Of a stretch of DNA of 64,000 bases, positions 1 through 64,000 are shown piece by piece. The notes under the pieces are model-generated. The model saw nothing but the letters and a program-made list of their open reading frames with translations, searched no databases and was not told the origin of the DNA. Position 1 is the stretch's first letter. Each line of letters begins with the position of its first letter. Origin of the DNA: Gemmatimonadota bacterium. Its GTDB lineage: Bacteria > Gemmatimonadota > Gemmatimonadetes > Palauibacterales > Palauibacteraceae. The position numbers and the translations under genes were made by a program. Location of the stretch: assembly GCA_039588275.1 (NCBI GenBank), contig JBDHAC010000003.1, positions 1 to 64,000 on the forward strand, written 5' to 3'.

Positions 1-1
1 A

Positions 2-541
2 TTCTCCGTCTCCATGACGACGCGCTCGCCCCGACGAGCTGAGCGAGACGGCGAGGACTACCGCTTCGTGGATCGCGAGGAGTTCGAGGCCCGAATCGCG
101 GCGGGTGAAATGCTCGAGTTCGCCGAAGTGCACGGAGAGCTGTACGGGACGCCGCGGTCGAACCTCGACGAAGCTCGGGCGGCCGGCACCCATCTGCTGC
201 TGGACATCGATGTACAGGGGGCGCAGCAGGTGCGTCGAGCGGTGCCTGATGTCGTCTCGATCTTCATCCTCCCGCCTTCGGGAGAACGGGTGGTCGAACG
301 TCTGCGATCCCGGGCGAGCGAGACGGAAGGGGAGCTGCGTGCGAGGCTCGGTAACGCGGTGGCCGAGCTGGAGGCCGTCGCGGAGTTCGATTACGTGGTC
401 GTGAACGACGATCTGGAAGCCGCGATCGCCACGGTATCAGCGATCATTACGGCCGAAGAGCGAGCCGTGCGACAGCTGGCGGGAGGAGCGGTTTCACGCG
501 CGACGGACCTCCAGGGTGAAATCCGACGCGCTTTGGAGTAA
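2..541 (+). CDS. gmk: Guanylate kinase (5' truncated by the window edge)
   Basis: Motifs SVSxTTRxPR..E.DG.DY.F, EFAEVHG..YGT, LDIDVQGA and FDYVVVNDDL; frame open from position 2; precedes rpoZ-coaBC. Confidence 0.96.
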   Translation, partial: FSVSMTTRSPRRAERDGEDYRFVDREEFEARIAAGEMLEFAEVHGELYGTPRSNLDEARAAGTHLLLDIDVQGAQQVRRAVPDVVSIFILPPSGERVVERLRSRASETEGELRARLGNAVAELEAVAEFDYVVVNDDLEAAIATVSAIITAEERAVRQLAGGAVSRATDLQGEIRRALE

Positions 542-673
542 TATGAGGGTCTGACCCGTCAGCCGGCCGCGGAGCCCCGACGGACGCCGTCTCGCTCCGC
601 TTGCGGACGCGCCGCTCAGGAGTACGGGTACCAGACGACCGCGAACCGCACGCGACACGAAGGAACGAGACAT

Positions 674-889
674 ATGAAGGTGTTCACGCCGGAAGAGCTG
701 GCCGGCACCGCCAGCAACAAGTACCTGCGAGTGCTCGTCGCGGCCAAGTACGCCCGCGAGCTGAACGCGCTACCCCTGGAGCGCTCGCCCTACGGCCCCG
801 TCAAGCTGACGACGGTGTCGCTCGAGGCTCTTACCTCCGACATGCTGGAGTACCGCCTGGTCCGAAAGCGGGTCGGCCCGGCGGGCTGA
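674..889 (+). CDS. rpoZ: RNA polymerase omega subunit
   Basis: 71 aa with NKY..VLVAAK.AR.L motif; gmk-rpoZ-coaBC synteny. Confidence 0.9.
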   Translation: MKVFTPEELAGTASNKYLRVLVAAKYARELNALPLERSPYGPVKLTTVSLEALTSDMLEYRLVRKRVGPAG

Positions 890-914
890 CCCGCGCCTAG
901 CGGGAGCCGCGGCC

Positions 915-2114
915 ATGCGACCGTTTGACGGGCGCAGGATTCTCCTCGTCGTCTCTGGCGGGATCGCCGCGTACAAAAGCGCTTACCTGACTCGCCGTCT
1001 CATCGAGGCGGACGCCGTCGTTGACGTCGTTCTGACAGAAGGCGCACAACGTTTTATCGGGCGGACCACATTCGAGGGTCTCACGGGCAGGAGCGCGTAC
1101 TCGGATCTGTGGTCACGACCCATGGCGCACCTGGATCTGGGACGGGACGCCGATGTGGCGGTGGTGGCTCCGGCGACCGCCGACATCCTCTCGAAGCTCG
1201 CGCGGGGCGCCGCTGACGATCTGGCCACGGCCACCCTGCTCGCCGCCGCCTGTCCGGTGGTCGTGTGCCCGGCAATGAACACCCGGATGTGGGAGCACCC
1301 CGCGACGGTGAGGAACGTGGCGGCGCTGCGCGAGTTCGGCTACGAGCAGGTGGGCCCGGCGTTCGGCCAGCTCGCCGAAGGGGAAATCGGCGATGGCCGG
1401 ATGGCGGAGCCCGAGGAGATCGTCGCCGTGCTGGGCAGGATCCTGGAGCCGGATTCGAGCCTGACAGGTACCCGAGTCATCGTGACGGCCGGTCCGACGA
1501 GGGCTCCGTTGGATCCGGTGCGCTTCCTCGGGAACCGGTCCTCGGGGAGGATGGGCTTTGCGCTCGCTGCGGCCGCATGGCGCCGAGGTGCCGACGTCAC
1601 CGTGATCACCGGCCCCGGCCACGCGGTGCGCCCGCGCGGTCCGCGCGTCGTGGAGGTCGAGACCGCGCAGGAGATGCTGTCGGCGCTCGAGACCGAGCTG
1701 GAGGAGGCGACCGTCCTCCTGATGGCCGCCGCCGTCGCCGATTTCGAACCGGCATCCGTCGCGCCGTCGAAGATCAAGAAGGGCCCGGAGGGAGGGTTGG
1801 CCCTGGAGCTGGACAGGGCGCCCGATCTGCTGGCGTCGACTCGGGAAACCCGGAAGCGAGCCGGGATCCTCAGCGTCGGTTTCGCCTTGGAGACGGAGGA
1901 TGCGCTCGAGAACGGACGGGTGAAGCTGGAAGCCAAGGGCCTCGATTTCATCGCGATCAACGTGGCCGGAGAGCCGGGAGCCGGGTTCGATGTGGAAACC
2001 AACCGCGTCACGCTCCTGGATCGATCGGGTCACACGGAGGAGCTCCCGCTCATGTTGAAAGAAGAGCTGGCGGACCGTCTGCTGGATCGAGTCGAGGAGG
2101 TCTTGTCCGCGTGA
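915..2114 (+). CDS. coaBC: Bifunctional phosphopantothenoylcysteine decarboxylase/ligase
   Basis: Motifs SGGIAAYK, APATAD, PAMN..MW, TAGPT...DPVRF.GNRSSG.MG and GFALET. Confidence 0.97.
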   Translation: MRPFDGRRILLVVSGGIAAYKSAYLTRRLIEADAVVDVVLTEGAQRFIGRTTFEGLTGRSAYSDLWSRPMAHLDLGRDADVAVVAPATADILSKLARGAADDLATATLLAAACPVVVCPAMNTRMWEHPATVRNVAALREFGYEQVGPAFGQLAEGEIGDGRMAEPEEIVAVLGRILEPDSSLTGTRVIVTAGPTRAPLDPVRFLGNRSSGRMGFALAAAAWRRGADVTVITGPGHAVRPRGPRVVEVETAQEMLSALETELEEATVLLMAAAVADFEPASVAPSKIKKGPEGGLALELDRAPDLLASTRETRKRAGILSVGFALETEDALENGRVKLEAKGLDFIAINVAGEPGAGFDVETNRVTLLDRSGHTEELPLMLKEELADRLLDRVEEVLSA

Positions 2115-3070
2115 GCCGTTCCTCCGCCGATATTTCAGACCTGGCCCGACGCTACCTCGAGGGTATCGGGCGCCTGGGCGAGCGCAACCTCGTTCTCGAC
2201 CTTCCACGCGAGCAGGCAATCCGCATGGCCGGCGGGATCCATGCCGGTGTCGGCGGGCCCGGCGACGGTGCCCGGCATCGCGGCGAGCCGCCCGCGCAAG
2301 CCGATGCGCGGACAGGCGCGTCGAGCGGTGCCGACACCCGGCCGGGGGGGTGGGCCACGAGCGCTCCGTCCTACCCCGAGGAGGAGCTGAATCGCTTGGC
2401 CAGCGTGGGAGAGGCCGATGAGATCGGGGCGACGCCGGATCTCGCCACGCTACGCGCGATCGTCGAGCGGTGCAGCCGTTGTCTCCTGCACGAGACCCGG
2501 ACGAAGCCGGTGTTCGGCGAAGGGGATGACGCGGCACGCGTCGTATGCGTGGGCGAAGCCCCCGGTGCGGTCGAGGATGAGACCGGCCGACCGTTCGTGG
2601 GCCGGGCGGGCAAGTTGCTCGATCGGCTGTTGATGACGATCGGCTTGCCACGCGAGTCGGTGTTCATCTGCAACGTCCTGAAATCCAGGCCCCCCAACAA
2701 CAGGGATCCGCTCCCCGAGGAAGTCCAGGCTTGCTCGCCCTTCCTCCAACGACAACTGGAGCTGATCAATCCGGAGGTGATCGTGGCCTTCGGGGCGTTC
2801 GCGGCGCGCACCCTCCTCGAGTCGAAGGCGGCGCTGGGGAAGATGCGCGGCACCATCCACCGGTACGCCGGTTATCCGGTCGTGGTGACGTACCATCCCG
2901 CGGCTCTGCTCAGGAACCCGGGCTGGACGCGCGCCACTTGGGAAGACCTACAGCGGGTTCGTCGCATCCTGGACGGGGACGCGGACGGTATCTCCGCACC
3001 GGCCGTGAGCTCCGCGCGCCCGGATGATGTCCAGCCACGCGATCCCGTCCAACCAGAGATCTTTGGCTGA
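2111..3070 (+). CDS. Uracil-DNA glycosylase, family 4 (Fe-S)
   Basis: Motifs CxxCxL, VGEAPG..ED..GRPFVG.AG, NVLK.RPPNNR and TYHPAALLRNP; GTG start overlaps the coaBC stop (GTGA). Confidence 0.92.
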   Translation: MSRSSADISDLARRYLEGIGRLGERNLVLDLPREQAIRMAGGIHAGVGGPGDGARHRGEPPAQADARTGASSGADTRPGGWATSAPSYPEEELNRLASVGEADEIGATPDLATLRAIVERCSRCLLHETRTKPVFGEGDDAARVVCVGEAPGAVEDETGRPFVGRAGKLLDRLLMTIGLPRESVFICNVLKSRPPNNRDPLPEEVQACSPFLQRQLELINPEVIVAFGAFAARTLLESKAALGKMRGTIHRYAGYPVVVTYHPAALLRNPGWTRATWEDLQRVRRILDGDADGISAPAVSSARPDDVQPRDPVQPEIFG

Positions 3071-4451
3071 CTCCGCGCTGCCCCTGCCGGGGACGGATGC
3101 TTTCACGGGCCGCCAGGCACCCTGGTCGGAGGAGGCCGAGCTGTCGGTGCTGGGCGCGATGCTCATCGATGGCGATGCGGTCGCGGCGGCGATCGACCTC
3201 ATCGACGATTCCGCTTTTTACCGCGAGGCCAACCGACGCGTATTCCGCGCCATGGCTCGGATCTATAATCGCGGCGACGTGATCGACGCGGTGACGCTGA
3301 CCGACGAGCTCAAGACTGCCGGGGAGCTCGAGTCGGCGGGCGGGATGGCGTACCTGGCGCAGCTGGTCGACGCCGTTCCCACCGCGGCCAACATCGAATA
3401 CCACTGTCGAATCCTGCGCGACAAGGCGGTTCTCAGACGGCTCATAGAGTCCGCCACCGAAATCGTTCGGGACGCGTACGAGGCGGCCGGCGGAGAGGTG
3501 GAAGAGACGCTGGACCGGGCCGAGCAACGCGTCTTCGAGATCGCTCGGGCCCAGCAGCGGAGCGGATTCGTATGGATCAAGGAGATCCTGTGGCCCGCGT
3601 TCGAGCGAATCGAGCAGCTCCAGCGCACCCCGGGTGCGGTGACCGGCGTCCCGACGGGCTTTACGGATCTGGATCATATGACGGCCGGGCTCCAATCCTC
3701 CGACCTCATCGTGTTGGCCGGGCGTCCCTCGATGGGCAAGACCGCGCTCGCGTTGAACTTCGCTCAACACGCGGCGATCGAAGCCGAGGTTCCCGTCGCG
3801 GTCTTCTCGCTCGAGATGGCGAAGGAATCGCTCGTCCAGCGGCTGCTGTGCTCCGAGGGGCGGGTGGATTCGAGCCGGCTTCGGCGCGGGAGTCTGCACG
3901 ACGATGAATACCAGCGGTTGGCCACGGCGGCTGGACTCCTCAACACGGCGCCGATCTGGATCGACGATACGCCGGCCATCTCGGCGCTCGAGCTGCGCGC
4001 CAAAGCGCGGCGTCTCAGAGCCGAGGTGGAGCTCGGCCTCATCATCGTCGACTACCTGCAGCTCATGACGGGACCGCACCAGGCCGAGAACCGACAGCAG
4101 GAGATCAGTGCCATATCGCGCGCGCTCAAGGCGGTCGCCAAGGAGCTCGACGTGCCCATCCTCGCGCTGTCTCAGTTGTCGCGCGCACCCGAGCAACGAG
4201 CGGATCACCGTCCCGTGCTCGCGGATCTGCGCGAATCCGGTGCCATCGAGCAGGACGCAGACCTCGTTCTGTTCATCTATCGCGAGGAGATCTACAGGAG
4301 CCGCGACGAGATCCAGCAAGATCCGACGCTGGAGGGGAAGGCGGACCTGATCATCGGCAAACAACGCAACGGCCCGACGGGCGAGATCCCTCTCCACTTC
4401 CACAAGTCGTACACCCTGTTCGAGCCACGACCCCAGCGGGAGCCGTTCTGA
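3024..4451 (+). CDS. dnaB: Replicative DNA helicase
   Basis: Walker A AGRPSMGKT; motifs FSLEM, DYLQL, LSQLSR, DLRESGAIEQDAD and KQRNGPTG. Confidence 0.98.
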   Translation: MMSSHAIPSNQRSLADSALPLPGTDAFTGRQAPWSEEAELSVLGAMLIDGDAVAAAIDLIDDSAFYREANRRVFRAMARIYNRGDVIDAVTLTDELKTAGELESAGGMAYLAQLVDAVPTAANIEYHCRILRDKAVLRRLIESATEIVRDAYEAAGGEVEETLDRAEQRVFEIARAQQRSGFVWIKEILWPAFERIEQLQRTPGAVTGVPTGFTDLDHMTAGLQSSDLIVLAGRPSMGKTALALNFAQHAAIEAEVPVAVFSLEMAKESLVQRLLCSEGRVDSSRLRRGSLHDDEYQRLATAAGLLNTAPIWIDDTPAISALELRAKARRLRAEVELGLIIVDYLQLMTGPHQAENRQQEISAISRALKAVAKELDVPILALSQLSRAPEQRADHRPVLADLRESGAIEQDADLVLFIYREEIYRSRDEIQQDPTLEGKADLIIGKQRNGPTGEIPLHFHKSYTLFEPRPQREPF

Positions 4452-4466
4452 GGTGACCACGCGCCG

Positions 4467-5153
4467 GTGAGCGACCGGTCCGCGGCCGCCGTGATCGTCG
4501 CGGCCGGCCATGGTCTCAGGTTCGGCGGGTCGGAGCGGAAGCAGTACGCTTCGCTCGGTGGACTCCCGGTCCTACAGTGGTCCGTCCGCGCGTTCAGGGG
4601 CCACGACGCGATCGGGCACGTCGTAGTGGTGCTGCCCGCCGAGGACGTTGGCGACCCGCCCGCCTGGCTGGTCGGCGCCGACCACATCGTGGAGGGCGGC
4701 GATACCCGCGCTGCGTCCGTGGCCCGAGGGGTGGATGCGGTGCCCGGCGACGCGGATCGGATCCTCATCCACGACGGTGTGCGACCTTTCGCGTCCGCCG
4801 ACCTGATCGAGCGAGTGTGCGGAGCCGCGGCCCGTGGGCCGGTGGTCCCTGTCCTCCCTCTGAGCGACACGATCAAGGAGGTGAGCGGCGTGGGGCGGAT
4901 CGCGGGCACCCCGGATCGGTCGCGCATGTGCCGCGCTCAGACGCCCCAGGGGTTCCCGGGGGCCCTGTTCAGGAGGCTGTGCGCGGAGACGCCGCCGAGC
5001 GCCGACCTCACGGACGACGCGATGCTGTGCGAGCGTCATGGAATCGAGGTGGCTACCGTCGAGGGAGAGGCTCGAAACCTCAAGATCACGTCGAACGAGG
5101 ATCTCGCCTACGCGAACTGGCTGGTTGAGAGCGGGTTGATCGCGCCGCCGTGA
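4467..5153 (+). CDS. ispD: 2-C-methyl-D-erythritol 4-phosphate cytidylyltransferase
   Basis: Motifs AAG.G.RFG...KQY, GG.TR..SV, IHDG.RP, QTPQ.F, TDD and N.KIT. Confidence 0.95.
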   Translation: MSDRSAAAVIVAAGHGLRFGGSERKQYASLGGLPVLQWSVRAFRGHDAIGHVVVVLPAEDVGDPPAWLVGADHIVEGGDTRAASVARGVDAVPGDADRILIHDGVRPFASADLIERVCGAAARGPVVPVLPLSDTIKEVSGVGRIAGTPDRSRMCRAQTPQGFPGALFRRLCAETPPSADLTDDAMLCERHGIEVATVEGEARNLKITSNEDLAYANWLVESGLIAPP

Positions 5154-5788
5154 ACTATCGTGTGATCCGGATCGGACCCGACGGGCCGATAGCGGAGACG
5201 GCGCGCGACGCCGCGTCGCGCTTGCTCGCCGGCCAGCTGCTGATTCACCCGACCTCGACGCTGTATGGTCTGGGTGGACTGCCGGGGAGGGAACGGGACG
5301 ACGAGATCGATCGACTCAAGGGCAGGCCTCGGGGCAGCCCGCTGATCCACCTCGCCGCCAGCGAGGCCGCGCTCCGCCGGTCCCGACCAGAGTTGGAGTG
5401 GGGGAAAACCGCGGAACGGCTCGCGCGGGCGTTCTGGCCCGGCGCGCTGACGCTGGTGATGGACGATGGATCTTCCGACGGACTCGCGGTGAGGGTGGAC
5501 GCGCACCCGGTGGTTATCGCACTCCTGGAGGCCGCCGACAGCCTCATGACCTCGACCAGCCTGAATCGGTCCGGAGAGCCGCCGGCGTTGCGCTCGGATG
5601 AGGTGGCGACGGTCGCCGGGTCGCTGCAGGAAGCGCGAATGGAGGTGACCTTCCTGGACAGCGGGGATCTTCCGACGTCGCCTCCGTCGACGATCGTCTC
5701 GCTCCGGGGCGGCGGGACCCGAATCGTGCGAGAGGGGGCACTTTCCGTGAACCAGATCGAGGCGGCCCTGGAGAGAGGGCCTCGATGA
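5150..5788 (+). CDS. tsaC: L-threonylcarbamoyladenylate synthase (Sua5/YrdC family)
   Basis: Motifs PT.T.YGL, LKGRP...PL, FWPG.LT, STSLN.SG and PSTIV. Confidence 0.88.
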   Translation: MNYRVIRIGPDGPIAETARDAASRLLAGQLLIHPTSTLYGLGGLPGRERDDEIDRLKGRPRGSPLIHLAASEAALRRSRPELEWGKTAERLARAFWPGALTLVMDDGSSDGLAVRVDAHPVVIALLEAADSLMTSTSLNRSGEPPALRSDEVATVAGSLQEARMEVTFLDSGDLPTSPPSTIVSLRGGGTRIVREGALSVNQIEAALERGPR

Positions 5789-6270
5789 ACCCGGACCCGG
5801 CTGCCGCGCCGCGGAAGCTCCTGTTCGTCTGCTCCGGCAACACCTGCCGCAGTCCCTTGGCCGAGGCGATCGCTCGCGCCGAAGCGAACCGTCGCGGGCT
5901 CGGTGACGTCGAGTGCCTGTCAGCCGGCACCTTCGCCTGGGGCGGCCAGCCGGCGGCGGCGAACGGGATTCTGGTCGGGCGGGAGCGCGGTCTCGATCTG
6001 GAGGAACATCGATCGCGAGAGCTCGACCGGGGACTTCTGGCATGGGCGGATCTCGTATTGGCCATGGACGCGCCGCACGTCCAATCGGCTCGGCGGCTGA
6101 ATCCGACGGTCATGATCGAGCTGGTCACCGATTCGCTGCCGAGCGAGCACGCGGCCCACGGCCGATCGGTCGCCGATCCGATCGGCGGTGACCCGGACGT
6201 GTATCGGGCGACGTTCGAGCTGTTGGAGGAGGCGGTGCGAGGCCTGTTCGATCGGATCGCAGGCGAATGA
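5785..6270 (+). CDS. Low-molecular-weight protein phosphatase (YwlE-like arginine phosphatase)
   Basis: P-loop VCSGNTCRSP; SAG motif; catalytic DP loop (ADPIGG). Confidence 0.9.
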   Translation: MNPDPAAAPRKLLFVCSGNTCRSPLAEAIARAEANRRGLGDVECLSAGTFAWGGQPAAANGILVGRERGLDLEEHRSRELDRGLLAWADLVLAMDAPHVQSARRLNPTVMIELVTDSLPSEHAAHGRSVADPIGGDPDVYRATFELLEEAVRGLFDRIAGE

Positions 6271-7100
6271 GCCCGGTCGAGCCCCGGCGCTTCACCCTTC
6301 TCGGCGACCCCGTGGATCATTCCATCTCGCCCGAGATCTATACCGCGGCCTTCGAAGCGCTCGACCTGCGGGCGGCGTACTCGACACGGCGCACGAGCGT
6401 CGATGACTTGTCTCCGGTGCTGCGGGCCGCCGCGGACGGCGGTGGCGGCAACGTGACGCTCCCGCACAAGGAGCGAGTGGCCGATCTGCTCGACCTTTCG
6501 ACACCGGAGGTCGCGGCTACGGGGGCCTGCAACTGCTTCTGGCTGGACCGGCGATCCCGCCTCGCCGGAGACAACACCGACGTGGGCGGTTTTCTCGCCT
6601 CGCTCCCGACGATCGGGCTCACCAGTCTGGCGGGGGCGCGGGTGCTACTGCTGGGCGCCGGCGGCGGGGCGCGCGCGGTGTTGCATGCCTGCGCCCTGCA
6701 GCGCGCGGCCGAGGTCGACGTGTTGAACCGGAGCCGCGGGCGCGCCCTCGCCATGGTGTCGGCCCTGGGCCGCGACATCAGCGCGCGCGTGCTTCCGGAC
6801 TCCGATCACGTCGCGCCACCCTACGATCTGGTCGTCAACGCGACGAGCCTGGGCCTCCAGCCCGATGACCCGCTCCCTATCTCGCCTCCTGACAAGGGGA
6901 TGCGGGCCGCGATGGACCTCGTATACGCCAGGGGTGGCACCGCGTGGTCACGTGCGGCCGCGGAGCGTGGTGTGCCCTCGGCGGATGGTGTGGAGATGCT
7001 GGTTCAGCAGGCCGCGCTGTCATTGCGCAGGTGGTATCCGGAGGCGGATCCGCCGCTCGAGGTGATGCGGGCGGCGGCGCGGACCGCCGCTCACGCGTAG
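6267..7100 (+). CDS. aroE: Shikimate dehydrogenase
   Basis: Motifs G.PV.HS.SP, NVTLPHK, NTD..G, LGAGG.ARA, NAT..G, DLVY and G..ML..QA. Confidence 0.95.
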   Translation: MSPVEPRRFTLLGDPVDHSISPEIYTAAFEALDLRAAYSTRRTSVDDLSPVLRAAADGGGGNVTLPHKERVADLLDLSTPEVAATGACNCFWLDRRSRLAGDNTDVGGFLASLPTIGLTSLAGARVLLLGAGGGARAVLHACALQRAAEVDVLNRSRGRALAMVSALGRDISARVLPDSDHVAPPYDLVVNATSLGLQPDDPLPISPPDKGMRAAMDLVYARGGTAWSRAAAERGVPSADGVEMLVQQAALSLRRWYPEADPPLEVMRAAARTAAHA

Positions 7101-7123
7101 GCTCGGGAACGGACCGCCACCCG

Positions 7124-7849
7124 GTGCCCGGTCGCGCACCGCTGACTCAACGGAGTCGCGCGTGGCTGCGACGGACCTCACGCCGTGCGAGGCTCGCGCT
7201 CGATACGCTCGTACAGCGCCGTTGCGTAGTCTGCGGAAGAGGCACCGCGCCGGATCGACCCCCCGTGTGCGCGCTCTGCTGGCACCGACTCCCTCGGATA
7301 CCGAACCCTCGCTGTTCCCGCTGTGGAGAAGCGATCGCCCCGTTCGCGTTCCGTGGAGCGGCATCGCGACTGGTGAAGGCGCTCAAGTACGGGCGCTGGC
7401 GGACGCTCGCCGAGCCCATGGGTCGGAGCATGCGACCATCGACGGTCTCCCTCCTCGAGGAAAGCCGTTGCGAGCCGCTTCTCGTCCCGGTTCCGCTGAC
7501 CCCCGCTCGCGAGCGCGAACGGGGATTCAACCAGGCGACGCTCCTCGCGGAGGCGCTCGCTCGAGACCTCGACTGGCGATGTGCGGACCTGCTCGAGCGT
7601 CGGCCGGGAGGCCGCCGGCAGGCAAGGCTCACCCGTCACGCACGAAGCGAGAATGTTCGGGATGCGTTCCACGTTAGCCGCCCCGCGACCCCCGGGACGG
7701 AAGTGGTCCTGGTCGATGATGTTCTCACCACCGGAGCGACGGCGATGGCGTGCGCGACCGCCCTGGACGAGGCTGGATTCGGCCGCGTATCCGTGGTAAC
7801 CTTTGCCCGCACTCTCCGTGCGCCGGAGATCAAGCACGAAGAGGGTTGA
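7124..7849 (+). CDS. comF: ComF/GntX family phosphoribosyltransferase-like protein (start uncertain)
   Basis: N-terminal CxxC motifs; LKY, PVPL, RGFNQ and LVDDVLTTGAT. Confidence 0.85.
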   Translation: MPGRAPLTQRSRAWLRRTSRRARLALDTLVQRRCVVCGRGTAPDRPPVCALCWHRLPRIPNPRCSRCGEAIAPFAFRGAASRLVKALKYGRWRTLAEPMGRSMRPSTVSLLEESRCEPLLVPVPLTPARERERGFNQATLLAEALARDLDWRCADLLERRPGGRRQARLTRHARSENVRDAFHVSRPATPGTEVVLVDDVLTTGATAMACATALDEAGFGRVSVVTFARTLRAPEIKHEEG

Positions 7850-7926
7850 GGGCCGCGCGCAGCGGTTGGGGAACCGGATACACGCCCTCCCTCGAGACGT
7901 CTACATAAACCCGCGAGGAACGTCGC

Positions 7927-8952
7927 ATGGCAGTCAAGATCGCGATCAACGGATTCGGCAGGATCGGGCGACTCATGCTTCGGGCCGCACTGGATGGTGA
8001 ACAAGGCGACCTGGATTTCGTGGCGGTCAACGACATTACCGACAACAAGACCCTGGCCCACCTGTTCAAGTACGACTCTGTGCACCGCCGCTTCCCGGGT
8101 GACGTCCGGCTCGAAGGCGACGACATCGTCATCGGGGACGAGCGCGTCCGCGGGCTCTCGGAGAGGGACCCGGCGGCACTGCCCTGGCGAGAATTGGGCG
8201 TCGACGTCGTGATCGAGTCGACGGGGATATTCCGCGCGCGCGATGCCGCCGCCAAGCACCTGGAGGCGGGAGCGAAGAAGGTGATCATCAGCGCACCCGG
8301 CAAGGAGCCCGACGTGACTGTCGTCCTCGGCGTGAACGCCGAGGAGTACGACCCCGAGCATCACGATATCATCTCGAACGCGAGCTGCACGACCAACTGT
8401 ATCGCGCCGGTGGTGAAGGTGCTCCTGGACGAGTTCGGGTTCGAGCAGGGTCTGATGACGACCGTGCACGCGTATACCAACGGCCAGCAACTGCTGGACC
8501 TGCCGCACAAAGACCTTCGTCGGGCCCGCGCTGCGGGAATGTCGATCATCCCGACGACGACCGGGGCCGCCAAGGCCGTGGGGCTCGTGATCCCCGAGGT
8601 CCAGGGCAAGCTGGACGGGTTGGCGATGCGAGTTCCGACGCCGGACGTGTCGATCGTCGACCTCGTTGCGATGGTGTCGCGCGACACGACGGCGGATGAG
8701 CTGAACCAGGCGTTCCGGTCGGCCGCCGAAGGCCAGATGGCCGGCATCCTGGAGTTCACGGACGAGCCGCTCGTGTCGGTAGATTTCACCGGTCACCCCG
8801 CAAGCTCGATCGTCGACGGCCTCTCCACGTCCGTGATCGGTGGACGGATGGTCAAGGTGATGTCGTGGTACGACAACGAGTGGGGGTACGCCCAGCGATG
8901 CCTCGATCTGGCCCGGTTCGTGGGCGAGCGACTGCCAGCCGTGGCTTCCTAG
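7927..8952 (+). CDS. gap: Glyceraldehyde-3-phosphate dehydrogenase type I
   Basis: Motifs [28 protein letters not shown] and WYDNEWGY. Confidence 0.98.
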
Positions 8953-8974
8953 CGGTTTTCTACGGAGGCCGATC

Positions 8975-10168
8975 ATGAAGCGCTCGCTTGGAGCCGTCCC
9001 GGCTCAAGAGCTGCACGGGCGCCGTGTGCTCGTGCGCGTGGACTACAATGTGCCGCTCAGAGATGGGCGTGTTACGGATAGCACACGGGTGGACGCCTCG
9101 CTTCCGACGCTGGAGCTTCTCATCGAGCGGAGGGCGCGTCCCGTTCTGCTCTCCCATTTGGGTCGTCCCAAGGGTGAGCCGCGACCCGAGATGTCGCTCG
9201 CTCCAGTAGCTGACCTCCTCGCCGAGCGGTTGGGACGCGAGGTCCGCTTCGTGGCGCCGTGCGATGGCTCGGGGGCGGTCGAGGCGTCACGCGCCCTGCC
9301 CGACGGCGTCACCCTGGTGCTCGAGAACACGCGCTTTCTCCCGGGCGAAACGGCCAACGATGCCGACCTGGCCCGCAGACTGGCATCGCTCGGAGACCTG
9401 TATGTCAGCGACGCGTTCGGGAGCCTCCACAGGACGCACGCCTCTACGGTCGGCGTGACGGAGTTCCTTCGCCCCGCCGTCACCGGCCTCTTGGTCGAGC
9501 GCGAGCTCCAGGCGCTCGGCCGGCTGCGGAGCGCGCCGGAGGCCCCGTTCCGGGTGGCTTTCGGCGGCGCGAAGATCAGCGGCAAGATCGAGCTGATCGA
9601 AGCACTGCTGGACCGGTCCGACCAGCTCCTGATCGGCGGCGCCATGGCGAACACGTTCATCAAGGCTCGGGGCGCCGGTACGGGCCAGTCGCTGGTCGAG
9701 GAGGATGCGCTGGACGTGGCGGAACGGACTCTGGCGCGAGGCGGGGACAGGATCCTGCTGCCGGAGGACGTGATCGTCACGGCCGACCCGGGGGAGCCGG
9801 AGAGCCCGGCGTGGGCCACGCCCGTGGACGAGATCCCGGAGGATGCCGCGGCCGTCGACATCGGCCCGCAGACGCGGTCCACCTACGCCGAGGCGATTCG
9901 CGGCTCACGAACGTTCTTCTGGAACGGTCCCATGGGAATGTTCGAGCAGGCCCGCTTCGCGGAGGGTACTTTCGCTCTCGCGCGCGCGGCCGCGGCTGCG
10001 ACACGCGATGGCGCGTTCACCGTGATCGGAGGCGGTGACTCGGCTAGCGCCGTACGCGCATCTGGGCTGATGGAGTCAGTGACGCATGTCTCGACGGGTG
10101 GAGGCGCCGCCCTCGAGTTTCTCGCAAAAGGAACGCTTCCGGGCGTGGAGGCGCTTGACGATGCGTAA
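8975..10168 (+). CDS. pgk: Phosphoglycerate kinase
   Basis: Motifs VRVDYNVP, SHLGRP, LENTRF, GGAK, WNGPMG.FE and STGGGA. Confidence 0.98.
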   Translation: MKRSLGAVPAQELHGRRVLVRVDYNVPLRDGRVTDSTRVDASLPTLELLIERRARPVLLSHLGRPKGEPRPEMSLAPVADLLAERLGREVRFVAPCDGSGAVEASRALPDGVTLVLENTRFLPGETANDADLARRLASLGDLYVSDAFGSLHRTHASTVGVTEFLRPAVTGLLVERELQALGRLRSAPEAPFRVAFGGAKISGKIELIEALLDRSDQLLIGGAMANTFIKARGAGTGQSLVEEDALDVAERTLARGGDRILLPEDVIVTADPGEPESPAWATPVDEIPEDAAAVDIGPQTRSTYAEAIRGSRTFFWNGPMGMFEQARFAEGTFALARAAAAATRDGAFTVIGGGDSASAVRASGLMESVTHVSTGGGAALEFLAKGTLPGVEALDDA

Positions 10169-10207
10169 CTCGCGCGGCGCCTACGTGAACGAGCGCCGGG
10201 AGGATTC

Positions 10208-10981
10208 GTGATGACGCTGGCATCGCGCAAGTTCTTCGCGGCGAACTGGAAGATGCACATGGGTCCCGACGAGACGTCTCGCTTCGTCCGTTCGTTCGCG
10301 GCGGCCTACGAAGCACGTGCCGATCGTACCGTGGCCGTCTTCCCACCCGCCATCAGCATCGCGGCTTTCCGGGCGGCGGCGGCAGATCGGCCGGACCTCG
10401 AGGTCGGGATCCAGGACGTTCACGCCGAAGCTCACGGCGCGCACACCGGTGCGATTTCCGCCGGCATGGCGGCGGAGGCGGGAGTCGCCTGGGGGCTTGC
10501 CGGTCACTCGGAGCGCCGGTGCGAGTTCGGAGACGACGACGAGCTGGTGGGTCGCAAGTTGAGCCGCCTGCTGGAGGCGGGAGTGAAGCCGGTCCTCTGC
10601 GTTGGCGAGACGCTCACGCAGCGGGAGGAGGATCGGTTATACGAAGTGCTGTCACGTCAGGTCGCCACCGCGCTACGCGACCTGGCACCGGACGAGCGAG
10701 GGCGCCTCACGTATGCGTACGAGCCGGTGTGGGCGATCGGGACGGGAAAGACGGCCAGCCCGGACGACGCCGCGGGAGCGCACGAGATCCTCAGGAAGCG
10801 GGTGGCTCACCTGACCGACGAGGATACGGCGAACCGCGCGATCATTCTATACGGTGGAAGCGTCAAGCCGGAGAACATCGAGGCCCTGTTGGCGGCCCCA
10901 GGCGTCGACGGCGTGCTCGTCGGAGGGGCGAGTCTCGACAGCGACGGCTTCGCCCGGATCTGCGCGGCCCGAAGCGGGTAA
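10208..10981 (+). CDS. tpiA: Triosephosphate isomerase
   Basis: Motifs ANWKM, GHSERR, AYEPVWAIGTG, YGGSV and LVGGASL. Confidence 0.98.
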   Translation: MMTLASRKFFAANWKMHMGPDETSRFVRSFAAAYEARADRTVAVFPPAISIAAFRAAAADRPDLEVGIQDVHAEAHGAHTGAISAGMAAEAGVAWGLAGHSERRCEFGDDDELVGRKLSRLLEAGVKPVLCVGETLTQREEDRLYEVLSRQVATALRDLAPDERGRLTYAYEPVWAIGTGKTASPDDAAGAHEILRKRVAHLTDEDTANRAIILYGGSVKPENIEALLAAPGVDGVLVGGASLDSDGFARICAARSG

Positions 10982-10989
10982 TGGTCCCG

Positions 10990-11018
10990 TTGCCGGCACC
11001 CGGGCGGCCGCCTAGCTT
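10990..11018 (+). promoter_or_regulatory. Putative sigma70-type promoter for secG (TTGCCG-N17-TAGCTT)
   Basis: Hexamers with exact 17-nt spacing in the tpiA-secG gap. Confidence 0.6.
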
Positions 11019-11103
11019 TCCGCCGCCCGGTCTCCCGGGCGCCGGGTGAGCGACGGGGCGCGGCGTCCGGGCACACGCCCCATATCACAGGAATCGGAAC
11101 GAG

Positions 11104-11544
11104 ATGTACACCGTACTCATAGCTCTTATCGTTCTTCTCGCGCTGTTGCTCTGCGTGATCATCCTCATCCAGTCGGGGAAGGGAGGAGGACTCGCCGCTT
11201 CGTTCGGGGGCGCCTCATCGTCGACCGATTCGTTCATGGGCGGACGCCAGGCGGCCACCGTGCTGACCAAGCTCACGTGGATCGGCGGGGGCATATTCCT
11301 CTTCCTGGCGCTCGTGCTGGCCGTACTCTCCTCTCGGCCGGTCGCGACCCCGGAATCGGTGTTACGGGACGGGCTCGGCGCCGGGACCCCACTCGAACAG
11401 GCACCGACGTCGGTGCTGGATGTGGAGACGGCCCCCGATCCCGCCGAGACGAGCGGAACCGAGGGTGACGAGGCAGGGGGCGACTCCGGTGGAACGACCG
11501 ACACCGGGGATGAGTCGGGTGGTGGCGGCGGGGAGGAGTCGTAG
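11104..11544 (+). CDS. secG: Preprotein translocase subunit SecG with acidic C-terminal tail
   Basis: ILIQ.GKGGGL...FGG motif; two hydrophobic segments; LTKLT; follows tpiA. Confidence 0.95.
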   Translation: MYTVLIALIVLLALLLCVIILIQSGKGGGLAASFGGASSSTDSFMGGRQAATVLTKLTWIGGGIFLFLALVLAVLSSRPVATPESVLRDGLGAGTPLEQAPTSVLDVETAPDPAETSGTEGDEAGGDSGGTTDTGDESGGGGGEES

Positions 11545-11554
11545 CGCTCCCACC

Positions 11555-12187
11555 TCAGGCCTCCGCTGGAGCCGGATCGGGAACGAATGGCTCGTCGGGC
11601 GGCAAGTCCAGGAAATCTTCGAAGTGACCCGAGTCGACCTGGTCGCTGATCCACCCTTCAAATCCCGACGGCACCAATCCGTTCGACTGCTCTCCACCTC
11701 GAGCCGCGCGCACGGCGAGCATATTCGCGTATTCGTTCTTCGGGTGACCCGCATGCCCGCGTACCCACCGCCACTCGACCTCGTGTCGACGGGCTACCCC
11801 GACGAGCTCTTTCCAGAGGTCGAGGTTCTCGATCGGGCCGCCACGGCGGCGCCAGCCGCGGAGCACCCATGAGTGCACCCATTCCTTCATCCCTCGCACG
11901 AGGTACTGGCTGTCGCTCGCGAACACGACCGCGCACGGCCTGCGCAGTGCCCCGAGCCCGAGTATGCCGGACATCAACGCCATGCGGTTGTTCGTGGTGT
12001 CTGGCTCGTAGGCGTAGTAGTCACGGCGGTACCAGCCCGTCCGATCGTCGAAGCGCTCGAGCATACCGGCGGCGGCTCCCGGACGCCCGCGATCCTGAAA
12101 CTGGTTGCCCAGACACGATTCGTCCGCGAAGATTTGGACCAGATTTCGCCTGGCGCTCGGTTCCATCTCCGGCTCCACTGCCGTCAT
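11555..12187 (-). CDS. rnhA: Ribonuclease HI (variant active site)
   Basis: Motifs ADESCLGN, TTNNRM, SDSQYL, W..RGW, N.DLW and WVRGHAGHP.NE; start may instead be 12166. Confidence 0.92.
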   Translation of the reverse strand: MTAVEPEMEPSARRNLVQIFADESCLGNQFQDRGRPGAAAGMLERFDDRTGWYRRDYYAYEPDTTNNRMALMSGILGLGALRRPCAVVFASDSQYLVRGMKEWVHSWVLRGWRRRGGPIENLDLWKELVGVARRHEVEWRWVRGHAGHPKNEYANMLAVRAARGGEQSNGLVPSGFEGWISDQVDSGHFEDFLDLPPDEPFVPDPAPAEA

Positions 12188-12239
12188 CGGTACGACCGTC
12201 CAGATCGAGTCTCGTGGACGGACCCATTCGATACAACGT

Positions 12240-13355
12240 ATGAACGATACGCAAGCACGACCCGGGTATCTTCTTCTGGAGGACGGTCGCCGGTTCGACG
12301 GCGGATACCTCGGGCCCGAGGCGGGCGCCCCGGGCGAGGCCGTATTCACCACGGTGATGACGGGCTACCAGGAGACCCTGACAGATCCCTCGTTTGCGGG
12401 CCAGATCGTCGTGATGACGGCGCCGATGATGGGCGTGTACGGGGTACGTCCAGGTGACGATCAGTCGAGACGACCCTGGGTGGCCGGCTTCGTAGTCAGA
12501 CACCTGTCGAGCGTCGTGGGAGATGGCCCCGCTTCCGGGACTCTCGAGTCTTACCTGCGCGAGCACGAGATCCCGACGCTCGTGGGCGCCGACACGCGCG
12601 CGATCACCCGACATATCCGAGCCGCCGGCGCCATGCGGGCGATCATGATGCCCGGGGACATGTCCCGGGATGACGCTATGGAGCGACTCGTGGCGGAGCC
12701 GGAGATGCTCGGGCGTGATCTGGCCTCGACGGTGAGTACGCCCGAGTCGTACGATCTGCCGGCCTCGGACGGAGACCGGGGTCTCGTGCTTTGCTTGGAT
12801 TACGGCGTGAAGACGCGAAGCCTGGAGCTCCTCCGCTCCAGCGGGTTCCGCGTCCGGGTCGCTCCGGCGGCGACCCCTCCCGAGGAGCTGCTCTCGCAGG
12901 GCGCGAAGGGTGTCTACATCTCGAACGGGCCGGGCGATCCGGAGGCCGTCCCGGGTGCTGTCGAGCGGATATTGGCGGTCAGCGATGCCGGTTTGCCCCT
13001 ATTCGGAATCTGCCTGGGCCATCAGCTGATCGCGCGGGCCTTCGGGGGGCGTAATTACAAGCTTCCGTACGGCCATCGCGGCGGGAACCACCCGGTGCAG
13101 AACCTCGAGACCGAAGCTGTCGAGATCACCTCGCAGAATCACGGTTTCGCCGTCCTCGAAGAAGCCGGGGAAGTCGTGGGCGCCCCGGCTCTCCAAATCA
13201 CACACCGCAACCTGAACGATGGCACCGTGGAAGGCATCCTCCACCGGGAGCGGCCGGTGTTCGCGGTGCAGTTCCATCCTGAATCGGCTCCCGGTCCGCA
13301 CGACAGTCGCTATCTGTTCGACCGCTTCGTTTCCTCGATCGCGGAACTGTCGTAA
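12240..13355 (+). CDS. carA: Carbamoyl-phosphate synthase small subunit
   Basis: Motifs LLEDG, TGYQE.LTDPS, SNGPGDP, GICLGHQ, TSQNHGF and QFHPE..PGP.D. Confidence 0.97.
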   Translation: MNDTQARPGYLLLEDGRRFDGGYLGPEAGAPGEAVFTTVMTGYQETLTDPSFAGQIVVMTAPMMGVYGVRPGDDQSRRPWVAGFVVRHLSSVVGDGPASGTLESYLREHEIPTLVGADTRAITRHIRAAGAMRAIMMPGDMSRDDAMERLVAEPEMLGRDLASTVSTPESYDLPASDGDRGLVLCLDYGVKTRSLELLRSSGFRVRVAPAATPPEELLSQGAKGVYISNGPGDPEAVPGAVERILAVSDAGLPLFGICLGHQLIARAFGGRNYKLPYGHRGGNHPVQNLETEAVEITSQNHGFAVLEEAGEVVGAPALQITHRNLNDGTVEGILHRERPVFAVQFHPESAPGPHDSRYLFDRFVSSIAELS

Positions 13356-13365
13356 TCACAAGAGG

Positions 13366-13394
13366 TTGAACTCTTTGCGGCGGCGCGTTAGCTT
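13366..13394 (+). promoter_or_regulatory. Putative sigma70-type promoter for sppA-HU (TTGAAC-N17-TAGCTT)
   Basis: 17-nt spaced hexamers in the carA-sppA gap. Confidence 0.55.
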
Positions 13395-13515
13395 GAATCG
13401 TGCGGCCGCGACGGTGGGATACCCCCGCGGCCGTGCCGAGCGCTCAGACGGCGCGAGGTAGATCATTGCGCCACAGCTCGGCCACCCAGACGCACCCGAT
13501 CCACCGGTTTCGACC

Positions 13516-14412
13516 GTGACCGATAACCGTCGCAGCACGATCCTGACGATCGGCCTGATCCTGGCCCTCTTCGGCGCCGGAGTCGTGGTTTCCGCGCGGC
13601 TCCTGTTGGGACGCGGCATCCTGCCTGCCGGCGATCGGGTCGCCGTGCTTCCGATCCAGGGCGTCATCGTGTCCGAGCGTGGCATCCTTCGCCATCTGGA
13701 GACGTTTCGAGACGACGGTGGTATCCGCGCGTTTGTGGTCGAAATCCGCTCGCCGGGCGGTGGCGTGGGCGCTTCCCAGGCCATCTATCATGCGCTAAAG
13801 GAGTTACGGGACACGGAGGATCGGCCGGTAGTCGCGTGGATGGGCGACGTCGCGGCGTCGGGCGGGTACTACGTGGCGCTGGCGGCGGACAGCATCTACG
13901 CACTACCGGGGACGCTCACGGGCTCGATCGGCGTGATCATGGAATTTCCCAACGCCGAGGCGCTGTTCCGCAAGGTCGGCGTGGGGTGGGAAGTCGTTAA
14001 AAGCGGCGAGCACAAAGACATGGGATCTCCCTTCCGCCCCCTGAGTCCCGAGGATCGCGCCATCCTTGAGGGCGTCGTGCGAGACGTTCACGACCAGTTC
14101 ACGGAAGTGGTGACCGAGAATCGCCCCCTGGATCGAGCGACCGTGGAGGGACTGGCGGACGGTCGGGTCTTCTCCGGCCGTCAGGCGGTCGAGCTGGGCC
14201 TCGTCGACCGGATCGCGACGTTAGACGAGGCGATCCGGGCGGCCGGGCGGATGGCCGGACTCGGAGAAGATCCCGCCATTCAACGACCCAGGGAGCGCAG
14301 AATCGGCCTTTTTGACGTGTTGCGCGGGTTTTCCGAGACGGAGGCACGGCGGTTGCTAGAGTCGTTCGTGGCACCTGGCGGCGCCCCGAGGCTGCTGTAC
14401 GAGTGGAAATGA
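13516..14412 (+). CDS. sppA: Signal peptide peptidase SppA (36K type, peptidase S49)
   Basis: N-terminal TM segment; SPGG, AASGGYY, GSIGV, KSG.HKD, ADGRVFSG.QA and GLVD. Confidence 0.95.
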   Translation: MTDNRRSTILTIGLILALFGAGVVVSARLLLGRGILPAGDRVAVLPIQGVIVSERGILRHLETFRDDGGIRAFVVEIRSPGGGVGASQAIYHALKELRDTEDRPVVAWMGDVAASGGYYVALAADSIYALPGTLTGSIGVIMEFPNAEALFRKVGVGWEVVKSGEHKDMGSPFRPLSPEDRAILEGVVRDVHDQFTEVVTENRPLDRATVEGLADGRVFSGRQAVELGLVDRIATLDEAIRAAGRMAGLGEDPAIQRPRERRIGLFDVLRGFSETEARRLLESFVAPGGAPRLLYEWK

Positions 14413-14481
14413 CGGGTCCGGCGCTCAGGTCGGCAAGCGAGCCGACCGCGTTCGGGCTATAGGACTGCACGGAGAAGAGCC

Positions 14482-14785
14482 ATGACGAAGGCGGATTTGG
14501 TCGAACAGGTCTACGAGGCGATAGGCCCGGGAGTCACCAAGAAGGACTGTGCGGCCGTCGTGGATCGTTCAAGGTGCGGGAGAGGCGCACGCGAATGGCG
14601 CGAAATCCGCGTACGGGGGACCCGGTCCGTGTTCCGGCGCGGGCGGTGCCGGTGTTCAAACCTTCCAGATTGTTCAAGGAAGAGGTCGCTGCGGCGCCCA
14701 AAGAAGCCGAGTCCCCCGCGGGGGACTTCGAAGCGCCGCCATCCCCGCCGTTCATGGAGCCGGGCGGGGGCGGGTTTCGCGATTT

Positions 14786-14789
<4 letters not shown>
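14482..14789 (+). pseudogene. HU/IHF-family DNA-binding protein with internal deletion and frameshift (or assembly error)
   Basis: MTKADLVEQV...KKDCAAVVD in one frame; FKVRERRTRMARNPRTG..V.VPAR.VP.FKPS continues in another frame from 14568; the central I.GFG segment is absent. Confidence 0.8.
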
Positions 14790-15958
<1,169 letters not shown>

Positions 15959-15969
15959 GGGACTCGTAT

Positions 15970-15998
15970 TTGAAGGTGCCGGGGGGCTCCCCTATCTT
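15970..15998 (+). promoter_or_regulatory. Putative sigma70-type promoter for the hypothetical-moaDEA operon (TTGAAG-N17-TATCTT)
   Basis: 17-nt spaced hexamers in a divergent intergenic region. Confidence 0.5.
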
Positions 15999-16083
15999 CG
16001 AACGACGCTCCTGGGCGTCACGGATGGCCGCAACCGGCCGGCGATGGCGCGCGTCCGTGGAGCGGGGGGCGAATTTGTCGAAG

Positions 16084-16113
16084 ATGTTAGGCTGCACGAC
16101 GCGAGGGCGTCAA
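16084..16113 (-). promoter_or_regulatory. Putative sigma70-type promoter for the aminotransferase (TTGACG-N18-TAACAT)
   Basis: Near-consensus hexamers on the - strand upstream of the 15958 start. Confidence 0.5.
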
Positions 16114-16146
16114 TAGCGATTGGCTCGCGAGGGTGAGCGAGAAGAG

Positions 16147-16467
16147 ATGACGACCGAAACCACGACTACGCTGCCGCCGGACGAGGTCCTGGGCGCGGTA
16201 CGACGCTTCTTCATGGGGTCGGATTCCCTGCATTCGGCGTGGCTCGAGACCGAGAGCGACACGCACGTTTCGTTCGGCACGTTCAGAGGAAACCTGGCGA
16301 TCGCCGCCTTTCCGGATCCCCTGGACGAAGCTCAGACGCGCGTGCGAATCTCGACGCTCCGCGAGGAGAGCGCCGTCGGGAGGCTCGTTACCTATCTGCG
16401 GGCGCGAGAGGCGACCGATCGCGCGGCCCGCGAGAGTGGAGGGGCGGCTGTACCACCGGGAGGCTGA
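16147..16467 (+). CDS. Hypothetical protein (106 aa)
   Basis: Purine-rich RBS-like stretch before the ATG; normal amino-acid composition; leads into moaD. Confidence 0.7.
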   Translation: MTTETTTTLPPDEVLGAVRRFFMGSDSLHSAWLETESDTHVSFGTFRGNLAIAAFPDPLDEAQTRVRISTLREESAVGRLVTYLRAREATDRAARESGGAAVPPGG

Positions 16468-16729
16468 TCCGACCTCGACCATCGGCCCGATCCGGGTACG
16501 AGTGTTGCTGTTCGGCGTATACGGCGAAATGGGCGGCACTCGCGAGTGCCGCGTTTCGCTCCCGGCGGGAAGCCGAGTCGCGGACATCGTGGAGACGCTC
16601 CGCGGGAGGCCGGGGCTCGAGCTCCCGGAACAGCCGGTCGTCGCCGTGAACCAGGCATACGCCGGCCCGGAGGCGGAGCTGTCGGAGGGGGACGAGGTGG
16701 CCTTGATCCCGCCCGTGGCGGGGGGCTGA
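16436..16729 (+). CDS. moaD: Molybdopterin synthase sulfur carrier subunit (start uncertain)
   Basis: Motifs V.VLLF, VAVN..Y and L.EGDEVALIPPVAGG with C-terminal GG. Confidence 0.93.
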   Translation: MEGRLYHREADPTSTIGPIRVRVLLFGVYGEMGGTRECRVSLPAGSRVADIVETLRGRPGLELPEQPVVAVNQAYAGPEAELSEGDEVALIPPVAGG

Positions 16730-17244
16730 TGACGAGAACGTCCGAGGTGGGCACGCGTGCCTCCCCGATGATCCACGCGATCCTCACCGAGAAACCGCTC
16801 GAGTCTCTGGAAGTGTTCCAGAGCGTCGGGACCTCGGCGGACGGCGCAGTGCTGACCTTCGAGGGCCGGGTACGCGATCAGAACGAAGGCCGCCGCGTAA
16901 CCGGTCTCGCCTATGAGGCGTACGCGGAGATGGCGGAGAGGGAGCTTCGGGGGATCTGTGATGAGGCGGCGGCCCGGTTCGACGTGGGAGCGATTATCAC
17001 CGCGCACCGGGTCGGACCGCTCGAGATCGGAGCGCTGTCCGTGCGCATCATGATCGCGGCGCCGCACAGAGCGGAGTGCTACGAAGCATCTCGCTTCGTC
17101 ATCGAGGAGTTGAAGGTGCGAGTTCCTATCTGGAAGCACGAGGTATACGCGGACGGATCCGCCCGCTGGGTCGGAGCCGCGCCCGCAGATGCCGCGCCCG
17201 AGCCTCTCTCACCCGGAAACCGGGCCTCCGAGGACACCCCGTGA
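16729..17244 (+). CDS. moaE: Molybdopterin synthase catalytic subunit
   Basis: Motifs GA...F.G.VR, YEAY..MA, HRVG.L, APHR and LK..VPIWK.E. Confidence 0.95.
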   Translation: MTRTSEVGTRASPMIHAILTEKPLESLEVFQSVGTSADGAVLTFEGRVRDQNEGRRVTGLAYEAYAEMAERELRGICDEAAARFDVGAIITAHRVGPLEIGALSVRIMIAAPHRAECYEASRFVIEELKVRVPIWKHEVYADGSARWVGAAPADAAPEPLSPGNRASEDTP

Positions 17245-18221
17245 GAGATCAGTTCGGACGGCGCATCCAATACCTGCGGATCTCAGTCACCGACAAGTGC
17301 AACCTGCGTTGCACGTACTGTATGCCGGTGGAGGGGCTCGATTGGATCCCCAAGCCGGAGGTCCTGACGTACGAGGAGATCGCATCCATCGTCCGCCAGA
17401 TGGCCGAGCTCGGTCTGGAACGGGTACGCCTCACGGGTGGAGAGCCTCTCGTTCGACGGGATCTGGCGTGCCTGGTGAGGATGCTCGCGGACACCCCCGG
17501 GATCGACGACATCTCGCTCTCCACCAACGCCGTTCTCCTCCCGCGGCATGGGCCGACTCTGAGAGATGCGGGTGTGGAACGCGTCAACATCAGCCTCGAT
17601 ACGCTGCGCAGAGACCGCTTCGAGGCGCTCGCACGTCGACCCGTGCGGTTCTTCGATGAGGCAATGGCCGGGATCGAGGCGGCGGAGTCGATCGGGTTCG
17701 ACCCGATCAAGATCAACTGTGTGGTTCTGCGCGGGCTCAACGATGATGAACTGCTGGACTTCGCGGCCATCACCCGAGAGCGGCCGTGGCACGTGCGGTT
17801 CATCGAGCTCATGCCCGTAGGTCGCAACCTGCACCTGACCGACCGGTTCGTCTCGGCTGACGAGATCCTGGAGCGGATCGCTTCCATCGACGCCATTGAT
17901 CCGGTGGCCGGCCCCATGGGGAACGGCCCGGCACGCTACTATCGTTTCCCGAATGCGAAGGGCACGGTCGGCGTGATCACGCCCCTCTCGCACAACTATT
18001 GTGAGCGGTGCAACCGGATGCGGCTCACCGCGGACGGCAGACTTCGAACCTGCCTCTTCGGTGATCACGAAGTGGATCTCAAGACGCCGCTACGTGAGAC
18101 CGGCCGGATCGACGCGGCGGTCCGCGAAGCGCTGGCCGAAAAACCGGAGCGCCACTATCTGCAGCTGGGCAACGTGTCGGGGAGCGGCGGGTTGGCCGCC
18201 CTCAGCGAAGTGGGCGGCTGA
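17241..18221 (+). CDS. moaA: GTP 3',8-cyclase (radical SAM)
   Basis: YLRISVTDKCNLRCTYCMP; RLTGGEPL; C-terminal CxxCNR.R...C; ends in GG. Confidence 0.97.
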   Translation: MRDQFGRRIQYLRISVTDKCNLRCTYCMPVEGLDWIPKPEVLTYEEIASIVRQMAELGLERVRLTGGEPLVRRDLACLVRMLADTPGIDDISLSTNAVLLPRHGPTLRDAGVERVNISLDTLRRDRFEALARRPVRFFDEAMAGIEAAESIGFDPIKINCVVLRGLNDDELLDFAAITRERPWHVRFIELMPVGRNLHLTDRFVSADEILERIASIDAIDPVAGPMGNGPARYYRFPNAKGTVGVITPLSHNYCERCNRMRLTADGRLRTCLFGDHEVDLKTPLRETGRIDAAVREALAEKPERHYLQLGNVSGSGGLAALSEVGG

Positions 18222-18252
18222 GCCGCGTGGCCCGGCGCAACAGGAGTGAACG

Positions 18253-18489
18253 ATGACCTACGAGGACAGAGAGCGGCACCGGGTGCTCGTGGACAAGCTG
18301 GCGGCCCTGCGAGAGAGCCTGGAGTCCGGTGAATCGGACACCCCCGTCACGCGTGAAGAGGCCCTGGTGTTGGTGGCTCTCCTCGATGAGATCGCGGACA
18401 GGCTGAGCCCCCAACGCATGGACCGTTTGATGGAGACCGTCGCCGACGAAGCTTCGCGTCGGGCGGGCGCTCTGGCGCCCTCGCGCTAG
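18253..18489 (+). CDS. Small hypothetical helical protein (78 aa)
   Basis: AGGAG RBS upstream; amphipathic pattern. Confidence 0.65.
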   Translation: MTYEDRERHRVLVDKLAALRESLESGESDTPVTREEALVLVALLDEIADRLSPQRMDRLMETVADEASRRAGALAPSR

Positions 18490-18550
18490 CGCCGGCCGCC
18501 TCGCGGAAGACGGCTCGAAGCGGGCGACATTCTCTCACCGGGACCCGCCA

Positions 18551-18579
18551 TTGCCGGGCCCACTGAACCCCCCTAGAGT
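18551..18579 (+). promoter_or_regulatory. Putative sigma70-type promoter for mdh (TTGCCG-N17-TAGAGT)
   Basis: 17-nt spaced hexamers; same -35 as the secG and nuoA candidates. Confidence 0.55.
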
Positions 18580-18688
18580 GCTGCAGGAAGGTGTCGCGGG
18601 ACTCCGCCGGCACCGGATCAGCGGGCGGGTCGTCGCCTGAGGCGCGATCGCCCAACGCCTGCCCCTAAAACGATTTGAGGGACTCACC

Positions 18689-19627
18689 GTGGACAGGATA
18701 ACAGTCGTAGGAGCCGGTCACGTGGGGGCCACTGCGGCTCAACGCATCGCGGAGCGCGAGCTGGCCCGCGAAGTCGTGGTGGTCGACATCATCGAAGGAC
18801 TTCCGGAAGGGAAGGCGCTGGACCAGTGGGAATCCGCCCCCGTGGAGGGATTCGACACGCGCGTGGTCGGGGCGCAGACGTACGAAGAGACCGCAGGTTC
18901 CGGGATCTACGTCGTCACGGCCGGACTGGCGCGGAAACCGGGTATGAGCCGGGACGACCTGGTCACGAAGAACGCCGCAATCATCCAGACGATCTCGGAG
19001 CAGATCCGGGCCCACAGTCCGGACGCGATCATCATCATGGTCACCAACCCGCTGGATGTGATGAGCTACGTGGCCAAGGAAGTGACGGGGTTCCCGCGCG
19101 AGCGTGTGGTCGGGATGGCGGGGATCCTCGATACGGCACGATTCCGCGCGTTCATCGCGACGGAATTGGATGTGAGCGTAGAGGACATCCAGGCGCTCGT
19201 GCTGGGCGGGCATGGCGACAGCATGGTCCCGATCGTCAGCACAGTGTCGGTGGGTGGCATCCCGTTGACCGAGTTGCTGCCGGCCGACCGCATAGAGGCG
19301 TTGGTCGAGCGGACTCGCAAAGGTGGGGGAGAGATCGTCGGGCTGCTCAAGACGGGCAGCGCGTATTACGCGCCCTCGGCCGCCTCGACCCAGATGGTGG
19401 AAGCGATCGTGCGCGACAAGCGTCGCGTGCTTCCGTGCGCGGTGTGGCTGGAGGGCGAGTACGGTCTTGACGGCCTCTTCATCGGTGCGCCCTGCAAGCT
19501 CGGACGCGGCGGCATGGAGGGAGTCTTCGAGGTCTCGCTCACGGACGAGGAATTGGCGGCACTCCACCGATCCGCCGAGGATGTCCGGGAGACGATGGGC
19601 GTTGTCGAGCTCCAGCCGGTCGCCTAG
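18689..19627 (+). CDS. mdh: Malate dehydrogenase (LDH-like)
   Basis: Motifs GAGHVG, TAGLARKPGMSRDDL, NPLD, LDTARF, LGGHGD and GSAYYAP. Confidence 0.97.
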   Translation: MDRITVVGAGHVGATAAQRIAERELAREVVVVDIIEGLPEGKALDQWESAPVEGFDTRVVGAQTYEETAGSGIYVVTAGLARKPGMSRDDLVTKNAAIIQTISEQIRAHSPDAIIIMVTNPLDVMSYVAKEVTGFPRERVVGMAGILDTARFRAFIATELDVSVEDIQALVLGGHGDSMVPIVSTVSVGGIPLTELLPADRIEALVERTRKGGGEIVGLLKTGSAYYAPSAASTQMVEAIVRDKRRVLPCAVWLEGEYGLDGLFIGAPCKLGRGGMEGVFEVSLTDEELAALHRSAEDVRETMGVVELQPVA

Positions 19628-20970
19628 GTGATCGGCACCTCGGACTCATGGAGGGGGCGCTCGACGGTAATCTCGGGCGCCTGCTCCAGTACTACGACCT
19701 CGGGAGCGGCCAGAGGTGCCCAGGCCGCGTCCCACAAGACCTCGACCGTGGGGCGCATCAGGTTGCCGGGATTCGTGGCAACGACACGGCCTATCGAGCC
19801 CGTGCTCAACTTCACGTAGCTATCGAGCGGGAATACGGAGATCTCGTTCGCGAGCGCGTCGACGATCCGCCGATCGAATTGCTCGTCCCGCATCGCGATC
19901 ACCTTCTCGAGCGCCTCGAATGCGGTGAACGGCGAGCGGTACCCGCGCGCGTGCGAGCACGCCTCGAACACGTCGGCCACCCCCAAGATCTGCGCGATGT
20001 CGTCGATCTGGTCGTCGGCCAGACCATCCGGATAGCCACCCCCGCGGATTCGCTCGTGCTCCTGCCGGATCGCCTTCTGTAGCCAGTCGAACCCGGGCCC
20101 GAGCTCCGCGACGACCTCGGCCCCGAGGACCGGGTGCTGCTGCATCTCTTCCCGCTCCTCGTCGGTGAGCGGTCCTTCTTTCTCGAGGATGCGGTCGGGC
20201 AGGCGAGCCATTCCTATGTCGTGCAAGAGTCCCGCCTGAATGACCTGCAGCGTTCGGTCGAGCGCGAAATCGAGACCGAGCGCGATCTTGGCGGCGAAGA
20301 TCGCGACGTTGGCGCAATGCGTGTCGATCTCGAACCGCTTGTAGGGCTCGAGAGCCCGGATCAAGAGCAGATTGCTCTGGAGCAGAGACGTATGAAGCCT
20401 CTCCGCGAGCATGCGCGCCTGGTTCATGTCCGGGTGCTCGCCTCGCCCCGCGCCCTCGAGCGCCTTTCGGGCGTAGGCGACCGCATCCGCGTACAGCGGA
20501 CGGGCGCTGAACCGGGCTGGTCGACGCACCTGAAGCGAGGGGTCCGAAACGGTCTTCGAAGAGGCCGCTTCTGCGCTCTGATCGAGCAGCGTCAGGCAGA
20601 GGGCGATGAGCGTCTCCGGCCGGAAGGGACGCGCCAGGAAGTGCTCCTGCCCCTGATCTTCGCCGTTTTCGACCGAAGCCTCGCCCCCTCGTGCGAGGAG
20701 CGCGAGGAGCGCGGGCGGCGTACCCTCGGCACAGGACCCGACCGCGACGCGGAAGTCGCGGGGGTCGGTCCCCGTGTTGGCGTGGTCGAAGACGACCAGC
20801 TCGACACCACCTCCAGCGATCCACGCCAAAGCGGCATCCGGATCCTTGAAGACCGCCGCCTCAGGATCGACGCGGCGAAGCGCCTCGCGGACCGGCTCAT
20901 CCAGGTCAGGTCGTCCCGCGAGCAACGCGACGACCCGGCTGCCTGTCGCGGTGGCTCCCATCTCCCCCAT
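19624..20970 (-). CDS. HD-GYP domain protein with degenerate N-terminal receiver domain
   Basis: Motifs LLHDIG, HP..G, HER..G.GYP.GL and ADVFEA; GGAGG RBS before 20970. Confidence 0.88.
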   Translation of the reverse strand: MGEMGATATGSRVVALLAGRPDLDEPVREALRRVDPEAAVFKDPDAALAWIAGGGVELVVFDHANTGTDPRDFRVAVGSCAEGTPPALLALLARGGEASVENGEDQGQEHFLARPFRPETLIALCLTLLDQSAEAASSKTVSDPSLQVRRPARFSARPLYADAVAYARKALEGAGRGEHPDMNQARMLAERLHTSLLQSNLLLIRALEPYKRFEIDTHCANVAIFAAKIALGLDFALDRTLQVIQAGLLHDIGMARLPDRILEKEGPLTDEEREEMQQHPVLGAEVVAELGPGFDWLQKAIRQEHERIRGGGYPDGLADDQIDDIAQILGVADVFEACSHARGYRSPFTAFEALEKVIAMRDEQFDRRIVDALANEISVFPLDSYVKLSTGSIGRVVATNPGNLMRPTVEVLWDAAWAPLAAPEVVVLEQAPEITVERPLHESEVPIT

Positions 20971-21107
20971 CACACCTCCGTTGGTGCAGCGGTCGCGAAC
21001 TTCGCGCACGACAGTGGCGATACGCCATACGATAACCTGTGGCAGGTCGCTGAAAAACTCGGCGACCTGCATGGTGCGCGGACACGCTCGCGTCCTAGGT
21101 TAAGAAG

Positions 21108-21500
21108 ATGCACAGATCGTTCCTCTCGATCGGCTTTATCCTGGGGTTTGCGGGTGTGGCCGCCGGCGCCTTTGGCGCGCATGCCTTGGGCGACGCGCTC
21201 GGCCCGGATCGGATCCGGACATTCGAGACCGCGGTTCGCTACCAACTATTCCACGCGCTCGCTCTCTTCGGGATCGGGCTCGCGTCGGCTCGCTGGCCCG
21301 TTCGCGGATGGAAGGGCACCGGGGCTCTCATGACCGCTGGCACGGTATTGTTCTCGGGTAGTCTGTACGCGCTCTCCCTCTTGGACGTCGCGATCTTCGG
21401 TGCCGTGGCTCCGATCGGTGGAGTGAGTCTTCTCGCCGGGTGGCTCCTGGGACTCGCGACCGCGTGGCGCCTCCCGCTGGAGAGCTTCGACGGTCGCTAG
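21108..21500 (+). CDS. DUF423 (YgdD/TMEM256) membrane protein
   Basis: Motifs [23 protein letters not shown] and P.GG....GW. Confidence 0.92.
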
Positions 21501-22051
21501 AGCTTGGGCGGCGTGACTCCGACCTGTTTCTGGTACTTTCCTTTCTTGTCCGCGTAGCTGACCTCGCACGCTTCGTCCGACTCGAAGAAGAGCACCTGGG
21601 CGATCCCTTCGTTGGCGTAGATTCGGGCCGGAAGTGGGGTCGTGTTACTGATCTCCAGCGTCACGTACCCCTCCCACTCGGGCTCGAACGGGGTCACGTT
21701 CGTGATGATCCCACACCGCGCGTAGGTGCTTTTCCCCACACAGATGGTGAGCACGTTTCTCGGGATCCTGAAGTACTCCACCGATCTGGCGAGTGCGAAG
21801 GAGTTGGGCGGGATGAGGCAGATATCCCCCTTGTACTCGACGAACGACCGATTGTCGAACGCCTTGGGGTCCACGACGGGAGCGAGGGCGTTGTGAAAGA
21901 TCCTGAACTCGTCCGCGACGCGCATGTCATACCCGTAGCTGCTGACACCGAACGAGATGACGCCCTCCCGGACCTGCCTGTCTTCGAACGGCTCGATCAT
22001 GCCCTCGTTGAGTGCCTTGTCTCGGATCCATCGGTCGCTCTTGATCGTCAT
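21497..22051 (-). CDS. dcd: dCTP deaminase
   Basis: Motifs [32 protein letters not shown] and Y...KGKYQ. Confidence 0.97.
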
Positions 22052-22905
22052 CGATTCTCGTCTCTACTCCGTATCGGTTCCACTTCGTCCCACACCGCGG
22101 CAATCGCTCCGGCGACCACCTCCGGCACTTGCTCGGGAAGCACGTGCCCGCCGTCGCGGATCAGCCGCAGCGGCGCCGCGAGGCGCTCCGCGAGCCTCTC
22201 GGCCAGTTCGAGCTCGATGCGGGGATCGTGCTCTCCGACGATGACCCGCATCGCGAGGGAGTGCTCCGGCAACCGGTGCTCGATCTCCGCCGGCTGCCAA
22301 TCGGCCAGCAGGCGCATCAGCGCCAGAACGCGCGCGCTCTCCGCGTACGGCTCGCAGTAAGCGTTCAGCGTGCCGGCCGGGACCTGAGCCGCGGGGCCGA
22401 ACGCGCGAGCGAGTATCAAACGGGCCAGGGGTCGCCGGAGCGGCCGAAAGATGCCGGCGCCGATTCGTCGCATCAAGCCCGACCGGAGCAGGGCGAGCGT
22501 CAAAGGTCGGCGAGTCCACGGGGTGACCGGGCTGCACAACACCAGTCCGCGAATCCGGGGTTCCTGCTGCGCGAGCCCAAGAGCGACCGCCGCACCCTGC
22601 GAATGCCCGGCGACCACCTGCGGGGCACCTCCGAGCCCGCGGATCAGCTCGCGGGCCCGCCGCAGCTCATCCTCCAGCCGGTAAGGCAAATCGGGGCGGG
22701 CCGTCGACCGCCCCCTGCTGAGGAGGTCGGGGATCCAGAACGTCTGGCGGTGGGCCAGAAGACGGGCCACCGGGAGCCACGTGCCTCCGTGCGCGCTCAG
22801 GCCGTGAAGACACAAAACCGGGGCGCCCCGGCCCAGGACCCGTACTCGTATGCGCCCGTCCGTGATCTCAATGTCGCGCTGTTCCACGTCTATCCTCGGC
22901 CCCAT
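22048..22905 (-). CDS. Alpha/beta-fold hydrolase
   Basis: LHG; GHSQG nucleophile elbow; GE.D; GH..PE. Confidence 0.88.
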
Positions 22906-23019
22906 CGCTCGGCCCCAAGCCTCGCCGCGGAAGCTCCCTCTGACCTGGTAACCTCGCAACCGTGCGAGACCGTCAAAAGGAGGGGAAGGACCTTGCGGCG
23001 GCCCCCCTCGCTCCGTTTC

Positions 23020-23048
23020 TTGCCGGCTCGCAGACCCGACGATAACTT
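23020..23048 (+). promoter_or_regulatory. Putative sigma70-type promoter of the nuo operon (TTGCCG-N17-TAACTT)
   Basis: 17-nt spaced hexamers about 45 nt upstream of the nuoA start. Confidence 0.55.
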
Positions 23049-23060
23049 CGCTCTCCGAGC

Positions 23061-23078
23061 AAGTGAATTATTTCACAA
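23061..23078. promoter_or_regulatory. Rex-like (or CRP/FNR-family) operator AAGTGAATTATTTCACAA
   Basis: Two mismatches to TTGTGAA-N4-TTCACAA; AT-rich palindrome next to the nuoA RBS. Confidence 0.7.
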
Positions 23079-23091
23079 GGAGCGCCGACGC

Positions 23092-23448
23092 GTGCTCGAC
23101 CCGTATCTGGGCATCCTCATCCTCGGAGTGGTCGGCGTCCTCAACGCCGCTGTGATTCTGGGTCTCTCACATCTCATCGGTGCTCGGCGTCCGACCTCCA
23201 TCAAGGCGAGTCCGTACGAGTCCGGGATCGATCCGCTCGGCAACACGAGGGAACGTTTCTCGGTGAATTTCTACATCGTGGCGATGTTGTTCATCGTCCT
23301 CGACATCGAGACTCTCTTCCTGGTTCCGTGGGCATCCGTGTTCCGGCAGTTCGGTCTCGTCGGGTTCCTGGAGGTGACGGTCTTCCTGCTGGTACTCGGC
23401 GTCGGTCTCTTTTACGCGTGGCGAAAAGGGGCATTGGAGTGGGACTGA
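23092..23448 (+). CDS. nuoA: NADH-quinone oxidoreductase subunit A
   Basis: Motifs PYESG, FY.VAMLFI..DIE, PW and Y.WRKGALEW; AAGGAG RBS with GTG start. Confidence 0.96.
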   Translation: MLDPYLGILILGVVGVLNAAVILGLSHLIGARRPTSIKASPYESGIDPLGNTRERFSVNFYIVAMLFIVLDIETLFLVPWASVFRQFGLVGFLEVTVFLLVLGVGLFYAWRKGALEWD

Positions 23449-23464
23449 GGGGCAGGAAGCGTAG

Positions 23465-24151
23465 ATGACGAAGCTCGACGTGCTGCCGACCGACGCCGGC
23501 GTGGACACGGGGATTCCACGGAGCTGGGTGACCACGCGGCTGGACTACGTCATCAACTGGGCACGGCGCAACTCGCTGTGGCCGATGCCGTTCGGCACCG
23601 CGTGTTGTGCGATCGAAATGATGGCGGCGGCCGCCTCCAAATACGACATCGGGCGGTTCGGCATGGAGCGCATGTCCTTCACGCCCCGTCAGGCGGATCT
23701 GATGATCGTGGCCGGCCGCGTGACCTACAAGCTCGCTCCCGTGATGCGCAGAATCTGGGACCAGATGCCCCAACCGAAGTGGTGCGTTTCCATGGGGGCG
23801 TGTGCGAGTTCGGGTGGCATGTTCGACAACTACACCATCGTTCAGGGGATCGACACCATCATCCCGGTCGACGTGTACGTGCCGGGGTGTCCGCCGCGCC
23901 CCGAGGGCCTCATGTACGGCCTCCTGATGATCCAGGAGAAGATCAAAGGTGAGTCGCTGGCCCATCCGGTCGCACGAACGGAATCCCCGGACGCGGTGGG
24001 CCGTCCCAACCTGCCGCCCGATGCCATCGAGCTCGTTGCCCAACCCTTCGGGAACTCAACGAAGCAAAACCGCATCAGCGGGCTCTCGGCGACCTCGGCC
24101 GTCGCGCGGGAGCGCGACCGTATCGAGCGCCTCATGGAGCACCGAGAGTAG
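23465..24151 (+). CDS. nuoB: NADH-quinone oxidoreductase subunit B
   Basis: Motifs [20 protein letters not shown] and [10 protein letters not shown]. Confidence 0.97.
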
Positions 24152-24172
24152 ACGCCAGCGCGACCGGGACTC

Positions 24173-26023
24173 ATGCCGACGACCGTCGCACCCGAGCTGC
24201 GGAAGCTGATCCGGGCCGAGCCCCGGACAGAGGAGGATCTGTCCGAGCACCCTTCGATCCGGGCGCTGCAGGAAACGTTCGCCGGTGCGGTCCGCGACGT
24301 CACCCGGGATGCGCTCGGCTATCCCGTCGCGTGGATCGAGCCCGCTCGTAACCACGACGTCCTGCGCTTCCTGCGGGACGACCCGGAGCAGACCTTCGAT
24401 CTTCTGGCCGACGTCACCGGAGTGGACGTCGGAGGCGGAGCCCCGATTCAGGTATGGTACCAGCTGTGGTCGATGCAGCATGGCCGCCAACTGCGAGTGG
24501 TCTGCGAGGTACCGCTATCGGATCTGACGCTCGCCACCGTGACGGATCTGTGGCGTACCGCAGATTGGCTGGAACGCGAGGCCTTCGACATGTTCGGCGT
24601 GACATTCGAAGGGCATCCCGACCTGCGGCGGATCTTGATGCCGGAGAACTACGAGGAGGGGTTCCCGCTCCGGAAGGACTTCCCGCTGCGCGGGCGGTTC
24701 AGCCGCTCGGAGCAGGTCCGTCGCTGCCTGAGTCGCAGCCTCGAGGATGTATACGCGACCGAAGAGCTGCAACTTGCGGGGTACGGCGATGAGTCGGTGT
24801 CGATGCGAGAGTTGAACGCCGACGAAGAGCCCGAGGATGCGCTGGAAGATCGGCTCGAGGGCGAGCCGATGCTCATCAACATGGGTCCCCAGCACCCGGC
24901 GACTCACGGCGTGTTGAGACTCGTGCTGCAGCTCGACGGCGAGCGCGTGATGCGGTGCATCCCACACGTCGGATACCTGCACACGGGGTTCGAGAAGACG
25001 TGCGAGTTCCGCGAGTGGAATCAAGTGGTGCCGTACACGGACCGCATGGATTACCTCGCACCCATGCTCTACAACATCGCGTACGCCGGGGCCGTCGAAG
25101 CGCTGCTCGGGGTCGAGATCACCGAGCGGTGCCGGGTTGTCCGCGTCATCCTGTCCGAGCTGAACCGGATCCTGGGTCACCTCCTGTGGCTCGGGACGAC
25201 GGCGATCGACCTGGGGGCGTTCACCGTCTTCCTGTACTCGTTCAAGGAGCGGGAGCGGATCTACAACCTGCACGAGGCCTACACCGGCGGCCGGATCACG
25301 ACATCGGTCACCAGAGTCGGCGGCATGCTGGCGGATCTCCCCGTGGGGTGGGCCGATGCTTGTCGTGAGTTCGCGGAGAACTTCCGGTCGGTCCTCGACG
25401 AATGCGAGCGGCTCCTGAGCCGCAACGCCATCTGGATGGCTCGCACCCAGGACATCGGGATCATCGGACCCGATGAAGCCGTGAGCTACGGTCTGACCGG
25501 ACCGAACCTGCGCGCGAGCGGCGTGCCCTACGATGTGCGTAAGGCTCGCCCCTATCTGGGCTACGATCAGTACGATTTCGACGTCCCCGTCGGCGTGCAC
25601 GGGGACGTGTACGACCGATACATGGTCCGTATCGAAGAGATGCGGCAGAGCATCCACATCGTGGAGCAGGCACTCGCTCAACTCGTGGATGGCCCGATCA
25701 ACGTCGATGACTACCGCGTCGTACTGCCGCCGAAGAGCGAGGCCATGGGGTCCATCGACACGATGATCTCGCACTTCAAGCTCGTGATGGAGGGCATCCG
25801 CGTGCCGGCGGGAGAGACCTGGTACTCGATCGAGGCCTCCAAAGGCGAATTGGGCATCGGGATCGTGTCGGACGGAGGGACCAAGCCGGTCCGCTGCCGA
25901 TTTAGGGGACCGTCGTTCATCAACATCGCGGCGCTCCCCTACCTGGTGGAGGGCGAGCTGGTCGCGGACGTGATCGCGTGCAACGCGTCGCTGGACGTCG
26001 TGCTGGGCGAGATCGACCGGTGA
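24173..26023 (+). CDS. nuoCD: Fused NADH-quinone oxidoreductase subunit C/D
   Basis: NuoC motifs EREAFDMFG..F.GHPDLRRI and PLRKDFP, then NuoD motifs NMGPQHPATHGVLR, DRMDY and GEIDR in one frame. Confidence 0.96.
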   Translation: MPTTVAPELRKLIRAEPRTEEDLSEHPSIRALQETFAGAVRDVTRDALGYPVAWIEPARNHDVLRFLRDDPEQTFDLLADVTGVDVGGGAPIQVWYQLWSMQHGRQLRVVCEVPLSDLTLATVTDLWRTADWLEREAFDMFGVTFEGHPDLRRILMPENYEEGFPLRKDFPLRGRFSRSEQVRRCLSRSLEDVYATEELQLAGYGDESVSMRELNADEEPEDALEDRLEGEPMLINMGPQHPATHGVLRLVLQLDGERVMRCIPHVGYLHTGFEKTCEFREWNQVVPYTDRMDYLAPMLYNIAYAGAVEALLGVEITERCRVVRVILSELNRILGHLLWLGTTAIDLGAFTVFLYSFKERERIYNLHEAYTGGRITTSVTRVGGMLADLPVGWADACREFAENFRSVLDECERLLSRNAIWMARTQDIGIIGPDEAVSYGLTGPNLRASGVPYDVRKARPYLGYDQYDFDVPVGVHGDVYDRYMVRIEEMRQSIHIVEQALAQLVDGPINVDDYRVVLPPKSEAMGSIDTMISHFKLVMEGIRVPAGETWYSIEASKGELGIGIVSDGGTKPVRCRFRGPSFINIAALPYLVEGELVADVIACNASLDVVLGEIDR

Positions 26024-26051
26024 ACGTCCCCCTGCGCGGAGAGACAGGCGC

Positions 26052-26603
26052 ATGAGCAGGGATCTGCATCCAGCGGTCGCAGGCGCGCAGCCGTTTCAGC
26101 GGGCCGAGCGCGAAGCCGTCGAAGGTCCGCTCTTCGAGACGGCGGAGGGGCGCGATCGTCTGCAGAAGATCCTCAGCCGCTATCCGGTGAAGAAGGCGGC
26201 GTTGCTGCCGCTGCTCAATCTCGTACAAGAGAAGAAGGGTTGGATCTCGGCCGACGACATGGTGGAGGTGGCCGCCGCGCTGGACCTCACGCCCGCGCAC
26301 GTCCGCTCGGTCGCCACCTTCTATACCATGTACAACAAGCACCCCGTCGGCCGACACCTCGTGCAGGTATGCACCTGCATCAGCTGTCACCTGAACCGCG
26401 GTGATGCCGTCCTCGAACGCTTCCTGGAAGAGATCGGTGTGCGAGAGGGAGAGACATCGGAGGACGGGAAGTTCACCGTGATCGAAGCGGAGTGCCTCGG
26501 CGCGTGCGGCTTCGCCACCGTCGTCCAGGTGAACGACGAGTACTACGAGAACGTGATGCCCGAGACGGTCGCCGAGATCGTCGAAGAGCTTCGAGGCCGG
26601 TAG
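26052..26603 (+). CDS. nuoE: NADH-quinone oxidoreductase subunit E
   Basis: VATFYTMY; 2Fe-2S ligands CxxxxC and ECLGAC. Confidence 0.95.
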   Translation: MSRDLHPAVAGAQPFQRAEREAVEGPLFETAEGRDRLQKILSRYPVKKAALLPLLNLVQEKKGWISADDMVEVAAALDLTPAHVRSVATFYTMYNKHPVGRHLVQVCTCISCHLNRGDAVLERFLEEIGVREGETSEDGKFTVIEAECLGACGFATVVQVNDEYYENVMPETVAEIVEELRGR

Positions 26604-26613
26604 GCGAACGACG

Positions 26614-27903
26614 ATGGGATATCCCCACAGCCACGACTCGGAGACGACGACGCTCCTCTCCCGATATGTCGGAGACCCTGAAGCGAAGTCGCTCGACGGG
26701 TGGTTGGAGCGGGGTGGCTACCGGACGCTCCGCGATTCACTCGAGATGTCGCCGGATGACATCACGACGATCGTCAAGGAATCCGGACTCCGGGGGCGGG
26801 GCGGGGCGGGATTCCCGACCGGGCTCAAGTGGACGTTCATGCCCAAGGATTCCGGTGACCCTCACTACCTATGCTGCAACGCCGATGAGAGCGAACCGGG
26901 TGCTTTCAAGGATCGGGAGATCATGCGCTGGACGCCTCATCTTCTGATCGAAGGTTGTATGATCTCGGCGAGGGCGATCGGGGCGGAGCACGTCTACATC
27001 TACGTGCGAGGGGAGTTCTTCCCGGTCAGCCGCGTGCTCAACGATGCCGTCGTCGAGGCGTACGAAGCCGGCTTCATCGGCGAGGACATTCAGGGGAGCG
27101 GCTGGTCCTGCGATCTCACCGTCCACCTGGGCGCCGGCGCGTACATCGCGGGTGAAGAGACCGGGCTCATGAACTCCATCCAGGGCAATCGGGCCGAACC
27201 GTGGATGAAGCCCCCGTTCCCGGCCCAGTCCGGCGTGTTCGGGATGCCGACGACGGTGAACAACGTCGAGACGCTTGCCAACGTCCCGATGATCGTGGAG
27301 AACGGGAGCGATTGGTACCGGCAGTGGGGCACCGAGAGGTCACCGGGCACGAAGCTGTGGTGTTGCTCCGGCCACCTGAAGCGTCCCGGCAACTACGAGC
27401 TCGAGCTCGGCATGCCGCTGAAGGACATCATCTACGACGTGTGTGGGGGGATCCCTGACGACCGAGCCCTGCGCGCGGTGATTCCGGGCGGTTCGTCCAC
27501 GGCGTTTCTGACCGTCGATGAGCTGGACTGCTCGACCACCTACGAGGGACTCGCGGAGGCCGGAAGCTCGCTGGGCACGGCCTCGCCGATCGTGATGGAC
27601 GAGAGCACGTGTATCCTGCGCGCCATGCGTCGAATCGCGCAGTTCTATGCCCACGAATCGTGTGGCCAGTGCGTGCAATGCCGGGAGGGGACCTCGTGGG
27701 TGACGAAGATCCTGCGGCGCATCGAGGAAGGGGAGGGGCGGATGCAGGATCTGGACACATTGTACGAGCTGTGCGAGCAGCTAACGGGGCGGACGATCTG
27801 CGTGCTCGCGGACAGCGTCGTTTTTCCGCTCCGCTCGTCGCTGGACAAGTTCCGCGACGAGTACGAAGCACACATCAACACGAACTCGTGCACCGCGTCA
27901 TGA
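26614..27903 (+). CDS. nuoF: NADH-quinone oxidoreductase subunit F
   Basis: Motifs LRGRGGAGFPTG.KW, NADESEPG, GEET, NNVET and HESCGQC..CREG. Confidence 0.97.
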   Translation: MGYPHSHDSETTTLLSRYVGDPEAKSLDGWLERGGYRTLRDSLEMSPDDITTIVKESGLRGRGGAGFPTGLKWTFMPKDSGDPHYLCCNADESEPGAFKDREIMRWTPHLLIEGCMISARAIGAEHVYIYVRGEFFPVSRVLNDAVVEAYEAGFIGEDIQGSGWSCDLTVHLGAGAYIAGEETGLMNSIQGNRAEPWMKPPFPAQSGVFGMPTTVNNVETLANVPMIVENGSDWYRQWGTERSPGTKLWCCSGHLKRPGNYELELGMPLKDIIYDVCGGIPDDRALRAVIPGGSSTAFLTVDELDCSTTYEGLAEAGSSLGTASPIVMDESTCILRAMRRIAQFYAHESCGQCVQCREGTSWVTKILRRIEEGEGRMQDLDTLYELCEQLTGRTICVLADSVVFPLRSSLDKFRDEYEAHINTNSCTAS

Positions 27904-28256
27904 CGAGGCCGATGATCCTAACTCACGACACGGATATCCCGATGGTCCCGAGCGCCGGGCGGAGCTCCAGGCCGTGGCCAGCCTCCGCCCTCCCTCGGGG
28001 CTCGGAGCTCTCGTCGGATGAACGGTCGTTCGCGAGGACCGCCGGCTCCCGTCTCGGGGAGGAACTGCTGCCCGACTCCCCCAACACGGGAGGGAGGGCG
28101 TGACCTCCGCGAGACGACACTCGGATCGACGAGTGAGCGGAAGCCGGCGTGCGACGGGTGCTTGCCCCCGGGCGGAAACCGGCCGGGCGAGAGCAGGCTT
28201 CGGATCTGCAAGTCCTCGAGCGGGGGTCGCGTCCTCCCTCCAGCACCAGGTGTGGC
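27904..28256 (+). other. 353-nt structured intergenic insert within the nuo operon (candidate cis-regulatory RNA or small-ORF pair)
   Basis: 22-bp stem 28089-28110/28220-28241 plus nested hairpins; no recognisable protein family. Confidence 0.45.
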
Positions 28257-29843
28257 ATGGCTGACGGGAACGATACGGTCACGCTGACCATCGACGGCGT
28301 CGAAGTCACGGTGCCCTCCGGCACCCGTGTCATCGAGGCTGCCGAGCGCGTCGGAGTCGTCGTCCCCCGGTATTGCTATCACCCCGGGATCCCGAGCCGT
28401 CCGGCCCAATGCCGAGTGTGTCTGGTCGAGGTGGAGGGACAGCCGAAGCTGCACCCCTCCTGCGTGCTTGAGGCCCAGGACGGGATGGAGGTTCGCACCG
28501 CGAGCGACGCCGCCGAGCTCGCCCGCAAGTCGGTGATCGAGTTCCTCCTCGTGAACCACCCGCTCGACTGTCCGATCTGCGACGCGGCCGGCCAGTGCAT
28601 GCTCCAGGACTACGCCTACGAGACGCACCAGCTGCAGAGCCGCCTCGACGAAGAGAAGCAGGTGATGGGCCGCGATCGTATCGCGGAGGACATCCTGTAT
28701 TTCGCGGACCGCTGCATCATCTGCACACGCTGCGTGCGTTTCATGAGGGACGTGGCCGACGACGACGCTCTGATCGTCGCGCAGCGCGGACACAAGGCGT
28801 ACATCGACACGTTCCCCGGGCGTGAGCTCGACAACCCGTTCCAGGGCAACGTCGTCGATGTGTGCCCGGTCGGCGCCCTCGTGCACGAGGACTTCATCTT
28901 CAAGGCGCGGTCCTGGGATCTCGACAAGACTCCCTCCATCTGCCCCGGCTGCTCGACGGGTTGCAACGTCACGATCGACACGAAGGAGAATCAGATCGTT
29001 CGGCTCAAGCCACGACACAACGCCGACGTGAACTCCTACTGGATGTGCGATCACGGCAGGAAGCACCTGGTGATGTCGAATCGGGGCATCCGCGCGGAAG
29101 TACCCCTGATCCGCACGAACGGACGCCTGGCTCCAGCTGACTGGAAGACCGCCCTGGGCTGGGTGACGGACAGGCTGGGTGAGCTCGACGACGGGACCGG
29201 CGGTCTGGCGGTCGTCTCCGCGGGGGCCAGCAACGAGAGCCTGTTCTACCTGTCCGCGCTCGCGCGCCACCTCGGGGTCGGACGGACCATGTATCGCGTG
29301 GCGCAGGGCGAGACGGCGACGCTGCCCGGCTTCCCGAAGCTGGAGCTCCGGGCGGATCGCGCACCGAACGCCGCAGGGGCCGAGCTACTGGGCGCCGAGC
29401 GCGCACCGGAGCAGCCCGGATCGCCCTCGGGCGCGCCCCTCATCGTGCTCGAGGACTCGCTCTCGGATGCTCCCGATGACTTCGGGTCCGATGCCTCCTT
29501 CTTCCTCTATCTTGGGACCCGACTCCCGCGCGGTGCCCGTGAGGCGGACGCGGTCCTCCCCGTTACGTCGTTCACGGAGATGGAGGGCACCTTCACGAAC
29601 TTCGAGGGCAGGGTTCAGCGCTTTCGACAGGCGCTGCAGCCGCCGGGGATCGCGAGACCGGCGTGGCTGGTGTTGAGCCGCTTGTTGGCAGGGCTGGGAG
29701 TCGGCGAGACCGCGATGGACGTGCGCAGCGCCTTCGGCGTGATGGTGGGTGAATTGCCCGCGCTCGGGGACCTGGATTGGGACCGCCTCGGGCTGAGGGG
29801 GGCACCTGTAAAGTCGGCCGCAACGGCAGCGGCGGAGGGCTAG
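28257..29843 (+). CDS. nuoG: NADH-quinone oxidoreductase subunit G (short form)
   Basis: Motifs CYHP, CRVC, NHPLDCPICD..G.C.LQ, RCI.CTRCVRF, CPVGAL and CxxCxxxC. Confidence 0.93.
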   Translation: MADGNDTVTLTIDGVEVTVPSGTRVIEAAERVGVVVPRYCYHPGIPSRPAQCRVCLVEVEGQPKLHPSCVLEAQDGMEVRTASDAAELARKSVIEFLLVNHPLDCPICDAAGQCMLQDYAYETHQLQSRLDEEKQVMGRDRIAEDILYFADRCIICTRCVRFMRDVADDDALIVAQRGHKAYIDTFPGRELDNPFQGNVVDVCPVGALVHEDFIFKARSWDLDKTPSICPGCSTGCNVTIDTKENQIVRLKPRHNADVNSYWMCDHGRKHLVMSNRGIRAEVPLIRTNGRLAPADWKTALGWVTDRLGELDDGTGGLAVVSAGASNESLFYLSALARHLGVGRTMYRVAQGETATLPGFPKLELRADRAPNAAGAELLGAERAPEQPGSPSGAPLIVLEDSLSDAPDDFGSDASFFLYLGTRLPRGAREADAVLPVTSFTEMEGTFTNFEGRVQRFRQALQPPGIARPAWLVLSRLLAGLGVGETAMDVRSAFGVMVGELPALGDLDWDRLGLRGAPVKSAATAAAEG

Positions 29844-31127
29844 GTGGATCCGGTCAGAGGGACCGCGTTCGTGTGGTTCACGGCCGGCAAGGCGGTCGTG
29901 TTCTTCACGGTGCTGTTCTTGATCGTGGCCCTGGCGACGATGGCTGAACGCAAGGTGGCCGGGTTCATCCAGGACCGCAGCGGTCCGAATCGAGTGGGGC
30001 CGTGGGGACTGTTCCAGGTCGTCGCGGACGGCATCAAGAACCTCCTCAAAGAGGAGACGATGCCGGCGCAGGCGGTTCGGCCCTTCTTCCTGCTCGCTCC
30101 GGCGATCGCGATGATCCCGGCCACGATCCTGTTTGCCGTACTCCCGTTCGCGTCTCCGCTCCCAACCCAATGGGGCTTGGTCGAGATGATCGTGGCGGAT
30201 GTCCCGATCGGATTCTTGTGGGTGCTGGCGATCGGCTCCCTCGGGGTGTACGGCGTCGTCATGGCGGGGTGGGCGTCGGGCAGCAAGTACGCGTTCCTCG
30301 GAGGACTGCGCGGTTCCGCGCAGATGATCAGTTACGAGGTGGCGCTCGCGCTCAGCCTCGTTCCTCTCATCCTGCTCGCGGGCGAGGTGCGGGTTCCGGA
30401 GCTTGTCGCCATGCAACAGAGCTTCGGCGACGGACCGGCGACCCTGTCTGTGTGGATGATCCTGCCGCTGCTCATGGGGGCGTTCTTCTTCTTCATCTCC
30501 GCGCTGGCGGAGACCAACCGGCTCCCGTTCGACCTGCCGGAGGCGGAGGCCGAGCTCGTCACCGGGTACCACACGGAGTACTCGGCCATGAAGTTCGCCA
30601 TGTTCATGTTGGGCGAGTTCTTCCACATCATCACCGTGGCGGCCCTGGTGACGGTCTTCTTCCTGGGTGGGTGGGACATCCCGTTTTGGGCCGGGGACAA
30701 CATCCGCGTGCTGTCGGACGGGACCGTGATCGGGGATCCGACCTGGTGGAAGACGCTGCTCACGGCGGGTGTGTTCGCGATCAAGATGAGCATCATCATC
30801 GTGCTGTTCATTTGGATCCGATGGACGCTCCCCCGGTTCCGGTACGATCAGTTGATGGACCTGGGCTGGAAGTTCCTGCTCGAGGCGGTAACGGTCTACA
30901 TCCTCATCATCGCGCTCGCAGTCCTGGTCATCGAAGGTGCGGGGATCCAGATGGGTCCCGTTTACGCCGCGATTCTATTCGGATTGAACGTCATACTCGC
31001 CGTGCTGGTCTTCTTCGTCCTGGATCGGGGGGTGCTCATTCGAGGTGGCAACTACCGCACCAAGCTCGAAGAGCGGAAACGAGCCGTCGAGGGGCAGCGA
31101 GCGGCGCAGGAAGGAGAGGTCGCTTGA
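29844..31127 (+). CDS. nuoH: NADH-quinone oxidoreductase subunit H
   Basis: Motifs ERKV...Q.R.GPNRVG, AQMISYE, ETNRLPFDL.EAE and PRFRYDQ. Confidence 0.97.
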   Translation: MDPVRGTAFVWFTAGKAVVFFTVLFLIVALATMAERKVAGFIQDRSGPNRVGPWGLFQVVADGIKNLLKEETMPAQAVRPFFLLAPAIAMIPATILFAVLPFASPLPTQWGLVEMIVADVPIGFLWVLAIGSLGVYGVVMAGWASGSKYAFLGGLRGSAQMISYEVALALSLVPLILLAGEVRVPELVAMQQSFGDGPATLSVWMILPLLMGAFFFFISALAETNRLPFDLPEAEAELVTGYHTEYSAMKFAMFMLGEFFHIITVAALVTVFFLGGWDIPFWAGDNIRVLSDGTVIGDPTWWKTLLTAGVFAIKMSIIIVLFIWIRWTLPRFRYDQLMDLGWKFLLEAVTVYILIIALAVLVIEGAGIQMGPVYAAILFGLNVILAVLVFFVLDRGVLIRGGNYRTKLEERKRAVEGQRAAQEGEVA

Positions 31128-31142
31128 TTCGGGGAGGTCGTC

Positions 31143-31640
31143 GTGCCCGGTGACGTAAAGGTCGTTCAACGCCCCGAGGAGGGCGGCTCCTACGTGCGCG
31201 CGGCCATGAAGGGAATGGGCGTGACGCTTCGGCACATGGTAAACCCACGCAAAGTCACGCAGCAGTACCCGGATGAGAAGTGGGAACTGGCGCCACGCGT
31301 TCGCGGGACCCACCGCATGGCCACGCACGAGGACGGCCGTGCCAAGTGTGTGGCCTGCGGCCTGTGTCCGACCGTCTGCCCGGTCAACTGCATTAAGCTC
31401 ATTCCGGCGGAGGATGAGAACGGCGAGCGCTACGCCGCCGTCTACGAGATCGACGAGTTCCGCTGCATCTTCTGCGGATTCTGTCAGGAGGTTTGCCCGG
31501 TGGAGGCGATCCACCTGGGCGTGCACTACGAGAACGCCGAATACACGCGCGAGCGCTGGGTCTACGATCTGGAGCGACTCTGCGAGCAGGACCATCCGTA
31601 CACCGGCCTTTGGGAGCCGTCGGATCCGGCCTCGGAATGA
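31143..31640 (+). CDS. nuoI: NADH-quinone oxidoreductase subunit I
   Basis: Two CxxCxxCxxxCP ferredoxin motifs; T.QYP.E. Confidence 0.96.
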   Translation: MPGDVKVVQRPEEGGSYVRAAMKGMGVTLRHMVNPRKVTQQYPDEKWELAPRVRGTHRMATHEDGRAKCVACGLCPTVCPVNCIKLIPAEDENGERYAAVYEIDEFRCIFCGFCQEVCPVEAIHLGVHYENAEYTRERWVYDLERLCEQDHPYTGLWEPSDPASE

Positions 31641-32164
31641 TTCAGGAATTCGTCTTCTTCCTGTTCGCGGCCGGCGCCGTCCTGGGCTCCATCCTGATGG
31701 TGACGCGTCGGAATCCGGTGGCCAGCGCGATCTTCTTGATTGCGGTCTTCTTCTGCGTCTCGGGCCTGTTCCTGCTCCTCGAGGCACACTTCATCGCGGT
31801 CCTCAACGTCATCCTGTACGCGGGCGCGATCATGGTGCTGTTCCTCTTCGTGATCATGCTCCTGAACCTCGGTCATGCGACGTGGCGCGACCTGAGGGGC
31901 CCGTTCGGGGCGTTGGTCGTTGGCTCGGTCGCGGTCGCGTTTCTGGGAGTCCTGACCCGGTTCCTGTTCGGTGGCGGAGAGCCGGTGGTGGGGGGCACGC
32001 CAGCGGGTGAGGCCCTCCAAGCCGCGGCGGCCGAGGAAGGCGTCGTGCGTGTGGTGGCGGAGCCGCTGTTTCGCGACTACACGGTTCCGTTCGAGATCGC
32101 GGGCCTGCTGCTGCTCGTCGCCATCGTGGGAACGATCCTGCTGGCGCGGAGGGAGACACCGTGA
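31637..32164 (+). CDS. nuoJ: NADH-quinone oxidoreductase subunit J
   Basis: Motifs [20 protein letters not shown] and PFEI..LLLLVA. Confidence 0.95.
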
Positions 32165-32472
32165 CCGGTCTGCCGCCGCTCGGTCCCGAAGCGCTCGTGC
32201 TGAGCGCGATCCTGTTCGTGATCGGCGTGGGCGGGGTACTCCTGCGCCGGAACGCGATCATCGTGTTCATGTGCATCGAGCTGATGCTCACCGCAGTCAA
32301 TCTGAGCCTCGTCACCTTCTCCAGGGTCCACGGCGTACAGGGGCAGCTGCTCGTCTTCTTCGTGATGGCAGTGGCGGCGGCCGAGGCCGCCGTCGGGCTC
32401 GCGATCATCATCGCGATCTTCCGGCACTACGAGGTCGTGGATCTCGACCGCTTCCACCTCCTGAAATGGTGA
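32161..32472 (+). CDS. nuoK: NADH-quinone oxidoreductase subunit K
   Basis: Motifs RRN.I..FM.IELM and [10 protein letters not shown]. Confidence 0.96.
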
Positions 32473-32479
32473 TGGGAAC

Positions 32480-34555
32480 GTGATCGGCTGGGCGGCGGTG
32501 TTGAACGGGATGCTCGTTCAGGAGCACGTCCAGGAGGGCGCGGCGGCCGCGTTCGAGCCTGTCCTGCCCGCTCTGATCCTCGCGCTCCCGCTGCTCGGGG
32601 CGATCGTCAACGGAATCGGCGCTTTTCGGTGGCGGAAGAACGTGACGATTCCGAGCCTGGTCGGACCTCTCACGGTGCTCGCCGCGTTCGTCGTCGTGCT
32701 GGTCAACTTCTTCGCGATGCGCGCGGCCGCCCCGCACGATCCGACGATCGCGCACCTGTGGACGTGGATGTCATCCGGCGACCTGCGGGTCGGCGTCGAC
32801 CTGCAGTTCGACCAGCTGTCGCTCCTCATGTGTCTCGTCGTCACCGGCGTCGGCGGGATCATCCACGTCTACAGCGTCGGGTACATGCGCGACGATCCCG
32901 GCTACTCGCGCTACTTCTCGTACCTGAACCTGTTCGTCTTCTTCATGCTCGTGCTCGTCATGGGCGCCAGCCTCCCCGTGATGTTCATCGGCTGGGAGGG
33001 CGTGGGTCTGTGCTCGTACCTGCTGATCGGGTTCTGGTACGAGAACCGGGAGTTCTCGAACGCCGGGAAGAAGGCGTTCATCGTCAACCGGATCGGGGAC
33101 GCGGGCTTCCTGGTCGCGATGTTCCTCTTGTTCGTGACCTTCGGCACGCTGGATTTGGTCCCCATCTTCGCCCAGGCGCCGGCGACGCTCGAGTACGGTG
33201 GGCTGCTGGTGACCGGGATCACGCTGCTCCTGTTCCTCGGGTGCGCCGGGAAGTCGGCCCAGATCCCGCTCTTCGTGTGGCTCCCCGACGCGATGGCGGG
33301 TCCGACGCCCGTCTCCGCGCTTATTCATGCGGCCACGATGGTGACCGCGGGCGTGTACCTCGTGGCCCGCGCCGGCGTGTTGTTCGCGCTCGCGCCGGTC
33401 TCGCAGGCCGTCGTGGCGGCGGTGGGCATCGGCACGGCGCTGTTCGCCGCGACGATCGCCATCCAGCAGTACGACATCAAGAAGGTGCTGGCGTACAGCA
33501 CCATCTCGCAGCTCGGGTACATGTTCCTCGCGGTCGGCGTCGGCGCCTTCACGGCGGGGATCTTCCACCTCATGACGCACGCCTTCTTCAAGGCGCTCCT
33601 CTTCCTCGGCGCGGGCGCGGTGATCCACTCGGTGCACCACGCGTGGGATCACGCGGATGTGCACGGCGACCCGAACGACATGCGCAACTACGGGGCGCTT
33701 CGCCGCTTCATGCCGATCACGTGGATCACCATGTGGATCGCGACGCTCGCGATCTCCGGCGTCTTCCCGTTCGCGGGCTTCTTCTCGAAGGACGAGATCA
33801 TCTGGTCTGCCGGCGCCTACGGGTACCCGATCCTGTGGGTCGTCGCGATCGCCACCGCGATCCTCACCGCCACATACATGACCCGGCTGATGGTCATGAC
33901 CTTTCATGGGCAAAACCGGACGTTCGGGAGCCCCGGCGAGGTCTCCGGGCACGATTTGAAGGGTCGCCACCTGCACGAGGCGCCGGCGGTCATGTGGGTA
34001 CCGCTCGTGATCCTGGCGGTCCTGTCGGTCGTGGGTGGCTGGGTCAACATCCCGGAGGCGCTTCCGCTCCCACACATCGAGGCACTGCACCACTGGCTCG
34101 AGCCGGTGTTCGAGCCGGCACGTGCGGTCGCGGCGGGGGTGGGGATCGAGGCCGCGCACGCGTCGCCGATCGGAGGAGGCGAGGCGATGTGGGCGGCCCT
34201 GTCGGTGCTCGCGGCGCTGGTCGCGATCGTCCTCACGCTACGGGCCCTGGCTCCTCGCGCCTACCGGCCGGCGGCGGAGTCTCCGGAGCCGGCCGGGTTC
34301 GCGCGGGTGCTGTATCGCAAGTGGTATGTGGATGAGCTCTACGACCGTCTCGTCGTTCGACCCCTGCTGGCGCTGTGGCGCGGTTGCTGGAAGATCGTCG
34401 ACGATCGTCTGATCGACGGTACCATAAACGGGCTGGGTAATGCGGCGCGCATGTTCGGATGGATGGGCGGGCAGCTTCAGAGCGGCCGCGTGACAACGTA
34501 TCTCGTCATTTTCATGCTGGGGACGCTACTCGTCCTCGGTGTCCTGGCGGGGTGA
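32480..34555 (+). CDS. nuoL: NADH-quinone oxidoreductase subunit L
   Basis: Motifs GWEGVG, NRIGD, GKSAQ.PL..WLPDAMAGPTPVSALIHAATMV and HAFFKA. Confidence 0.97.
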   Translation: MIGWAAVLNGMLVQEHVQEGAAAAFEPVLPALILALPLLGAIVNGIGAFRWRKNVTIPSLVGPLTVLAAFVVVLVNFFAMRAAAPHDPTIAHLWTWMSSGDLRVGVDLQFDQLSLLMCLVVTGVGGIIHVYSVGYMRDDPGYSRYFSYLNLFVFFMLVLVMGASLPVMFIGWEGVGLCSYLLIGFWYENREFSNAGKKAFIVNRIGDAGFLVAMFLLFVTFGTLDLVPIFAQAPATLEYGGLLVTGITLLLFLGCAGKSAQIPLFVWLPDAMAGPTPVSALIHAATMVTAGVYLVARAGVLFALAPVSQAVVAAVGIGTALFAATIAIQQYDIKKVLAYSTISQLGYMFLAVGVGAFTAGIFHLMTHAFFKALLFLGAGAVIHSVHHAWDHADVHGDPNDMRNYGALRRFMPITWITMWIATLAISGVFPFAGFFSKDEIIWSAGAYGYPILWVVAIATAILTATYMTRLMVMTFHGQNRTFGSPGEVSGHDLKGRHLHEAPAVMWVPLVILAVLSVVGGWVNIPEALPLPHIEALHHWLEPVFEPARAVAAGVGIEAAHASPIGGGEAMWAALSVLAALVAIVLTLRALAPRAYRPAAESPEPAGFARVLYRKWYVDELYDRLVVRPLLALWRGCWKIVDDRLIDGTINGLGNAARMFGWMGGQLQSGRVTTYLVIFMLGTLLVLGVLAG

Positions 34556-34559
34556 AGAC

Positions 34560-36218
34560 ATGAGCCTGTACGAGTCGCACTGGGCGCTCACGCTGCTGCT
34601 GCTGGTCCCGATGGTCGGGGCCGTGGCCTGCTTCCTCGGACCGGAGGCACGGGCAAAGGGAGTGGCGCTCGTAACCACGGTCGTGGCCTTCCTGCTATCG
34701 CTGCCCCTCTTCTGGAGCTTCGATACCGGGACGGCGGCGTTCCAGAACCACGTGTCTACCGCCTGGATCGAATCGTGGGGGATCCGCTACGCGGTGGGGG
34801 TGGACGGGATCTCGCTCCTGATGGTCCTGCTCACGACGTTCATCATGCCCATCTCGGTGGCGGGATCCTTCAGCTACATCAAGAAGCGCGAGCGCGCGTT
34901 CTACGGGATGATGCTGATCCTCATGACCGGCATGATCGGGACGTTCGTGGCGCTCGACCTGTTCTTGTTCTACGTGTTCTGGGAGCTGATGCTGATCCCG
35001 ATGTACTTCCTGATCGGGATCTGGGGCGGCGAACGGCGGATCTATTCGGCGGTCAAGTTCTTCCTGTATACGGCTGCCGGGTCGCTGCTCATGCTGGTTG
35101 CGATCGTGGTCCTCGTGTTCATGCACAACGAGGCGTTCGGCGTTCCCAGCTTCGGGTACGAGGACTTGCTCCGTCTGGAGATTCCCGGCACTCCGCAGCT
35201 GTGGCTGTTCGGGGCGTTCGGGTTGGCGTTCGCGGTCAAAGTGCCGATCTTCCCGCTCCACACCTGGCTCCCGGACGCCCACGTCGAGGCGCCGACCGCG
35301 GGGTCTGTGATCCTCGCCGGCATCCTCCTGAAGATGGGCATCTACGGCTTCCTTCGGTTCAGCGTGCCCCTCTTCCCGCTCGCCGCGACCGACCCGACGG
35401 TGTTGGGGGCGATGCTGACGCTGGGGCTGGTGGGTATCCTGTACGCGGCGTGGGTCGCCGCCGTACAGCCAGATGCGAAGAAGCTCATCGCGTACACGTC
35501 CGTCGCCCACCTCGGCTTCGTGGTGATCGGCGTCTTCGGCTTCACGGTGCAGGGTCTAGAGGGTGGAATCCTGCAGATGGTGAACCACGGCATCTCGACC
35601 GGCGCACTGTTCCTGCTCGTCGGCATGCTCTACGAGCGCCGGCACACGCGGCTGATCTCCGAGTTCGGCGGGATCGCGCGCCGCATGCCGTTCTTCGCGT
35701 TCACCCTCGTCGTGGTCGCTCTCAGCTCGATCGGCCTTCCCGGCACGAACGGCTTCGTCGGTGAGTTCCTGATCCTGGTCGGGACGTTCCGCACGCACCC
35801 GGTGCTCGTCGCCGTCGCCACGACGGGCGTGATCTTCGCGGCCTGCTACATGCTTCCGATGGTTCAGCGGGTCCTGTTCAACCCGCTGGACCGCGACGAG
35901 AACAAGGAGCTCACCGATCTGTCCCCGCGCGAGCGGGCCATCCTCGTGCCCATGCTGGCGCTGATCCTGCTGATCGGGGTCCTGCCGGGGCCGTTCCTGG
36001 ACCGGACCAGCGCATCGGTCGAGGCACTCCTGGAGCGCGTCGAGGCGCGAGGGCGACCGGTCGCGGCGGCCGTGGCGGTGCCGATCCGCCCGGAGATCTC
36101 GCTGCTGCCCGCTCCATCAGTCCCGTCCGAGGTGACCGGCGTTCGGGAGCCGGGGTTACCGGCCCGGCGCTCGCCTTCGAGGCGGGACCCGGCACGGCCG
36201 GGCCGGGAAGGGGAGTGA
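34560..36218 (+). CDS. nuoM: NADH-quinone oxidoreductase subunit M
   Basis: Motifs FWELML.P, K.P.FP.HTWLPDAH.EAP, LLKMG and PGTNGF.GE. Confidence 0.97.
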   Translation: MSLYESHWALTLLLLVPMVGAVACFLGPEARAKGVALVTTVVAFLLSLPLFWSFDTGTAAFQNHVSTAWIESWGIRYAVGVDGISLLMVLLTTFIMPISVAGSFSYIKKRERAFYGMMLILMTGMIGTFVALDLFLFYVFWELMLIPMYFLIGIWGGERRIYSAVKFFLYTAAGSLLMLVAIVVLVFMHNEAFGVPSFGYEDLLRLEIPGTPQLWLFGAFGLAFAVKVPIFPLHTWLPDAHVEAPTAGSVILAGILLKMGIYGFLRFSVPLFPLAATDPTVLGAMLTLGLVGILYAAWVAAVQPDAKKLIAYTSVAHLGFVVIGVFGFTVQGLEGGILQMVNHGISTGALFLLVGMLYERRHTRLISEFGGIARRMPFFAFTLVVVALSSIGLPGTNGFVGEFLILVGTFRTHPVLVAVATTGVIFAACYMLPMVQRVLFNPLDRDENKELTDLSPRERAILVPMLALILLIGVLPGPFLDRTSASVEALLERVEARGRPVAAAVAVPIRPEISLLPAPSVPSEVTGVREPGLPARRSPSRRDPARPGREGE

Positions 36219-36219
36219 G

Positions 36220-37800
36220 ATGAGCCCGCTCGACTTCTCGTCGCACGGCGACTACCTGATCGCTCTCCTCCCGGAGATGATCGTGGCGCTTACGGCCATG
36301 ATCATCCTCATGGTCGACGTGTCCCGCCGCGGCCACAGAGGAGGCCAGAGCGGCGCCTGGGTGGGGCACCTGACCGTGTTCGGGGTCGTCCTGGCGTTCG
36401 TGGCGAATGCCTGGCTGCTCGGCGCGACCGCCGCCGGCGACGGCGCCCTCGTGGCCGTCGACGCGTACCGGGTGGTGGCGAACTTCATCGTATTGGCGGC
36501 GACGCTACTGACCGCCGCTTACGCTCAGGATTACCTGGAGCGGGAGGGGCTTCGGGTCGGCGAGTTCTACGCGCTGCTACTCCTCGCTTCAGTCGGGATG
36601 ATGATCCTGGTCGCCGCGCGCGACCTGATCGTGCTGTTCATGGGTCTGGAGCTGATGTCGATCTCCGTGTACGTGCTGACAGGCTTCGCACGGCAGGATC
36701 CACGCTCCTCCGAGGCCGCGCTCAAGTATTTCATCGTCGGGGCCTTCGCGAGCGCCTTTCTGCTGTTCGGGATCGCATTGGTGTATGGTGCCGCGGGAAG
36801 CACGCACCTCGGTTCGGTTGCCGGTCAGATCGCGGAGGCGAGCGCGAGCGGCGATCTCATTCTGACCGCCGGGATCGGGCTCTTGCTCATCGGGTTCGGC
36901 TTCAAGATCGCCGCCGTGCCGTTCCATATGTGGACGCCCGACGCCTATCAAGGTGCCCCGACGCCAGTCACGGGCTACATGGCCACCGGAGTGAAGGCGG
37001 CCGCATTCGTGGCGCTGCTGCGACTGCTCACGGTCGACCTCGCGGCGGCTACCCAGATCTGGCAGACCGCCGTGTGGTGGCTGGCGTTTCTGACCATGAT
37101 CGTGCCCAACCTGGTCGCGTTGGCGCAGGACGACGTGAAGCGGATGCTGGCCTACTCCTCCGTGGCCCACGCCGGCTACCTGCTGATCGGGGTGATGGCG
37201 AGCTCGAGTTCGGGACGAGCCGCGGCCTTGTTCTACCTCGCGGCGTACACGCTCATGACGGTCGGGGCGTTCGCGATCGTCTATCACGTGGCGGGACGGG
37301 GTGACCGCAGATCCGGCCTCGCCGATTTCCGCGGCCTCGGCTGGCGGCGGCCGTGGATGGGTGTGGCACTGGTCGTCTTCCTCCTGTCGTTGGCGGGCTT
37401 CCCTCCGACGGCCGGGTTCATCGGCAAGCTGTTCCTGCTTCGGGCGGCCGTCGACGTGGGGCAAACGACGCTCGCGGTCACGCTCGTGCTCACCAGTCTG
37501 GTCGCCTACTACTACTACCTGCGGGTCGTGTGGAAGATGTACTTCGAGACGACCCCGTCCGAAGCTACCGCGATCCCGGGTCCAGGCGTGGGCTTCCGCC
37601 TCGCGACCGGGATATGCGCGATCGGTCTGTTGCTCTTCGGCCTGTTCCCTCAGATGGCGCTACGCGGGATGCGTCGGGCGGCCGAGGATCTGACGCCGTC
37701 CGCGATCGTTGCCAGTCCGGTCGAGGGCGCAGCCGGGACCACGGGCTCCCTCCCACCACGGGCCCTCGCCCCCGACCGCGCCGAGTCCACGGACCCCTGA
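36220..37800 (+). CDS. nuoN: NADH-quinone oxidoreductase subunit N
   Basis: Motifs EAALKYF, FK..AVPFH.WTPD.Y.GAP, KRMLAYSS and SLAG.PP. Confidence 0.97.
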   Translation: MSPLDFSSHGDYLIALLPEMIVALTAMIILMVDVSRRGHRGGQSGAWVGHLTVFGVVLAFVANAWLLGATAAGDGALVAVDAYRVVANFIVLAATLLTAAYAQDYLEREGLRVGEFYALLLLASVGMMILVAARDLIVLFMGLELMSISVYVLTGFARQDPRSSEAALKYFIVGAFASAFLLFGIALVYGAAGSTHLGSVAGQIAEASASGDLILTAGIGLLLIGFGFKIAAVPFHMWTPDAYQGAPTPVTGYMATGVKAAAFVALLRLLTVDLAAATQIWQTAVWWLAFLTMIVPNLVALAQDDVKRMLAYSSVAHAGYLLIGVMASSSSGRAAALFYLAAYTLMTVGAFAIVYHVAGRGDRRSGLADFRGLGWRRPWMGVALVVFLLSLAGFPPTAGFIGKLFLLRAAVDVGQTTLAVTLVLTSLVAYYYYLRVVWKMYFETTPSEATAIPGPGVGFRLATGICAIGLLLFGLFPQMALRGMRRAAEDLTPSAIVASPVEGAAGTTGSLPPRALAPDRAESTDP

Positions 37801-37846
37801 CATCGCCGTCGCCCTTTCTCGGCGGTGGTCATCCCAGAGAGACGGA

Positions 37847-39223
37847 ATGGAAATACACGAAGGCATCTTCCGGGAATACGACATTCGCGGGATCGTGGGC
37901 GATGATCTGACGACGGAGGTCGCCGAGGCGGTCGCGCTCGCGTTCGGTAGCGATCTGGCGGACCGTGACGCCCCCCGAGTGGTGGTCGGACACGACAACC
38001 GGCCCAGCTCTCCGGAGCTGGGGGAGGCGGTGTGTCGCGGGTTGAACCGGGCAGGTGCCGATGCGATCCACGTCGGGACCGTCCCGACGCCGGCCCTGTA
38101 CTTCGCCGGCATCGAGCTGGCCGCCGACGCCGGGATCCAGATCACGGGCTCGCACAACCCTCCCGAGTACAACGGCATCAAGATGGTACGCGACAATCGT
38201 CCCATCTACGGCGAGCAGATCCAGGCGCTGCACCAGCGGATCGAGGCGAGCGACTACGCGAGCGGGAGCGGGGACACCGAGCGCCTCGATATCCTGGACC
38301 GATACGTGGAAGAGATCGTCGCACGCGGGAGCGTCGAGCCCGAGATCCGTATGGTCCTGGACTGCGGGAACGGGGCCGGTAGCGTCGTGGCGACACGGGC
38401 GCTCCGCGCGGCGGGCGTTGACGTGGACCCCCTGTACTGCGAGTCGGATGGCACGTTTCCGAATCACCACCCGGACCCCACCGTAGATGAGAACATCGTC
38501 GACCTCATAGCGCGCGTTCGATCGACGGAGGCGGCGTTCGGCGTCGGGCTGGACGGCGACGCGGACAGAATCGGCGCCGTCACCGAGGAGGGGAGTATCG
38601 TACGCGGTGACCACCTCCTGCTTCTGTTCGCGCGGGAGGTGCTGCAGGACCACCCCGGGTCCGAGGTGATCTTCGATGTGAAATGCTCGCAGGCGCTCCC
38701 CGAGGTGATCGAAAGGGATGGCGGCATCCCGGTCATGTGGAAGACCGGCCACTCCCTGATCAAAGAGCGGATGCGCGCAACAAATGCTCCCATAGCAGGC
38801 GAGATGAGCGGGCATATATGCTTTGGTGACAGGTACTTTGGTACGGACGATGCGATCTATGCTGCAGCTCGTCTGGCCGGCCTGCTGGCGCGCAGCGGCC
38901 GCCCGTTCTCAGAACTGGCGGGAGAGATCCCGTCCTATCCATCCACGCCCGAACTGCGACTGGACTGTTCAGAGGACCGGAAGTTCGACGTCGTCGCCGA
39001 CGCCGTGCGACACTATAAGAGCACACACGAAGTGATCGACATCGACGGGGTCCGCGTGCTGTTCGACGGGGGTTGGGCCCTGATTCGCGCGAGCAACACA
39101 CAGCCCGTGATCGTCGCCCGGATCGAGGCGGACTCCGATGAGCGACTACGGGAGATCGGGGCCGAGATCGGGGCCTACCTTGCCGAGCAGGGTGTGATAC
39201 TGCCGCCGCTCGAACCGAGCTGA
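37847..39223 (+). CDS. Phosphomannomutase/phosphoglucomutase (AlgC-like)
   Basis: Motifs FREYDIRG, TGSHNP..YNG.K, DGDADR, GEMSGH and RASNTQP. Confidence 0.95.
   Translation: MEIHEGIFREYDIRGIVGDDLTTEVAEAVALAFGSDLADRDAPRVVVGHDNRPSSPELGEAVCRGLNRAGADAIHVGTVPTPALYFAGIELAADAGIQITGSHNPPEYNGIKMVRDNRPIYGEQIQALHQRIEASDYASGSGDTERLDILDRYVEEIVARGSVEPEIRMVLDCGNGAGSVVATRALRAAGVDVDPLYCESDGTFPNHHPDPTVDENIVDLIARVRSTEAAFGVGLDGDADRIGAVTEEGSIVRGDHLLLLFAREVLQDHPGSEVIFDVKCSQALPEVIERDGGIPVMWKTGHSLIKERMRATNAPIAGEMSGHICFGDRYFGTDDAIYAAARLAGLLARSGRPFSELAGEIPSYPSTPELRLDCSEDRKFDVVADAVRHYKSTHEVIDIDGVRVLFDGGWALIRASNTQPVIVARIEADSDERLREIGAEIGAYLAEQGVILPPLEPS
38838..38853 (+). promoter_or_regulatory. Candidate intragenic sigma54 -24/-12 element TTGGTACG-GACG-ATGC
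   Basis: GG-N10-GC spacing inside a patch of A/T-ending codons. Confidence 0.3.
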
Positions 39224-39235
39224 CTGGAGCCGCCG

Positions 39236-40183
39236 ATGACGCCCTCGCAACGCCCGACTGCCGTCGTAGCGGTTGGCGGCAACGCTCTCTCGCCGGCAGG
39301 CGAATCCGACACGATCACCAATCAGTTTCGGCACACGCGCGAGAGCCTGGAGCCGATCGTGGAGTTCGTATGCCGCGGCTGGAACGTGGCCGTCGTGCAC
39401 GGGAATGGGCCACAGGTGGGCGATGCGCTGCTCCGAAACGAGAGCGCCCGCGATCGGGTGTCGGAGCTCCCCCTGGGCGTGCTGGTCGCTTCGACGGCCG
39501 GGTGGATCGGATACATGGTGCAGCAGTCCCTCCAGAACGCGCTCGAGGCCGCCGGAGCGGACCGGCGAGTCGTCACGGTGATCACCCAGGTGCTGGTCGA
39601 TACGAAGGATCCGGAGGGCCGGAAGCCACGCAAGTTTATCGGACGCGAGGTGAGTCCCGAGATGGCCGAAGCACTGCGCGAAGAAGGTGTGCGGGTGGAC
39701 CTGGACGACAGGGGACGGTTGCGCCGGCGCGTCGCCAGCCCGCAGCCCCTGCGGATCGTGGAGTCGCCGATGATCTCCGAGCTCGTCGAACAGGGGCACG
39801 TGGTCATCGCCGCCGGGGGAGGCGGCACCCCCGTGTACCGCGAGCCTCGCGGGTTCGAGGGGCTGGATGTCGTGATCGACAAGGATCTGGCCGCCTACAT
39901 CCTGGCGCACGAGATTCGCGCGTCGCTGCTCCTCATCCTGACCGACGTGGACGGCGTCTACACGGGTTACGGGACCCCCCGGGCAGAGCGCCTCCAGCGA
40001 CTCCGGCTCGCAGAAGCCAGGGAGCTGCTGGAAGGCGATGAGCTCGGGGCCGGATCGATGCGGCCGAAGGTGACGGCGGGGGTCCGATTCGTGGAACAGG
40101 GAGGAGAACGAGCCATCATCGCGGCGTTGGAAGACGCGCCGCAGGCGATTCAGGGCACGGCCGGAACGTGGATCGTCCCCTAG
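39236..40183 (+). CDS. arcC: Carbamate kinase
   Basis: Motifs A.GGNAL, HGNGPQVG, KFIG, RR.V.SP.P, GGGG.PV, VIDKD and GSM.PKV. Confidence 0.95.
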   Translation: MTPSQRPTAVVAVGGNALSPAGESDTITNQFRHTRESLEPIVEFVCRGWNVAVVHGNGPQVGDALLRNESARDRVSELPLGVLVASTAGWIGYMVQQSLQNALEAAGADRRVVTVITQVLVDTKDPEGRKPRKFIGREVSPEMAEALREEGVRVDLDDRGRLRRRVASPQPLRIVESPMISELVEQGHVVIAAGGGGTPVYREPRGFEGLDVVIDKDLAAYILAHEIRASLLLILTDVDGVYTGYGTPRAERLQRLRLAEARELLEGDELGAGSMRPKVTAGVRFVEQGGERAIIAALEDAPQAIQGTAGTWIVP

Positions 40184-40280
40184 GGGCAGGCCGTGGAGAA
40201 ACTCCAGCGCGGTCGACCTGCCGCGAGGCCGCCCGACCACTCGAGTCCCGGAGAGGGTCGACAGACACGACGGTGAACGC

Positions 40281-41417
40281 ATGAACATACACGAATATCA
40301 AGCCAGGGAGATCTTCCGGAATCACGGGCTCCCGGTTCCACCCGGCGAGGTGGCGAGAAGCGCGGATGAGGCGGCCGAGATCGCGGAGCGTCTCGGGGGA
40401 GGCGTCGTTGTCAAAGCGCAGGTCCACGCAGGAGGGCGGGGCAAGGCCGGCGGTGTGAAGCTCGCAGCGAGCGCGGCGGAAGCCCGCGAGGTCGCCGACC
40501 GCATCCTGGGTATGGAGATCAAAGGGATAGAGGTCCGCGCGGTGCTCGTTGCCCCCGTCGAGGACATCGCCTCCGAGGCGTACGTCGGGATCGTGATGGA
40601 CCGGGGACGTCAGGCGGATGTCGTGATGGTTTCGGCGGAAGGTGGCGTGGACATCGAAGAGGTCGCCGCCACGATGCCCGAGGCGATTCACACCGCGACG
40701 GTGGACCCCCGCTACGGCCTCCTCCCGCACCAGTCGGTGCGGCTCGGCTACGACCTGTACGTCGATCCGGCGCTCGCACGGCAGGCCTCGCAGGTCATCG
40801 GTCGGCTGTACGCGGCCTATCGGGCCTCCGGAGCCACGCTCGCCGAGATCAACCCACTGATCGTCAACTCGTCGGGCGAGGTGAAGGCCATCGATGCCAA
40901 GATGAACATCGACGACAACGCGCTCTTTCGGCTACCGGACGTCGCCGAGCTGCGCGATGTAGACGCCGAGGATCCTGCCGAGCGTCGCGCGCGCGCGGCA
41001 GGCTTGAGCTACGTCAAGCTGGATGGCAACGTCGGTTGTTGCGTGAACGGGGCCGGCCTCGCGATGGCGACCATGGACCTCGTGAAGTACTACGGGGGGG
41101 ACCCGGCCAACTTCCTCGACATCGGAGGGTCGTCGAACCCCGAGAAGGTCGTGACGGCGCTGGAGCTGATCACGGAGGATCCGAGCGTCCACTCCATCCT
41201 GTTCAACATCTTCGGCGGGATCACCCGTTGCGACGACGTGGCGAACGGGATCGTCGAGGCTACGAAGCGGATGGACCTCGACGTGCCACTGACGATCCGA
41301 CTCACCGGCACGAACGAGGACGAGGCCGTCGAGATCTTGGAGGTGAACGGTTTCGAGGCGATGGTGGACATGGACCGGGCCGTCCAAACGGCCGTCGAGC
41401 GCGCCGGCGTGGCCTGA
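40281..41417 (+). CDS. sucC: Succinyl-CoA synthetase beta subunit
   Basis: Motifs MNIHEYQA, KAQV.AGGRGKAGG, EINPL, NGAGLAMATMD and ANFLD.GG. Confidence 0.98.
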   Translation: MNIHEYQAREIFRNHGLPVPPGEVARSADEAAEIAERLGGGVVVKAQVHAGGRGKAGGVKLAASAAEAREVADRILGMEIKGIEVRAVLVAPVEDIASEAYVGIVMDRGRQADVVMVSAEGGVDIEEVAATMPEAIHTATVDPRYGLLPHQSVRLGYDLYVDPALARQASQVIGRLYAAYRASGATLAEINPLIVNSSGEVKAIDAKMNIDDNALFRLPDVAELRDVDAEDPAERRARAAGLSYVKLDGNVGCCVNGAGLAMATMDLVKYYGGDPANFLDIGGSSNPEKVVTALELITEDPSVHSILFNIFGGITRCDDVANGIVEATKRMDLDVPLTIRLTGTNEDEAVEILEVNGFEAMVDMDRAVQTAVERAGVA

Positions 41418-41475
41418 CCGCCCACCGGTCGCGCTCGAGTTGGGCCGGAAGGAAAGACACGGGGACTGACCAGCC

Positions 41476-42345
41476 ATGAGCATATTCATCGGAGAAGACA
41501 CCCGGCTCGTCGTACAGGGCATCACGGGCCGTGACGGGTCGTTTCACACACGTCAGATGATGGACTACGGTACGCGCGTCGTGGCCGGTGTGACGCCGGG
41601 CAAGGGCGGACAGCGCTTCGAGGAGAGCGTGCCGGTGTACAACACGGTGGCCGAGGCCGTGCAGGGGACCGGAGCGAACGCGAGCGTAATCTACGTGCCG
41701 GCCCGGTTCGCCGCGGACGCGATCTTCGAAGCGGCGGACGCGGGCATCTCGCTGATTGTGTGCATCACCGAAGGCGTCCCGGTCGCGGACATGATGCGCG
41801 CGCTTCCGTACGTTCGGGAGAAGGGGGCGCGTCTGATCGGACCCAATTGTCCGGGCCTCATCGTGCCCGGTGTAGCGAAGGTCGGGATCCTACCCGGGCA
41901 GATCGTTCGGGAGGGACCGATAGGGATCGTGAGTCGATCGGGAACACTCACATACGAGGTAATCTTCCAACTCACGCGGCAGGAGCTGGGCCAGTCGACC
42001 TGCATCGGGATCGGTGGAGACCCGCTGATCGGAACCGATTTCGTCGATTGCCTGACCGCGTTCGAGGAGGATGAGAAGACCACCGCGGCAGTCCTGATCG
42101 GCGAGATCGGCGGCACCGATGAGCAGGTGGCGGCCGAGTACGTGTCCCAGCACATGACCAAGCCCGTGGTCGGCTTCATAGCCGGGCAGACCGCGCCACC
42201 CGGACGGCGCATGGGACACGCGGGCGCCATCATCTCGGGCTCGGAGGGAACGGCGGACGAGAAGATGCGAGCGTTTCGAGAGCACGGAATCGACGTCGCC
42301 GAGCGACCAGCCGACATCGTAGGGCTGCTTCGCGAGCGACTATAG
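41476..42345 (+). CDS. sucD: Succinyl-CoA synthetase alpha subunit
   Basis: Motifs [20 protein letters not shown] and GRRMGHAGA. Confidence 0.98.
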
Positions 42346-42360
42346 TCAAGGACGGCGCGA

Positions 42361-42849
42361 ATGTCGGAGGAATCCGAGGGCTACATTAGCGTACACGACG
42401 TCATGACGACGCCGGTCATCACCGCTACGCCCGAGACGCCGCTGCTACGCGTCGCCGAGACGATGATGGAGCGACACGTACGGGCTGTCCCCGTGATCGA
42501 TGAGAGCGGTCATGTCCTCGGGATCGTTACGGACCGGAGCGTGATGAGCCAGTTCCTTCCGCGGCTGGAGACCGATGAGCGGACGGTCGGCGAGCTCGAC
42601 CTCGCCGGACCCCAGGGCGTCGCGGTGCGCGACGTCATGGACCGAAGCGTGATGTGCGTGAACGACGACCAGCCTCTAGCCGACGTCGCGACCCTGATGC
42701 TGGACAAGGAGATGGAACGGCTCCCGGTCGTGGCGGAAGGCCTGTTGGTAGGCTTCCTCACCCGCGGGGACATCATTCGAAGACTACTCGCTCGACTGAC
42801 TGGGGATGCGGTCGAGCGAACCGCTGCGGAAGAGGACGAGGGCGAATGA
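42361..42849 (+). CDS. Stand-alone CBS-pair protein
   Basis: Two CBS repeats: V.DVMT...PV.D...G..T.R and V.DVM...LPVV...G..T.GD. Confidence 0.9.
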   Translation: MSEESEGYISVHDVMTTPVITATPETPLLRVAETMMERHVRAVPVIDESGHVLGIVTDRSVMSQFLPRLETDERTVGELDLAGPQGVAVRDVMDRSVMCVNDDQPLADVATLMLDKEMERLPVVAEGLLVGFLTRGDIIRRLLARLTGDAVERTAAEEDEGE

Positions 42850-43277
42850 CACCTGACACCCGGGACTTGACCCTGGCCATCATCAAGCCGGACGCGTTCT
42901 CGGCGCGCAAGGCTGGTCGGATCTTGCACGAGTTGGAGGCCGCCGGGTTCGAGATCCGCGCGCTCCGCGTGCTCAGGCTCGAGCGGCCGGTGGCCGAGGC
43001 ATTCTACGAAGTCCACCGAGAACGACCCTTCTTCAGCTCGCTCGTCGAGTTCATGACCTCGGGCCCCTGCGTGGCGATGGCGCTGTGTCGCGAGCGGGCC
43101 GTGCCACACCTGCGCGAGGTGATCGGGGCGACCGATCCTGCGGAGGCGGCCCCGGGTACGGTCCGGGCGCTGTACGCGGAGAGTAAGGAGAGGAATGCGA
43201 TCCACGCGTCCGACTCGCCCGAGAACGCGCGCCGAGAGCTCTCGTTCTTCTTCAGCGAGTTGGAGCTGACCGGGTAG
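42846..43277 (+). CDS. ndk: Nucleoside-diphosphate kinase
   Basis: Motifs TLAIIKPDA, H.ERPFF, SGP, GAT.P and NAIH.SD. Confidence 0.97.
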   Translation: MTPDTRDLTLAIIKPDAFSARKAGRILHELEAAGFEIRALRVLRLERPVAEAFYEVHRERPFFSSLVEFMTSGPCVAMALCRERAVPHLREVIGATDPAEAAPGTVRALYAESKERNAIHASDSPENARRELSFFFSELELTG

Positions 43278-43281
43278 CGAA

Positions 43282-43842
43282 ATGCTCGAGGGTCCGGCGA
43301 GCCTGCACCTCTCGCTTTCGGAGTTGCGAAGCGGCCCCGTCGATTGGAAGCGGACCCTGGAGTCTCCGCACGTCGCGATGCCCGGGCTGCCGAAACAGCT
43401 ACAGGGTCCGCTCACGGTGCGGGTGCGGGCCACCCTCGGCGAGGATGGGGGCATACGCGTGACCGGAGAAGTCAGCGGCAGCGCGGTTCTCGAGTGCCGG
43501 CGTTGCCTGACCCCAGTTCGCTGCGAGATCGAGTCGACCCTCGAGGCGTGGTTCCGCCGCGACGACCTGGCCGGGCCGGAAGAGAGAGGCGTGTGGGCCT
43601 TCGATCCGGACGCGTCGGAGATCGACCTGCGCGAGGCCCTACGCGAGGAACTGTGGCTCGCCGTTCCCGAGTTCGCGCTGTGCAGATCCGATTGCCCGGG
43701 GTTATGCGCGCGGTGCGGTGCACAGCTGGAATCCGAGGAGTGCCGCTGTCCGCCGCAGGCCCCGGACCCGAGATGGGGCGCGTTGGAGGCGGCACGCGGC
43801 TCGCTCGCGAGCCGGGCAGGGAAGGCACCCGACTCGGACTGA
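43282..43842 (+). CDS. yceD: DUF177/YceD family protein
   Basis: Motifs CRRCL, C..DC.GLC..CG and DPRW..L; upstream of rpmF. Confidence 0.9.
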   Translation: MLEGPASLHLSLSELRSGPVDWKRTLESPHVAMPGLPKQLQGPLTVRVRATLGEDGGIRVTGEVSGSAVLECRRCLTPVRCEIESTLEAWFRRDDLAGPEERGVWAFDPDASEIDLREALREELWLAVPEFALCRSDCPGLCARCGAQLESEECRCPPQAPDPRWGALEAARGSLASRAGKAPDSD

Positions 43843-43986
43843 AGCGGCCCGTTAGGTCCGATCCCCTTGACACGAGGCGGGTTTCTTCGCCAGTTACCCG
43901 GCTCAAATCCGCGCCCCGAGCGCCGCGTCCCGGGCGCCGCCGCGGTATATTGAATAATCGGAAGTTGAGAGCAGGAGAGTCCCCAT

Positions 43987-44169
43987 ATGGCGGTCCCGAA
44001 GCGACGGACTTCGAAACAGCGGAAGCGGAAGCGTCGGACGCACGACAAGGCCGAGGCGACGGCCAATCAGGCGTGCCCGCGTTGCGGTGATCCCCGCCGC
44101 CCGCACCGCGTGTGCCCGAATTGCGGCTACTACCGTGATCGCGAGGTCATCCGAATCGACGAGTTCTGA
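43987..44169 (+). CDS. rpmF: 50S ribosomal protein L32
   Basis: MAVPKRRTSK; zinc ribbon CxxC...HRVCxxCG.Y. Confidence 0.97.
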   Translation: MAVPKRRTSKQRKRKRRTHDKAEATANQACPRCGDPRRPHRVCPNCGYYRDREVIRIDEF

Positions 44170-44235
44170 GCCGCCCGCGTTCGGTGGCAGCCTGCTGACG
44201 CGCGTAACCCTCTGCTGCCGTAGCCGGCGACTGTC

Positions 44236-45222
44236 GTGATACGGGTCGCACTCGACGTCCTGGGAGGTGACTCGGCTCCCGAGGCCCCGATCGCGGGGGC
44301 CCGGGCGGCGGTCGAGGCGTGGCCGGATGAGGTCGAGTTCCTCCTCGTGGGTCCCCCCGATCTGGTCCAGGAGGTCCTGGGCGACGCCCCCCCCGCCGGG
44401 TTGCTGCACGTACTGCCCGCGACGGAGCGCATCGAGCCGCACGACCCACCTGCCCTCGCCGTGCGTCGTAAGCCTGACAGCTCCATTGTCGTCGGGTTGG
44501 AGGCGCTTCGGTCCGGCGAGGCCGACGCGTTCATCTCCGCGGGCTCCACAGGTGCGGTAATGGCCGCTTCGGTGCTCAAGCTGGGAGTGCTCCCGGGCGT
44601 CGACCGCCCACCGGTCAGTGCGCTGTTCCCGACGGCCTCGGGACGGGTGCTCGTGCTGGATGTAGGTGCCAACTTGAACTGCCGGTCCAGCCACCTTCAT
44701 CAGTTCGCACACCTCGGCACGATCTACATGCGCGATCTGCTCGGGATCGAAAGACCCCGGGTCGGCCTCCTGAACGTGGGAGAGGAGGCGCAGAAGGGTG
44801 GCGACCTCGCGCTCGCTGCGCACCGGCTCTTCTCGGAAGACTCCACGCTTCACTTCGTGGGTAACGTGGAGGGACACCAGATCATCGAAGGTCCTTGCGA
44901 CGTCTTGGTGTGCGACGGCTTTGTCGGAAACGTGCTTCTCAAGTTCTACGAATCGATGGCAGGGTTCATCCTCGGGATCGTCAAACGCGGGGCCCCGACC
45001 GGCGAGACGGAGCTCGAGGGACTCCTCCGATTCCTCGACTACACGGAGTATGGGGGCGCACCCCTGCTGGGGGTGGAAGGCGTGTCGATCCTGTGTCACG
45101 GCTCATCCCCCGCGCGTGCGATCAAGAACGCGGTACGAGCCGCGATCGATTCCGTTCGAGCGGGTATGGTCGGCGACATGCGACGCGATCTGGAGCGGAT
45201 GGCGGGTGGAGGCACCGCATGA
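44236..45222 (+). CDS. plsX: Phosphate acyltransferase
   Basis: Motifs A.D..GGD.AP, SAG.TGA, LD.GAN, LNVGEE, DGF.GN..LK and HGSS. Confidence 0.96.
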   Translation: MIRVALDVLGGDSAPEAPIAGARAAVEAWPDEVEFLLVGPPDLVQEVLGDAPPAGLLHVLPATERIEPHDPPALAVRRKPDSSIVVGLEALRSGEADAFISAGSTGAVMAASVLKLGVLPGVDRPPVSALFPTASGRVLVLDVGANLNCRSSHLHQFAHLGTIYMRDLLGIERPRVGLLNVGEEAQKGGDLALAAHRLFSEDSTLHFVGNVEGHQIIEGPCDVLVCDGFVGNVLLKFYESMAGFILGIVKRGAPTGETELEGLLRFLDYTEYGGAPLLGVEGVSILCHGSSPARAIKNAVRAAIDSVRAGMVGDMRRDLERMAGGGTA

Positions 45223-46145
45223 CACGAATCGCGCTTCTTCTGCCCGGGCAGGGTTCTCAGTTCGTCGGGATGGGGAGTGATCTGGTGCAGGCCTTTCCTG
45301 CCGCACGCGAGCTGTACGAGGAGGCGGATGACATCCTCGAGACTCGTCTCAGCACGCTCTGCTGGCAGGGTCCGGGCGAACAGCTCACGGCCACGGAGAA
45401 CGCTCAACCCGCCATCCTCCTCCACAGTTATGCCGTGTGGGTGCTCGCTCGGGAGATGTTGGCGGATTCGGTGGTCGTGGCCGCCGGTCACTCCCTGGGG
45501 GAGTTCTCAGCTCACCTCCTGGCGGGGACGTTCACCTTCGCCGACGCGCTGCGACTCGTACGCCGGCGCGGCGAGCTGATGGCGCGGGCCGGTGCGGAAC
45601 GACCGGGCACGATGGCGGCAGTGCTTGGATTGACCCTCGAGGAGATCGAGAAGGTCTGCGAATCCGCGTCGGTCGGGACGGTGGTACCCGCCAACATCAA
45701 TGCCCCCGGGCAGATCGTGATCAGTGGCGAGGTCGATGCGGTATCGGCTGCCTGCGATCTCGCGACGGAGGCGGGAGCTCGTCGGGTCATGCCCCTCAAC
45801 GTGAGCGGAGCGTTCCACTCACCGTTGATGGATGTAGCCGCGGTCGGACTTGAGGAGGGGCTCGCCGCCGTCGATGCCAGAGATCCGCGGTTCCCCGTGA
45901 TCGCCAACGCGACGGCGGAGGCGGTGCGCGACGGGGGCGCGGTGCGGACGACGCTACGGGCGCAGCTCACGTCACCGGTCCGTTGGGTCGAGGGCGTCGC
46001 GCGCATGCGCGAGGAGGAGCCGACTCGCTGGCTCGAGCTCGGACCGGGGAACGTGCTGGCGGGGCTGTTGCGCCGGATTGACCGATCGCTGGCGGCCACC
46101 TCGGTGGGCGATGCGGAGACGTTGGATGCCCTGGCCGCCGGTTAA
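45219..46145 (+). CDS. fabD: Malonyl-CoA:ACP transacylase
   Basis: Motifs PGQGSQ, QPA, GHSLGE, SGAFHS and PVRW. Confidence 0.97.
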   Translation: MTRIALLLPGQGSQFVGMGSDLVQAFPAARELYEEADDILETRLSTLCWQGPGEQLTATENAQPAILLHSYAVWVLAREMLADSVVVAAGHSLGEFSAHLLAGTFTFADALRLVRRRGELMARAGAERPGTMAAVLGLTLEEIEKVCESASVGTVVPANINAPGQIVISGEVDAVSAACDLATEAGARRVMPLNVSGAFHSPLMDVAAVGLEEGLAAVDARDPRFPVIANATAEAVRDGGAVRTTLRAQLTSPVRWVEGVARMREEEPTRWLELGPGNVLAGLLRRIDRSLAATSVGDAETLDALAAG

Positions 46146-46193
46146 CCAGGCCCTGCGCGCGTTAACCTTCGTTGACAGAGCAGAGGAGGATTC

Positions 46194-46931
46194 ATGGGTG
46201 AGCTGATGGGCAAGGTCGCGATCGTGACGGGCGGCGCTCGCGGCATCGGTCTTGTCATATGCCGCGAGTTGGCGGAAGCGGGGGCGAGCGTGGCTCTCGT
46301 CGACCTCGACGCCACGCTTGCCGGCGCGGCCGCAGCGGAATTGGGTGACGGCGGGCATGGCGGGTTCGAGTGCGACGTCGCGCGGCCGGAGGTGTGCGCC
46401 CAGCTCATCGCTCGGGTCGAGAACGAGATGGGACCCCCCGCGATCCTGGTGAACAACGCCGGGATCACGCGCGACAACCTCCTCGTCCGGATGAAGGACG
46501 AGGAATGGTCCAGGGTGATCGAGACGAACCTGTTCGGGGCGTTCTGTATGATACGGAGCGTGGCTCGCGGTATGATGAAACGGCGCGATGGCCGTATCGT
46601 GAATATCGCCAGCATCGTGGCCTTGACGGGAAACCGCGGCCAGTCCAACTATGCGGCGTCCAAAGCGGGACTGATCGCGCTCACGAAGTCCGTCGCGCAG
46701 GAATTGGCGAGCCGGGGTGTGCTCGCGAACGCCGTTGCACCCGGGTTCATCGAGACGGACATGACCGCGTCGTTGCCCGCGGATGTACGGGAATCGATGC
46801 TTGCGAGCGTTCCGGTCGGCAGGATCGGGACCCCGGAGGATGTCGCCCGGGTAGTCCGCTTCCTGGTTGGACCCGCCGCCTCGTATATGACGGGTCAGGT
46901 CGTGGTAGTGGATGGCGGTATGGTGATGTGA
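46194..46931 (+). CDS. fabG: 3-oxoacyl-ACP reductase
   Basis: Motifs TGG.RGIG, NNAGITRD, NYAASK and PGFI.TDMT. Confidence 0.97.
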   Translation: MGELMGKVAIVTGGARGIGLVICRELAEAGASVALVDLDATLAGAAAAELGDGGHGGFECDVARPEVCAQLIARVENEMGPPAILVNNAGITRDNLLVRMKDEEWSRVIETNLFGAFCMIRSVARGMMKRRDGRIVNIASIVALTGNRGQSNYAASKAGLIALTKSVAQELASRGVLANAVAPGFIETDMTASLPADVRESMLASVPVGRIGTPEDVARVVRFLVGPAASYMTGQVVVVDGGMVM

Positions 46932-47032
46932 AGAGGAAAGTGGGATTCGGCGTGCGGACGCCGGGTCCCTCGGTGACGTAGGATCGCGGGATCGTAGAGA
47001 CCCCGGAATCCCGAATCGGGAAGGGAGCAGGC

Positions 47033-47266
47033 ATGTCCGAGACTGCAGCACGCGTGAGAGAGATCATCTCCCAGGAATTGGGTGTCGAGCAGGAAAAGGT
47101 GACCGATGATGCCTCGTTCGTCGAGGATCTTGGCGCCGATTCGCTCGACACGGTCGAACTCGTAATGGCGTTCGAGGAAGAGTTCGGGATCGAGATCCCG
47201 GACGAGGATGCCGAACAGATGCAGACCGTGGGACAGGCCATCGGTTACCTTGCGCAGAAGCAGTAA
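47033..47266 (+). CDS. acpP: Acyl carrier protein
   Basis: [14 protein letters not shown] motif. Confidence 0.98.
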
Positions 47267-47301
47267 CCGGATCTCGCACGGCTGAATCCGACGTTTCTTC
47301 C

Positions 47302-48558
47302 ATGACAAGTCGTCGTGTCGTCATCACCGGGGTCGGTCTGGTCACACCGATCGGACTCGACCCCGAATCTACATGGTCCGCGCTCGTTGCCGGCGAGAGC
47401 GGGGCGGGCCCGATCACGCAGTTCGACCCCGCGGAGCAGGACGTCCACTTCGCGTGCGAGGTGACCGGGTTCGATCCAGAGCTTCATATGGACCGGAAGG
47501 AGGCCCGGAGGGCGGACCGCTTCGTGCAGTTCGCGCTCGCCACTGCGAAGCAGGCCGTTGAAAGCGCCGGGTTGGAGGATTGGCTCCCGGGACCGACGCC
47601 ACATCGCGTGGGCGTAATCGTGGGCTCCGGGATCGGAGGGCTACCGCTGCTCGAAGAGCAGCACATCAAGTTGTTGGAGAAGGGGCCCGGCCGCGTATCT
47701 CCTTTCTTTATCCCCATGTTCATCGCTGACATGGCGCCCGGGTTGATCTCGATGCGCTACGGGGTCCAGGGTCCGAACTACGCGACCGTATCGGCCTGTG
47801 CCTCCAGCGCTCACGCTCTGGGACTCGCGTATCGATCGGTCCGCATCGGCGAGACCGACGCGATGATCACGGGTGGCACGGAATCCACCATCACCCCGCT
47901 ATGCGTCGGCGGCTTCGCGTCGATGAAAGCGCTGTCGACGCGCAACGACGATCCGGCCACCGCTTCGCGGCCGTTCGACCGGCACAGAGACGGGTTCGTG
48001 CTCGGAGAGGGAGCGGCGATGATGATCCTCGAGGAGCTGGAGCACGCACGCGCGCGCGGAGCACCTATCGTCGCCGAGATGATCGGGTTCGCTCAGAGCG
48101 CGGACGCGTACCATCTGACCGCCCCCGCACCTGATGGAGCAGGTGCGCAGACGGCGATGGCGTTGGCGCTCGAAGATGCCGGTATCCGACCTGAGCAAGT
48201 CGACTACATCAACGCCCACGGGACCTCTACGCCGGCCAACGACTCCGCCGAGACCGCGGCCGTGAAGGGCGTGTTCGGTGATCACGCCTACGATCTCGTG
48301 CTGGGCTCCTCCAAATCCATGACCGGTCACACGCTCGGTGCGTCGGGGGCCATCGAAGGCACCATCGCCGCGCTCGTGTGCCAACGAAGCGTGATCCCGC
48401 CCACGATCAACTTCGAGGAGGCTGATCCTGAATGTGACCTGGAGTACGCGCACGGTGGCCCCATCGAGCGTGAGGTGAAGTACGCGATTTCCAACTCGTT
48501 CGGCTTCGGGGGGCACAACGTGTGTCTCGCGGTAAAGCGGTGGAACGGGGACGAGTGA
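47302..48558 (+). CDS. fabF: 3-oxoacyl-ACP synthase II
   Basis: Motifs SACA, NAHGTST, KSMTGH and NSFGFGGHN. Confidence 0.98.
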   Translation: MTSRRVVITGVGLVTPIGLDPESTWSALVAGESGAGPITQFDPAEQDVHFACEVTGFDPELHMDRKEARRADRFVQFALATAKQAVESAGLEDWLPGPTPHRVGVIVGSGIGGLPLLEEQHIKLLEKGPGRVSPFFIPMFIADMAPGLISMRYGVQGPNYATVSACASSAHALGLAYRSVRIGETDAMITGGTESTITPLCVGGFASMKALSTRNDDPATASRPFDRHRDGFVLGEGAAMMILEELEHARARGAPIVAEMIGFAQSADAYHLTAPAPDGAGAQTAMALALEDAGIRPEQVDYINAHGTSTPANDSAETAAVKGVFGDHAYDLVLGSSKSMTGHTLGASGAIEGTIAALVCQRSVIPPTINFEEADPECDLEYAHGGPIEREVKYAISNSFGFGGHNVCLAVKRWNGDE

Positions 48559-48592
48559 CGCCGCTGTTCGCTCCGCACGGGGGAGTCAAGCC

Positions 48593-49021
48593 GTGAGTCG
48601 ACCCCGCGTCTTGGCGCTCATCGGCTCAGAGTCGGATCGCCCGGTGATGGATAAGGCGGTCGAGATCCTGACCGACCGTGGTGTCGACGTGCACCTCGAG
48701 GTGAGCAGCGCGCACCGGGATCCCGAACGGACGGTCGCTCTCGCCTCCGGCGCGCGCGATGCCGGGTTCAGCGTCGTGATCTGCGGGGCGGGGCTCGCCG
48801 CCGCGCTCCCGGGCGTCGTCGCAGCACACACCACGCTACCGGTCATCGGCGTCCCGATCTCTGCCGGAACCCTCGGCGGGCTGGACTCTCTGCTCTCGAT
48901 CGTCCAGATGCCGCCTGGCGTGCCGGTGGCGACCGTGGCGATCGATGGCGCCAAGAACGCCGCACATCTCGCGCTTCGCATCCTGGAACTATCGTCAGCG
49001 GGGAGCGACGCGCCCGGCTGA
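48593..49021 (+). CDS. purE: N5-CAIR mutase / AIR carboxylase
   Basis: Motifs GS.SD, SAHR, LPG, PVIGVP and SIVQMP.GVPVATV. Confidence 0.93.
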   Translation: MSRPRVLALIGSESDRPVMDKAVEILTDRGVDVHLEVSSAHRDPERTVALASGARDAGFSVVICGAGLAAALPGVVAAHTTLPVIGVPISAGTLGGLDSLLSIVQMPPGVPVATVAIDGAKNAAHLALRILELSSAGSDAPG

Positions 49022-49053
49022 CCGACCGTCCTCGCGGATAAGCAGGTGTCCTC

Positions 49054-49572
49054 ATGCGAGTCGGCATCGGTTACGACTCCCACCGCTTCGATGAAGCTCG
49101 CCCACTGATCCTCGGGGGCGTCCGGATTCCGGATGCGCCCGGTCTGGCCGCCTACTCGGATGGCGACGCGGTCGCCCACGCCGTGATCGATGCGTTGCTC
49201 GGCGCGGCGGGGCTCGGTCATATCGGAGCCCTCTTCCCGGACGACGATCCCGAGTACGAGGGGGCGGATTCCCTCTCTCTCCTGGCCGAAGCCGTGCGCC
49301 GAGTGGAGATGGAGAACTACCAGGTCGTGAACGTGGACGTGTCGATCATCGCGGAACGCCCGCGCATCGCTCCCTTCGGCCATGAGATGGCCGAGCGGTT
49401 GGCCACGACGCTTCACACCGCGCCGACGTGCGTGTCGATCAAGGGCAAGTCCAACGAGGCCATGGGTTGGATCGGGCGAGGGGAAGGGATTGCGGTGATC
49501 GCGGTGGCGGCCCTCGACCAGATCGGCGACATCGACGCCCTCCTCGCCAGCATGCGCTCCGGCGGTGGCTGA
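49054..49572 (+). CDS. ispF: 2-C-methyl-D-erythritol 2,4-cyclodiphosphate synthase
   Basis: Motifs RVG.GYD.H, L.LGGV, SDGD...HA..DA.LGA, FPD.D and GRGEG. Confidence 0.93.
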   Translation: MRVGIGYDSHRFDEARPLILGGVRIPDAPGLAAYSDGDAVAHAVIDALLGAAGLGHIGALFPDDDPEYEGADSLSLLAEAVRRVEMENYQVVNVDVSIIAERPRIAPFGHEMAERLATTLHTAPTCVSIKGKSNEAMGWIGRGEGIAVIAVAALDQIGDIDALLASMRSGGG

Positions 49573-50188
49573 GTTCGAAGCGCTTCTCGCGCTCCTGCTT
49601 GGAATCCCCACGTGGCTCGCGTACGTGCTACTCGGTGCGGGGGCGGCGGTCGAGAACGTGTTTCCCCCCGTGCCCTCCGACACGGTCGTGGTACTCGGTG
49701 GCATCTTGTCGGATCGTGGGGGGCTGCACGTGTGGACGGTCCTTGCGGTCGCGTGGGTCTCGAACGTGAGCGCGGCGCTGCTCATTTACGCGCTCGCGCG
49801 ACGTCACGGTCGGGGTATCTTCCGGACACGCTGGGGACGGCGGCTCCTCCGCCCCCATCAGTTGAACCAGCTGTCGGACTTTTATGAGCGGTACGGACTC
49901 GTGGCGATCTTCGGAAGTCGCTTTCTACCCGTGCTGCGGGTCCTGATTCCGGCGTTTGCCGGCATCACGAAGCTGGGCTTCGTGCGCACGGCGATTCCGC
50001 TTGCTACCGCGTCACTCGGCTGGTATACCGTGATGGTCTTCGCCGGCGTGTTCGCGTCACGGAATATCGAGCGGCTGTTCGAGACGCTCGGGGCCGCCAA
50101 CAACTGGCTCCTGGGTGTCGCGTTGGCCCTGATCGTGGGCATCACGTTCTGGTGGATTCGGAGCCGACGTGATCGAGAAGACACCTAG
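49565..50188 (+). CDS. DedA family membrane protein
   Basis: Motifs EN.FPP.PS, RFLP.LR and PAG. Confidence 0.92.
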   Translation: MAEFEALLALLLGIPTWLAYVLLGAGAAVENVFPPVPSDTVVVLGGILSDRGGLHVWTVLAVAWVSNVSAALLIYALARRHGRGIFRTRWGRRLLRPHQLNQLSDFYERYGLVAIFGSRFLPVLRVLIPAFAGITKLGFVRTAIPLATASLGWYTVMVFAGVFASRNIERLFETLGAANNWLLGVALALIVGITFWWIRSRRDREDT

Positions 50189-50206
50189 CAGGTTCCCGAG
50201 CCGCCG

Positions 50207-51127
50207 ATGGAGGTAGAGACCGGCCAGCTCGCAGCCGAGCGCGCCTTCCGTCTGGAGCTCTTCCGCGACTACCTGAGCTTCGAGCGTGGGCTCTCCCCAC
50301 GCACGCTGGATGCATACGAAGCCGATGCCCGCCGACTGATCGCCTATGCCGAAGGCCGCGGCGTTACGCAACCCTCGGCGGTGACCTACGATCTGCTGCG
50401 CGACTTCGTCGCCGCACTCACCGAGTCGGGGTTGGCGGCCGCCTCGGTGGCTCGAAAGTTGTCGGCGGTGCGGGCTCTGTTCCGGTTTCTCGTCGAGGAA
50501 GGAGTCCTCTCGACCGACCCCTGCGAGCGCCTCGAGTCTCCACGGCCGTCCCGGCGGCTCCCCCAGGTGCTCTCGTACCCGGAGATCGAGCGATTGTTGT
50601 CCGCCGTGACGCCGGATCTGGAGTTGGCGTACCGCGACAGGGCAATCATCGAAGTGTTGTACGGGTGTGGGCTTAGGGTATCGGAGCTCATCGATCTTCG
50701 ATTGCTCGGTCTGCATCTGGATGCGGGTCTGGTTCAGGTCCTGGGGAAGGGCCGAAAGGAGCGTCTGGTACCGGTGGGAGCGGATGCGCGGGGCGCGTTG
50801 CGGCGCTACCTTCGTGAATCGAGACCCCGCTTGGACAGGGGAGCGTCGGACGGCAGGGTATTCCTCAATCGCCACGGGCGCCCGTTGAGCCGAATGGGCG
50901 TGTGGAAGATTCTGCGTCGCTACGTGGAGAGGGCCGGGCTACAGGTGCGGGTGACGCCCCACACCCTGCGGCACAGCTTCGCCACGCACCTTCTCGAGGG
51001 CGGTGCGGACCTCGCGTCCGTGCAAGAGATGCTGGGCCATGTCGACATTTCCACGACCGAGATATACACGCACGTCGACCGGAGCCACCTGCGAGAGGTC
51101 CATCGAGCCTGCCACCCGCGGGGGTGA
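50207..51127 (+). CDS. xerD: Chromosomal tyrosine recombinase XerD
   Basis: Motifs ERGLS..T..AY, LY.CGLRVSEL, GKG.KERLVP, TPHTLRHSFATHLL and LGH..I.TT.IYTH. Confidence 0.9.
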   Translation: MEVETGQLAAERAFRLELFRDYLSFERGLSPRTLDAYEADARRLIAYAEGRGVTQPSAVTYDLLRDFVAALTESGLAAASVARKLSAVRALFRFLVEEGVLSTDPCERLESPRPSRRLPQVLSYPEIERLLSAVTPDLELAYRDRAIIEVLYGCGLRVSELIDLRLLGLHLDAGLVQVLGKGRKERLVPVGADARGALRRYLRESRPRLDRGASDGRVFLNRHGRPLSRMGVWKILRRYVERAGLQVRVTPHTLRHSFATHLLEGGADLASVQEMLGHVDISTTEIYTHVDRSHLREVHRACHPRG

Positions 51128-51166
51128 CTTGAACCGCTGTGGCGACTCGGGACCATCGGGGTCCTC

Positions 51167-51718
51167 GTGATCCGCGTCTCGCGCGTCGTCAGCCTGGTAC
51201 GCAACCGGCGCCCCGTACACCGATTCGCCGATCGGCCGGTTCCCGCCGATGTGCTGGAGACGGTACTCGAGTCCGGGCGTTACGCTCCCTCCGCGGGTGA
51301 GGCGCAGCCGTGGCGATTCGTCGTCGTTCAGGAGGCGCTGACGCGCCTTCGAATCGCGACCGCGGCCTTCAACCATCCCCACTTGCAGACGGCTCCCGTC
51401 CTCATCGCCTGCTGCGCGCGCATTCACTCCCACGTCAGCGGGTCCGGCCGCCCAAGTCACCCGATCGATCTGGCGGCCGCGACCCAGACCATGTTGATCG
51501 TGGCCGCAGACCTCGGCCTGCACACGAGTTGGATCACAGGCTATCGCGAGCCTCACGTCCGGGCGGCCCTCGGGATCCCCGCCGATGTGCCCGTCGTGGC
51601 CATCCTGGCGCTCGGATACCCGGACGGTCTGAGCCCGTTGCCTGAGCGGCGTTCCCGTCCGGAGGTGATCGCCTGGGATCGCTGGCAATCGGATGACGCG
51701 GGGGGATCGCCGCTGTGA
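51167..51718 (+). CDS. Nitroreductase family protein
   Basis: Motifs RR....F, APS....QPW.F, GL.T.W and LGYP. Confidence 0.9.
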   Translation: MIRVSRVVSLVRNRRPVHRFADRPVPADVLETVLESGRYAPSAGEAQPWRFVVVQEALTRLRIATAAFNHPHLQTAPVLIACCARIHSHVSGSGRPSHPIDLAAATQTMLIVAADLGLHTSWITGYREPHVRAALGIPADVPVVAILALGYPDGLSPLPERRSRPEVIAWDRWQSDDAGGSPL

Positions 51719-53247
51719 GGCGGTTCGGCAGGCTCGCGCGGCCGGCGGCCCTCCTTTGTCTGTTTGTCGGACCGCTGGCGGCGCAGGAAGTGCGGCTCTC
51801 CGATGAACCACGCGGGGCCGCCCAGGAGGCGCTCGCCGCGTTCCTCGCCCGTGGCGGATACGAAGTGTGGACGAGTGACACCATCCTGGCGCGTGGGGAC
51901 ACCGTCGAAGGGCACGTGCTCCTCCTGGAAGGTGCGGGCCGGATCGCGGGCCGCGTGGAGGGGGACGTCTATGTCGTGGATGGCGACCTGATCCTACGCG
52001 TCGGGGGCAGCATCGGAGGGGATGTCGTCGTCTTGGCCGGACTCCTGCTGGACTCTGATCTGGCAACAGTGGAAGGAGCGATCACTTACCGGCCAAACGA
52101 GCGCTTGCGGGTCATCCCGGAAGCCGGCGGTTACACGATCTTTGCGGTCCAGCGGCCGCTCCCCGCGGTCGAGCTCGACGGCCAGTACGGGTTTCATCTT
52201 CCCACGTACCAGCGCGTCGATGCGCTTACCTTCGCGTGGGGTGCAACGGTGCGCGCCGCTCATGCGGCAGGCCAGCCGGAGCTCGGCGGGGTGGTTCGGT
52301 ACAAGACCGGACCCGATGACGTGGAAGGCTCCGTGCGTGCCGCATGGAACGCGAGCGAACGAGTCCGCCTGTTCGCTGCGGCGAGCCGCGCCACTCGCTC
52401 GAACGACGAGTGGATCCGGCCGACGTGGGTGAACACGCTGATGTTCGCGTTCGCGGGTGATGATTACCGCGACTACTACCGGGCCGATCGGGCAGGCGCC
52501 GGGGTCGAGTGGGGGATTCGTCGCGCGCCTGATTGGCGTGGCGGGACCGATGTGACGCTGACGGTCGGGGCCGCGTGGGAGGAAGCCCGCAGCGTCGAGG
52601 CTCGCGACGTCACGATACTGTTCGCGGCCGACGACGCGCGCTTCAATCCAGCGATCGATCCCGGTGACATCTACAGCGCCTGGGTTGGGTTGGCGGTCGA
52701 GGACCGCCGCGAGGATTCTCGAACGCGGCTGGGTCTCACGCTCGAAGGTTCGACCGAGGACATCGGCGGCGACTTCTCTTTTCTGCGAGCGGAGGCGCGC
52801 CTCGCGCTCAAGCGGCCGATCCTCTCGACCCATTCGTTGGATGTGTTCGCCATCGGTCGCGGCGATCTCGCGGGGACCTTGCCGGGCCAGCGGTGGTCCG
52901 GACTGGGCCGGATCGGAACGCTGCCTACTTTTCCGGTTCTCTCCCTGCGCGGTGAGCGGCTGCTGTACGGCGAGGCCACCTACGCGCTACCGCTCTACTC
53001 GGCAGGTACGCTTGGGGCGCTGGAGGCCTTCCTCCGGGGGAGCGCCGGCACCGCATGGAGTGAGGGCGAGAGTTTCCGCCTGAGGGAGAACGCGACGCTG
53101 GGGCTCCGTGCACGCGTTTGGGGCGTGGGGTTGGAGGTGGGCGTCGCGTCCGGGTTCGGCGGAGATAACGACGAATCGGATGTCCAGGTATACGTGGACC
53201 TGCGGCTCGACCGCCCGACCGGGGGACGTGGTCTGCCACTCTTTTGA
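51715..53247 (+). CDS. Secreted hypothetical protein: bactofilin-like repeat region plus probable beta-barrel
   Basis: Signal peptide ending LAA/Q; GxV.GdV repeats; alternating aromatic/hydrophobic strands. Confidence 0.7.
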   Translation: MRRFGRLARPAALLCLFVGPLAAQEVRLSDEPRGAAQEALAAFLARGGYEVWTSDTILARGDTVEGHVLLLEGAGRIAGRVEGDVYVVDGDLILRVGGSIGGDVVVLAGLLLDSDLATVEGAITYRPNERLRVIPEAGGYTIFAVQRPLPAVELDGQYGFHLPTYQRVDALTFAWGATVRAAHAAGQPELGGVVRYKTGPDDVEGSVRAAWNASERVRLFAAASRATRSNDEWIRPTWVNTLMFAFAGDDYRDYYRADRAGAGVEWGIRRAPDWRGGTDVTLTVGAAWEEARSVEARDVTILFAADDARFNPAIDPGDIYSAWVGLAVEDRREDSRTRLGLTLEGSTEDIGGDFSFLRAEARLALKRPILSTHSLDVFAIGRGDLAGTLPGQRWSGLGRIGTLPTFPVLSLRGERLLYGEATYALPLYSAGTLGALEAFLRGSAGTAWSEGESFRLRENATLGLRARVWGVGLEVGVASGFGGDNDESDVQVYVDLRLDRPTGGRGLPLF

Positions 53248-53272
53248 CTTCGTTCGTTGGGCCGCCTAGCTT
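53244..53272 (+). promoter_or_regulatory. Putative sigma70-type promoter for the kdsB-lpt operon (TTGACT-N17-TAGCTT)
   Basis: Near-consensus -35; 17-nt spacer. Confidence 0.6.
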
Positions 53273-53313
53273 GCCCCGATGCGGATTCAATCCACGACCG
53301 CTCCGGATCGGTG

Positions 53314-54081
53314 ATGGGCGTCCTGTGCGTCCTTCCTGCCCGTCTCGCCAGCCGCCGTATCCCCCGAAAGCCCCTTCAGCCCCTCGCCGGAAAGCCCCTC
53401 ATCGAGTGGACTTGGCGCGCGGCGTCTGGTGTCGCGGAGTTCGACCGGGTGGTCGTCGCGACCGACTCGAACGACATCGTGTCGTGCGTCTCCGCCTTCG
53501 GGGGGGAGGCGATCCTCACCGATCGAAGCCACCCATCCGGAACGGATCGCGTGTGCGAGGCCGCGCGCTCGCTCGGAGTCGGGGATGCCGACATCGTCGT
53601 GAACTTCCAGGCGGACGAGCCGTTCGTGGACGCACCGACGGTCGGACGCGCGGTGGCGGCAGTGCGAGCCGGTGCGGCCGAGATCGCGACCCTCGCGGCG
53701 CCGATCCGCAGCCTGGAGGAATGGCATTCCGCTGGCGTCGTCAAGGTGGTGGTGGGAAGCGACGGGCGCGCGTTTTATTTCAGCCGTGCGCCGATCCCGC
53801 ACACTCGGGGAGGATCGCCGGAGCTCGCCTCGAGAGAACCGAGCCTCCTGCGACACATAGGCATCTACGTGCACCAGCTGAAGACGCTGAACAGGTGGGC
53901 CAACGCGCCCGAGTCGAGACTCGAACGACTCGAGCGGTTGGAGCAGCTCCGCGCGCTCGAGGCGGGAATCGGGATCCACGTGCAGGTCGGGCCGCCGACA
54001 CCACCCGGTGTGGACCTGCCCGAAGACCTGGAACGCGCGGCGAAACATCTCGAGCGCGGTGTATCGATTACGGTAGATTGA
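53314..54081 (+). CDS. kdsB: CMP-Kdo synthetase
   Basis: Motifs PARL.S.R...KPL, SGTDR, VN.Q.DEP, YFSR..IP, HIGIY and LEQLRAL. Confidence 0.96.
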   Translation: MGVLCVLPARLASRRIPRKPLQPLAGKPLIEWTWRAASGVAEFDRVVVATDSNDIVSCVSAFGGEAILTDRSHPSGTDRVCEAARSLGVGDADIVVNFQADEPFVDAPTVGRAVAAVRAGAAEIATLAAPIRSLEEWHSAGVVKVVVGSDGRAFYFSRAPIPHTRGGSPELASREPSLLRHIGIYVHQLKTLNRWANAPESRLERLERLEQLRALEAGIGIHVQVGPPTPPGVDLPEDLERAAKHLERGVSITVD

Positions 54082-55794
<1,713 letters not shown>

Positions 55795-55829
55795 ACGGAG
55801 CGAGGGGTCCCACGGCCCGGCGTTGAGCC

Positions 55830-56666
55830 ATGTCTGATGCAACGGGATCGCCGTTTCGGCCAGCGGCCGGATTGTTCCTCATCGCAGGCCCGTGTGTCCT
55901 GGAATCGGAGGAGCTCAACCTTCGGATCGCGGCACATCTCGCCGAGCTATCGGAGCGGCACGGAGTGCCGGTCATCTTCAAGGCCTCGTTCGACAAAGCC
56001 AACCGCACGAGCCGAAGCTCTCACCGCGGCCCCGGACTGGAGCTCGGCCTGGAGCTTCTGGCCAGCGTACGAGCGGAGACAGGTCTTCCTCTTCTGACAG
56101 ACGTGCACCTGCCCGATCAAGTGCCTGTCGCAGCGCGGGTCGTGGACGTGCTCCAGGTCCCGGCCTTCCTTTCGCGTCAGACCGATCTTCTCGAGGCCGT
56201 GGGCGGTAGCGGGTTGCCGGTCAACATCAAGAAAGGGCAGTGGATGGCGCCCGAGCAAATGGCGCACGCCGTGGACAAAGTGCGCGCGGCCGGCGCCGCT
56301 GATGTCGCCGTGACCGAACGGGGAACCGCGTTCGGGTACGGTCGGTGGATCGTAGACATGCGCAGCTTCGAGCTCATGCGCGGCGCGGCTTCGTGTCCGA
56401 CCATCTTCGATGGGACGCACTCCGTGCAGCTCCCGGGTGGGGCCGGGCCGGCGAGTGGCGGCGAGCCGCAGTTCATCGAGCCCCTGTGCCAGGCGGCGGT
56501 GGCGGCCGGTGCGGATGGGTTGTTCCTGGAGGTGCACCCGGAGCCCGAGACGGCCCCCTCCGACCCGTCCAGCATGTTGCCGCTGATCCGGTTGGAACCG
56601 CTCGTAAAGCGGCTCGTGCGACTGCGTCTCGCGTTGAAACACGAACCGTCCCCCATCGGCCGCTGA
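55830..56666 (+). CDS. kdsA: Kdo-8-phosphate synthase
   Basis: Motifs AGPC..ES, KASFDKANRTS, PAFL.RQTD, KKGQ and D.THSVQ. Confidence 0.97.
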   Translation: MSDATGSPFRPAAGLFLIAGPCVLESEELNLRIAAHLAELSERHGVPVIFKASFDKANRTSRSSHRGPGLELGLELLASVRAETGLPLLTDVHLPDQVPVAARVVDVLQVPAFLSRQTDLLEAVGGSGLPVNIKKGQWMAPEQMAHAVDKVRAAGAADVAVTERGTAFGYGRWIVDMRSFELMRGAASCPTIFDGTHSVQLPGGAGPASGGEPQFIEPLCQAAVAAGADGLFLEVHPEPETAPSDPSSMLPLIRLEPLVKRLVRLRLALKHEPSPIGR

Positions 56667-56670
56667 GCCG

Positions 56671-57231
56671 ATGACGATCCCGGCGGAGGTCGCACGAGCG
56701 ATCCGACTCGTCGTGTTGGACGCGGATGGCGTGCTCACGGACGGGGGGATTTATGTGGACGGGGGCGCCGGCGCGCGCGAGCTGCGGCGCTTCCACGCCC
56801 TGGACGGCCTGGGAATCCGCATGCTCGCGGAAGCGGGGCTCACGGTCGCGATCGTCTCCGGCAAGCGTTCGGAGGCCGTGACGCGGCGGGCGACCGAGCT
56901 TGGCATCGTCGAGGTGCATCAGGGGGCGCCGTTCGGAAAGGTCGCGGCCGTCGAGGGTATCCTGTCGAGGCACGGATGGTCCTGGTCGGCCGTGGCGCAC
57001 CTCGGAGATGATCTGGCGGACGCCGCGCTCATGGAGCGAGTGCGGCTCCCCGCAGCCGTCTCCAACGCCGTGCCGGAAGTGAAAGCACGCGCCTCGTGGT
57101 GTGGGACTGTGCCCGGAGGGAGCGGGGCCGTGCGCGAATTCGTGGAGGCGCTGTTGCGCGCACGCGGAGAGTGGGAGGAGCTCGTGGAGGCGTATGTCGA
57201 GCGGAGTCGTGGAACAGCTGCGGGAGACTGA
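56671..57231 (+). CDS. kdsC: Kdo-8-phosphate phosphatase (HAD family)
   Basis: Motifs D.DGVLTDG, DG.GI, GDD..D and GG.GAVRE. Confidence 0.93.
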   Translation: MTIPAEVARAIRLVVLDADGVLTDGGIYVDGGAGARELRRFHALDGLGIRMLAEAGLTVAIVSGKRSEAVTRRATELGIVEVHQGAPFGKVAAVEGILSRHGWSWSAVAHLGDDLADAALMERVRLPAAVSNAVPEVKARASWCGTVPGGSGAVREFVEALLRARGEWEELVEAYVERSRGTAAGD

Positions 57232-58207
57232 GACGGTTCGGCACGACGCCGAGCTTCTGGCGCTCGCCCGCAACGTCGTGCGGATCGAGTCCGAAGGCGT
57301 CGCCTCGCTGATCGAGCGGCTGGATGAGCGGTTTATCGAGGCGGTGCGGCTGATTCTCGGGGCGACCGGGCGCGTCGTGGTGACCGGGGTGGGCAAGTCT
57401 GGCCTCGTGGCGCGCAAGATCGCCTCGACGCTCGCTTCTACAGGTACTCCCGCGCTCTTTCTGCACCCGGTCGAGGGCGCGCACGGCGACGTGGGTGTGC
57501 TGCTGCGCGGTGACGTCCTGGTCATCGTTTCGCGAAGCGGGACCTCCGAGGAGCTCATCGCCCTGTTGCCTTCGGTACGTCGACTCGAGATCCCCATCGT
57601 AGCGATCACGGGCGTCTCGCAATCGCCCCTGGGTCGCGCGGCGAAGGCGGTCCTCGACGTCGGAGTGTCTGAAGAGGCATGCCCGCATGATCTGACTCCC
57701 ACCTCGAGCAGTACAGCCGCGCTCGTGATGGGCGATGCCGTCGCGATGGCCCTGTTGCACAGCCGTGGGTTCGAGGCCGAGGACTTCGCCCGGCTGCACC
57801 CGGGCGGGGTACTCGGGCGGCGACTTCTTTGGCGCGTGGAGGACGTGATGCTGTCGGGGGACGAGGTCCCGGTGGTTGGACCCGACGTCCCGCTCGCGGA
57901 GGCGATGCACGAGATCGCACACCGTCGCGGAACCGTGCCTGTCGTGGACGCCGACCGTAGGGTGGTCGGCGTGATGACCGCCGGTGATCTGACGCGCTTC
58001 GCGGAGGAGCACGCGGACTTCCTGACCCGCCCCGCCGCAGAGGCGATGAACGCGGACCCCAAGGTGGTGGGGCCGACAGCGCTGGCTATGGAAGCACTGG
58101 GTCGAATGGAGGAGCATGGCGTGATGGCGATGCCGGTCGTCGACGCGACGCACAGGCTCGTGGGCATCGTACACCTGCACGACGTGCTACGCGCGGGGGT
58201 GCGTTGA
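57194..58207 (+). CDS. kdsD: Arabinose-5-phosphate isomerase (SIS plus CBS domains)
   Basis: Motifs G.GKSG, STGTP, HGD.G, EACP, PT.S and HPGG.LG; CBS pair. Confidence 0.95.
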   Translation: MSSGVVEQLRETETVRHDAELLALARNVVRIESEGVASLIERLDERFIEAVRLILGATGRVVVTGVGKSGLVARKIASTLASTGTPALFLHPVEGAHGDVGVLLRGDVLVIVSRSGTSEELIALLPSVRRLEIPIVAITGVSQSPLGRAAKAVLDVGVSEEACPHDLTPTSSSTAALVMGDAVAMALLHSRGFEAEDFARLHPGGVLGRRLLWRVEDVMLSGDEVPVVGPDVPLAEAMHEIAHRRGTVPVVDADRRVVGVMTAGDLTRFAEEHADFLTRPAAEAMNADPKVVGPTALAMEALGRMEEHGVMAMPVVDATHRLVGIVHLHDVLRAGVR

Positions 58208-59127
58208 GTATCCTCGGGCGCGTCACGGCGACCCGGATTCGGGAACGCGTCGCGACCGGTCTGGTACTGGGCGGCCTGACCGGGAGCGCCGGGTGCGCCC
58301 CGGATGAAGCGACGCCCACCGCCGGGCCCGAGGTCCTGCGCGAGGGCGTCGACATGGTGATCGTGGACATGGATCACTACCTGTCGCGGCTCGGTATCCG
58401 ACGTGCGCGCCTGCTGGCCGACACGGCCGAGTACGTCAGTGAGAACGAGATCCACCTCAAGCCCGTCGAACTCGTCTTCTTCGACGACGAGGGCCGCGAG
58501 ATCTCGGTCTTGATCGCGGACTACGGCGTGTTCGACGAGGTATCCGAGGACATGGAAGCGAACGGCAATGTCGTGGTTCTGGATCGGCGGGACGACCGGA
58601 AGCTCGAGACCGAGCAGATTCGCTACACCAAGGAGGAAGATCGCCTGTACGGCGACAGCCCCTTCGTGATGGAGAGCAACGGAGGGCGTACCATCCACCA
58701 GGGAGACTCGTTCGAGGCGGATCCGGGGCTCGACGACGTCATCATGTGGGGCCCGGGCGGGCGTTCGGAGCCTCGCATCGACACGCTGACGGTGGAACCG
58801 TTGGATTCGGGCGCGGACGCGACGCCGGATTCGCTGCTCGAAGTGGACCCGGATTCTCCGGCTGCGGAGGCGCCGGACTCTCTGGCTGCGGAGGCGCCGG
58901 ACTCTCTGGCAGCAGAGACGCCGGATTCTCTGGCTGCCCGAGATTCTACGTCCGCGGACTCGACCGCGACCGCTCGGGACACGGCAGCCCGCGACACCAC
59001 CTCTCGGGACACGACCACCGTCGCACCGGACTCCACGGCGAGGGACATGGCGGGCCGCGACACCACCGCCCACCGCTCGACGACCTCGGTAAGACGCCGG
59101 GAGCAAGCCGGCCGCGACGCCGGCTGA
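58204..59127 (+). CDS. lptC: LPS export protein LptC with repetitive C-terminal tail (start uncertain)
   Basis: Position between the kds genes and lptA/lptB; hydrophobic N-region with Cys; motifs L.AD.G, GNVVV and L.TE; low-complexity tail. Confidence 0.75.
   Translation: MSILGRVTATRIRERVATGLVLGGLTGSAGCAPDEATPTAGPEVLREGVDMVIVDMDHYLSRLGIRRARLLADTAEYVSENEIHLKPVELVFFDDEGREISVLIADYGVFDEVSEDMEANGNVVVLDRRDDRKLETEQIRYTKEEDRLYGDSPFVMESNGGRTIHQGDSFEADPGLDDVIMWGPGGRSEPRIDTLTVEPLDSGADATPDSLLEVDPDSPAAEAPDSLAAEAPDSLAAETPDSLAARDSTSADSTATARDTAARDTTSRDTTTVAPDSTARDMAGRDTTAHRSTTSVRRREQAGRDAG
58825..58944 (+). repeat. Five 24-nt tandem units encoding PDSxxxxx in lptC
   Basis: ccgga(t/c)tc recurs every 24 nt at 58825, 58849, 58873, 58897 and 58921. 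Confidence 0.9.
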
Positions 59128-59135
59128 GATGCGCG

Positions 59136-61328
59136 ATGCCGGCGCTTGAATCCGCGACGCTAACGGTCCGCGCACGAGCCACGGCCGCATGTGGCGGATT
59201 TGCGCTCGCGGCGCTGCTCATCCCCACTTCGCTCGCGGGGCAAGGCACGCAGCGTGGTAGCTGCACCCTGATCTGGGAACCGACCACCGCGGACACGCGC
59301 AGCGTCAGCACCCGCGAGGGGCAGGACGCGTACGTGACGCATGTGAGCGGCGGGATGCTGTGGACGTGCGGTACGGCCACGATGCGCGCGGACAGCGCAG
59401 TCAAGTACGACCTGGCCCGCCGCGTGGACCTGATCGGGAACGTGCGCTATCGGGATACGATCCGCACCCTGGAGTCGGTATACCTCACCTATTTCGAGCT
59501 CGATGACCGAGTCATCGCTACCGACAGCGTCCACTTGACGCGGCTTGTCGACGGCTCGACGCTGACGGGGCCCCGAGTGGAGTTTCTGCGGGCGGTGACG
59601 GGCGTGGATGAAGAGACGATCGCGACCGGCCGGCCCCACATGGTGCTTTACCCGGAAGGAGATGACCCTGGCCCGCCGTTCGACGTCGACGCGGACCGGG
59701 CCATCTTCGCCGGGGAGGAAGAGGCGCGCGCGTTCGGGGATGTGATCATCACCCGACCTGACCTTCGCGCCGAGGCTGACTCCACCACCTTTCGCATCCC
59801 CGAGGGGACGGGGGTCTTGTACGGATCCCCTCGGGTGGAAGCCGAGACTATCACTCTGCGCGGCGACACCATCCGGACCGGCTTCGAGGACAACGTGTTG
59901 CGGGACGTGCATGCGCTCGGCCGAGCGCATGCGCAGGGCGAGTCGTTCGAGGTCCGGTCGGAGCGCATCGACGTCGCGGTAGAGGACGACGAGGTGGAGG
60001 CAGTGTGGGCCCACGGTGCGGGCATGGCGGAAGCCATATCCGGGGACCAGCACCTGTACGGCGATTCGCTGCGCTTCGCGATGTTCGAGGGTCGGCTCGA
60101 CACCATCAACGCGGTCGGCCGAACTGCGGCTGTCCAGGGCACCGGGCCGGCTCGCTTCGAATTGGAGACGGCGACCGTTCCCGAGACCGAGTCGGGCGAT
60201 GAGGCTGCCGTCCCGCCCGCCGCGGACTCGATCGGCGTCGCGGAGCCGGTGGCCGAAGACTCGGTGCGCGCCCCGGACCCGGTCGTGGAGGATTCGGTCC
60301 GCCTGCCGGAGCCGATGGCCGAAGACTCGATCGGCGTCGTAGAGCCGGTGGCCGAAGACTCGGTGCGCGCCCCGGAGCCGGTCGTGGAGGATTCGGTCCG
60401 CACACCGGTCCAGCAACCCTTCGAGGCGGCCGAGGCGGTTCCGCTGGAGGAGGACCCGGGCGAAGGTGCCACACCCACCGTGGCCCGCGGCGTGGCCGAC
60501 GAGAGCGTGGCAGGCGAGGCGAATGCCGACACGACCTCCCGGGCGGAGCCCGACCGATCCGACGAGGTATCGAGGTTGCGTCTGCCCACCGAAGAGGACT
60601 CCAATTGGGTGAGCGGAGATACCCTGTACGCGATCTTCGAGCGCACCCCGCGAGCGGCCGGGCCGAGTCCGCCGGAGAGCACGCGGGCAGCCCCGATTCT
60701 CCCGGACAGCGCAGGGGCAGCCCGGATTCTCCCGGACAGCGTCATCGCCATCCCGGTTCCGACCGACAGCGCGGTCGCCGTGCCGGCCGAGCCGGACTCC
60801 ACGGCCGACCCCGTCTTGGAGCGACTCACGGTTATCGGTCACGCGCGCTCCCTGTACGCGCAGGTCCGTGACACGGCCGCAGCCAATCGACCCTCCCGCA
60901 ATTACATGATCGGATCGCGGATAGACATCTTCTTCCGCGACGGGGAGCCTGAACGGGTGGAAGGTACGGACGCCATCGGTCTATACCTGGAGCCGCTCGA
61001 GACGCCGGAGAGCCAGGCCCCCGAGACCGGCGCGGTCCCGGCGCCGCAAGACACGACGGGCACCGGCGCCCGCGAAGACACGACGAGTGTCCGTGTTCGC
61101 GAAGACACGACCCAGGTCTCGCAACCACCGGACTCGAGCGGAGGTGTGCCGACGCGTCCTCGGGAGAGCGGTGCGCGCTCCACCGCGAGCGTGACGAACT
61201 CGGCCGCTCGAGACGGCCGTCGGGATCCACCCGCGAGAGATTCGGTGCAGGGCAAGAGGTCTGGAACCGCTGCATCCCGAGCGTCTCGCATGCGGTCGGG
61301 GCCACCACTGTCGAGGATCTTTCCATGA
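59136..61328 (+). CDS. Large LptA/OstA-like periplasmic protein with repeat insertions
   Basis: Signal peptide; repeated beta-jellyroll-like segments (ADSA, GNV, GDV, GDSL); lies between lptC and lptB. Confidence 0.75.
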   Translation: MPALESATLTVRARATAACGGFALAALLIPTSLAGQGTQRGSCTLIWEPTTADTRSVSTREGQDAYVTHVSGGMLWTCGTATMRADSAVKYDLARRVDLIGNVRYRDTIRTLESVYLTYFELDDRVIATDSVHLTRLVDGSTLTGPRVEFLRAVTGVDEETIATGRPHMVLYPEGDDPGPPFDVDADRAIFAGEEEARAFGDVIITRPDLRAEADSTTFRIPEGTGVLYGSPRVEAETITLRGDTIRTGFEDNVLRDVHALGRAHAQGESFEVRSERIDVAVEDDEVEAVWAHGAGMAEAISGDQHLYGDSLRFAMFEGRLDTINAVGRTAAVQGTGPARFELETATVPETESGDEAAVPPAADSIGVAEPVAEDSVRAPDPVVEDSVRLPEPMAEDSIGVVEPVAEDSVRAPEPVVEDSVRTPVQQPFEAAEAVPLEEDPGEGATPTVARGVADESVAGEANADTTSRAEPDRSDEVSRLRLPTEEDSNWVSGDTLYAIFERTPRAAGPSPPESTRAAPILPDSAGAARILPDSVIAIPVPTDSAVAVPAEPDSTADPVLERLTVIGHARSLYAQVRDTAAANRPSRNYMIGSRIDIFFRDGEPERVEGTDAIGLYLEPLETPESQAPETGAVPAPQDTTGTGAREDTTSVRVREDTTQVSQPPDSSGGVPTRPRESGARSTASVTNSAARDGRRDPPARDSVQGKRSGTAASRASRMRSGPPLSRIFP
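60225..60407 (+). repeat. Six 33-nt units (DS[IV]..., last partial) arranged as a duplicated 99-nt block
   Basis: DSIGVAEPVAE / DSVRAPDPVVE / DSVRLPEPMAE followed by a near-copy. Confidence 0.9.
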
Positions 61329-62143
61329 CCGATTCGGGCTCGACCGCGCAGGATCGCACGCACGAGACGTCGGCCCAGGCCATGGACCCGGAGCCGCTGG
61401 CGCGCGAGGTCAACGCCTCGCCGAGCACGCTGCGCGCCGATGGACTCGTGAAGTCTTTCAAGCGACGGCGGGTCGTGGATGAGGTCGATTTGAGCCTGGT
61501 GCAGGGAGAGATCGTCGGGCTGCTCGGACCCAACGGGGCAGGGAAGACGACGACGTTCTATATGATGGTCGGACTCCTCAAAGCCGATCAAGGCCGCGTG
61601 TATCTGGACGACCAGGAGCTCACCACGTGGCCGATGTACAAGAGAGCGCGGGCCGGGATCGGCTATCTGCCCCAGGAACCCTCCGTGTTCCTGAAGCTGA
61701 GCGTGGAGGACAACGTGATGGCGATTCTGGAGACGCTTCCGCTGTCTCGCGAAGAGCGTCATGCGAGACTCGAGAGCCTCCTCGATGAACTGTCGATCAA
61801 GCACCTGCGGAAGAACAAGGCCTATTCACTGTCCGGGGGCGAGCGCCGGCGGCTGGAAATCACCAGGGCGCTGGTGACGCGACCCAAGTTCCTGTTACTC
61901 GATGAGCCCTTCACGGGAGTCGACCCGATCGCGATCGACGACATTCAACGCATAGTGCAAGGACTCCGGAACAAGGGTCTGGGGGTGCTCGTCACCGACC
62001 ACAACGTGCGCGAGACTTTGTCCATAACCGACCGCGCGTATCTCCTGTTCAACGGCGAAATCCTCGTCGAAGGACCGGCTGATCGGCTCGTGAAAGACCC
62101 CGAGGCGCGCGCACTCTACCTGGGACAAGACTTCCGGCTTTAG
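61325..62143 (+). CDS. lptB: LPS export ABC ATPase
   Basis: Motifs GPNGAGKTTTFY, YLPQE.S.F, LSGGERRR.EI, LDEPF and TDHNVRETL. Confidence 0.97.
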   Translation: MTDSGSTAQDRTHETSAQAMDPEPLAREVNASPSTLRADGLVKSFKRRRVVDEVDLSLVQGEIVGLLGPNGAGKTTTFYMMVGLLKADQGRVYLDDQELTTWPMYKRARAGIGYLPQEPSVFLKLSVEDNVMAILETLPLSREERHARLESLLDELSIKHLRKNKAYSLSGGERRRLEITRALVTRPKFLLLDEPFTGVDPIAIDDIQRIVQGLRNKGLGVLVTDHNVRETLSITDRAYLLFNGEILVEGPADRLVKDPEARALYLGQDFRL

Positions 62144-62158
62144 GGCGCGTCAGCGGGG

Positions 62159-62187
62159 GTGCCATCCATCCCAGCACCGTGTATCTT
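62159..62187 (+). promoter_or_regulatory. Putative sigma70-type promoter for rpoN (GTGCCA-N17-TATCTT)
   Basis: 17-nt spaced hexamers in the lptB-rpoN gap. Confidence 0.45.
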
Positions 62188-62193
62188 TAGCTT

Positions 62194-62209
62194 CTGGTAC
62201 GATTCTTGT
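62194..62209 (+). promoter_or_regulatory. Sigma54-like site CTGGTACG-ATTC-TTGT upstream of rpoN
   Basis: Matches YTGGYACG-N4-TTGC except for the final C. Confidence 0.55.
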
Positions 62210-62288
62210 GACACATGGGTGTGGGGATGAACGTGCGGAAGCCAGCCTGCCCGAAGGCCCTATCCAGGGGTGAGCAAGGAGGAACGAG

Positions 62289-63758
62289 GTGAGCGGAATG
62301 CGACCCGGCCTCCACACGGGCCTTCGAATGAAACAAGAGTTGAAGGTGAATCCTCGCCTGTATCAGGCGATGGACCTTCTCTATATGCCCCTCCTCGATC
62401 TTCAACAGCACCTCAAGCAAGAGCTCGTCAACAACCCGTTCCTCGACCTCGTCGAGCCGGGCGAGGACGAGTTGAAGGAAGAAGCCGAGGAAAAGGAAGA
62501 CCCCGAAGAGGAGGAAGTCGATTGGGAGGAGATCCTGCTCAACGGCTTCGATGCGGGGGGACGGCGCGCGGAGTACGAGGAGAAGGAGTACTTCCGACCC
62601 ACCCCGGCCGCGACGCGGGATCTGTGGGACCACCTGTTCGATCAGCTCACGTTGATGAAGCTGGTTCCGCGCGAGGTGCTGATCGGCGAGGAGATCATCG
62701 GCAACATCGACCGGGAAGGCTTTCTGACCTGTTCGCTGGGGCAGATCGTAGAGTCGGTGAACAACTATCTCGCGGACCCGGAAAACCCGCTCGTCCGTGA
62801 GGCGGAGGAGGCCGAAGAGGAGATCAATCTCGAGTCGGTCACCACGGAGGAAGTGGAGCGGATGCTCGGCATGATACAGGGCTTCGATCCCAGCGGGATC
62901 GCGGCTCGCGATCTGCGCGAGACGTTGCTCTTGCAGCTCCGAGACCGAGGCGAGGAGGACACGCTGGCGTTCCGGATCGTCCGCGATCACTTCGACGAGT
63001 TGGTGAATCATCGTTGGAGCGAGCTCTCGAAGGAGCACGGCATCTCGCCGCAGGAAGTCCAGAGCGCTGCGGATGAGATTTCGAAGTTGGACCCGAAGCC
63101 GGGGCTCAAGTACTCGGACCTGTCCGACGCCTACGTGATTCCCGATCTCGTCGTCGAGAAGATCGACGGCCAGTATTACGTCTTCCACAACGACACCTCG
63201 CTGCCTCGCCTCAAGCTCTCGCGCTCCTATCGCGAGGTCGCGCAGGACCGAGGCAAGTTCCAGGGCGAGAACAAGACCTTCATCTCGAAGAAGCTCAACA
63301 GCGCCCAGTGGATGATCCAGGCGATCGAGCAGCGCCGGCAGACCATGCTGAAAGTGATGAACTTCATCGTCGACCGGCAGCGGGACTTCTTCGAGAAGGG
63401 CGTCGAGCACCTGCGCCCGCTCACTCTCCGCGAGGTCGCCGAGCACATCGACATGCATGAGTCGACGGTGTCGCGGGTCACGAACGAGAAGTACGTGCAG
63501 ACACCTCGTGGCGTATTCCCACTCAAGTTCTTCTTCTCGAGCGGGCTGTCCACCGACTACGGGGAGGATGTGTCGGCCCGCGGCGTGCGGGCGCAGATCA
63601 AGAAGCTCGTGGGAGAGGAGGATTCCACGAGCCCGCTCACGGACCAGGCCATCGTCGACATCCTGAAACGAGACGGCGTACAGATCGCGCGCCGAACGGT
63701 GGCAAAATACCGCGACCAGCTCGGGATCCTCTCCGCTCGCATGCGCAAGCGCGTATGA
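62289..63758 (+). CDS. rpoN: RNA polymerase sigma-54 factor
   Basis: Motifs NPFL, PLTLREVA..I.MHESTVSR and K...TPRG; RpoN box ARRTVAKYR. Confidence 0.98.
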   Translation: MSGMRPGLHTGLRMKQELKVNPRLYQAMDLLYMPLLDLQQHLKQELVNNPFLDLVEPGEDELKEEAEEKEDPEEEEVDWEEILLNGFDAGGRRAEYEEKEYFRPTPAATRDLWDHLFDQLTLMKLVPREVLIGEEIIGNIDREGFLTCSLGQIVESVNNYLADPENPLVREAEEAEEEINLESVTTEEVERMLGMIQGFDPSGIAARDLRETLLLQLRDRGEEDTLAFRIVRDHFDELVNHRWSELSKEHGISPQEVQSAADEISKLDPKPGLKYSDLSDAYVIPDLVVEKIDGQYYVFHNDTSLPRLKLSRSYREVAQDRGKFQGENKTFISKKLNSAQWMIQAIEQRRQTMLKVMNFIVDRQRDFFEKGVEHLRPLTLREVAEHIDMHESTVSRVTNEKYVQTPRGVFPLKFFFSSGLSTDYGEDVSARGVRAQIKKLVGEEDSTSPLTDQAIVDILKRDGVQIARRTVAKYRDQLGILSARMRKRV

Positions 63759-64000
63759 CCGAAGCGGCCGCGGACGAACGATCCGTACCAGCGGCTCCCC
63801 CTTCCCACCCGGTCTCGGCTCCAGATGTCTCGCGCTCCGAGACCCCGCCTGCGAAGGCACCGCAGGTGACCGCGGCCTCCTCGCCGGCCCCCAGGGTCTC
63901 GATCGTGATCCCGGCGTTCAACGAAGCCGAGAACATGCCCGAGCTCTTCGACGAGCTCGCCGGAACCATCCGTGAGCACGACCTTCACGCCGAGATCATC
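63755..64000 (+). CDS. Glycosyltransferase family 2 (3' truncated by the window edge)
   Basis: ATGA overlap with the rpoN stop; translates to ...VSIVIPAFNEAENM..L...EII. Confidence 0.85.
   Translation, partial: MTEAAADERSVPAAPPSHPVSAPDVSRSETPPAKAPQVTAASSPAPRVSIVIPAFNEAENMPELFDELAGTIREHDLHAEII

Follow-up and report, generated by a model that had tools for sequence, protein, structure and literature searches.

A conserved D-(S/T)-X motif array in the tail of a Gemmatimonadota LptC, a putative target of Bacteroidota-type O-glycosylation

The window, a stretch of 64,000 nucleotides that opens one contig of a Gemmatimonadota genome (4.1 Mb, 66.7% GC, 86% complete; G000 in the coordinates below), carries a gene run that we take to be kdsB-like, pyrG, kdsA-like, kdsC-like, kdsD-like, lptC, lptA-like, lptB-like and rpoN. 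The lptC gene lies directly upstream of the lptA-like and lptB-like genes. Its product matched PF06835 (E 1.7e-6) and TIGR04409 (E 5.5e-11), both above cut-off, and on these curated-cut-off domain matches the gene is identified as lptC. The domain match and a kdsD-lptC-lptA-lptB-rpoN-type gene order are common to this locus and to the known Lpt LPS bridge, and a beta-jellyroll fold can be inferred from the family match. Given the S-A-G-C31 N-terminus and a lipobox-like motif ahead of the domain in 46 of 48 homologues, LptC is predicted to be a periplasmic lipoprotein, with a lipid anchor at Cys31; our localisation heuristic put this LptC itself in the class 'unclear'. The lipoprotein type is thus almost universal in Gemmatimonadota LptC, whereas E. 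coli LptC has a transmembrane helix. P. intermedia LptC is likewise listed as a lipoprotein in the available part of PMC10897501. What sets the present LptC apart from known LptC of the Lpt bridge is a C-terminal tail of 115 residues. A scan of positions 57000-64000 returned no promoter and no terminator. Upstream of the Kdo genes, positions 51715-53247 encode an exported protein of 510 residues with a weak N-terminal bactofilin/polymer-forming match (E 0.002) and a barrel-like C-terminal half. The sequence-only reading had judged the host to be Gemmatimonadota-like and probably not a member of the Bacteroidota, which is borne out: the nearest Atlas clusters of two proteins are mostly Gemmatimonadota, and the best 6 of 120 named PF11028 fragments all belong to Gemmatimonadota records.

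Table 1. Features of the lptC locus and of one candidate transferase gene elsewhere in the genome.
Feature	Position	Strand	Description
lptC	58204..59127	+	307 aa; ORF, PF06835, TIGR04409; signal/lipobox, LptC domain and 115-aa motif tail
Predicted lipoprotein signal	58204..58296	+	Ends S-A-G-C31; from sequence
LptC domain (aa 40-172)	58321..58719	+	TIGR04409; one motif inside, DTA at aa 73 (58420)
Motif tail	58780..59124	+	Low-complexity, A/D/T/S/R/P-rich; 12 D-(S/T)-(A/I/L/V/M/T); predicted disordered
24-nt tandem unit x3.7	58849..58937	+	TRF, 89%; encodes (P-D-S-L-A-A-E-A)-like repeats
Degenerate 15-21-nt units	58942..59067	+	R/A/P-D-(S/T)-(T/A) motifs, 7 of the 12; no TRF array
lptA-like (OstA-like)	59136..61328	+	730 aa; 24 motifs vs 3.8 expected; most loaded protein of the genome
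lptB-like ABC ATPase	61325..62143	+	PF00005; matches annotated lptB
Start of GT2 gene	63905..64000	+	Opens a glycosylation gene run extending past the window
PF11028 (TMEM260-like, formerly DUF2723) gene	G000:C14:37656-39941		

The tail had been read as holding 12 D-(S/T)-(A/I/L/V/M/T) motifs, and a full listing gave exactly this number: DTL at 58780; DSL at 58828, 58876, 58900 and 58924; DST at 58942, 58957 and 59029; DTA at 58978; and DTT at 58993, 59008 and 59059. Two further D[ST] pairs (DSG at 58804, DSP at 58852) fall outside the strict set, Ser or Thr follows 14 of the 18 tail Asp residues, and Thr is used in 5 of the 12 motifs. Shuffling of the tail with its composition preserved produced a mean of 2.2 motifs (sd 1.3, maximum 10), none of 100,000 shuffles reaching 12, and the other two forward frames of the region contained no motif. 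LptC as a whole has 13 motifs where 2.5 are expected. Bulky hydrophobic residues make up 10% of the tail against 35% of the domain, and from composition and a simple propensity scale the tail is predicted to be disordered. The motifs had been ascribed to tandem units of 24 nt and about 15 nt. TRF recovered the longer unit, but the shorter array was absent from its output for the tail and is visible only as motif spacings of 15, 21, 15, 15, 21 and 30 nt. DNA slippage of the 24-nt unit supplies part of the motif count, which counts against the glycosylation reading; 24 residues of the region 58849-58937 are missing from both same-genus orthologues. The tail is not an assembly artefact, because two same-genus genomes carry an orthologous tail of 93 residues. 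One DNA sequencing run yielded two identical contigs, covering 58337-58642 and 58663-58905, but as it may be the source sample it lends no independent support; no RNA run was listed for this sequence among the sequencing runs searched.

We then compared 48 distinct LptC proteins (30 of the 42 matches of one search came with loci). The tail is a family-restricted add-on that the LPS bridge in general lacks: a tail of at least 40 residues was present in 8 of the 48, all within the host's family (8/21, five genera), with none in the sister family (0/9) or the rest of the phylum (0/18). Since 40 of the 48 homologues do without it, the tail is not needed for LPS transport as such. The seven other tails together hold 47 motifs against 7.3 expected, and in the five from other genera Ser or Thr follows Asp at 31 of 46 positions and Glu at 6 of 23. 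Across all eight tails (69 motifs) the +2 residue is most often T (27), A (15) or L (13). In a tree of 30 LptC domains the tails formed two groups, each with its own support, and two single branches of unresolved position, a pattern compatible both with one origin followed by losses and with several gains.

Repeat slippage in GC-rich DNA might have produced such a tail as a by-product, or it might be the relic of a disused system, in either case with no present function, as the 89% identity of the 24-nt units, the many homologues without a tail and the lack of bulk motif enrichment in the genome (see below) would suggest. The comparison with one same-genus orthologue argues otherwise. At aligned motifs, Asp was identical at 11 of 11 positions and Ser/Thr at 11 of 11, against 36 of 60 other positions. 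The 22 D/S/T codons of this pair showed seven silent and no replacement changes, whereas the 71 other tail codons showed 24 silent and 25 replacement changes (Fisher p 6e-4). As the D/S/T codons change only silently while their neighbours drift, the constraint acts on the protein and not on the DNA; by this codon evidence the tail motif is under protein-level selection. In addition, the motif is kept by dissimilar tails in five genera, and the candidate transferase genes described below are open frames without stops. We therefore regard a functionless tail as quite improbable.

The distribution of the motif was examined over the whole genome. Our own caller gave 3459 genes, among which proteins of at least 100 residues were classed as exported (761), membrane (726), unclear (378) or cytoplasmic (1340); both the calls and the localisation are our heuristics and not Prodigal or SignalP output, and the control samples amounted to 0.2-0.8 Mb per genome. 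The strong enrichment in exported proteins anticipated by the sequence-only reading failed to appear: observed over expected counts were 844/868 (0.97) in exported and 1066/1144 (0.93) in cytoplasmic proteins, a ratio of 1.04 (95% CI 0.95-1.14). This bulk test was negative with both versions of the classifier, and samples of the genomes G058 (0.72) and G127 (0.93) lacked bulk enrichment too. The positive controls gave 1.33 (Prevotella F0039) and 1.02 (P. nigrescens), the negative controls 1.02 and 0.71. The test is weak, because P. nigrescens, a Prevotella control, also gives just 1.02. DT-X in exported proteins was even under expectation (0.79).

Clumping of the motif separated the compartments. 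Overdispersion of D[ST]X was 1.90 (1.67-2.14) in 760 exported proteins, LptA being left out, vs 0.97 in 1340 cytoplasmic ones. No other of the 19 Z[ST]X motifs scored above 1.19, and the 18 D-b-X motifs were led by DSX and DTX. Comparable values came from Prevotella (1.74; two samples, n=120) and three other Gemmatimonadota (2.04, n=143), and the alphaproteobacterial control, Shinella and Azospirillum, gave 0.79 (n=115) with no loaded protein. The control motifs E[ST]X and [ST]DX stayed at 0.8-1.1, and E[ST]X, N[ST]X and [ST]DX showed no clumping. Loaded proteins (p<0.01) numbered 18 of 585 scorable exported proteins vs 3.0 expected, and 2 of 909 cytoplasmic ones vs 4.4 expected. Predicted disordered segments of exported and membrane proteins had an observed/expected ratio of 1.45 (1.32 without LptC and LptA), those of cytoplasmic proteins 0.82. 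The data support a clustering of the motif that is limited to exported and membrane proteins and, within membrane proteins, to their periplasmic side. Bulk motif counts can miss such a system, and clumping is the better genomic test.

Other partitions of the proteome were less informative. An excess in the first 40 residues (1.41) was not discriminating, as a small negative set gave likewise 13/9 (1.38). Tat-like exported proteins (0.87, n=22) did not differ from other exported proteins (0.98). As regards a bias against outer-membrane barrels and surface proteins, 13 large exported proteins ending in F or W had an observed/expected ratio of 0.61. Among 337 dipeptides ranked by depletion in 115 large exported proteins, DS came 44th and DT 17th, hence neither was outstanding. 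Nor was avoidance specific to the motif, as proteins with zero counts were likewise in excess for the control [ST]DX (z +3.0 vs +4.2). No protein of the genome matched the SusC-like motif class.

The two most loaded proteins of the genome were the LptA-like protein, followed by LptC. The lptA-like gene contains a 33-nt repeat at 60225-60408, with 33-nt and 30-nt repeat insertions. Its product had no Pfam match at E 0.01, and its Atlas neighbours carry PF13100/PF03968. Orthologues of about 340-630 residues are all loaded: LptA-like proteins had 6-28 motifs vs 0.7-3.5 expected in 20 of 20 loci of the phylum. A Prevotella OstA-like protein had 9 motifs vs 1.3 expected, and the Shinella and Azospirillum LptA-like proteins had 0 and 2. 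Other loaded proteins are presumably of the YidC, LptF/G, MlaD and FtsB types, to judge from their sequences. In nine single-pass membrane kinases, 42 motifs vs 14.2 expected lay after the span and 12 vs 8.9 before it; the kinases are paralogues, four of which carry most of the signal, the other five having 1-3 motifs after the span. Among these membrane Ser/Thr kinases, whose range is 1-13 motifs, G000:C26:32290-35400, C13:36035-38971 and C98:708-3638 have 7-13, found only after the span. The FtsB-like protein (120 residues, G000:C8:28957-29319) has three DSL exactly seven residues apart (51, 58, 65), a spacing that places them along the same side of a predicted coiled coil. The loaded set (LptA-like, LptC, YidC, LptF/G-like) fits, as far as sequence can tell, glycoproteins proven in Prevotella and Porphyromonas. 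In P. intermedia the available part of PMC10897501 gives an OstA-like protein as the most glycosylated (10 sites), with one site (DTA) in LptC and two N-terminal sites in YidC. According to the accessible text of PMC8729774, the glycoproteins of P. gingivalis lie mainly in the inner membrane and the periplasm, LptF being one of them, and outer-membrane barrels are spared.

Could the motif serve a structural or binding role without any modification, as helix N-caps, as turns of the beta-jellyroll, or as an acidic, hydroxyl-rich tail that binds cations or LPS? Motifs of the folded domains do lie in conserved columns, which may reflect constraints of the fold: the column of the domain DTA holds a motif in 40 of 48 LptC homologues, and columns of the LptA-like proteins in up to 18 of 20. 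PDSLAAEA also resembles a capped short helix. The same tripeptide, however, is favoured in settings as different as disordered tails, jellyrolls, the 7-residue periodic segment of the FtsB-like protein and kinase ectodomains, a preference that cytoplasmic proteins do not share. Neither E[ST]X, N[ST]X nor [ST]DX clumps, and alphaproteobacterial LptA and LptC of the same fold family have only 0-2 motifs. We hold an unmodified role to be improbable.

A closer competitor accepts that a periplasmic enzyme reads the motif and supposes another modification, either by a different sugar system (e.g. PglL-like) or with a non-sugar group. Our statistics speak to selection on the motif and not to chemistry, and the genome has one Wzy_C protein and several GT-C genes. 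PglL-type systems (Neisseria, Burkholderia, Acinetobacter) target disordered, Ala/Pro-rich periplasmic linkers, to which the tail is alike; its first half is rich in Ala, Pro and Glu with Ser, as is the substrate context of PglL in the available part of PMC12645811. That same part, however, describes PglL as Ser-specific and without a fixed sequon. In the present tail the Asp at -1 and the use of Thr are conserved, and the +2 residue is constrained. The target set, moreover, agrees with Bacteroidota glycoproteomes. PF11846 (PglL Wzy_C_2) had no match in this genome, at 86% completeness, and none in the control genomes either. A different modification appears unlikely to us.

The initiating transferase of the Bacteroidota system has been missing for more than 15 years, according to the accessible parts of PMC10897501 and bioRxiv 10.64898/2026.07.27.740950. 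A first candidate in the present genome is its PF11028 gene. The family was found in 150 of 151 genomes of the phylum and, among 14 controls, in B. thetaiotaomicron alone; all five matches in a plasmid collection were Bacteroidota. A conserved motif of the protein recovered at least 120 loci, and the matches listed comprised 96 Bacteroidota in the wide sense, 12 Gemmatimonadota, 7 other FCB-type and 1 Sphaerochaetaceae; its Atlas clusters also take in Myxococcota and Thermodesulfobacteriota. The genome's protein matched human TMEM260 (PDB 9rql) at E 3.3e-16, its D41 aligning with the catalytic D52, which the available text of PMC10214176 reports to be required for O-mannosylation. The human enzyme targets IPT domains and not D-(S/T)-X, and in the literature searched no bacterial TMEM260 homologue has a tested activity. 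Two Bacteroidales records (L052, L054) have a polysaccharide deacetylase gene and queG after the DUF2723 gene.

A second candidate is YfhO. After rpoN, on the same strand, the run G000:C3:63905-72840 comprises genes for a GT2, a PMT_2-like GT-C, a GT4, an FkbM-like methyltransferase, YfhO, an LPG_synthase_TM-like protein and a second GT2. The YfhO-like gene is 9.5 kb downstream of lptC, and its product matched a Prevotella YfhO (E 4e-18, 23% identity) and had no PDB match. A YfhO-like gene was present in 41 of 41 genomes; compared by hand, 19 of 21 genomes of the same class had it no more than 12 kb from lptB, and none of 18 genomes of the other class had the two on one contig. A second YfhO-like gene (G000:C41:27763-30138) is an open frame of 855 residues. 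B. subtilis and L. lactis have members of the family too, and the substrates of GT-C homologues can be lipids or wall polymers. YfhO has been predicted in silico to be the Bacteroidota OTase, and P. gingivalis is described as lacking it, in the available part of bioRxiv 10.64898/2026.07.27.740950. P. gingivalis had been considered as a discriminator between the two enzymes and was dropped, since the supplement of PMC8729774 has entries for a DUF2723 protein (PGN_0192) as well as for a putative YfhO/PMT glycosyltransferase (PGN_1968). We favour the TMEM260-like (GT117) protein as the initiating enzyme and give it about an even chance: it has a relative with proven protein O-mannosyltransferase activity, and its distribution tracks the motif more closely. 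Linkage to the lpt locus is on the side of YfhO, which is a serious but less probable choice; a small share of our expectation goes to the PMT_2-like gene or another.

Taken together, the motif array is real and probably meaningful, and its glycosylation is putative. We consider, with a probability of roughly 0.7, that the LptC tail is a selected motif array that undergoes Bacteroidota-type O-glycosylation in the periplasm and forms a mucin-like glycan brush next to where LptC meets LptA. LptC would be exported and lipid-anchored through Cys31, and a GT2 enzyme would load a sugar onto polyprenyl phosphate. A membrane GT-C enzyme may then move the first sugar or glycan from the lipid-linked donor to the Ser or Thr that follows Asp, and up to 12 glycans would make a hydrophilic spacer of the disordered tail. 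Because LPS transport as such can do without the tail, an accessory role is likely, such as periplasm packing, protease shielding or spacing. The O-glycosylation system that had been proposed for a Gemmatimonadota-like host is in part upheld: a selected motif, extracytoplasmic clusters, a target set that matches proven glycoproteins of Prevotella and Porphyromonas and GT-C candidates speak for it, and the expected bulk enrichment is missing.

General O-glycosylation is described as conserved across Bacteroidota in the accessible text of PMC10897501 and bioRxiv 10.64898/2026.07.27.740950. The present system probably works in the same way, to judge from the shared D-(S/T)-(A/I/L/M/T/V) motif, the shared class of periplasm-facing targets (OstA-like/LptA, LptC, YidC, LptF), a clumped distribution as in the Prevotella controls, and the DUF2723/TMEM260-like and YfhO genes common to both. 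The putative system differs in belonging to another phylum and in the absence of bulk enrichment in this genome. The likeness also stops short of the tail: the one site of P. intermedia LptC is in the domain, at a position unlike that of the present DTA, and the available part of PMC10897501 shows no 12-motif tail. YfhO as the GT-C enzyme of Bacteroidota is itself a prediction. A wider proposal, that D-(S/T)-X O-glycosylation did not arise within Bacteroidota but is ancestral to the FCB group, in which NCBI places Gemmatimonadota, is initiated by a bacterial TMEM260 relative and was extended to LptC-LptA glycan brushes in one Gemmatimonadota family, is speculative and in our view rather doubtful. 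A Calditrichaceae LptA-like protein (L304, G189) had 8 motifs vs 1.0 expected. Zixibacteria (L306-L320, G186) gave an exported observed/expected ratio of 1.82, but the cytoplasmic value of 1.41 weakens this lead, and our profile found no LptA-like gene in 3 of 5 non-Gemmatimonadota FCB loci.

The literature searched, which left most subscription papers outside, yielded no report of glycosylated proteins in Gemmatimonadota and none of an LptC with a motif-rich tail. A glycosylation system of the Bacteroidota type is likely at work in a second phylum, as the motif statistics and target set suggest. If Gemmatimonadota share the system, its enzyme should belong to one of the few GT-C families that both phyla have, a restriction that points to the TMEM260-like and YfhO-like proteins, and the tail, with 12 sites in 115 residues, would serve as a natural reporter of compact size for the activity of either. 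If true, a heavily glycosylated extension of LptC would add a new element to the LPS bridge.
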